A stretch of 64,000 bases of DNA, taken from positions 18,352,001-18,416,000 of the forward strand of contig OZ024749.1 of NCBI GenBank assembly GCA_964016885.1, given 5' to 3'. The stretch is from Eledone cirrhosa (taxonomy: Eukaryota). The notes under the pieces are model-generated. The model was not told the origin of the DNA. It saw only the letters and a list, made by a program, of their open reading frames with translations, and searched no databases. A program made the position numbers and the translations under genes. The first letter of the stretch is position 1, and each line of letters starts with the position of its first letter. Positions 1-64,000 of this stretch are shown one piece after another.

Positions 1-140
1 ACAGAGAGAGATATATATAGAGAGAGGAAATAGATAGAGATAGATATATATAGAGAAAAGTAGGTAGTTGGACATCCGTTGAATAAACGTATCAATGATA
101 CATTTATTTATTTATTTATTTATTTAGCTCTAGTATTAAT

Positions 141-195
141 TGTTTCTACTTTAGGCACAAGGCCAGCAATTACCCAGTGCAAGGATGAAAGGCAA
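141..195 (-). mobile_element. Internally deleted SINE fragment with 15-bp TSD
   Basis: AGCTCTAGTATTAAT is duplicated at 126-140 and 196-210. The insert matches the 3' part of the SINE at 1984-2171 and is absent from the inverted copy at ~3235-3250. Confidence 0.8.
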
Positions 196-1179
196 AGCTC
201 TAGTATTAATGTAAGGGAGATATATGTGGTTAGGAGAGAAACCAGCTGTTATATAGAGAGAAAAATGAAAAGTAACCAGACATAGGCGAGGCATAAAAAC
301 CCTATGTTTTAATGTAGAAGTATTAGTATGTATAAAAACCAGGCACTATAATGTAAATATCAGTATTCATGAATGAGACACGTATCCATAATGTGTGAAA
401 AGTAATGATCTTGTTTAGTTTTAAAAATTCATATGTTTATATGATAACTACAAACATCGATGTGAATTTACGTGATCAACTCTGCAAACCCCAATTTCAC
501 ACGGAGAACATTCTCATTGTGCTATAAAAATTTAAGTATACATATATGTGTATATATATACACATATATATAGAGTCTATATTACTACTATTCTTGTCTT
601 TACTCTACATGATTATCTATCAAGCAGAAATAGAGAACAGATTTCAATATATTAATAAAAAATATCAGAAACAAAAACCAAAAAAATAATAATAATAATA
701 ATAATAATAAATAATAATAAAATAGAAAACTAAAAAATATTACGAAAAAATATTACATATTAAAAATATTACATATTAAAAATAAAATATTAGAAAATAC
801 TACAATAATAAAAATAAACCACAAAGATCAACCCTTCAAAATTAATTGACAATATATTGTCAAGTTCATTATAAGCATCAGAGTCGAAAACAGATAAAGC
901 TAAAAATTATTTATCAAATCGCGTCTAGCAAAAATCATTTCAAAAAGTTTAGGATGCCCATTTGGTCTACATGTGTTCTTATATTTAATATAGAAGTTTA
1001 TCTAGTGTAACGTTTATTCGAAATATTTGGAGCATCAACTTTTAGGGTAGTTTAATTTTTCATGAAGAATGTTTAAATAAAAATAAAAATAAAAATAAAA
1101 ATAAAAAGAAGAATAAAAAGAAGAAATCGAAAGATTTATCGGCTAGTTTCCCAAATAATTATAAATCAAACTAAATATA

Positions 1180-2968
1180 CTACATTTTAAATTTAAATTT
1201 ATATTTAAAAGTTGAGTTTAATCTATGTTTGCAGCAACTGAATAAATTTGTCCGTAGATTAAGGGAATTTTTAGATTTTAGTATAAAGAATATCTCCTCT
1301 GCGCAGAGGTCACATGTCTCAGAGGATGAATTAAAAGGAATCCCTCTTGAGACTATATTCCAAGCCGTCGAATATCTAACGTTATCTAGCTTAAGTTGCC
1401 AGAGTACGCCTGATAGTGCTGTTGAAGATTTTTTGCTTGGATCTGTGAAAGAATTCTTGTGGTTATTATAGCGAAGTTTAAATTCCGTCGATGTGGAACC
1501 GACGTAGTTAAAAGAATTAGAGTCAGTTTTAACATTACAATTGTATATTATATTTTTAACTAAGCAGTTGTTATTTAACGGACATTTAGATCTATCTCTA
1601 CAGTTACATTTGTTAACTTGTATATTATTTATGCTATTATCATTAGGTTTTAAGTTCCTATTATTTATTCTATCAATATTTTGTGCTAAATTTTTGGTGG
1701 ATGAGTAGGTTAATTTTATAGTATGTCTATTGAAAATTGAGTGATACCTATGTGTTCTAGGGAAGCGATTATCAAGAGCTTTAAAAATAGTTTAGCGATG
1801 TGGGTTTTAATGTTTAGTGAGAAAGGGGGGGGGGGGGGCAACCCAAATTATGTTCCTAGTTCTATTTCTTTTTTGGCTTTTGGAATTATTGTAATGCTTT
1901 CTATTATAGTTGTTAAGGTTGTTGCCGTAATTAAAATAGTTGTTATTTTGTTTAGTTTGTCTATGATTATCTATGTACATAATAGGGCGGTGAATTGGCA
2001 GTATCGGTAGAGGGTTGGACGCCATGCTTTGACGCATAGAGTTACGGCCCTTGCCATTCTGAGTTCAAATCCCGCCGAGGTTAACTTTGCCTTTCATCCT
2101 TATGGGGTCGATAAAATAAAGTACCAGTAATGTACTGGATAATTGCTGGCCTTGTGCCAAAAGTAGAAACAATTATCTATGTACATAATCTTATCACTAT
2201 ATCCTGCTCTAGCTAACGCTTCATTGTAGTACTGGGCTTTTTCGTCGAAAATCTTTCTATTAGACGAGATTCTAGAGATACGTTTTTGAACAGAGTTTAC
2301 TATAGTGTTTTTGACAGATCTGGGGTGGTTAGAGTTAAAGCTGACATAGTTTAAGTTTTCATTCAACTTGTGAATAGGATAGTGAAGACATGTGTTGAGA
2401 GTTAATGTTATATCTAGGAAATTGACTATTCTATGGTTGTTCTCAATTTCTATTTTAAGATTAAAGTAATTAAAAAATTGTGTAATTTGTTTACATTTTC
2501 TATTTAGTTCAGAGTTATTATTATCAATAAGTAAAAGCATGTCATCTCTATATAAACCTCCGGTAGTACCAGGTATTTTCCTATGTAGCGAATTGATTAA
2601 AAATAAGCCCACAAGGTCAGTTACCTGAGCTGAGTCGGATGATCCCAAAGTAATGTCAAAATTGCTATCTCTATCTGCTCTGGTCCATAGTTGGTCATTA
2701 AATTCTATCAATGTTTTCCTAGCCGATAATATAATATGCATTTCATTGCTAGTTAGGTCTGTATGTTTGAATGCGTAATTTAGTGCCTTATTTAGTAGAT
2801 TAGGGGTAATAGAAGAATAATAGTTAGCAATATCAAGTTGAATAAACTTATTATTATTGTTATATTTAATTTGCCTAAACCACTCAACAACCTCTCCAGT
2901 TCCCTTCCACAAGCTCAGGTTAGGTAAACAATCCAAGTTCTTAATTTGCTGTATCACCCTGTCAAGAA
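1180..2968 (-). pseudogene. PLE reverse transcriptase + GIY-YIG endonuclease, interrupted by a SINE and frameshifts
   Basis: ORF 2100-2957 has FIQLDIANYY, LGSSDSAQVTDLVG, GLYRDD, VNFLDITL and SNHP. Downstream minus sequence reads CNCRDRSKCPLNNNCL and is homologous to ORF 46698-47372. Confidence 0.85.
1984..2171 (+). mobile_element. tRNA-derived SINE with 18-bp TSD inserted in the PLE ORF
   Basis: ATTATCTATGTACATAAT is duplicated at 1966-1983 and 2172-2189. It has an A-box-like TGGCAGTATCGG and a B-box-like GTTCAAATCC. The CTTTGCCTTTCATCC..GGGGTCGATAAAATAAAGTACCAGT body resembles octopus SINEs (recall). Confidence 0.8.
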
Positions 2969-3599
2969 TGTTAAATTCACATCGATGTTTGTAGTTATCA
3001 TATAAACATATGAATTTTTAAAACTAAACATAAGATCATTACTTTTCACACATTATGGATACGTGTCTCATTCATGAATACTGATATTTACATTATAGTG
3101 CCTGGTTTTTATACATACTAATACTTCTACATTAAAACATAGGGTTTTTATGCCTCGCCTATGTCTGGTTACTTTTCATTTTTCTCTCTATATAACAGCT
3201 GGTTTCTCTCCTAACCACATATATCTCCCTTACATTAATACTAGAGCTAAATAAATAAATAAATAAATAAATAAATGTATCATTGATACGTTTATTCAAC
3301 GGATGTCCAACTACCTACTTTTCTCTATATATATCTATCTCTATCTATTTCCTCTCTCTATATATATCTCTCTCTGTTTCTTTACATGAAGTTCTTCTCT
3401 TTATCTATCTTTCCATCTCTCTATTTTGTTCCATGCATTTCTTCTTTTTCTTCTTTTTCTTCGTTTTCTTTCTTTCTTTTCTTTCTTTCCTTTTTTCTCT
3501 CTTTCTTTCTGTTTACAATTCTTTCACTGCCAAATCAACTTTTCAAATACAAGTCGATGTTGAACGGTATGTCAAATCTATTTATCTATAAAACTGTCT

Positions 3600-3676
3600 A
3601 TATTGTATTTTGTCTGAGGAAGGCATAGCATATTGTTAATATGATATCCCTGAAATATATATAATGAAATAAATAT
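3600..3676 (+). ncRNA. Type I hammerhead ribozyme (family A pLTR)
   Basis: CUGAGGA-AGG..CAUAUU/AAUAUG..CCU-GAAA-UAUAUA-UA. Homologous copies have cores at 11988, 49043 and ~49595(-). Confidence 0.65.
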
Positions 3677-3730
3677 GGTTTTATAAATATAGTTTCCATT
3701 TATTTAATATCGTATATATATTTATATATA

Positions 3731-3839
<109 letters not shown>

Positions 3840-3878
3840 TATATATATATATATATATATATAAATATATATATATAT

Positions 3879-4138
3879 AGTTTTGCGAGATAATTATAAA
3901 GAATTAGTATATCTAGTAACACAGATGCATACTTATGCTAGCAAATATATAGGTTTTGTCTTAGTAACTTTGTGGTTCAATGCATGGGGTTGCAGAACAA
4001 TAATATGAGAGACGTAAAATAAGAAAATTATAAAATTAACTTACTTACTAAAATTTCACTCCCAATGAAATTTTAGTAAGTAAGTTAATTTTATAATTTT
4101 CTTCTTTTACGTCTCTCATATTATTGTTCTGCAACCCC
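3879..4138. repeat. Dispersed fold-back fragment of the 522-bp satellite monomer
   Basis: Matches the 51198-64000 unit. 3986-4138 is a palindrome with ~73-bp arms and a 7-bp loop. Confidence 0.8.
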
Positions 4139-4669
4139 AAGTTAGCTAGATTGAAAAATTCTAATTAAATTAATACATTTTGCCTGTCTCGATTTAAAAT
4201 AATAAATCAATAAAAACAAACCCATATTGGCAATAACCGTGATACTTGGACAAATTTAAATTTCAAAATCCAAACCTGTTCCGCAGACAAATTTAAATTT
4301 CAAAACCCAAATAAGTTTCGCAACGATAATTTAAAAAAGTGAAAGATTCCAATTTCTGTGGTCATCGGCAGGTATCCAGAAAATTAGCATGTTTCACCTC
4401 GAAATATTTAGGAGGACTGGTATTCAAGTGCAACGCACGTGGTTTTCCAGCTCCTAGCTATCCCCATACTCATGGTGCTAGAAATAACAGCCGTTTATAC
4501 AGCCGTTTATATGAAACATGCTAATTTTCTGGATAATTTTCTGAGGTGTCCTACACGAGGTGTTTATCATATATTAATTTATATTAACTTGTATTTCACG
4601 GCTCAGAAATGCTTCTTCCTTTGAGCTAATTAATTGTAAATGACTGTTTGAGTTTAAACTCTAAATATA

Positions 4670-4706
<37 letters not shown>

Positions 4707-4842
4707 AGTGTAATTTACTACACAAAACGAAGGTTATAGAGAAAATTGAGGTTGGTAATGGCACATGGAATATATAAGAGACAGAATACTTTTTTGTGAA
4801 AAAACATATAATTTTATAAGGTAAGGAAATAGTAAAGGGTAT

Positions 4843-4895
4843 AAAAAATGACCGGTTTCGATGGGTCTACAAAAGCCATCTTTTCAAATGTTGAT
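4843..4895 (-). ncRNA. Hammerhead ribozyme, U3-A8 variant (inverted pLTR of family B)
   Basis: Reverse complement of 9553-9608. Confidence 0.6.
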
Positions 4896-5256
4896 TAATA
4901 TTAAGAAAAATTAATAATACGAAGAGTTAAAATTTGAGATTTGAAAATTCAAGTATAAAATTCATTGTGTGATTTCATAGTAGTTTTCATCTTGGTAGCA
5001 ACAAGTTGACTGCTGTGTGCCTTTCTGGTAGTGAATGAGAAGTTATTTGGGGGTGTGGGTTATTTTATAAAGGTCAGATTTAGCAATGGCCAGCTGGCCA
5101 GCTGCTGGTCAGTGAGGGGGTGGAAGCAATATACATACATATATCTTCCTGTGGTTGGTAGGAGAGGGGAGCGTGATAGAAAGGGATTTAGTGCACTTAC
5201 ACCTATATATTCACACATACCTTCATCCACACATACATACATATACATATACACAC

Positions 5257-5305
<49 letters not shown>

Positions 5306-5394
5306 CACACATACATACACACACACATATACATATACATACACACATACATACACACACACACATATATACACATACACACACATATATATAT

Positions 5395-5427
<33 letters not shown>

Positions 5428-5444
5428 CACATATATATATATAT

Positions 5445-5490
<46 letters not shown>

Positions 5491-6156
5491 CCACACATAC
5501 ATACACACACATATAAATACATACACACATACAAACACACACACACACACATATATATACACACACATATATATACACACACACACAGACATATATATAT
5601 ATACACATACGCATACATCCAGATACACACATACATACACACACGCACACACAATACATACATCCACATGCACACACATACACACACACACACATACACA
5701 CATACATACACCCACACACAGAGAAATGGCCTCCAAACATATATATATACATACATACACATAACCACACCAGACATCACCCTCAATCCAACAAAAGACA
5801 ACCCCCCAACCTCAACACTCTGTACCACAGAAATAACGCACCCAGACCACATGAACCAACAACAGAACCCTTGCTCATCAACAACCACAACACATACCAC
5901 CCCCACCATCACATTCACCCTCATGAAACAACAAGCTACAGACCCACACGCAACAGACCAACAAAATATAATCACACACAAAACTACATTCCTTTTTTAG
6001 GGAAAAGCCTGAAATACCAGGATACTCGATGGCCCCCCTCAGGAGAAAACAAAAATAATCAACCTCTCAAAGACACCTCTAACCAACACACAAATCAACA
6101 TTTTAAGTAAGGGCCTGAAATTTACACCTACACCACGTAAACCAAACTTCCCCGAA

Positions 6157-8304
6157 ATGAAGGATGACATCATGGAATACTGCCGAAAGCTGCCACTAAC
6201 GGAATTCTTCCACAACGACACCAACACTGAAGACGAATCACTGGTTAAAAATAAAAGCAATTTCTGCCCACAAAAGGGAAGAAATAAAGCACTGGACACG
6301 TACTGCGAACACATCACCAACTTTCCCTATGAAAAAATTACAAATAAACACACGAAATCAAACCTATCTACACACGAATGGGAAGAATTATTCACACTTA
6401 GAAACAACCCTGAGATAACTATCAAAGAAGCCGATAAAGGCAGTACTGTTGTCATTATGAATATGGACTACTATAGGACCCTCGCACTTAACATTTTAGA
6501 AAACAACACATACTATGAAAAAACAGAAAACTACAAACACACCAAAACAATGGGGAACCTTTTGACCTTACTGAATAAATACCGCAACAGCTTAACCACA
6601 AAAGAGTTTAACTATATAAGCCACTTCAAATGCAATACAAGCTCTTTTTACGGCTTACCGAAACTCCACAAATGTAAACCCATAAACGATGCATGTGACA
6701 CCTCAACCAACAATTACATTGAACTAACACCACCAGAAGACCTAAAACTCAGGCCAATTATAGCAGGCGCTACATGTGAAACCCACAGACTTAGCAACTT
6801 TCTGGAAATCCTACTGAAACCCTTTCTACAACATATACAGAGCTACATACGAGATGACCTTGACATGCTGAAACACCTCCCTAAAACAGTAAGTGCAAAT
6901 ACAGTTCTTGTCTCCTTTGACGTAATAAACCTCTACACAAACATACCCCACAACTATGGAATAACAGCAGTCCAATACTGGCTTAACACACACCCATCAG
7001 AAATACCGACACGCATCAACACAGAATTTATCACTGACGGACTCCGCTTTATCCTACAAAATAACTACTTCACATTCAATGGTTCAACATACAGACAAGT
7101 ATCAGGTACGGCAATGGGCACGAAAGTAGCACCCACATATGCCAACCTAGTCATGGGATTCCATGAACAACAAATATACAGTCAGTCCCTTCTCTTATTT
7201 GGAGACTATTTCCACATACACCTCAAAGCCAATTGGAAAAGATATCTAGACGACTGCTTTATCCTATGGCAAGAAGACATGAACTCACTTACTACGTTTA
7301 AAAACATGATAAACAACATAGATAATAACATACAATTCACAATGGAATCCAATCCCAAGGAATTAGCCTTCTTGGATATTCTCATCTCTGTAATAGACGG
7401 GAAATTAGATACAGATATATTCTATAAACCCACAGATTCCAAGCAATACCTCTTTTTCACATCAAGTCACCCAAAACATACAAAACTTAACATTCCTTAC
7501 AATTTGGCCAAACGTATATGTACCATAGTATCAGATCCACCTAAACGGGAGCAAAGACTAAAGGAACTAAAAGACACCCTTATCTTAAGAGCCTTTCCAG
7601 TTGAAATAATCAACAAAGGAATAGACAGAGCAAAACACCTAAATCCCCATCAACTTAACAATCCAAAACAGAAAACTACACTCAACACCCTGCCATATGT
7701 ATCCACTTTCAACCCCAGAAATACCGAAATGTTTGATCACCTACACAAAAACCTCCCCATCCTACTTAAAGATGTAAAAATGAAGTCTATTCTTGAAACA
7801 CACAAGATCCTTAAAAGTAAAAGACAACCCAAATCACTAAAACGCATTCTCACTGGACCAAATATACCCAAACCAATCCTCAACCCTACAGTTACCAAAT
7901 GTGGTAGAACAAACTGTGGAACGTGCCTCTACCTCACTGAAGGACAAACATTTACATTCAAAGATGGCCAAACATTTACAGTAAAAAACAATTTCACCTG
8001 CAACTCGGAGAACTTGATTTACGCAATAACTTGCGGTGGGTGCAAACACAACTACATAGGACAGACGGGCACCTCATTACGCAAAAGAATGACCATCCAC
8101 CGCCAACAAATCCGGGACGCTAACACAAGAAAAATCCCCTTGAGCAGCCATATTGCGAACTGCGCAGGAATGACACTACCCAACTTTAAAATCTTCCCCT
8201 TCTACAAGTGCTCAGATTCGTTCACACAGCAACAAAGAATAAGCAAAGAAAATCTACTCCTTAACAAATTTAAACCAAAACTAAACGGGTTATCACCCCA
8301 ATAG
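6157..8304 (+). CDS. PLE polyprotein: reverse transcriptase + Cys-rich linker + GIY-YIG endonuclease (frame stays open upstream to ~6013)
   Basis: ADKG, FYGLPKLHK, LRPII, SFDVINLYTNIP, GTAMGT, RYLDD, FLDI, SSHP, CGRTNCGTC, LIYAITCGGC..YIGQT. The in-frame upstream IINLS..LSKGLKFTPTP is a typical PLE N-terminus. Confidence 0.92.
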   Translation: MKDDIMEYCRKLPLTEFFHNDTNTEDESLVKNKSNFCPQKGRNKALDTYCEHITNFPYEKITNKHTKSNLSTHEWEELFTLRNNPEITIKEADKGSTVVIMNMDYYRTLALNILENNTYYEKTENYKHTKTMGNLLTLLNKYRNSLTTKEFNYISHFKCNTSSFYGLPKLHKCKPINDACDTSTNNYIELTPPEDLKLRPIIAGATCETHRLSNFLEILLKPFLQHIQSYIRDDLDMLKHLPKTVSANTVLVSFDVINLYTNIPHNYGITAVQYWLNTHPSEIPTRINTEFITDGLRFILQNNYFTFNGSTYRQVSGTAMGTKVAPTYANLVMGFHEQQIYSQSLLLFGDYFHIHLKANWKRYLDDCFILWQEDMNSLTTFKNMINNIDNNIQFTMESNPKELAFLDILISVIDGKLDTDIFYKPTDSKQYLFFTSSHPKHTKLNIPYNLAKRICTIVSDPPKREQRLKELKDTLILRAFPVEIINKGIDRAKHLNPHQLNNPKQKTTLNTLPYVSTFNPRNTEMFDHLHKNLPILLKDVKMKSILETHKILKSKRQPKSLKRILTGPNIPKPILNPTVTKCGRTNCGTCLYLTEGQTFTFKDGQTFTVKNNFTCNSENLIYAITCGGCKHNYIGQTGTSLRKRMTIHRQQIRDANTRKIPLSSHIANCAGMTLPNFKIFPFYKCSDSFTQQQRISKENLLLNKFKPKLNGLSPQ

Positions 8305-8746
8305 AATTGTCATAAAATATAAACACACATACGCACGGAGTGACAGAGATATATGTGTTTGTATGTGTGCATGTATATAATTATCACTACTATTAAAGAC
8401 CAGAGACCAATTCTGTAGAATCAGGTTTATTCGTTGACAGACCATGCCTTTGTGTGACCAACACATCCATATTAAACCCTGCACGTGCACACACATATGT
8501 CTATATATATATGCGCACACAGAATTCACCACTGTCGGTTGCGGGGCCCAATCTACATGAAGAACTCAATGTGATCAGAATGACTTATATTTTAATTTCA
8601 CTGTCCTAACTTCTTATATTATGGAAAAAATATATGTGTATGTATGTATATATATATGTTTGGAGGCCATTTCTCTGTGTGTGGGTGTATGTATGTGTGT
8701 ATGAGTGTGTGTGTGTGTATGTGTGTGCATGTGGATGTATGTATTG

Positions 8747-8785
<39 letters not shown>

Positions 8786-8856
8786 GTGTATCTGGATGTA
8801 TGCGTATGTGTATATATATATATGTGTGTGTGTGTATATATATGTGTGTGTATGTG

Positions 8857-8887
<31 letters not shown>

Positions 8888-8935
8888 TTGTATGTGTGTA
8901 TGTATATATGTGTGTGTGTGTGTATGTATGTGTGG

Positions 8936-8967
<32 letters not shown>

Positions 8968-9136
8968 GTGTATATATATATGTGTGTGTGTGTGTGTATG
9001 TATGTGTGTATCTGGATGTATGTGTATGTATATATATGTGTGTGTGTATATATGTATATGTGTGTCTATGTGTATATATGTGTGTGTGTGTGTATGTATG
9101 TGTGTATGTATATGTATATGTGTGTATGTATGTGTG

Positions 9137-9193
<57 letters not shown>

Positions 9194-9552
9194 GAGTGTA
9201 TATGTATATGTATGTATGTGTGGATGAAGATATGTGTGTATATATAGGTGTAAGTGCACTAAATCCCTTTCTATCACGCTCCCCTCTCCTACCAACCACA
9301 GGAAGATATATGTATGTATATTGCTTCCACCCCCTCACTGACTAGCAGCTGGCCAGCTGGCCATTGCTAAATCTGACCTTTATAAAATAACCCACACCCC
9401 CAAATAACTTCTCTTTCACTACCAGAAAGGCACACAGCAGTCAACTTGTTGCTACCAAGATGAAAACTACTATGAAATCACACAATGAATTTTATACTTG
9501 AATTTTCAAATCTCAAATTTTAACTCTTCGTATTATTAATTTTTCTTAATAT

Positions 9553-9608
9553 TAATCAACATTTGAAAAGATGGCTTTTGTAGACCCATCGAAACCGGTC
9601 ATTTTTTA
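9553..9608 (+). ncRNA. Minimal hammerhead ribozyme, U3-A8 variant
   Basis: UUGAAAA-GAUGG(loop)CCAUC-GAAA-CCGG-UC, with palindromic stem III ACCGGU. Confidence 0.65.
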
Positions 9609-9711
9609 TACCCTTTATTATTTCCTTACCTTATAAAATTATATGTTTTTTCACAAAAAAGTATTCTGTCTCTTATATATTCCATGTGCCATTACCAACC
9701 TCAATTTTCTC

Positions 9712-10998
<1,287 letters not shown>

Positions 10999-11002
<4 letters not shown>

Positions 11003-11872
11003 AAAGACGTAAAATAAGAAAATTTAAAAAAAATTTAATAAATTAACTTACTTACTAAAATTTTCACTCCAACTAATTAGTTTTTGCAATGGGATAAAGA
11101 CAGTTACGTAATATAACCATCGAGAATTCATTGCGTCATCAGGGAGTTTATTCTCAGCCAAGTCTCCAGGCAATGCGCGGACACTGGGGACTCATATAAA
11201 AATAATAATAATTCGGTAGATGGAACAGCTAGCGGGGGACTGGATTCCATGCACTGAAAAGCTCGCTGTCTCTGGTCAAATGGCAGATTCTAAAGAATCA
11301 ATCACGTGACACTGAGGCTAGTCGGAAGAAGTGGGATGGTAAGATGACAGAAGCCTACTACCACACCAATAAATTAGTAGTGGTTTTGGCAGGTTTGCTC
11401 AACAAATAAATAATTTGGAGATAAATATAGAGAATTTAGTATATCTACTAACATATGCGTACAAATGTACGCCAATGCTAGCAAACACATAAGTTATGTC
11501 ATAAGTTATGTCATAGGTGGTTCAATGCAGGAGGATGCAGAACAATAATATAAAAGACGTAAAATAAGAAAATTATAAAAAAATTAAAAAAATTAACTCA
11601 CTTACTAAAATTTTCACTCCAACTAATTTGTTTCTGCAATGGGATAAAGACAGTTACGTAATATAACCGTCGAGAATTCATTGCGTCATCAGGGAGTCTA
11701 TTCTCAGCCAAGTCTCCAGGCAATGCGCGGACACTGGGGACTCATATAAAAATAATAATAATTCGGTAGATGGAACAGCTAGCGGGGACTGGATTCCATG
11801 CACTGAAAAGCTCGCTGTCTCTGGTCAAATGGCAGATTCTAAAGAATCAATCACGTGACACTGAGGCTAGTC
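10999..11872 (-). repeat. ~1.6 copies of a 550-bp unit related to the 522-bp satellite
   Basis: TAAAAGACGTAAAATAAGAA at 11001 and 11551. It shows reverse-complement similarity to the satellite monomer, with CTGATGA at the position homologous to the satellite's CTGA(A/C)GA. Confidence 0.8.
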
Positions 11873-12086
11873 TTTTTATAACTGTCCCTAACATTTTTCA
11901 CTACCAAGTCAACTTTTTAAATGGAAGTTGAAGTTGTAACGTATGTCAAATCTATCTATTTATAAGACTGTTTATATTGTATTTTGTCTGAAGAAGGCAT
12001 ACCATATTTTTAATATGATATCCCTGAAATATATATAATGAAATAAATATGGTTTTATAAATATAGTTTCCATTTATTTAATATCG
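11873..12086 (+). mobile_element. Solo family A pLTR end with HHR (core at 11988)
   Basis: Homologous to 3510-3712. Reads CUGAAGA-AGG..CCU-GAAA and ends ..TTAATATCG(TA)n. Confidence 0.75.
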
Positions 12087-12240
<154 letters not shown>

Positions 12241-12301
12241 TATATATATATTTATATATATATCTATATACATAAATATATATATATATAAATATATATA
12301 T

Positions 12302-13291
12302 ACTCTTTTACTCTTTTACCTGTTTCAGCCATCTGGCTGAGGCCATGCTGGGGCACCGCCCTTGTTGCTACACATTTTATCTCCAGCATGTATAGGTTGG
12401 CCACTTGAGTAAGAGGGAGTTTGTTGCTGCTGCCCTTACGTTTCCCTCGTGTCTTGCTGTGGGCTCATCCGGGATCCTGGATAACAAGTTGTCGAGATGT
12501 TTCTTAAAGACATCCACCTCCACGTCATGCAAGTCTCTCAGATGCCTCGGCAGCCTGTTGAAGAGTTGAGGGCCCTTGAATCCCAAGCTATTGCAATACC
12601 TGCTCCTTATTCTAGATGTGGAAGACGGGACGTTTGGCACCACACAGTGACGTCCTGTTCGACGGTTGGTCCAGCTCCCAATGCCAAAGTTTGGTGCTAG
12701 TCCCTCCAGGATTTTCCACATGTAGATCACTGCGTATCTCTCCCGTCTTCGCTCCAAGGAGTAGAGGTTCAGTTCCTTTAGCCTCTCCCAGTAGCTTATC
12801 TCCCTCATCTTGGCAATCCTCTTGGTGTAGCTTCGCTGGATTGCCTCAAGCTCCGTGGTTAGTTTGACACTATGGGGTGACCACAACTGGGAGCAGTAGT
12901 CCAGGCGGCTTAGGACAAAAGTCCTCCACAGTGTCAACATGGTGTCTCGATCTCTTGTCCGGAAAGTCCTCAAGATCCAGCCAGCGAGTCGTCTGCACGT
13001 TGTCGCCACTTTCATGATGTGTAAAGAAAAAGATGCATCATCGTTCATGTCTATGCCCAGGTCTCGTATCGATTTTGACACGGGTATATCGCTCCCTCCT
13101 GGTCCGGTGTAGCTGTGTTCCACTATATTTGTGTTTACAGGTTTGTATTGTAGGGCTTGGAATTTGCCAGCATTAAACTGCATGTTGTTTTCTTCCGCCC
13201 ATCTGTATATGGCATCCAGATCCTGCTGTAAAAGGGCAGCGTCAGCCGGGTTTTTGATTGCCTGTGCTACCTAGGTGTCATCAGCATAGCT
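12302..13291 (-). mobile_element. 5'-truncated CR1/L2-group LINE (RT C-terminus, 3' UTR, (AAAGAGTA)n tail)
   Basis: YADDT at ~13275-13290, followed by MQFNAGK, DLGI, SRLDYCSQLWSP, LEAIQRSYTKRI and YWERLKELNLYSLERRRERY (ORF 12377-13183). Confidence 0.85.
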
Positions 13292-13324
13292 ATATTTATA
13301 TATATATCTATATATATCTATATA

Positions 13325-14701
<1,377 letters not shown>

Positions 14702-14757
14702 TATATATATATATATATATATAAATATATATAAATATATATATATATATCTATATT

Positions 14758-14874
<117 letters not shown>

Positions 14875-14892
14875 TATATATATATAAATATA

Positions 14893-14950
<58 letters not shown>

Positions 14951-15043
14951 TATATAAATATATATATATATAAATAAAATATATATATATATTTAAATAT
15001 ATATATATATATAAATATATATATATATATTTATATATATATT

Positions 15044-15076
<33 letters not shown>

Positions 15077-15077
15077 T

Positions 15078-15220
<143 letters not shown>

Positions 15221-15229
15221 ATATATATT

Positions 15230-15309
<80 letters not shown>

Positions 15310-15383
15310 GTATAGGATTATTCAAGATGTAGTAATGGTTAATTACTACACTGGATATGGTTGTCTACCTGTTATTATTCATT

Positions 15384-15469
<86 letters not shown>

Positions 15470-15470
15470 G

Positions 15471-15561
<91 letters not shown>

Positions 15562-16792
15562 ATATAAATATATATATTCATATATATATATAAATATATG
15601 ATAAAGAACACAAGAGCGTCTACAACATCAAAATATTTTTATTGGCTTACAATGTTTCTCCCTTACGTAACCGTAGGATTCGTCAGAGCTATAAAAGAGG
15701 TTTGATTGGTGTTTGATTGGTGTTATGGACACCAAAGTTCTACGTTCGGGGCAATAGAATTGAATCCAACCACCGACAACATAGTTGGATGACCGATAAT
15801 CACACCAAACCGGAGTACTGTGATCCTTGTGATTTCGAGATATACAACCACTGACACTGTTACGAAGACCAGAAAACCATACTCCATAATATTGAAACAA
15901 GTGATTGATTTGTGCGACCAAAATAACACCACACACATATTGAACTAGGAATATTGGATCCTCCGTCAATGTCTGGGTGAGCAAAAATAGATTTCTATCT
16001 GCATTGGAATTTACGAACTTGTGCATCTGCTGTGGTGTCAAAAACAAACGCACATGACCGCACAGATAAACAATGGACTATGCCACGTGACTTGAACCTG
16101 TAAGTGAATTGAAGGTTCTGTAACTCTGATATACAGATTATTTATTATTAAGATGTATAAACTTGACATAACTATTATCATCTTATATTCTCTCAACTAA
16201 TCACATTTGATCATATTTCTCTATCCCGTTTTCTCCCCCCCCCATAATTATAATATTTTTATTTGAAAAAATCGTTTTTTTTACGTTGTGTTTTCCCCTT
16301 CAAATACTTGCTTATATTTCTTTATATATTCTCTATATATTTTTTTATATATATATTTTTTATCTTTATTCTTATTTTCACTTTTATCCTCCTTTATATT
16401 TTACCTTATTCTTACTTTTATACCTTATTATAGTGTAATCTTCCCCATGCCTTATTATACATTATTAATTATAGATTATTATTATTAATCTTTTTCCATT
16501 TCTAATTACCTCATGTACTTTCTCCTCCGTTCTCTATATATTGTATGCCCTTTGTGTTTGTGTAGCCTCTGCACACCCTCTGCACCCTACTATCGACGCC
16601 ACCCCATCTATGGTTCAGCTAACCACTCGACTCCCGGGAATGAATAGTAAACGCAGCTAGTAAACAAGGACCCACACCCCACCCTCCTGCACCAAAATTA
16701 GACTTATCGTCCCCTACTTTTGCTCTTTACTCTCTTTACTCTTTGTTCTTGAATGTTTGGTTGGTAGAGTCCATAACACCAATCAAACCCCT

Positions 16793-16850
16793 TTTATAGC
16801 TCTGACGAATCCTACGGTTACGTAAGGAAGAAACATTGTAAGCCAATAAA
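16793..16850 (+). ncRNA. Hammerhead ribozyme (family C; copies at 21749-21806 + and 15642-15695 -)
   Basis: GCU-CUGACGA-AUCCUACG GUUA CGUAAGGAA-GAAA-CAUUG-UA-AGC. Confidence 0.7.
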
Positions 16851-17066
16851 AATATTTTGATGTTGTAGACGCTCTTGTGTTCTTTATCATATATACGGCT
16901 CTGCTCCAAAGCATAGAGCTAATTATTATGCTGCCAATACCTTAATGGGACACGGGGATACAATACCTAACTCCTATTAACCAAAGTATTTCTACGGCTC
17001 CCCCCGGTTGAGCTAAATCCTTATAACCTGTCCACCTTGTGTGTATGATTATAATTGATTGGCAGC

Positions 17067-19583
17067 ATGCTAACTAAAGACTACCTACCTATATCACTCA
17101 AGAAGATCCCAACCCCATCCAGGACTACTTATGAGAAATTACTGATAGCTAGTGTCAACTCCTTCGTTAAGCGTATTAGATGGCGCACTTTCCACTTCGA
17201 TAAGAGAAATAAGAAATCAACCACGGTGTCCCCCAATAATAAATTCGGTTTTAAAACCTATAACTCGCCCATAACTCCATGGATTTGAGAATGACCTCCT
17301 ATCACTAGTAAGGAATATTAAGTTTAACAACCCCCATGGGAATAGCAACAAATTCCGGATGAAACTGAAAGGGCTTTAACGATAAAAGAGATATCCTGGT
17401 CACCTTGGATAAAACCAGAAATATTTATAGCTTAAATTATGATACGTATCGCAGGTTTATATACAATGAATTAAATAGAAACTATAAAAAGACAACAAGC
17501 GCAAACTTAGATGAAATTAATAAGGAAGCATGCGCCATAGTGGATAAACTAGGCCTGGAAAAGTATACCCAACCATATACCCCTAGGCAACCCAGGTTCC
17601 CCCTTAAAGACCATAAGGATGACTTCATTAGTAAACCCTCTGTTAGATTAATTAGCCCATCGAAGTCAGATATAGGAATTATCAGTAAGAAAATTTTAGA
17701 CGGCGTTATACCCACCATCAGGAGGAAAATAAATCTAGAGCTATGGGAGAATACGGAAGAGGTTTGAAATGGTTCTCAAGCCTTAGCAACCATAAATCCC
17801 TTAAATTTATACAATTCGACATCGATGCGTACTACACCTCAATCTCCCCCATACTCCTTAATAAGGCCCTAATCATGGTCATGCAGAAAAGTGACCTCAC
17901 TAGGTCTCAAATTGATGTCATTCTTGCGGCCCGGAAAACGATAATCACATTTGAGGACGAGTTGTGGACCCGCAAGAATACGCCCAATAACTTCGACATC
18001 ACAATGGGATCTAGTGACTCTGCACAAGTAACGGACCTCGTAGGATTGTACCTCTTAAAGGAGTTACATGAGACATTACCGCACTTGAAGGGCGGCTTAT
18101 ACCGTGATGACGCCCTCCTCACTCTCGAGTATAAAAAGTGCAATATAGAAAGAACTAGGAAACAGTTACGTAGGTTCTTTAAAAACTTTAATCTAAGTAT
18201 TACCATAGATGCAAATGACAAAACAGTAAACTTCCTAGACGCCACCCTTGACCTAGAAACTAAAACATTTGCACCCTACCATAAACCTAACGATAGACTA
18301 ACATATGTAAACGCCAGCTCCAACCACCCCAAATCAGTCCTAAACGCTATTCCCAAAGGGGTCTCTAATAGAATTAGCAGACTGTCCTGTAATGAGAGTA
18401 TCTTCAACTCCAATGCAGAGTATTATGACAAGGCCCTAGCAGAATCTGGTTACGGGAGTAGATTATCATATATACATAAGGACTCCCAAACCATGAGTGT
18501 GAAACCTACCAACATAATCACACATAGTATGGCCACAAAGCCTAACCAACTTAGAGGCAAGAATAATAGTAAGAACCCTAATGGCGGTAACCCAGCTAAA
18601 TGTAAACCACGTAAAGACAATACTAGAGTCCATCACCACAACTCTAAAACAGCAAATGATCACGCCATGAATATAAACCACCCGGGCTTAAGCAAAACAG
18701 ACAACGCCACTAACGTTAATAACGGAACCCTACAAAATAGTACGCACAGTAGCGAGACTCACCCCACAGATAAGAAAAATAGAAGAAGAAAAAACATGTA
18801 TTTTAACCCAGCTTTTAACTCTGAGGTCCTCACTAACCTCCCCAGAGTATTCTTCTCATTATTAGAAAAAAACTTCCCACCAGGCAATAGATATCGCAAT
18901 ATAATTAACAAAAACGTGATTAAATTATCCTATTCGACCACACATAACCTCGCATCACACCTAGCACGCACGAGCATTAGGAAAACTAGGGAAGGTTTCG
19001 AAGCAATTAAAATGGCAGTTAACCACCAGCAACCGACTACACTGGAAAATGGGCAACATAATAGCATCAATGAGCCATCTAATGATATAGAGGCACCTAG
19101 TGATAATGCTAGTAACCAAAGTTCGGGAGGTACGCTAACTAATCGAACCCGCAGTTGCAATTGTAGGCGGAGTAGTAACTGTCCCCTAAGGGGGATTGCC
19201 TCATGAAAAACATCGTATATGCATGTGACGTAACCACACACAACTCTACCAAAACATATATAGGAGCAACGTCCAATACATTTAAAACTAGATTTAACGC
19301 GCATATGTACACATTTAGGCACGATAGACATAAGAATGCCACCTCACTGGCGGTATACATCTCCTTTTTAAAAAATAATAGTACCCCATACAAACTTTTT
19401 TGGAAGAAGCTTACTAGATCCACGCCATACCGACCGCAGAGCGGGAGTTGTGACCTGTGTTTACTGGAATGCCATGCCATAATACACTCTAAACTGAACC
19501 TGCTTAACAGGAAATCGGAAATTTTCTCCTCTTGCCAACACAAAATCCTGAGTTCCTTCTTCTATTTTAAACCTAGCACATAG
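17067..19583 (+). pseudogene. Frameshifted PLE RT + GIY-YIG polyprotein
   Basis: ORF pieces 17055, 17405, 17743 and 19203 give [75 protein letters not shown] and CDLCLLE. Confidence 0.9.
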
Positions 19584-19873
19584 TCGTAACATATATTACG
19601 CAACCCCCACCTAGACATACCCCTCCTTGACTATAGCCCCCCCCAACCCGTAGCCCAGATAGATAGGTAGCCTAAGGGTGGAACAGTCCGCTACAAAGTT
19701 GGTGTTGTTGTGTGTGTTTATTGTGTGTGTGTGTATATGTGTGTATGTGTGTGTATGTGTGTGTGTATTCTCCTTTTCTCTCTCTCACACACACACACAC
19801 AGACATATGTATATGTGTGTGCGTACGTGTGTGCATGCATGCATGCATATGTGCGTGCATTGTATACATGTAT

Positions 19874-19948
<75 letters not shown>

Positions 19949-21967
19949 TGTATGCATGTGTATTATATTGTGTGTATGTGTATATGTGATATGTATGTGT
20001 ATATATGTATGTATGTGTAGGTGTGTGTAGGTGTGTGTATATGATGTGTGTATATATGTGTATATGTATGTATATTTTTTCTGTAGAAGTCTTCTGTATA
20101 TGTGGTGTTTGGCATGAATTCCTCCTATAATACTCTTCTTTGAGAGGAGCACGATATGTAGAGTAACACATATGTATTGTCGAAGTTGAAACTGAAAACC
20201 ACCACCCCTCCTGCTGACCCAAATGTTTACTGAGGACCAGAACACCATTCTCCGCAATATAAGAGAGGAATGCGCTTGCCGGACTATTGATGACCATAAC
20301 ATCACATTCCAAGGTAATGGCAAACACAGTGAATGCTAAACACGACCAGAACACCACAGCATGCGCATCGGAGCAACAGAGATATAATATCAATAAGCGA
20401 ATCAATTGAATTTTTTGAGTTGAAATACATATAAATATGTGTCTGTGTGTATCGGACACACGTACACATAAAGAAACTGCTGACCTAAATGTACCTGTCA
20501 TGCCTGTCTGAATTCCTAAGAGAATTTTCGGTCAGTTACTATCTTGACCGATTAACCCCACAATTACTACGTAGCGGTTCTTGCACGTGACTGCTGGACC
20601 CGAATGAAACGAAGAAGAAGAATTTCCTTGCGTACCGTTTTGTACCACAGATGCGATCTCACTCTGCCTCGTTAATGTTCAATCGACACCAAAGTTCTAC
20701 GTTCGGGGCAATAGAATTGAATCCAACCACCGACAACATAGTTGGATGACCGATAATCACACCAAACCGGAGTACTGTGACCCTTGTGATTTCGAGATAT
20801 ACAACCACTGACACTGTTACGAAGACCAGAAAACCATACTCCATAATATTGAAACAAGTGATTGATTTGTGCGACCAAAATAATACCACACACATATTGA
20901 ACTAGGAATATTGGATCCTCCGTCAATGTCTGGGTGAGAAAAAATAGATTTCTATCTGCATTGGAATTTACGAACTTGTGCATCTGCTGTGGTGTCAAAA
21001 ACAAACGCACATGACCGCACAGATAAACAATGGACTATGCCACGTGACTTGAACCTGTAAGTGAATTGAAGGTTCTGTAACTCTGATATACAGATTATTT
21101 ATTATTAAGATGTATAAACTTGACATAACTATTATCATCTTATATTCTCTCAACTAATCACATTTGATCATATTTCTCTATCCCGTTTTCTCCCCCCCCC
21201 ATAATTATAATATTTTTATTTGAAAAAATCGGTTTTTTTACATTGTGTTTTCCCCTTCAAATACTTGCTTATATTTCTTTATATATTCTCTATATATGTT
21301 TTTATATATATATTTTTTATCTTTATTCTTATATTCACTTTTATCCTCCTTTATATTTTACCTTATTCTTACTTTTATACCTTATTATAGTGTAATCTTC
21401 CCCATGCCTTATTATACATTATTAATTATAGATTATTATTATTACTCTTTTTCCATTTCTAATTACCTCATGTACTTTCTCCTCCGTTCTATATATATTG
21501 TATGCCCTTTGTGTTTGTGTAGCCTCTGCACACCCTCTGCACCCTATTATCGACGCCACCCCATCTATGGTTCAGCTAACCACTCGACTCCCGGGAATGA
21601 ATATGACCGTAGCTAGTAAACAAGGACCCACACCCCACCCTCCCGCACCAAAATTAGACTTATCGTCCCCTACTTTTGCTCTTTACTCTCTTTACTCTTT
21701 GTTCTTGAATGTTTGGTTGGTAGAGTCCATAACACCAATCAAACCCCTTTTATAGCTCTGACGAATCCTACGGTTACGTAAGGAAGAAACATTGTAAGCC
21801 AATAAAAATATTTTGATGTTGTAAACGCTCTTGTGTTCTTTATCATATATACGGCTCTGCTCCAAAGCATAGAGCTAATTATTATGCTGCCAATACCTTA
21901 ATGGGACACGGGGATACAATACCTAACTCCTATTAACCTATGTATATATAAATATATATATATATAA

Positions 21968-22035
<68 letters not shown>

Positions 22036-22037
22036 AT

Positions 22038-22098
<61 letters not shown>

Positions 22099-22958
22099 GT
22101 TATTCCGGGTTGAATCGGAGGTAACCACAGTAAGTAAGGTACTCAATACATAGCAGAGTATAACAGTTTTAATATAGATGAGATTCTACAGGACTAGAAC
22201 TGTTTCATTCATTAGAAATCATCAGGAATCTGGATATCAAAAAATAAATATGGTATTTATAGGTCTCTACAAGTGGTAGGAGAGGGTGGGGAGTTGGATG
22301 GGTGCAGGTCATTGGTTGATAGAAAAGGGAATTCATTAAAAGCTAATTCTACAAAGCTATAGTTAATTTTTATTTTTATTTATATTTATTTATGTTTTTA
22401 GAGTAACAAAGGCAGACAGAATTCTATAAACAGGTTCCGGATGGCATACCATTCCTTGTCAATAAGTTTCTCTTAAGCTAACAGATGTCTATAAAATCAG
22501 TGGGGGGTCAGTCAAGCTCGATAGAGTTAAAGAAGAGGGAGATTCTTTAAAAGCTAAAGTCATTAAGGTTCTACTAAGTGACAAAGGTCTAGGGAATTCT
22601 GCAGACAGATTCAAAATACTGAGTGCATATCTTACTATTATCTTCGAACTTCTCTTAAACTAATCAACAATATGCCAAAATCAACAGACACATTCACAAA
22701 AAAACAAAAAAACAAAAAAACAAAAAAACAGAAAAACAAAAAAACACACATAAAAAACAAAAAAAACACACATACTCACTCACACACTTACGCGCAACCA
22801 TAAACACACACACAAACACATATACACACATAAAAACACACACACATATATAAAAAATATATAAATATATATAAAAAAATATATATTCATGTACACACAC
22901 ATACATACACACATACATACATACATACATATATAAAATACATATACACATATACATA

Positions 22959-23032
<74 letters not shown>

Positions 23033-23059
23033 CATACATACATATATATATACAAACAC

Positions 23060-23103
<44 letters not shown>

Positions 23104-23141
23104 ACACACACATATATATACATATATATATATATACATAC

Positions 23142-23214
<73 letters not shown>

Positions 23215-23371
23215 GACATACACATACATACACACACACACACATATATATACACAAATAAATAGACTCACACGCATACATACAAACACGAGTATACATA
23301 TGTATAAATATCTATACACACACACATATATATATATATACATATACATACACATATATATACATATACAT

Positions 23372-23444
<73 letters not shown>

Positions 23445-23477
23445 TATATATATATATATCTATACACACACATACAA

Positions 23478-23517
<40 letters not shown>

Positions 23518-23668
23518 ATACATACACAAACATACACATACATACACAGACCTATACATAAATATACACATATATATACAGACATATAACGCACATATAC
23601 ACACACATATATACATACACATACATATACACATACATATACATATATATACATATATATATATATAC

Positions 23669-23748
<80 letters not shown>

Positions 23749-23758
23749 ATACACATAC

Positions 23759-23810
<52 letters not shown>

Positions 23811-23872
23811 GCGCATACACACATACACACACCCACACACAAAATATATATACACACACACTCTCTCTCATG

Positions 23873-23910
<38 letters not shown>

Positions 23911-23947
23911 CACACACACATACACACACACATACACATATATATAC

Positions 23948-23979
<32 letters not shown>

Positions 23980-23983
23980 GCAC

Positions 23984-24014
<31 letters not shown>

Positions 24015-24061
24015 TACATATACATATATACATATACACACATATATATATATACATATAC

Positions 24062-24107
<46 letters not shown>

Positions 24108-24177
24108 ATACATACACACATACATACATATACATGCATACATATATATATATATATACATACACACATATATATAT

Positions 24178-24218
<41 letters not shown>

Positions 24219-24350
24219 TACATATACACATATATATACACACATATACACACACATACATACATACACACATACACAGACATATACATAAACATACACA
24301 CACACATACACACGTATACATACATACATACATACACATACATACACACA

Positions 24351-24420
<70 letters not shown>

Positions 24421-24576
24421 CATACATATACACAAACACATACATACATATACATACAAAAATATACACACATAAAACACATATACACACAAACATATAT
24501 ATATACACATACACATACATAAATATATATATATATATACATACATATACACACACATATATACATATATACATAC

Positions 24577-24625
<49 letters not shown>

Positions 24626-24692
24626 TATACATATACACATATATATATATATATACACATATACATATATACATATATACATATATACATAC

Positions 24693-24771
<79 letters not shown>

Positions 24772-24780
24772 TATACATAT

Positions 24781-24821
<41 letters not shown>

Positions 24822-24921
24822 TACATATATACATATACACAAACACATACATACATATACCTACATAAATATACACACATAAAACACATATACACACAAA
24901 CATATATATATACATATATAC

Positions 24922-24984
<63 letters not shown>

Positions 24985-25202
24985 TACACATATACACATA
25001 TACAAACAAATATATACACATACAAGTAAATAGGTACTCAATAAATATACGCATATACACAGGCACATAAAGACACCTCTACAGGCAGAAAATGTAGATA
25101 CGAAAGGGGTACTCACATGACCATAGTGGCCGTATTTCAGGTTGAGGAGGGTTGGGGGTAGGGTGGGGAGGAGGTATAGGGGCCAGTAGGGGGAGGTCGT
25201 TT

Positions 25203-26276
25203 TTAGCCATCGGGCTTTAACACTGGCTTAAAGTGTTTGAATGTTGCAAAGTTCTTGTGCATGCAGTTCGGGCAGTGTTCAGAGAGTTTGTTCAGTAGCG
25301 GGCCCTTGGCGAATAAAATTTCGTAGCTCTCTGAAATACAAAGGTCGCAGCCCTTGTGTCCTCCGTTGTAAGAGCGCGCTTTCTGGAGTATTTTCCAATT
25401 AAGCTTGAAGGGGGTGGAGTTCCTTTTGAGGTCCCAAACGTAGGAGGCGAGTGTTGTTTGATTTGATTTATCCGGTCTTCTGAAGGAGTGGGTATGGGCA
25501 TACCAGCGGGTCTTAAAGGTGTTGGAGGTCATGCCGATGTAAGTTTTTTTGCAATCCTCGGTGCCCGAGATGACATCGCATTTGTATACGATGTCATTTG
25601 TGAGGCATTTGTTTTCTAGTGGGCATGCTTCCTTATTTAGGCAATTACATAGAGCCCCAGTCCGGGGATTGGTTTCGGAGGTGGTTGGCTTATTTAGTTT
25701 AGAGTTGTGGTTGGCTATATTCCTAGCTAGGTTAGGTGTGGTGGAGTAAGAAAGTCTTATAGTGTTCTTATTAAAGATGGTGTAGTACCTATGTTGTATG
25801 GGGAAGTGTAATTTCAGTAAAGTGAAGAAAATCCTAGCTATCGGAGTAGATACCTCTCTATTGAAGGGAGGGTTGTACCAGCTAATCTGCCTATGTCTAT
25901 TCCTCCTCTGCAATTTTGCGGTGGTTTCTAGGTAAGTTATCTTATCTTTAAATCCGCTACGGGCTAGGGCGTCATTGTAGTAGGAGGCAGATGCATTAAA
26001 AATATCTTTGTTGGCGGAGAGGCCAGATATTCTAATAGAGACGCTTTTTACTAGGTTATCAGTAATGTTTTGGGGGTGGTTTGAATTAACATTAATATAT
26101 TTAAGGGACTCATTAGGTTTGTGGTACGGGTAATAGAGGGAAGTATCTAGGTCGAGAGTGACATCTAAGAAGTTGGCCCTAGTCAAATTAGAATCTATAG
26201 TTATACTAAATCCTAGATTAGAGAAGAAAGAGCTTAAGTTTTTCCGAAACCCATCGGTGGTTCTGGGGCTAACCAT
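25203..26276 (-). CDS. PLE RT thumb + GIY-YIG endonuclease (intact C-terminal 357 aa, 5'-truncated)
   Basis: [60 protein letters not shown]. Confidence 0.88.
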
Positions 26277-26506
26277 ATATGTATATGTATGTATATATGT
26301 ATATATGTGTGTGTATATGTATGTATATATATATATATATTTATGTATATATATGTTTGTGTGTTTTATGTGTGTATATTTTTGTATGTATATGTATGTA
26401 TGTGTTTGTGTATATGTATGTATGTGTGTATGTTTATGTATATGTCTGTGTATGTGTGTATGTATGTATGTGTGTGTATATGTGTGTATATATATGTGTA
26501 TATGTA

Positions 26507-26549
<43 letters not shown>

Positions 26550-26619
26550 ATATATATATGTGTGTATGTATATATATATATATATGTATGCATGTATATG
26601 TATGTATGTGTGTATGTAT

Positions 26620-26687
<68 letters not shown>

Positions 26688-26734
26688 GTATATATATATA
26701 TATATATGTGTGTATATGTATATATGTATATGTA

Positions 26735-26765
<31 letters not shown>

Positions 26766-26769
26766 GTGC

Positions 26770-26891
<122 letters not shown>

Positions 26892-26956
26892 ATGTGTATA
26901 TATATATGTATATGATTGTGTGGGCAGGTGTGTGTATATATGTATATATGTGTATG

Positions 26957-27014
<58 letters not shown>

Positions 27015-27430
27015 TATGTGTATATATATGTATATATATGTGTATGTGTGTGTGTATGTGTGTGTGTATGTATATATATATATATATATATGTGCATGAG
27101 AGAGAGAGTGTGTGTGTATATATATTTTGTGTGTGGGTGTGTGTATGTGTGTATGCTGTGTGTGTATGTGTGTGTGTATAGATATTTATACATATGTATA
27201 CTCGTGTTTGTATGTATGCGTGTGAGTCTATTTATTTGTGTATATATATGTGTGTGTGTGTGTGTATGTATGTGTATGTCTGTGTGTGTGTGTATATATA
27301 TATATATTTATATATATGTATATATATATATGTATGTATATATATATATATGTATATATATGTGTGTGTGTGTGTATGTGTGTATATATATATATATATG
27401 TATATGTGTTTGTATATATATGTATGTATG

Positions 27431-27494
<64 letters not shown>

Positions 27495-28219
27495 CGTATG
27501 TATATGTGTATATGTATTTTATATATGTATGTATGTATGTGTGTATGTATGTGTGTGTACATGAATATATATTTTTTTATATATATTTATATATTTTTTA
27601 TATATGTGTGTGTGTTTTTATGTGTGTATATGTGTTTGTGTGTGTGTTTATGGTTGCGCGTAAGTGTGTGAGTGAGTATGTGTGTTTTTTTGTTTTTTAT
27701 GTGTGTTTTTTTTGTTTTTCTGTTTTTTTGTTTTTTTGTTTTTTTGTTTTTTTGTGAATGTGTCTGTTGATTTTGGCATATTGTTGATTAGTTTAAGAGA
27801 AGTTCGAAGATAATAGTAAGATATGCACTCAGTATTTTGAATCTGTCTGCAGAATTCCCTAGACCTTTGTCACTTAGTAGAACCTTAATGACTTTAGCTT
27901 TTAAAGAATCTCCCTCTTCTTTAACTCTATCGAGCTTGACTGACCCCCCACTGATTTTATAGACATCTGTTAGCTTAAGAGAAACTTATTGACAAGGAAT
28001 GGTATGCCATCCGGAACATGTTTATAGAATTCTGTCTGCCTTTGTTACTCTAAAAACATAAATAAATATAAATAAAAATAAAAATTAACTATAGCTTTGT
28101 AGAATTAGCTTTTAATGAATTCCCTTTTCTATCAACCAATGACCTGCACCCATCCAACTCCCCACCCTCTCCTACCACTTGTAGAGACCTATAAATACCA
28201 TATTTATTTTTTGATACCC

Positions 28220-28270
28220 AGATTCCTGATGATTTCTAATGAATGAAACAGTTCTAGTCCTGTAGAATCT
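28220..28270 (+). ncRNA. Canonical type I hammerhead ribozyme (copy at 22181-22231 on minus)
   Basis: AGAUUC-CUGAUGA-UUUC UAAU GAAU-GAAA-CAG UUCUAGUC CUG-UA-GAAUCU, with a 6-bp stem I and a true stem III. Confidence 0.8.
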
Positions 28271-28282
28271 CATCTATATTAA

Positions 28283-28394
<112 letters not shown>

Positions 28395-28407
28395 TTATAT
28401 ATATATT

Positions 28408-28472
<65 letters not shown>

Positions 28473-28556
28473 ATTTATATATATATATATATATAATATA
28501 TATACATATACATTGCTTTATTGTACTACAATAAAACTCACCTCCTACATATATAT

Positions 28557-28648
<92 letters not shown>

Positions 28649-28676
28649 TATATATATATAATATATATATATATAT

Positions 28677-28707
<31 letters not shown>

Positions 28708-28726
28708 ATTATATATATATATAATA

Positions 28727-28779
<53 letters not shown>

Positions 28780-28810
28780 ATATATTATATATATTATATA
28801 TATATATATT

Positions 28811-28845
<35 letters not shown>

Positions 28846-28910
28846 ATATTTATATATATAACTTATATATATATATAAATATATATATATATAAATATAT
28901 ATATATACTA

Positions 28911-28991
<81 letters not shown>

Positions 28992-29566
28992 TATATATGT
29001 AGGAGGTGAGTTTTATTGTAGTACAATAAAGCAATGCAGATATCGGATAAGAAGCACTCTACAGTTTGTAGGACTGGAGTATACATAATATATAAGATCA
29101 AAAGATGGTTAAAAGGGTTCCATGTATTTTATTATGCGCATTTCAAAAACAAATATCATCATGCAATAACATTTGTGTTTTGATCAGATAAAATAGGAAG
29201 ACATGATATGAAGGTTAAAAACCACTTGTGAATAGTGCAGTTTTAAATCAACATATGAAAAGTAGTTTTAGATTGATGTGTGATATTGGGAAAAAAATTT
29301 TGGTAGGGGGTTAATTATCTAAATGAGAATCCAAATAAAATAAAATAAAATAATATAAAATAAAATAAAATAAAATATATAATCAGATATAAACTCATAA
29401 GGTGTTAATAGTGAAAATATAATATTTAAGAAGAAAGATATGGTATGGTAGCCAAAAGACTATGAAAGCTAGATCGAAAAGCTGTTAAAAACCAATAATA
29501 ATAATAATGATAATGATGGAGGTAAACAAAATGAACCTAAACAAAAAAGATAAGGGAATATAGCAG

Positions 29567-32255
29567 CTAATGGATACAATTTACACTACCAGAACTTTTA
29601 GGTTTATAATAAAAGTAAGAATTAGAAATGGCGTGGGGGCAAGAGAATATCTCAGACTTTCTATTAAGTAAGAGTTCCCTAGAGAAAATTATAGAGTGGG
29701 TCTCAAGGATACAGAGATTACAGAATTTAGTGTGTGTTGATAGGTTATTAGAGCGTGCTACTATTCGCCAATTAAGGCTATATGGTATATTAGCCCCCTT
29801 AAGATCCCAGATATGGTGTGCTAAAGAAGTAGAATTCTTAAACTTAACATGTTTAAAATTAGAGATATGAGAATTAAACCTAGTCTTAAAAGTGTTAGAC
29901 GTAGAGCCTATATAAGTTCTATTAGAGGAATTAGTTATAACTACGCAAGCATAGACGATGTTCTTAGAGAGGCAGTTACCGTTTAAAGGGCAGCTAACAC
30001 TCACTCTACAGTTACACTTCCGGGTGCTATTAATCGGCCGAAGTAGTGATGCATCCCTCGTAGGGTTACTATGAGATAAAGTCTGCTCAGGTGGTAAGGC
30101 ATTTATGGATCTATCCAGACTACTAGTACGCAGAAAGGAGTAGCCATCCCTAATTTTCCCATTGTTAGTGCTAGCTAAATGAGAACTAATATTAGGGGTG
30201 GTAGAGAATGATAGTTTAATTACATTTTTATTAAAAATACCATGGTATTTATTAGTAGGAGGGAAATTTTTCTCTAAGATAGAAAAGAAAGACCTAGGGA
30301 TGTTAGTTAATACTTCCTGATTATATGGCGGGTTAAAATAAGTATTTAGTCTCCTTCTATTTCTATCCTTACCAACTCTACCGTTATCTAATATCCCATT
30401 ATTATTAAGATCTGGGTTACTACGAGGACTAGTTAAAACCACGTTATTAGAATCAGCCGAAACTCCATTGAGTCTCTTTCTGTTTCTACCTTTAGTATAT
30501 CTACTTGCTATCTGGAATCATATCAAAAGGATTAGGGCTAATAATAGGATCAGTAGAAACAACACTATTAGAATTAGATTTAGCATAAGCACTACCACTG
30601 AGTGAGCGCTCAGAGCGCCCAACTTGATCCCTAGAACTATTAGATTCACTATTACGAATCCGGTGGCTTAACTTATGGATGGGTTCGGATACACCTATGT
30701 GATTTCTACGATTCTTATGCTTTCTACTCCCATTCATGGCCATATTATGGGATATTATGTTATTATTATTATATGTAAGCGGAGACTTTCTAAGGTTACT
30801 ATTATTATAATGTATTTTACCAGAGTAACCGGAGCTAGCTAGGGCGTTATTATAGTACTCTGCATGTGCATTAAATATTCCTATGTCCTTAGAGAGTGTG
30901 GAAATTATATTAGATACACCATTAATTATAGAGCTTATCATAGATTTGGGGTGGTTAGAATTGGGACTAACATAAGAAAGTATTTCATTAGGCTTATGGA
31001 AGGGTTTAAAACTATTAGTGACCAAGTCCAAAGTCACATCTAAAAAGTTGACCGCTCTATCATTTCTATCTATCGTGATCGAAAGGTTAAAGCTTTTAAA
31101 AAACTTGTAAAGTTTCTTCTTATTATGCTCGATATTATTGGTGCTAGAATTAATCACAAACAATGCATCGTCACGATAAAGTCCGCCTTTAAGGTGCGGA
31201 AGGGTAACATACAGTTCATTTAGGAGGAACAGCCCAACGAGATCATTTGCCTGGGCCGAATCACTCGAACCCATTGTAACGTCGAAATTGTTGGCCGTGT
31301 TTTTACGGGTCCAAAATGTATCCTCAAAATTGATGATAGTTCTACGGGCTGCTAGTATAATATCAATCTGTGATCGTGTAAGGCTGGACACTCTCATGGC
31401 CATCATTAAGGCTTTATTAAGGAGGATAGGTGAAATCGATGTGTAATAGGCATCAATATCAAACTGGATAAACCTACTAGATTCAAGTTTATTAATACCA
31501 GAGAACCAATTTATAACCTCCTTAGTGTTTCCCCATAGATTAAAATTAACCTTCTCCCTAACGGCTGGTATAATAAGGTCAAGGATTTTCTTACTAATTA
31601 TGGCTATATCAGACTTAGAAGGACAGATGAGTCTAACAGAGGGATTACTAATGAAGTCTACCTTATGATCCTTAAGAGTGAATCTCGGTTCCCTAGGGTA
31701 ATATGGCTGGGTATACTTATCAAGGCCGAGGTCCGAGACTATCTTAAGACCCTCATTATTGATATGATCCAAATTATCTTGCATAGTCTTTTTATAATTT
31801 CTATGCAGCTCCTTATAAATAAAATTACGGTAAGCACTGTAATCCATAGAGTATAGATTCTTAGTCTTATCAGCCGGGACAAGAATATACTTATTCTCTC
31901 TAAAACCCTTAACAATATTTTTAAGTCTAGACTGGAACCTGTCAAACTTATTATAATTTCCATGTCTATTATATGGCCTATACTTAATATTTTTGACAAG
32001 GGAAAGTAAATCATTTTCAAAATTATCTAATAGAACATTATGTGGTGGGCTCTTATAAGTTTTGAAGCCAAAGTTATTGAAATGAGTTCTATGCCTAGGG
32101 TCAGTCCTATTCCTATTAATATCAAAGTGGAAAGCACACCATCTAATCCTTTTTACGAAGGAGTTAACACTAGCAATTAAGAGTTTTTCATAAGTATTTC
32201 TAGAGGGGATGGGAATATTCTTCAGAGATAAAGGCAGGTAGCTCTTTGTTAGCAT
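29567..32255 (-). pseudogene. PLE RT + GIY-YIG polyprotein, apparently a single frameshift near 30500
   Basis: ORF 30501-32255 has MLTKSYLPLSLKNIP, PADKT, FIQFDID and GLYRDD. ORF 29567-30442 has YFNPPYN, CNCRVSVSCPL, YIGSTS and CNLC. The two are in different frames. Confidence 0.9.
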
Positions 32256-35035
32256 ACTGTCAGATATATATAAAGGCCAAAATACCAGTATATAGGAGGA
32301 AGCTCAACCAATCAGGAGCCGTACCAAGAAATAAAATACTAGAGTGTGTTGGAGTTAAACACCCTCTTCATATTATAGAAATGTCAGTAAAGGTATAGCT
32401 CCATTGAGCTATACTTTTACCTTAATTAAACAGAGCCGAAGAATTAAGAAATAAACCAATATTAGATAACGGTAGAGTTGGTAAGGATAGAAATAGAAGG
32501 AGACTAAATACTTATTTTAACCCGCCATATAATCAGGAAGTATTAACTAACATCCCTAGGTCTTTCTTTTCTATCTTAGAGAAAAATTTCCCTCCTACTA
32601 ATAAATACCATGGTATTTTTAATAAAAATGTAATTAAACTATCATTCTCTACCACCCCTAATATTAGTTCTCATTTAGCTAGCACTAACAATGGGAAACT
32701 TAGGGATGACTACTCCTTTCTGTGTACTAGTAGTCTGGATAGATCCATAAATGCCTTACCACCTGAGCAGACCTTATCTCATAGTAACCCTACGAGGGAT
32801 GCATCACTACTTAGCCGATTAATAGCACCCGGAAGTGTAACTGTAGAGTGAGTGTTAGCTGCCCTTTAAACGGTAACTGCCTCTCTAAGAACATCGTTTA
32901 TGCTTGTGTAGTTAAAACTAATTCCTCTAATAGCACATATATAGGCTCAACATCTAACACTTTTAAGACTAGGTTTAATTCTCATATCTCTAATTTTAAA
33001 CATGTTAAGTTTAAGAATTCTACTTCTTTAGCACACCATATCTGGGATCTTAAGGGGGCTAATATACCATATAGCCTTAATTGGCGAATAGTAGCACGCT
33101 CTAATAACCTATCAACACACACTAAATTCTGTAATCTCTGTATCCTTGAGACCCACTCTATAATTTTCTCTAGGGAACTCTTACTTAATAGAAAGTCTGA
33201 GATATTCTCTTGCCCCCCACGCCATTTCTAATTCTTACTTTTATTATAAACCTAAAAGTTCTGGTAGTGTAAATTGTATCCATTAGCTGCTATATTCCCT
33301 TATCTTTTTTGTTTAGGTTCATTTTGTTTACCTCCATCATTATCATTATTATTATTATTGGTTTTTAACAGCTTTTCGATCTAGCTTTCATAGTCTTTTG
33401 GCTACCATACCATATCTTTCTTCTTAAATATTATATTTTCACTATTAACACCTTATGAGTTTATATCTGATTATATATTTTATTTTATTTTATTTTATAT
33501 TATTTTATTTTATTTTATTTTATTTGGATTCTCATTTAGATAATTAACCCCCCCCCCCACTTCCCCTCCCCTTCTCCCCCCACACTTGTCATTCGCCCCT
33601 TCAATTATACTATAATTATATTCAATTCCCTTTTATGCCCCTTTCTATTGTATAATACAGTATATTGATTATGATTTTATGCTCCTTCGCATCCTCCATA
33701 CATTTCTTTTTTCTGTCCCCATTGGCCTACCATAGTTCTATTTAAAGTCTGTTTATTAGATAACGTTATTCAACTGATAGTAAAGTATTTCATTCTATTC
33801 TGGATGTTCTTATTGTGATATATTAAACTTTGGAGATTTTGATTACTTAAACCATAGCTAATTTTGTATTGACTTATTATATATTTTAAATACTTGCAAT
33901 ATTAATTAATTTAATAGGGTTTTCTAGTCATTTATCCGGGTTTGTTTTCCTAATTTTTTTACTTAACTGCTTGTGACACCTAAGTAAATATTTTTGTTTT
34001 TGTTTTTCGATTTCCGGTTGATTTTATTTTATTTATATTTATATTTTTTACTACTGTGCGTAGTTTTCTGTCTGAGTCTTATTCACTTATTCACATATGT
34101 CTGTCTACCAACCATGTAATTATGTATATTATACTATGTTCATTATTTGATATTGATGTACCCTTATGTTAAATTTTGTAAATTCTGTAATATGTTTATA
34201 TTTTTATAATTTTTGTAATGTTTAGATAATACTTATTTATACCAATTGTATAAAAACTTGACCTCCGTCTGTTTTCTTACAACGGTATAGATATTTTTCC
34301 AGCACAATCTTTTCAACACAATTTAGTTCTGTATGATATTTTTTCTCACCCCCTGTGTGTAACTTTATATGATTTGTTATGTTATATGCCAATATATTAT
34401 AATATTGTTATTATAGTGTTATTGTAATATTTATACTGTTTGTGCAAATTGACCGGAGATTATTAATTATATATAGTATATTATATTTCATGTTTACTTT
34501 TACTCATTTCTTTATCATTTTATACTGTAAATAATATATGTATTATTTTTATTTTTATTTTTATTTTTATTTTTATTTTTATTTTTATTTTTATTTTTAT
34601 TTTTATTTTTATTTTTATTTTTATTTTTATTTTTATTTTTATTTTTATTTTTATTTAAACTCTTAATATGTGTTAGTTTGGGTTTGCATAGATGGATATG
34701 TGTATTGATATATATATGTATATGTATATGTGTACATATGTATATGTATATGTATGTTTATTGGGCCTTTTAGTATTATTATTATTATCATTATCAATTA
34801 TATTATATTATATTATATTTAGCACCGTAATTCTCCCTTTATATCACCACTTGTGTTTAGCTTTAGTTTTTGCAAAGTACTATATTTGTAATATGGTTCA
34901 AAATGTTATTCACTTCCTTAGCAATTTTTACTTGATAATTTTTACTTGATAATTTTCCTATGCTTTAATGTATGTATACTCCATATTCTTCTGAGTTTTT
35001 GGCTTGTATTGGCCGATAGTGCTTCTTATAGCTTT

Positions 35036-35082
35036 ACTTGCCCTGATGAGTCCTTAATAGGACGAAACATTGTTGGCTAATA
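35036..35082 (+). ncRNA. Minimal hammerhead ribozyme (family F; relative at ~50441-50485 on minus)
   Basis: GCC-CUGAUGA-GUCCU UAAU AGGAC-GAAA-CAUUG-UU-GGC. Confidence 0.8.
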
Positions 35083-35247
35083 AAGATTTTGATGTATTGA
35101 AGGTTTCTTTGGTTTATTTTTAATTCTTCGGCTCTGTTTAATTACATTGAGCTATACCTTTACTGTCATTTCTATAATATGAAGAGGGTGTTTAACTCCA
35201 ACACACTCTAGTATTTTAATTCTTATATTTATATATATATATATATA

Positions 35248-35283
<36 letters not shown>

Positions 35284-35371
35284 AATATATATATATAAAT
35301 ATATATATATTTATATATATATATATATTTATATATATATTTATATATATATATATATTTATATATATATT

Positions 35372-35406
<35 letters not shown>

Positions 35407-35532
35407 ATATGTATTTATATATATATATATATATATAAATAAATATATAAAATATATAAATAAATATATATATATAAATATATATTTATATATATATATA
35501 TATAAATGTATATTTATATATAAATATATATA

Positions 35533-35826
35533 TCATCATCATCACTCGTCGACTACTGTCGAGATGATGGATCTCACTCTCATGCCCCAGAATGTCCTGT
35601 CCCCCATCGCTGCCCCCAGGTCCTGTCTACTGATTCCCGTATCCCTAGAGATAACGTCAGGGAATGACAGCTTCCTGCTCCTAGTCAGGCTGGAGTCAGG
35701 GTTCCAGAGGAAGAGAGCGGATATGATTTCATTGCTGGCACGGTGACAGTGGCCAACAAATTGAGCTCTCCGGGATTTTAGAAGGGCAGAGGCTCGAGGG
35801 AGTTTGCCATAGATTTTAGACAAGGT

Positions 35827-35830
<4 letters not shown>
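35533..35830 (-). mobile_element. RTE-clade LINE 3' fragment with (TGA)n tail
   Basis: [35 protein letters not shown] is typical of the RTE ORF C-terminus. TCATCATCATCA tail at 35533. Confidence 0.7.
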
Positions 35831-35904
<74 letters not shown>

Positions 35905-35905
<1 letters not shown>

Positions 35906-38900
35906 GAATATAGACACAGAATATTCGAAAATATTCTGTATGTTTATAATAAACATTTTGAAGACCTAATCGCTATAGAATAGAATACGTCACGTATTAC
36001 AATTAGATTCTCGATAAAAGCAAGGGAAGTAAGTCTACGCGTTTCATTCTTGTTAGAATTCATCAGGACTACATATCCAGTGCTTTTATCGAGAATGACA
36101 CAGCTAGAGACTTATAGAATACTTAGCTGTGTACAGGAACTGGTTTGAAAGAGCGGTTGCCGGTCCGGCAGAAATTAGAAATTGGAATAAATGCTCTGAA
36201 ATAGCGATATATATGTGAATATAGACACAGAATATTCCAATTTCTAATTTCTGCCGGACCGGCAACCGCTCTTTCAAACCAGTTCCTGTACACAGCTAAG
36301 TATTCTATAAGTCTCTAGCTGTGTCATTCTCGATAAAAGCACTGGATATGTAGTCCTGATGAATTCTAACAAGAATGAAACGCGTAGACTTACTTCCCTT
36401 GCTTTTATCGAGAATCTAATTGTAATACGTGACGTATTCTATTCTATAGCGATTAGGTCTTCAAAATGTTTATTATAAACATACAGAATATTTTCGAATA
36501 TTCTGTGTCTATATTCACATATATATCGCTATTTCAGAGCATTTATTCCAATTTCTAATTTCTGCCGGACCGGCAACCGCTCTTTCAAACCAGTTCCTGT
36601 ACACAGCTAAGTATTCTATAAGTCTCTAGCTGTGTCATTCTCGATAAAAGCACTGGATATGTAGTCCTGATGAATTCTAACAAGAATGAAACGCGTAGAC
36701 TTACTTCCCTTGCTTTTATCGAGAATCTAATTGTAATACGTGACGTATTCTATTCTATAGCGATTAGGTCTTCAAAATGTTTATTATAAACATACAGAAT
36801 ATTTTCGAATATTCTGTGTCTATATTCACATATATATCGCTATTTCAGAGCATTTATTCCAATTTCTAATTTCTGCCGGACCGGCAACCGCTCTTTCAAA
36901 CCAGTTCCTGTACACAGCTAAGTATTCTATAAGTCTCTAGCTGTGTCATTCTCGATAAAAGCACTGGATATGTAGTCCTGATGAATTCTAACAAGAATGA
37001 AACGCGTAGACTTACTTCCCTTGCTTTTATCGAGAATCTAATTGTAATACGTGACGTATTCTATTCTATAGCGATTAGGTCTTCAAAATGTTTATTATAA
37101 ACATACAGAATATTTTCGAATATTCTGTGTCTATATTCACATATATATCGCTATTTCAGAGCATTTATTCCAATTTCTAATTTCTGCCGGACCGGCAACC
37201 GCTCTTTCAAACCAGTTCCTGTACACAGCTAAGTATTCTATAAGTCTCTAGCTGTGTCATTCTCGATAAAAGCACTGGATATGTAGTCCTGATGAATTCT
37301 AACAAGAATGAAACGCGTAGACTTACTTCCCTTGCTTTTATCGAGAATCTAATTGTAATACGTGACGTATTCTATTCTATAGCGATTAGGTCTTCAAAAT
37401 GTTTATTATAAACATACAGAATATTTTCGAATATTCTGTGTCTATATTCACATATATATCGCTATTTCAGAGCATTTATTCCAATTTCTAATTTCTGCCG
37501 GACCGGCAACCGCTCTTTCAAACCAGTTCCTGTACACAGCTAAGTATTCTATAAGTCTCTAGCTGTGTCATTCTCGATAAAAGCACTGGATATGTAGTCC
37601 TGATGAATTCTAACAAGAATGAAACGCGTAGACTTACTTCCCTTGCTTTTATCGAGAATCTAATTGTAATACGTGACGTATTCTATTCTATAGCGATTAG
37701 GTCTTCAAAATGTTTATTATAAACATACAGAATATTTTCGAATATTCTGTGTCTATATTCACATATATATCGCTATTTCAGAGCATTTATTCCAATTTCT
37801 AATTTCTGCCGGACCGGCAACCGCTCTTTCAAACCAGTTCCTGTACACAGCTAAGTATTCTATAAGTCTCTAGCTGTGTCATTCTCGATAAAAGCACTGG
37901 ATATGTAGTCCTGATGAATTCTAACAAGAATGAAACGCGTAGACTTACTTCCCTTGCTTTTATCGAGAATCTAATTGTAATACGTGACGTATTCTATTCT
38001 ATAGCGATTAGGTCTTCAAAATGTTTATTATAAACATACAGAATATTTTCGAATATTCTGTGTCTATATTCACATATATATCGCTATTTCAGAGCATTTA
38101 TTCCAATTTCTAATTTCTGCCGGACCGGCAACCGCTCTTTCAAACCAGTTCCTGTACACAGCTAAGTATTCTATAAGTCTCTAGCTGTGTCATTCTCGAT
38201 AAAAGCACTGGATATGTAGTCCTGATGAATTCTAACAAGAATGAAACGCGTAGACTTACTTCCCTTGCTTTTATCGAGAATCTAATTGTAATACGTGACG
38301 TATTCTATTCTATAGCGATTAGGTCTTCAAAATGTTTATTATAAACATACAGAATATTTTCGAATATTCTGTGTCTATATTCACATATATATCGCTATTT
38401 CAGAGCATTTATTCCAATTTCTAATTTCTGCCGGACCGGCAACCGCTCTTTCAAACCAGTTCCTGTACACAGCTAAGTATTCTATAAGTCTCTAGCTGTG
38501 TCATTCTCGATAAAAGCACTGGATATGTAGTCCTGATGAATTCTAACAAGAATGAAACGCGTAGACTTACTTCCCTTGCTTTTATCGAGAATCTAATTGT
38601 AATACGTGACGTATTCTATTCTATAGCGATTAGGTCTTCAAAATGTTTATTATAAACATACAGAATATTTTCGAATATTCTGTGTCTATATTCACATATA
38701 TATCGCTATTTCGGAGCATTTATTCCAATTTCTAATTTCTGCCGGACCGGCAACCGCTCTTTCAAACCAGTTCCTGTACACAGCTAAGTATTCTATAAGT
38801 CTCTAGCTGTGTCATTCTCGATAAAAGCACTGGATATGTAGTCCTGATGAATTCTAACAAGAATGAAACGCGTAGACTTACTTCCCTTGCTTTTATCGAG

Positions 38901-39971
38901 AATCTAATTGTAATACGTGACGTATTCTATTCTATAGCGATTAGGTCTTCAAAATGTTTATTATAAACATACAGAATATTTTCGAATATTCTGTGTCTAT
39001 ATTCACATATATATCGCTATTTCAGAGCATTTATTCCAATTTCTAATTTCTGCCGGACCGGCAACCGCTCTTTCAAACCAGTTCCTGTACACAGCTAAGT
39101 ATTCTATAAGTCTCTAGCTGTGTCATTCTCGATAAAAGCACTGGATATGTAGTCCTGATGAATTCTAACAAGAATGAAACGCGTAGACTTACTTCCCTTG
39201 CTTTTATCGAGAATCTAATTGTAATACGTGACGTATTCTATTCTATAGCGATTAGGTCTTCAAAATGTTTATTATAAACATACAGAATATTTTCGAATAT
39301 TCTGTGTCTATATTCACATATATATCGCTATTTCAGAGCATTTATTCCAATTTCTAATTTCTGCCGGACCGGCAACCGCTCTTTCAAACCAGTTCCTGTA
39401 CACAGCTAAGTATTCTATAAGTCTCTAGCTGTGTCATTCTCGATAAAAGCACTGGATATGTAGTCCTGATGAATTCTAACAAGAATGAAACGCGTAGACT
39501 TACTTCCCTTGCTTTTATCGAGAATCTAATTGTAATACGTGACGTATTCTATTCTATAGCGATTAGGTCTTCAAAATGTTTATTATAAACATACAGAATA
39601 TTTTCGAATATTCTGTGTCTATATTCACATATATATCGCTATTTCAGAGCATTTATTCCAATTTCTAATTTCTGCCGGACCGGCAACCGCTCTTTCAAAC
39701 CAGTTCCTGTACACAGCTAAGTATTCTATAAGTCTCTAGCTGTGTCATTCTCGATAAAAGCACTGGATATGTAGTCCTGATGAATTCTAACAAGAATGAA
39801 ACGCGTAGACTTACTTCCCTTGCTTTTATCGAGAATCTAATTGTAATACGTGACGTATTCTATTCTATAGCGATTAGGTCTTCAAAATGTTTATTATAAA
39901 CATACAGAATATTTTCGAATATTCTGTGTCTATATTCACATATATATCGCTATTTCAGAGCATTTATTCCA

Positions 39972-39975
<4 letters not shown>
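35905..39975 (+). repeat. 12 head-to-tail copies of a 311-bp HHR-containing unit preceded by one inverted unit (non-LTR retrozyme-like)
   Basis: CTGATGA cores at 36356, 36667, 36978 ... 39777 (period 311). Each reads AGUC-CUGAUGA-AUUCU AACA AGAAU-GAAA-CGCG-UA-GACU. Inverted unit at 35905-36235; (TA)n flanks. Confidence 0.92.
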
Positions 39976-40052
<77 letters not shown>

Positions 40053-40057
40053 ATAGT

Positions 40058-40084
<27 letters not shown>

Positions 40085-40089
<5 letters not shown>

Positions 40090-41022
40090 AAGAAAAAGAG
40101 ATGAAATCGAAAATGCAACTGGAGTCTTATTTTCTTTTTAAATATATATATTTATTTGGTTCCTTTACCGGTTTCGCAGTTCTTCTGCTTTTCAAAAGGT
40201 GAGTTGAGATGGAGGGTCTGTGGTTTTTCTCACATCTGGTTGGTCAATGAGTGTTACTTGTTTTATATGGAAAAAGTGGCTCGAAATGCCAGGCTTTTCG
40301 AGAAGTAATTTGATTGGTTTGTCAATAATTATAATAAATTTCGCGCCAGTTCGCGTTACAATAGTTCTTCAAATAAGAGGGGGGGGTTGTCACAGGTTGT
40401 TTTTTTCATATATGAGTGTTTGAATTTCTTTTTACTTGAAAAAAGGGGCTCACGAAGGCTTTTTTTTGGTTGGTTATAAATGAAATTATGGCTGTCACGT
40501 GAACAAGTGCCCTTATTTGGAAATCCATTCTGTAGCCTTTTTAGAGAATTTTATAAGTGAAAGATAATGGTCAAGAGAAAGGGATGGGAGAATTGTTCTG
40601 GTTCAGTGAATATGGTTAGTTCGCTGGGGTGTCAGAATTCAGATTTTCTATTGAATAAAGAAAGTAAAGACATGTATGTTTATTTGTGTGCTTGTGTGTG
40701 TGTGCGTGTGCGTGTGTGTGTGTTGTGTGTGTGTGTGTGTTTGAATTTCTTTACTTTAAAAAAAAGGTGGCTCACGAAGGCTTTTTTTTAATAAACGTGA
40801 TTTGATTGGTTATAAATGAAATTTGGCTGTCACGTGAACAAGTTTTCATTACATTTTTGCGCCCTTATTTGGAAATCTATTCTGTAGCCTTTATAGAGAA
40901 TGTTATGACAAGGGAAAGATGGTGGTCAAGAGAAATGGGATTGAGAAATATGGTTAGTTCGCTGGGGTGTCAGAGTTCAGATTTTCTATTGAAGTAAAGA
41001 TGTGTATGTTTATTTGTGTGCT

Positions 41023-41077
<55 letters not shown>

Positions 41078-42617
41078 ATTGGAAGATGATTCTATTAGTA
41101 GAAATGGGGGAGGGAGTTGTGTGTGTGTGTGTATGGGTGTTATGTGTGTGTGTGCGAGTATGTTAAGATGGAGAGAATATATATTTTGTGTGTGTGTATA
41201 TATGTGTGTAGGAAAGTGGTTCTATTAGTAGAAATGGGGGAGGGAGTTGTGGGTGTGGGGGTTGTTATGTGTGTGTATGGGTGTTATGTGTGTGGGAGTA
41301 TGGTTAGCATGTTAAGATGAAGAGAATATATATATATATATATTGTGTGTGTGTGTGTGTAGGAAAATGATTCCTTTAGTAGGAATATTTTTGAATGAAC
41401 ATATTTTCCTTACTTATTCGTATTTGTTCTGCTGTATTGTCAGTGCAAACGTATGTTAAGGTTTATTTAGTTCGGGTTTTTATTTTCTAAAGTAGAAGGT
41501 GTTATGTGTGTGTGTGTATGTCATATTATGGTGTTGACATAATGTATATTAAACCATATTTAATGCTGGTCTATATTTTTGAATAAACATATTTTCCTTA
41601 TTTATTCGTATTTGTTCTGTTGTGTTGTTAGCGCAAAGGTAAAATGGGAAGACTTGGAATTTGGGTGTCTTATTACTTGCGCAAATGTCTAGATGTGCAC
41701 TTAGTGGTATCTGTCTCGTGGTTGGATCTCGTAATTGTTGGCGATGAACTGTCATTCTGTTTCTGAGTGTGAGTTTAGTTTGTCCTATATAATCTTCATT
41801 GCATCAGTTACATTTAATGGCATAAAGTAGATTTTTTGATGAGCAAGTGAAGTGATTTTTTACAGTAAAATTTTATCCTGATTTAAATGTATACGTGTTA
41901 CCTTCAATGAGGTGAGTGCAGGTTCCACAATTAGAGCGAGTGCAGGTTCCACAATTAGAGCGACCACATTTTTTGATACTTGGTTGTGGGTTTGTGGTAG
42001 GTAATTTGGCATTGGTGAGTAATGTTTTCAGTGATTTTGGTTGTTTTTTGCTTTTGATTATTTTGTGTGTTTCAAGGGCTTTTTTTCATTCTTGGGTTTT
42101 GTTTTAGTAGTGGGATGTTCTTGTGAATAGTGTTGTAAGCTTCCGCATTTCTTGGGTTGTGTGTTGAGATATATGATAGAATATTGGACGTACCTTGAAT
42201 TTGTTTCTGTTTCCGTAATTCATCAATGCCTATTGCTTTAGCCCTTTCTATTCCATTATTTATTAGTAATAGTGGGTACTCTCTCTCGAGTAGAATTTCC
42301 TTTAATTCTTGAAGTCTTTTATTTTGCGTTTCATAATTGGAGACAATTGTGCAAATTCTTCTTGCTAGGTTAAAAGGAATGTTCGTCTTCGTGTGCTTTG
42401 GATGGTTGGAGGTGAATAGCAGATATTGTTTGGAATCTGTTGGTTTGTAATGTATGTCAGTTTAGATATTTGTGTCTTTTTTTAAGATTAAGATGTCCAG
42501 AAATGGGAGTTGATCTTGGCTGTATTCCATTGTGAATTGGATGTGGTTATTGATGCCGTTTATTAAGTTTTTGAAATCCTTCAGTTGGTCGAGTGTGTGG
42601 GGCCAAAGAATGAGGCA

Positions 42618-42621
<4 letters not shown>
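40085..42621 (-). mobile_element. Degenerate 5'-truncated Neptune-type PLE with U3-A8 HHR at 40160-40201
   Basis: Minus strand reads DCLILW, QFTMEYS, LPFLDI, SNHPKHTK, CGRSNCGTC and LYAIKCN*CNEDYIGQT, homologous to ORF 6157-8304, with stops and frameshifts. HHR: CCUU-UUGAAAA-GCAG..CUGC-GAAA-CCGG-UA-AAGG. Confidence 0.85.
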
Positions 42622-42666
<45 letters not shown>

Positions 42667-42668
<2 letters not shown>

Positions 42669-42798
42669 CGAAGGAAATGTGGTAAGGAACCAGGTGGACC
42701 ATAACGCACCAAAGTACTCAATACTTGAGGTAGTAGAGTGGGTAATAGGAACCAGTAAGACCCCGACAGCTGAGCTCAAGCCGTTTCGACGGCTAATA
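42667..42798 (-). mobile_element. Short 3'-end fragment of family G
   Basis: Identical to 45921-46000 and matches 44106-44155. Confidence 0.8.
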
Positions 42799-42857
42799 TA
42801 TATATATATATATATATGCCTATATATAAATATATAAATATATATAAATATATATAT

Positions 42858-42914
42858 AAATGTAAGTATGTATGTATACGTACATACATATATGTATACA
42901 GACGTACAGTAGCA

Positions 42915-42984
<70 letters not shown>

Positions 42985-43223
42985 TATACATACAGGTACA
43001 CATACATATATGTACGTATCAGTTTAGCGGACGCTTATTATAGCGCCCGTTTTGTTCGTTTGTAAACAAACTGAAGAGCCTGAATTTAGGTGACGTGGTT
43101 GCCTTAACACCGTGCGGCATAAATTCAGGCTGTTCAGTTTGTTTACAAACGAACAAAGCGGGCGCTATAATAAGCGTCCGCTAAACTGATACGTACATAT
43201 ATGTATGTGTACCTGTATGTATA

Positions 43224-43321
<98 letters not shown>

Positions 43322-43891
43322 TGCTACTGTACGTCTGTATACATATATGTATGTACGTATACATACATACTTACATTTAAGTAAGTGCCGTACTAAGAGT
43401 GAGAAATGAAATTTCGTTTTCATTTTATTACAACTCATCGTTTTCGGTGCGCCTGACCGTTTTAACTCACTCGATATGCAAATTAGGCTGCTCAGCCGTT
43501 AATTTTCATAAGGAAAGTATATACTTTCGAACGTTCAACTATCTGGCAGATGGGTATACGGTTCTGATGATAGCTAACAAACTTGAAACTAGTACATCGT
43601 TCCTGTGTCAGTGTTGAACAAAAAGGTGACGTGGTTGCCTTAACACCGTGCGGCATAAATTCAGGCTGTTCAGTTTGTTTACAAACGAACAAAGCGGGCG
43701 CTATAATAAGCGTCCGCTAAACTGATACGTACATATATGTATGTGTACCTGTATGTATATATATGTGTATATATATGCATGCTACTGTACGTCTGTATAC
43801 ATATATGTATGTACGTATACATACATACTTACATTTAAGTAAGTGCCGTACTAAGAGTGAGAAATGAAATTTCGTTTTCATTTTATTACAA
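42858..43891 (+). mobile_element. Non-coding element: inverted 5' part plus ~1.5 tandem units (~538 bp) with an HHR-like motif at 43558-43600
   Basis: AGGTGACGTGGTTGCC at ~43088 and ~43625. 42858-43087 is the inverse of ~43120-43377. Motif reads CUGAUGA..GAAA-CUAG-UA. Another fragment lies at 49846-50065. Confidence 0.65.
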
Positions 43892-43892
43892 T

Positions 43893-43947
<55 letters not shown>

Positions 43948-43997
43948 AATATATATATATATAAATATATATATATATAAATATATATATATTTATA

Positions 43998-46250
<2,253 letters not shown>

Positions 46251-46304
46251 ATATATATTTATATATATATATATAAATATATATAAATATATATATATAT
46301 AAAT

Positions 46305-46339
<35 letters not shown>

Positions 46340-46384
46340 AATATATATATATAAATATATATATATAAATATATATATATAAAT

Positions 46385-49356
<2,972 letters not shown>

Positions 49357-49380
49357 TATATATATATATATTTATATATT

Positions 49381-49410
<30 letters not shown>

Positions 49411-49411
<1 letters not shown>

Positions 49412-49846
49412 GCAAAAGTTCAATTAAAATTGTTGGGATACAACAAGCAAATATTATTATAACTGATATAAAGCACTCGACAAATATTTGGAGTAGATAT
49501 ACAGTATTAATAAATGGAAACTATATTTATAAAACCATATTTATTTCATTATATATATTTCAAGGATACCAAGTTAAATCATGGTATGCCTTCATCAGAC
49601 AAAATACAATATATAACAGTTTTACAAATAGACAATTGACATACCCTTTCAAAAAGGGTGACCGTTGTTTTTGGAGGCCATCCGGATAGTGGTTTGTTTA
49701 CTTTAGTAAGTCATAGTGTTAAGAGTAAGTAAAAAGATGGAGAGAGAGAAACGTGGAGAAAAGAAAGTGAAAGATAGATAAAGAAAAAGAAGAAAGCAAA
49801 AAGAAAAGAGAACAGAGGAAAAATAACGGGGAGATATCAAAACATC
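49411..49846 (-). mobile_element. Solo pLTR of a family A relative, HHR at ~49540-49612
   Basis: Minus strand reads CUGAUGA-AGG-C-AUACCA..UGGUAU-C-CUU-GAAA-UAUAUA. It is a diverged inverse of 49000-49232. Confidence 0.75.
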
Positions 49847-49871
49847 AGATGTATGTGTACCTGTATGTATA

Positions 49872-49955
<84 letters not shown>

Positions 49956-50068
49956 TGCTACTGTACGTCTGTATACAAATATGTATGTACGTATACATAC
50001 ATACTTACATTTAAGTAAGTGCCATACTAAGAGTGAGAAATGAAATTTCGTTTTCATTTTTTTCAACT

Positions 50069-51197
<1,129 letters not shown>

Positions 51198-51200
<3 letters not shown>

Positions 51201-54200
51201 TAACAAACCACTTTCCACTGATTGACCTCGATGTCACGTGATTGATTCTTTTTGAATGTGCCACCGACGCAGAGGCAGTGATTTTCTCAATGGCTAGGAA
51301 TTCAGTCCACGCTTTGCTATTTTCTATCCACTGAATTATTTTTGTATAAGTTTCCAGAGTCCTCGCATTGCCTGGATACTTAGCTGAGAATAGTCTTCCC
51401 TGAAGACGAAATGATTCTCAATATTTTCTTCGGAAAGTATATTTATTCCATTTCAGAAACTAATTAGATGGGAGTGAAATTTTAGTAAGTAAGTTAATTT
51501 TATAATTTTCTTATTTTACGTCTCTCATATTATTGTTCTACAACCCCATGCATTGAACCACAAAGTTACTAAGACAAAACCTATATATTTGCTAGCATTG
51601 ATATTCATCTGTATGTATATATATGTTACTAGATATTAATTCTTTATAATTATCTCCAAATTATTTGTATAGCAATATTGGCCAAGACTGCTGCTATGGT
51701 GGCAGGCAGGCCGCTGTCTTATTAACAAACCACTTTCCACTGATTGACCTCGATTGTCATGTGATTGATTCTTTATGAATTTGCCACCGACGCAGAGGCA
51801 GTGATTTTCTCAATGGCTAGGAATTCAGTCCACACTTTGCTATTTTCCATACACTGAATTATTTTTGTATAAGTTTTCAGAGTCCTCGCTTTGCCTGGAT
51901 AATTAGCTGAGAATAGTCTTCCCTGACATCGAAAAGATTCTCTATATTTTCTTCGGAAAATATATTTATTCCATTAAAGAAACTAATTAGTTGGGAGTGA
52001 AATTTTAGTAAGTAAGTTAATTTTATAATTTTCTTATTTTACGTCTCTCATATTATTGTTCTGCAGCCCCATGCATTGAACCACAAAGTTACTAAGACAA
52101 AACCTATATATTTGCTGGCATTGATATGCATCTGTATGTATATATATGTTACTAGATATTAATTCTTTATAATTATCTCCAAATTATTTGTCGAGCAATA
52201 TTGGCCAAGACTGCCGCTATGGTGGCAGGCCGCTGTCTTATTAACAAACCACTTTCCACTGATTGACCTTGATGTCACGTGATTGATTCTTTTTGCATTT
52301 GCCACCGACGCGGAGGCAGTGATTTTCTCAATGGCTAGGAATTCAGTCCACACTTTGCTATTCTCTATCCACTGAATTATTTTTGTATAAGTTTCCAGAG
52401 TCCTCGCTTTGCCTGGATACTTAGCTGAGAATAGTCTTCCCTGAAGACGAAATGATTCTCAATATTTTCTTCGGAAAGCATATTTATTCCATTTCAGAAA
52501 CTAATTAGTTGGGAGTGAAATTTTAGTAAGTAAGTTAATTTTATAATTTTCTTATTTTACGTCTCTCATTTTATTGTTCTACAACCCCATGCATTGAACC
52601 ACAAAGTTACTAAGACAAAACCTATATATTTGCTAGCATTGCTATGCATCTGTATGTATATATATGTTACTAGATATTAAATCTTTATAATTATCTCCAA
52701 ATTATTTCTCTAACATTATTGGCCAAGACTGCTGCTATGGTGGCAGGCAGGCCGCTGTCTTATTAACAAACCACTTTCCACTGATTGACCTCGATGTCAC
52801 GTGATTGATTCTTTGTGAATGTGCCACCGACGCAGAGGCAGTGATTTTCTCAATGGCTAGGAGTTCAGTCCTCGCTTTGCTATTTTCTATCCACTGAATT
52901 ATTTTTGTATAAGTTTTCAGAGTCCTCGCTTTGCCTGGATACTTAGCTGAGAATAGTCTTCCCTGACGACGAAATGATTCTCAATATTTTCTTCGGAAAG
53001 TATATTTATTCCATTTCAGAAACTAAATAGTTGGGAGTGAAATTTTAGTAAGTAAGTTAATTTTATAATTTTCTTATTTTACGTCTCTCATATTATTGTT
53101 TTGCAACCCCATGCATTGAACCACAAAGTTACTAAGACAAAACCTATATATTTGCTAGCATTGCTATGCATCTGTATGTATATATATGTTACTAGATATT
53201 AAATCTTTATAATTATCTCCAAATTATTTCTCTAACATTATTGGCCAAGACTGCTGCTATGGTGGCAGGCAGGCCGCTGTCTTATTAACAAACCACTTTC
53301 CACTGATTGACCTCGATGTCACGTGATTGATTCTTTTTGTATTTGCCACCGACGCGGAGGCAGTGATTTTCTCAATGGCTAGAAATTCAATCCACGCTTT
53401 GCTATTTTCTATCCACTGAATTATTTTTGTATAAGTTTCCAGAGTTCTCACTTTGCCTGGATACTTAGCTGAGAATAGTCTTCCCTGACGACGAAATGAT
53501 TCTCAATATTTTCTTCGGAAAGTATATTTATTCCATTTCAGAAACTAATTAGTTGGGAGTGAAATATTAGTAAGTAAGTTAATTTTATATTTTTCTTATT
53601 TTACGTCTCTCATATTATTGTTCTGCAACCCCATGCATTGAACCACAAAGTTACTAAGACAAAACCTATATATTTGCTAGCATTGATATGCATCAGTATG
53701 TATATATATGTTACTAGATATTAATTCTTTATAATTATCTCCAAATTATTTGTCGAGCAATATTGGCCAAGATTGCTGCTATGGTGGCAGGCAGGCCGCT
53801 GTCTTATTAACAAACCACTTTCCACTGATTGACCTTGATGTCACGTGATTGATTCTTCTTGTATTTGCCACCGACGTGGAGGCAATGATTTTCTCAATGG
53901 CTAGGAATTCAGTCCACACTTTGCTATTTTCTATCCACTGAATTATTTTTATATAAGTTTCCAGAGTCCTCGCTTTGCCTGGATACTTAGCCGAGAATAG
54001 TCTTCCCCGAAGACGAAATGATTCTCTATATTTTCTTCGGAAAGTATATTTATTCCATTTCAGAATCTAATTAGTTGGGAGTGAAATTTTAGTAAGTAAG
54101 TTAATTTTATAATTTTCTTATTTTACGTCTCTCATATTATTGTTCTGCAACCCCATTCATTGAACCACAAAGTTACTAAGACAAAACCTATATATTTGCT

Positions 54201-57200
54201 ACCATTGATATGTATCTGTATGTATATATATGTTACTAGATATTAATTCTTTATAATTATCTCCAAATTATTTGTATAGCAATATTGGCCAAGACTGCTG
54301 CTATGGTGGCAGGCAGGCCGCTGTCTTATTAACAAACCACTTTCCACTGATTGATCTCGATGTCATGTGATTGATCCTTTTTGTATTTGCCACCGACGCG
54401 GAGGCAGTGATTTTCTCAATGGCTAGGAATTCAGTCCACACTTTGCTATTCTCTATCCACTGAATTATTTTTGTATAAGTTTCCAGAGTCCTCGCTTTGC
54501 CTGGATACTTAGCTGAGAATATTCTTCCCTGAAGACGAAATGATTCTCAATATTTTCTTCGGAAAGCATATTTATTCCATTTCAGAAACTAATTAGTTGG
54601 GAGTGAAATTTTAGTAAGTAAGTTAATTTTATAATTTTCTTATTTTACGTCTCTCATTTTATTGTTCTACAACCCCATGCATTGAACCACAAAGTTACTA
54701 AGACAAAACCTATATATTTGCTAGCATTGATATGCATCTGTATGTATATATATGTTACTAGATATTAAATCTTTATAATTATCTCCAAATTATTTCTCTA
54801 ACATTATTGGCCAAGACTGCTGCTATGGTGGCAGGCAGGCCGCTGTCTTATTAACAAACCACTTTCCACTGATTGACCTCGATGTCACGTGATGGATTCT
54901 TTGTGAATGTGCCATCGACGCAGAGGAAGTGATTTTCTCAATGGCTAGGAGTTCAGTCCACGCTTTGCTATTTTCTATCCACTGAATTATTTTTGTATAA
55001 GTTTTCAGAGTCTTCGCTTTGCCTGGATACTTAGCTGAGAATAGTCCTCCCTGACGACGAAATGATTCTCAATATTTTCTTCGGAAAGTATATTTATTCC
55101 ATTTCAGAAACTAAATAGTTGGGAGTGAAATTTTAGTAAGTAAGTTAATTTTATAATTTTCTTATTTTACGTCTCTCATATTATTGTTCTGCAACCCCGT
55201 GCATTGAACCACAAAGTTACTAACACAAAACCTATATATTTGCTAGCATTGATATGCATCTGTATGTATATATATGTTACTAGATATTAATTCTTTATAA
55301 TTATCTCCAAATTATTTGTCGAGCAATATTGGCCAAGACTGCTGCTATGGTGGCAGGCAGGCCGCTGTCTTATTAACAAACCACTTTCCACTGATTGACC
55401 TTGATGTCACGTGATTGATTCTTCTTGTATTTGGCACCGACGTGGAGGCAATGATTTTCCCAATGGCTAGGAATTCAGTCCACACTTTGCTATTTTCTAT
55501 CCACTGAATTATTTTTATATAAGTTTCCAGAGTCCTCGCTTTGCCTGGATACTTAGCTGAGAATAGTCTTCCCCGAAGACGAAATGATTCTCTATATTTT
55601 CTTCGGAAAGTATATTTATTCCATTTCAGAAACTAATTAGTTGGGAGTGAAATTTTAGTAAGTAAGCTAATTTTATAATTTTCTTATTTTACGTCTCTCA
55701 TTTTATTGTTCTGCAACCCCATGCATTGAACCACAAAGTTACTAAGACAAAACCTATATATTTGCTACCATTGATATGCATCTGTATGTATATATATGTT
55801 ACTAGATATTAATTCTTTATAATTATCTCCAAATTATTTGTCGAGCAATATTGGCCAAGACTGCTGCTATGGTGGCAGGCAGGCCGCTGTCTTATTAACA
55901 AACCACTTTCCACTGATTGACCTTGATGTCACGTGATTGATTCTTTTTGTATTTGCCACCGACGCGGAGGCAGTGATTTTCTCAATGGCTAGGAATTCAG
56001 TCCACACTTTGCTATTTTCTATCTACTGAATTATTTTTGTATAAGTTTCCAGAGTCCTCGCTTTGCCTGGATACTTAGCTGAGAATAGTCTTCCCTGAAG
56101 ACGAAATGATTCTCAATATTTTCTTCGGAAAGTATATTTATTCCATTTCAGAAACTAATTAGTTGGGAGTGAAATTTTAGTAAGTAAGCTAATTTTATAA
56201 TTTTCTTATTTTACGTCTCTCATTTTATTGTTTTACAACCCCATGCATTGAACCACAAAGTTACTAAGACAAAACCTATATATTTGCTAGCATTGCTATG
56301 CATCTGTATGTATATATATGTTACTAGATATTAAATCTTTATAATTATCTCCAAATTATTTGTCGAGCAATATTGGCCAACACAGCTGCTATGATGGCAG
56401 GCAGGCCGCTGTCTTATTAACAAACCACTTTCCACTGATTGACCTCGATGTCACGTGAGTGATTCTTTTTGAATGTGCCACCGACGCAGAGGCAGTGATT
56501 TTCTCAATGGCTAGGTATTCAGTCCACGCTTTGCTATTTTCTATCCACTGAATTATTTTTGTATAAGTTTTCAGAGTCCTCGCTTTGCCTGGATACTTAG
56601 CTGAGAATAGTCTTCCCTGAAGACGAAATGATTCTCAATATTTTCTTCGGAAAGCATATTTATTCCATTTCAGAAACTAATTAGTTGGGAGTGAAATTTT
56701 AGTAAGTAAGTTAATTTTATAATTTTCTTATTTTACGTCTCTCATTTTATTGTTCTACAACCCCATGCATTGAACCACAAAGTTACTAAGACAAAACCTA
56801 TATATTTGCTAGCATTGCTATGCATCTGTATGTATATATATGTTACTAAATCTTTATAATTATCTCCAAATTATTTCTCTAACATTATTGGCCAAGACTG
56901 CTGCTATGGTGGCAGGCAGGCCGCTGTCTTATTAACAAACCACTTTCCACTGATTGATTCGATGTCACGTGATTGATCCTTTTTGTATTTTCCTCCGACG
57001 CGGAGGCAATGATTTTCTCAATGGCTCGGAATTCAGTCCACGCTTTGCCATTTTCTATCCACTGAATTATATTTGTATAAGTTTCCATAGTTCTCACTTT
57101 GCCTGGATACTTAGCTGAGAATAGTCTTCCCTGACGACGAAATGATTCTCAATATTTTCTTCGGAAAGTATATTTATTCCATTTCAGAAACTAATTAGTT

Positions 57201-60200
57201 GGGAGTGAAATTTTAGTAAGTAAGTTAATTTTATAATTTTCTTATTTTACGTCTCTCATATTATTGTTCTGCAACCCCATGCATTGAACCACAAAGTTAC
57301 TAAGACAAAACCTATATATTTGCTACCATTGATATGTATCTGTATGTATATATATGTTACTAGATATTAATTCTTTATAATTATCTCCAAATTATTTGTG
57401 GAGCAATATTGGCCAAGACTGCCGCTATGGTGGCAGGCCGCTGTCTTATTAACAAACCACTTTCCACTGATTGACCTTGATGTCACGTGATTGATTCTTT
57501 TTGTATTTGCCACCGACGCGGAGGCAGTGATTTTCTCAATGGCTAGGAATTCAGTCCACACTTTCCTATTTTCTATCCACTGAATTATTTTTGTATAAGT
57601 TTCCAGAGTCCTCGCTTTGTCTGGATACTTAGCTGAGAATAGTCTTCCCTGAAGACGAAATGATTCTCAATATTTTCTTCGGAAAGTATATTTATTCCAT
57701 TTCAGAAACTAATTAGTTGGGAGTGAAATATTAGTAAGTAAGTTAATTTTATATTTTTCTTATTTTACGTTTCTCATATTATTGTTCTGCAACCCCATGC
57801 ATTGAACCACAAAGTTACTAAGACAAAACCTATATATTTGCTAGCATTGATATGCATCTGTATGTATGTATATGTTACTAGATATTAATTCTTTATAATT
57901 ATCTCCAAATTATTTGTCGAGCAATATTGGCCAAGACTGCTGCTATGGTGGCAGGCAGGCCGCTGTCTTATTAACAAACCACTCTCCACTGATTGACCTT
58001 GATGTCACGTGATTGATTCTTTTTGTATTTGCCACCGACGCGGAGGTAGTGATTTTCTCAATGGCTAGGAATTCAGTCCACACTTTGCTATTTTCTATCC
58101 ACTGAATTATTTTTGTATAAGTTTCCAGATTCCTCGATTTGCCTGGATACTTAGCTGAGAATAGTCTTCCCTGAAGACGAAATGATTCTCAATATTTTCT
58201 TCGGTAAGTATATTTATTCCATTTCAGAAACTAATTAGTTGGGAGTGAAATTTTAGAAAGTAAGATAACTTTATAATTTTCTTATTTTACGTCTCTCATA
58301 TTATTGTTCTACAACCCCATGCATTGCACCACAAAGTTACTAAGACAAAACCTATATATTTGCTAGCATTGATATGCATCTGTATTTATATATATGTTAC
58401 TAGATATTAATTCTTTATAATTATCTCCAAATTATTTGTCTAGCAATATTGGCCAAGACTGCTGCTATGATGGCAGGCAGGCCGCTGTCTTATTAACAAA
58501 CCACTTTCCACTGATTGACCTCGATGTCACGTGATTGATTCTTTTTGAATGTGCCACCGACGCAGAGGCAGTGATTTTCTCAATGGCTAGGAGTTCAGTC
58601 CACGCTTTGCTATTTTCTATCCACTGAATTATTTTTGTATAAGTTTCCAGAATCCTCGCTTTGCCTGGATACTTAGCTGAGAATAGTCTTCCCTGACGAC
58701 GAAATGATTCTCAATATTTCTTCCGAAAGTATATTTATTCCATTTCAGAAACTAATTAGTTGGGAGTGAAATTTTAGTAAGTAAGTTAATTAAAATATTT
58801 TCTTATTTTACGTCTCTCATATTATTGTTCTGCAACCCCATGCATTGAACCACAAAGTTACTAAGACAAAACCTATATATTTGCTAGCATTGATATGCAT
58901 CTGTATGTATATATATATGTTACTAGATATTAATTCTTTATAATTATCTCCAAATTATTTGTCGAGCAATATTGGCCAAGACTGCTATTATGGTGGCAGG
59001 CAAGCCGCTGTCTTATTAACAAACCACTCTCCAGTGATTGACCTTGATGTCACGTGATTGATTCTTTTTGTATTTGCCACCGACGCGGAGGCAGTGATTT
59101 TCTCAATGGCTAGGAATTCAGTCCACACTTTGCTATTTTCTATCCACTGAATTATTTTTGTATAAGTTTCCAGATTCCTCGATTTGCCTGGATACTTAGC
59201 TGAGAATAGTCTTCCCTGAAGACGAAATGATTCTCAATATTTTCTTCCGAAAGTATATTTATTCCATTTCATATATTAAATAGTTGGGAGTGAAATTTTA
59301 GTAAGTAAGTTAATTTTATAATTTTCTTATTTTACGTCTCTCATATTATTGTTCTACTACCCCATGCATTGAACCACAAAGTTACTAAGACAAAACCTAT
59401 ATATTTGCTAGCATTGATATGCATCTGTATGTATATATATGTTACTAGATATTAATTCTTTATAATTATCTCCAAATTATTTGTCTAGCAATATTGGCCA
59501 AAACTGCTGCTATGATGGCAGGCTAGCCGCTGTCTTATTAACAAACCACTTTCCACTGATTGACCTTGATGTCACGTGATTGATTCTTTTTGAATTTGCC
59601 ACCGACGCAGAGGCAGTGATTTTCTCAATGGCTAGGAATTCAGTCCAGGCTTTGCTATTTTCTATCCACTGAATTATTTTTGTATAAGTTTCCAGAGTCC
59701 TCGCTTTGCCTGGATACTTAGCTGGGAAAAGTCTTCCCTGACGACGAAATGATTCTCAATATTTTCTTCGTAAAGTATATTTATTCCATTTCAGAAACTA
59801 ATTAGCTGGGAGTGAAATTTTAGTAAGTAAGTTAATTTTATAATTTTCTTATTTTACGTTTCTCATATTATTGTTCTATAACCCCATGCATTGAACCGCA
59901 CAGTTACTAAGACAAAACCTATATATTTGCTAGCATTGATATGCATCTGTATGTATATATATGTTACTAGATATTAATTCTTTATGATTATCTCCAAACT
60001 ATTTGTCGAGCAATATTGGCCAAGACTGCTGCTATGGTGGCAGGCAGGCCGCTGTCTTATTAACAAACCACTTTCCACTGATTGACCTCGATTGTCACGT
60101 GATTGATTCTTTTTGTATTTCTCACCGACGCGGAGGCAGTGATTTTCTCAATGGCTAGGAATTCAGTCCACACTTTGCTATTTTCTATACACTGAATTAT

Positions 60201-63200
60201 TTTTGTATAAGTTTCCAGAGTCCTCGCTTTGCCTGGATACTTAGCTGAGAATAGTCGTCCCTGACGACGACATGATTCTCAATATTTTCTTCGGAAAGTA
60301 TATTTATTCCATTACAGAAACTAATTAGTTGGGAGTGAAATTTTAGCAAGTAAGTTTATTTTATAATTTTCTTATTTTACGTCTCTCATATTATTGTTCT
60401 ACAACCCCGTGCATTGTACCACAAAGTTACTAAGACAAAACCTATATATTTGCTAGCATTGATATGCATCTGTATGTATATATATGTTACTAGATATTAA
60501 TTCTTTATAATTATCTCCAAATTATTTGTCTGGCAATATTGGCCAAGACTGCTGCTATGATGGCAGGCAGGCCGCTGTCTTATTAACAAACCACCTTCCA
60601 CTGATTGACCTCGATGTCACGTGATTGATTCTTTTTGAATGTGCCACCGACGCAGAGGCACTGATTTTCTCAATGGCTAGGAGTTCAGTCCACGCTTTGC
60701 TATTTTCTATCCACTGAATTATTTTTGTATAAGTTTCCAGAGTCCTCGCTTTGCCTGGATACTTAGCTGAGAATAGTCTTCCCTGACGACGAAATGATTC
60801 TCAATATTTCTTCCGAAAGTATATTTATTCCATTTCATAAATTAAATAGTTGGGAGTGAAATTTTAGTAAGTAAGTTAATTTTATAATTTTCTTATTTTA
60901 CGTCTCTCATATTATTGTTCTACTACCCCATGCATTGAACCACAAAGTTACTAAGACAAAACCTATATATTTGCTAGCATTGATATGCATCTGTATGTAT
61001 ATATATGTTACTAGATATTAATTCTTTATAATTATCTCCAAATTATTTGTCTAGCAATATTGGCCAAAACTGCTGCTATGATGGCAGGCAGGCCGCTGTC
61101 TTATTAACAAACCACTTTCCACTGATTGACCTCGATGTCACGTGATTGATTCTTTTTGAATGTGCCACCGACGCAGAGGCAGTGATTTTCTCAATGGCTA
61201 GGAGTTCAGTCCACGCTTTGCTATTTTCTATCCACTGAATTATTTTTGTATAAGTTTCCAGAGTCCTCGCTTTGCCTGGATACTTAGCTGAGAATAGTCT
61301 TCCCTGACGACGAAATGATTCTCAATATTTCTTCCGAAAGTATATTTATTCCATTTCAGAAACTAATTAGTTGGGAGTGAAATTTTAGTAAGTAAGTTAA
61401 TTAAAATATTTTGTTATTTTACGTCTCTCATATTATTGTTCTGCAACCCCATGCATTGAACCACAAAGTTACTAAGACAAAACCTATATATTTGCTAGCA
61501 TTGATATGCATCTGTATGTATATATATATATGTTACTAGATATTAATTCTTTATAATTATCTCCAAATTATTTGTCGAGCAATATTGGCCAAGACTGCTG
61601 CTATGGTGGCAGGCAAGCCGCTGTCTTATTAACAAACCACTCTCCACTGATTGACCTTGATGTCACGTGATTGATTCTTTTTGTATTTACCACCGACGCG
61701 GAGGCAGTGATTTTCTCAATGGCTAGGAATTCAGTCCACACTTTGCTATTTTCTATCCACTGAATTATTTTTGTATAAGTTTCCAGAGTCCTCGCTTTGT
61801 CTGGATACTTAGCTGAGAATAGTCTTCCCTGAAGACGAAATGATTCTCAATATTTTCTTCGGAAAGTATATTTATTCCATTTCAGAAACTAATTAGTTGG
61901 GAGTGAAATATTAGTAAGTAAGTTAATTTTATATTTTTCTTATTTTACGTTTCTCATATTATTGTTCTGCAACCCCATGCATTGAACCACAAAGTTACTA
62001 AGACAAAACCTATATATTTGCTAGCATTGATATGCATCTGTATGTATGTATATGTTACTAGATATTAATTCTTTATAATTATCTCCAAATTATTTGTCGA
62101 GCAATATTGGCCAAGACTGCTGCTATGGTGGCAGGCAGGCCGCTGTCTTATTAACAAACCACTCTCCACTGATTGACCTTGATGTCACGTGATTGATTCT
62201 TTTTGTATTTGCCAACGACGCGGAGGCAGTGATTTTCTCAATGGCTAGGAATTCAGTCCACACTTTGCTATTTTCTATCCACTGAATTATTTTTGTATAA
62301 GTTTCCAGATTCCTCGATTTGCCTGGATACTTAGCTGAGAATAGTCTTCCCTGAAGACGAAATGATTTTCAATATTTTCTTCGGTAAGTATATTTATTCC
62401 ATTTCAGAAACTAATTAGTTGGGAGTGAAATTTTAGTAAGTAAGTTAATTTTATAATTTTCTTATTTTACGTCTCTCATATTATTGTTCTACAACCCCAT
62501 GCATTGAACCACAAAGTTACTAAGACAAAACCTATATATTTGCTAGCATTGATATGCATCTGTATGTATATATATGTTACTAGATATTAATTCTTTATAA
62601 TTAGCTCCAAATTATTTGTGGAGCAATATTGGCCAAGACTGCCGCTATGGTGGCAGGCCGCTGTCTTATTAACAAACCACTTTCCACTGATTGACCTTGA
62701 TGTCACGTGATTGATTCTTTTTGTATTTGCCACCGACGCGGAGGCAGTGATTTTCTCAATGGCTAGGAATTCAGTCCACACTTTGCTATTTTCTATCCAC
62801 TGAATTATTTTTGTATAAGTTTCCAGAGTCCTCGCTTTGTCTGGATACTTAGCTGAGAATAGTCTTCCCTGAAGACGAAATGATTCTCAATATTTTCTTC
62901 GGAAAGTATATTTATTCCATTTCAGAAACTAATTAGTTGGGAGTGAAATATTAGTAAGTAAGTTAATTTTATATTTTTCTTATTTTACGTTTCTCATATT
63001 ATTGTTCTGCAACCCCATGCATTGAACCACAAAGTTACTAAGACAAAACCTATATATTTGCTAGCATTGATATGCATCCGTATGTATGTATATGTTACTA
63101 GATATTAATTCTTTATAATTATCTCCAAATTATTTGTCGAGCAATATTGGCCAAGACTGCTGCTATGGTGGCAGGCAGGCCGCTGTCTTATTAACAAACC

Positions 63201-64000
63201 ACTCTCCACTGATTGACCTTGATGTCACGTGATTGATTCTTTTTGTATTTGCCACCGACGCGGAGGCAGTGATTTTCTCAATGGCTAGGAATTCAGTCCA
63301 CACTTTGCTATTTTCTATCCACTGAATTATTTTTATATAAGTTTCCAGATTCCTCGATTTGCCTGGATACTTAGCTGAGAATAGTCTTCCCTGAAGACGA
63401 AATGATTCTCAATATTTTCTTCGGTAAGTATATTTATTCCATTTCAGAAACTAATTAGTTGGGAGTGAAATTTTAGAAAGTAAGATAATTTTATAATTTT
63501 CTTATTTTACGTCTCTCATATTATTGTTCTACAACCCCATGCATTGCACCACAAAGTTACTAAGACAAAACCTATATATCTGCTAGCATTGATATGCATC
63601 TGTATGTATATATATGTTACTAGATATTAATTATTTATAATTATCTCCAAATTATTCGTCTAGCAATATTGGCCAACACTGCTGCTATGATGGCAGGGTG
63701 GCCGCTGTCTTATTAACAAACCACTTTCCACTGATTGACCTCGATGTCACGTGATTGATTCTTTTTGAATGTGCCACCGACGCAGAGGCAGTGATTTTCT
63801 CAATGGGTAGGTATTCAGTCCACGCTTTGCTATTTTCTATCCACAGAATTATTTTTATGTAACTTTCCAGAGTCCTCGCTTTGCCTGGATACTTAGCTGA
63901 GAATAGTCTTCTCTGACGACGAAATGATTCTCAATATTTTCTTCGGAAAGTATATTTATTCCATTTCAGAAACTAATTAGTTGGGAGTGAAATTTTAGTA
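51198..64000. repeat. Tandem satellite, ~522-bp monomer, ~24.5 copies, continues past the window end
   Basis: CCCTGA(A/C)GACGAAATG recurs at 51400, 51923, 52441, 52963, 53485 ... 63913. Units differ by a few percent. Confidence 0.95.

What the first reader, a model, noticed from the sequence alone, without database searches (positions are those of the whole stretch)
35905..39975. Near-identical 12 x 311-bp hammerhead array: a recently inserted retrozyme / circular-RNA concatemer
Seen: each unit has a textbook minimal type I HHR with palindromic stem III (ACGCGU, the dimer-active form). It is enclosed by a perfect 15-bp stem (TTCTCGATAAAAGCA/TGCTTTTATCGAGAA) and followed by further hairpins (ACAGAATATT/AATATTCTGT, TGCCGG-A-CCGGCA, ACAGCTA/TAGCTGT). 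I noticed only one variant (38713). Known: metazoan non-LTR retrozymes are 170-400-nt HHR tandem repeats that yield circRNAs and are thought to be mobilised by PLEs. Inference: the (TA)n flanks and the inverted 5' unit match the PLE insertions here, suggesting rolling-circle reverse transcription of a 311-nt circle in a single event.
Basis: partly seen in the sequence, partly recalled or inferred. Interest (0 to 1): 0.8.

Follow-up and report, generated by a model that had tools for sequence, protein, structure and literature searches.

The report
Ribozyme RNA circles copied into genome
This is one of well over a thousand young, back-to-back arrays of a 310-base ribozyme-bearing repeat whose fixed end points and shared mutations indicate that each array was likely copied in one step, from both sides of a DNA break, off a single small RNA circle that had likely been RNA-edited beforehand.

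Summary
Observation confirmed: 12.04 x 311 bp on + (36233-39975, one SNV at 38713), a 333-bp inverted arm (35905-36237), (TA)n on both sides. It is a non-LTR retrozyme of a family with 17,464 exact unit marks genome-wide, roughly 1,300-1,800 insertions. Across 170 complete two-armed insertions, arms lie head-to-head. In 169, one arm ends at unit 127-140 (an AU tract) and the other at 160-173. None had two like ends, and no end at the hammerhead cleavage site was found. This is the 30-40 bp one-sided tail of Penelope-like elements (PLEs). Both arms share a haplotype (136 of 140), loci differ, private variants are fixed array-wide, and the cleavage junction is crossed 1,842 times without excess error. 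A monomer circle copied by rolling-circle reverse transcription from both break ends fits best. Array-wide variants are A>G-rich (20 of 53, against 13 of 206 single-unit variants; replicated), suggesting A-to-I edits written into DNA. Not shown: cleavage, circRNA, the partner PLE.

The parts
35905..36237 (-). Inverted arm, 1.07 units; outer (RNA 3') end at unit position 131, site A, next to the AUAUAUAU tract; inner end at position 110
   Evidence: unit position 1 = first base after the predicted GUA cleavage (window 36698)
36233..39975 (+). Direct arm, 12.04 units of 311 bp; inner end at unit position 158, outer end at 168, site B (tail-bearing end)
36233..36237 (.). Inversion junction with 5-nt microhomology TATTC
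36652..36708 (+). Type I hammerhead of one unit (core from 36667; predicted cleavage after 36697); palindromic ACGCGU helix III, predicted active as a dimer; repeated every 311 bp
   Evidence: cofold of two helix III halves
36637..36725 (+). 15-17 bp stem enclosing the ribozyme, covarying in the sister family
36828..36870 (+). Tail region of one unit (positions 131-173): site A, AU tract, invariant GCTATTTCAGAGC mini-hairpin, site B
38713..38713 (+). Only variant in the array (A>G, one unit)
35830..35904 (.). Left (TA)n target flank
39976..40089 (.). Right (TA)n target flank
40090..42620 (-). Neighbour, not part of the insertion: broken PLE (RT and GIY-YIG-type fragments; clade label Neptune-like is recalled) with its own hammerhead (U3-A8 form, ACCGGU helix III) about 80 nt from its (TA)n junction

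Best explanation
The array is a non-coding hammerhead retrozyme insertion in a (TA)n repeat, made of two back-to-back arms that end at two fixed sites, and it was likely written in one event by a Penelope-type reverse transcriptase copying one 311-nt RNA circle round and round from both ends of the cut target. Steps: (1) inferred: tandem transcripts self-cleave at GUA as hammerhead dimers and monomers are ligated into circles. (2) Inferred from the A>G excess: some templates are A-to-I edited. (3) Inferred: a PLE GIY-YIG/RT protein, probably a dimer, cuts both strands of (TA)n. (4) Shown as a sequence rule, inferred as priming: one DNA end starts at site A, where (TA)n can pair with the RNA's 8-10 nt AU tract, and the other at site B, about 35 nt downstream with only 1-2 nt of homology. 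(5) Inferred: each end copies 0.2 to more than 20 laps and stops at a scattered position. (6) Shown as junction structure: the two ends are joined head-to-head through short microhomology or small inserts.
For: End rule: 38 of 38 outward-facing end pairs on C1 1-115 Mb are A+B (p 4e-12). 113 of 113 complete two-armed insertions in the first set are A+B, including 12 of 12 picked without regard to ends and 37 of 37 picked on the A end alone. In the replication set picked on the B end alone, 56 of 57 are A+B, counted from the listing. Unit end at the cleavage site followed by TA: 0 genome-wide. Inner ends are scattered: 6 of 228 and 3 of 116 lie at positions 1-10, against about 7 and 4 expected. 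One template per insertion: arms identical at all polymorphic columns in 95 of 98 and 41 of 42, against shuffled means of 10.2 and 7.1. 38 haplotypes among 98 insertions; 20 of 125 arrays carry variants private to them and fixed across the array. Cleavage/ligation junction crossed 1,287 + 555 times with 3 + 1 departures in a 5-column window, the background rate. Over 350 lap-matched unit pairs, 93 column pairs held a minor letter and only 7 were shared by both arms, in 2 insertions. Junction overlap mean 2.8 nt against 0.76 for random joins. RNA-level signs: covariation; no fixed variant in the 12 core positions; strand-specific A>G, 20 of 53 fixed substitutions against 13 of 206 single-unit ones (p 5e-8; new sites in the replication set 7 of 12 against 3 of 66). 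Literature: inverted 5' copy, one-sided 30-40 bp tail and (TA)n targets are PLE traits (PMC8557442); a PLE RT cuts and extends both strands, starts at two internal sites that bound the tail, and is predicted to be a dimer (PMC11167929).
Against: No RNA evidence for cleavage, circles or editing. No autonomous PLE sharing this unit's tail or pLTR was found in the loci examined; the flanking PLE has a tail of about 65 nt and no similarity above shuffles (score 73 against 74 +/- 5). Three insertions (L074, L131, L142) share a variant in the outermost laps of both arms and then switch, which fits a linear multimer or a concerted template switch better than one circle. PMC11167929 found unprocessed RNA to be the main substrate in vitro and no difference in start site between strands. 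Inner ends in the first set are mildly non-uniform (Rayleigh p 0.013) and arm lengths depart from exponential (KS p 0.011). 21 of 135 first-set insertions show one arm only (two of them are cut by a gap or the fetch edge). Long arms show block duplications, so some growth after insertion occurs (L135, L059). The absence of fixed core variants is not significant on its own (2.2 expected). Single-unit variants are themselves skewed (T>C 37 against A>G 13), so they are an imperfect neutral control.
Confidence: 0.75

Rival explanations
1. Same PLE twin priming, but the template is an uncleaved linear multimeric transcript of an older array rather than a circle.
For: [quoted passage not shown] L074, L131 and L142 have lap-matched variants in both arms. 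A clean junction is expected for a multimer too.
Against: A source array with about 0.14 variants per unit should pass roughly 40 lap-matched variants to 350 unit pairs (my estimate); 2 events were counted, 3 with L142. It cannot fix a private variant in every unit of both arms, as seen in 20 of 125 arrays.
Confidence: 0.12
2. A short PLE-type insertion is expanded afterwards by unequal crossing-over or slippage and homogenised like a satellite.
For: This is the model discussed in bioRxiv 10.64898/2026.07.22.740005. Block duplications exist in L135, L059 and L063.
Against: Both arms, in opposite orientation, carry the same array-wide variants (136 of 140). Single-unit variants are almost all unique rather than spread to neighbours. 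Both arms are multi-unit in most loci.
Confidence: 0.05
3. The A>G excess comes from selection for G-U-compatible changes in stems or from a polymerase bias, not from A-to-I editing; the rest of the model stands.
For: 16 of 20 A>G sites are predicted paired with U (58 of 92 for all A). Polarity rests on the commonest letter per column, not on an outgroup. Avoidance of a 5' G is not significant (p 0.18).
Against: C>T is equally wobble-compatible but rare among fixed changes (4, against 20 A>G) and common among single-unit changes (29 against 13). A>G clusters in single arrays (L245: 4 sites, L267: 3) and recurs on several backgrounds (sites 21, 260, 277). A 5' U precedes 13 of 20 sites against 36 of 92. 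The ADAR neighbour preference is recalled.
Confidence: 0.35
4. A DNA circle excised from an array is amplified by rolling-circle DNA synthesis and reinserted.
For: It would also give a monomer bottleneck and a clean junction.
Against: It does not explain two fixed RNA-polarity start sites matching the PLE tail, the same two-site rule in a neighbouring PLE family, conserved RNA structure or the strand-specific A>G bias.
Confidence: 0.04
5. The arrays or their palindromic junctions are assembly artefacts.
For: Head-to-head repeats can be made by fold-back reads, and this copy's junction was not bridged by a public contig.
Against: Arms are unequal and end at different fixed sites, junctions are off-centre and locus-specific, and haplotypes are locus-specific. 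Short-read contigs of run X1 show several other inversion joints, and X1-X3 show TA loose ends at site B; these runs may be the sample the assembly came from.
Confidence: 0.02

Closest known systems
Metazoan non-LTR retrozymes (PMC7229834; bioRxiv 10.64898/2026.07.22.740005)
   Same: Low-GC tandem unit of about 310 nt, one type I hammerhead per unit with a weak palindromic helix III as in axolotl HHR_Amex1, no coding capacity, thousands of copies, PLEs in the same genome.
   Different: In the parts read, circle-templated reverse transcription by PLEs is a proposal, and the 2026 preprint leans on local expansion and pLTR phylogeny. The word 'invert' occurs there only in 'invertebrate' and a reference title. 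Here the arrays carry the PLE insertion footprint, a strict two-site end rule, a monomer bottleneck and an A>G signature.
Penelope-like elements: inverted 5' copy and 30-40 bp tail (PMC8557442; PAc in PMC11167929)
   Same: (TA)n target, inverted truncated arm, tail on one end only, two start sites downstream of a hammerhead.
   Different: No ORF. Each arm is many laps of a short unit. The two sites are used strictly one per arm in vivo, whereas the in vitro study saw no strand difference. Site A has 8-10 nt of possible primer pairing, unlike PAc.
LINE-1 twin priming (recalled, no call)
   Same: Both target strands prime on one RNA, giving a head-to-head inversion joined by microhomology.
   Different: L1 uses the poly(A) end plus a variable internal site on a linear RNA, so the arms cover different parts. 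Here both sites are fixed and internal, and both arms copy the same sequence repeatedly.
MRC1 and other non-autonomous Chlamys PLEs (passage in PMC8557442)
   Same: Non-autonomous PLE passengers with multicopy head-to-tail insertions.
   Different: Naiad-type elements lack canonical hammerheads, and MRC1-type elements resemble their autonomous partners at the 3' end; no such partner was found here.

Membership tests
Non-LTR retrozyme | Type I hammerhead in every tandem unit | tested here: met
   Core pattern in 13 of 13 window units; covariation including C3-G8/U3-A8; Rfam only sub-threshold
Non-LTR retrozyme | Tandem unit of about 170-400 nt, GC below 50% | tested here: met
   311 nt, 108 of 311 G+C
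Non-LTR retrozyme | No protein-coding ORF, no LTR pair | tested here: met
   No ORF of 120 aa or more inside the array; insertions are only unit repeats between (TA)n. PBS/PPT not searched separately.
Non-LTR retrozyme | Dispersed multi-locus family coexisting with PLEs | tested here: met
   17,464 unit marks; PLE RT and GIY-YIG-type ORFs in the window (Pfam scores just under the curated cut-offs)
Non-LTR retrozyme | Self-cleavage of the transcript | not testable with these tools
   Structure only
Non-LTR retrozyme | Expression as monomeric circular RNA | not testable with these tools
   Indirect genomic signs only
PLE-mobilised insertion | Inverted 5'-truncated copy next to the main copy | tested here: met
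   114 of 135 first-set insertions and 57 of 60 replication loci are two-armed
PLE-mobilised insertion | 30-40 bp tail at one end only | tested here: met
   Ends at 131-140 against 164-173 in most copies, modal offset 33-35 nt; 169 of 170
PLE-mobilised insertion | (TA)n / AT-rich target | tested here: met
   237 of 248 outer ends followed by a dinucleotide repeat (most loci were picked on one TA-flanked end); matching impure repeats on both sides in some loci
PLE-mobilised insertion | Sequence shared with the pLTR of an autonomous PLE | tested here: inconclusive
   None found in the fetched loci, a small part of the genome
Autonomous PLE | RT plus GIY-YIG ORF | tested here: not met
min-HHR of PLE pLTRs (PMC4209133) | Short helix I, 7-8 bp helix II, helix III absent or minimal | tested here: not met
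   Helix I of 6 bp or more within a long stem, 5-bp helix II: the canonical form

The most novel reading that the evidence does not exclude
A PLE reverse-transcriptase dimer loads on one small ribozyme circle at two dedicated sites, one per cut DNA strand, and rolls out both arms of each insertion; the circles are A-to-I edited first, so RNA edits are written into the germline as whole arrays and drive the element's sequence evolution.
Probability: 0.45. Interest if true: 0.85.

Novelty: new variant of a known kind. Interest (0 to 1): 0.68.

Why it matters
How retrozymes get into animal genomes, and why PLEs leave inverted copies with a tail on one end only, are open questions that the papers read here leave as proposals. 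This family gives a large in vivo record that separates the models: circle against multimer against satellite expansion, and one start site per DNA strand. It also supplies a defined 310-nt substrate with two mapped start sites for an in vitro test. If the A>G signal is editing, it is a natural case of RNA edits becoming heritable DNA in about 0.2% of a genome.

Tried and rejected
Rfam at gathering level over the whole window: nothing. Sequencing-run search: no RNA holder listed; this says nothing about expression. Runs X4 and X5 hold a cyclic contig of about 310 nt ('goes back 311') and X6 a 340-nt contig of the unit, but the run kind is unknown and tandem DNA gives the same picture, so this was not used. 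This copy's junction was not covered by a bridging contig. Ends at the cleavage site, the linear-monomer model: 0 matches. Telomerase-like TA addition at site A: flanks at A and B ends are equally long (loose repeat median 56 against 58, p 0.99), rejected. Partner PLE: tblastn and motif scans of the window, the first-set loci and 30 sister-family loci found no ORF attached to this tail. An apparent likeness to the flanking PLE's 3' end did not beat shuffles. Earlier findings of this scan: three look-ups, nothing. Literature searches for prior reports of the end rule or of editing listed none by title or abstract start; the library lacks most subscription papers. Rows left out before counts: L001-L030 (sub-stretches of arrays refetched whole); 13 short hits (10 from the sister family, 2 inner fragments of L046, 1 overlap with L075); one of two duplicate copies beside a gap in L119. 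8-12 nt at arm ends were trimmed and columns with fewer than 3 passes skipped for variant calls; columns 129-175 were skipped in the lap-matched test.

Full report
OBSERVATION. The direct arm runs 36233-39975 (12.04 x 311 bp, one A>G at 38713). An exact inverted arm runs 35905-36237 and overlaps it by 5 nt; (TA)n lies on both sides. Every unit holds a type I hammerhead core with a 5-bp stem II and a palindromic ACGCGU helix III inside a 15-17 bp stem. Rfam scores it below threshold. By the definitions in PMC4209133 (passages read) it is the canonical metazoan form, expected to cleave as a dimer. Unit positions below count from the base after the predicted GUA cleavage (window 36698).

FAMILY. 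An interior 29-mer occurs 17,464 times in the 3.0-Gb genome, about 5.4 Mb. End patterns give 1,252 site-A ends and 741 site-B matches on the forward strand alone. Units divided by mean array size give about 1,800 insertions. An older sister family of about 314-325 bp (5,482 tail motifs) keeps the same fold. In a 17-row alignment, 95% of cells pair and 15 of 28 pairs change on both sides, including C3-G8 to U3-A8; 0 of 500 shuffles reach this and slid controls give 37-48%. The rows are related, so the shuffle count is not a probability.

INSERTION ANATOMY. First set: 135 insertions, 114 two-armed and head-to-head, 21 one-armed. All 113 complete two-armed ones have one arm ending at 127-140 (site A) and the other at 160-173 (site B). 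Part of this set was picked as known pairs, so the independent tests are these: 12 of 12 picked by unit similarity, 37 of 37 picked on A alone, and 38 of 38 pairs from two separate end lists. A replication set of 60 loci picked on one B-end variant gave 57 two-armed insertions: 56 ended at 140 and one at 109; 2 were single-armed and 1 was cut by the fetch (counted from the listing because three loci have a small extra inner piece). No end at the cleavage site followed by TA exists genome-wide. At A the target repeat can pair with the RNA's AU tract over 8-10 nt; at B only 1-2 nt match. Inner ends are scattered round the unit, with mild non-uniformity in the first set. Junctions show microhomology (mean 2.8 against 0.76 nt), and 27 of 114 have inserted letters, often copied locally. 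Arms average 4.5 (A) and 5.9 (B) units and reach 45.

LINK TO PLEs. PMC8557442 (passages read) describes an inverted 5'-truncated copy, a 30-40 bp tail often on one end only, and (TA)n targets. PMC11167929 (parts 1-2 of 4 read) shows a PLE protein cutting and extending both strands from two internal start sites that bound the tail, with a predicted dimer. The retrozyme arrays carry this whole footprint. The PLE family flanking the window array (11,632 hammerhead marks) also ends at two sites, about 76-82 and about 140 nt after its cleavage site. Of 9 neighbouring opposite-strand pairs among 30 loci, 6 have one of each, one has a long end with a still shorter end, one has two long ends and one is unclear. 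Its tail is unrelated in sequence, so it is not shown to be the partner; none was found.

TEMPLATE. Arms of one insertion are identical at all polymorphic columns in 95 of 98 and 41 of 42 cases, against shuffled means of 10.2 and 7.1. Loci differ: 38 haplotypes among 98, and 20 of 125 arrays have private variants fixed across the array, for example A89T in 25 of 25 passes in L082. Single-unit variants occur at 4.5-5.7 per 10,000 bases, about 0.14-0.18 per unit, close to the share of arrays with a private variant, as expected if each array starts from one unit. The cleavage junction is crossed 1,842 times with 4 departures, the background rate, which argues against jumping between linear monomers. 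Lap-matched sharing between arms is rare (7 column pairs in 2 insertions over 350 unit pairs, plus L142), which argues against a multimer as the usual template. Those three cases do show both arms starting in the same unit of the same molecule, and they suggest a multimer or a concerted switch in a minority of events. Block duplications in long arms show some later growth.

A>G SIGNAL. Against the commonest letter per column, 20 of 53 distinct array-wide substitutions are A>G in the ribozyme strand (T>C 7, C>T 4, G>A 3), against 13 of 206 single-unit substitutions (p 5e-8). New sites in the replication set alone give 7 of 12 against 3 of 66. Sites recur on several backgrounds, cluster in L245 and L267, are mostly predicted paired, and follow U in 13 of 20 cases. 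A-to-I editing of the template is my reading (about 0.6). Wobble tolerance alone fails because C>T is not enriched. Weak points: no RNA data, polarity by majority, a non-significant 5' G test, and a control class with its own T>C skew, perhaps from RT errors. The fold-back RNA of a read-through across both arms is an alternative substrate (inference).

COMPARISON AND NOVELTY. The element meets every testable criterion of a non-LTR retrozyme. PMC7229834 (passages and the whole Discussion read; supplement S9 not seen) proposes circle-templated tandem cDNA with PLEs as candidates. bioRxiv 10.64898/2026.07.22.740005 (part 1 of 5, passages and Discussion read; supplements not seen) links retrozymes to pLTRs and discusses local expansion. 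Neither part read reports two-armed arrays, the one-site-per-arm rule, a monomer bottleneck or editing, and nine searches (other hits seen as listings only) showed no such report. Unseen supplements and subscription papers could hold one. L1 twin priming, ADAR preferences and the PLE clade names are recalled. The host group was not established.

VERDICT. A real, young retrozyme insertion. The family is of a known kind, but it gives unusually direct genomic evidence on how such arrays are made. Confidence in PLE-driven two-ended copying of a monomer circle is 0.75; interest 0.68.

Noticed in passing
window 51198-64000: Satellite of about 522 bp, about 95% identical between copies, running off the window; related pieces, partly inverted, at 3877-4139 and 10998-11866. 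No hammerhead core or Rfam hit seen.
   Followed up: partly
window 15686 (-), 16802, 21758, 35043 (+), 50479 (-): Further hammerheads with GAAACAUUGU helix III in PLE-associated repeats, most a short distance from (TA)n junctions.
   Followed up: partly
window 40090-42620 (-); L196-L225: PLE family with a U3-A8 hammerhead (11,632 marks) and two 3' end sites about 65 nt apart, mostly one per arm in inverted pairs.
   Followed up: partly
L037, L050, L060, L103, L119, L165: Other tandem hammerhead families with units of about 430-510 bp and CUAG helix III, some also in inverted arrangements.
   Followed up: no
L108, L111, L141, L151, L166-L195: Older sister family (314-325 bp) with the same tail and similar end sites, short arrays, and many U3-A8 cores.
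   Followed up: partly
L074: Both arms read haplotype X for two laps and then haplotype Y: a concerted template switch or a chimeric multimer.
   Followed up: partly
L156: B arm reads A at site 277 for four laps and then G, while the A arm is all G; this would fit B-first synthesis with an edit or switch in between. Single case.
   Followed up: partly
L063:1598-1871: 272 bp of unrelated GC-rich sequence between the two arms.
   Followed up: no
L135:510-14588: 45-unit arm with variants repeated in blocks, a sign of expansion after insertion.
   Followed up: partly
runs X4, X5, X6 laid on window 36000-36560: One 340-nt contig of the unit at low depth in each of three runs labelled with other organisms than X1-X3; run kind unknown.
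   Followed up: no
window 35542-35829 (-): Left neighbour looks like the 3' end of a LINE ending in (ATG)n; the label is recalled and Pfam gave no hit.
   Followed up: partly
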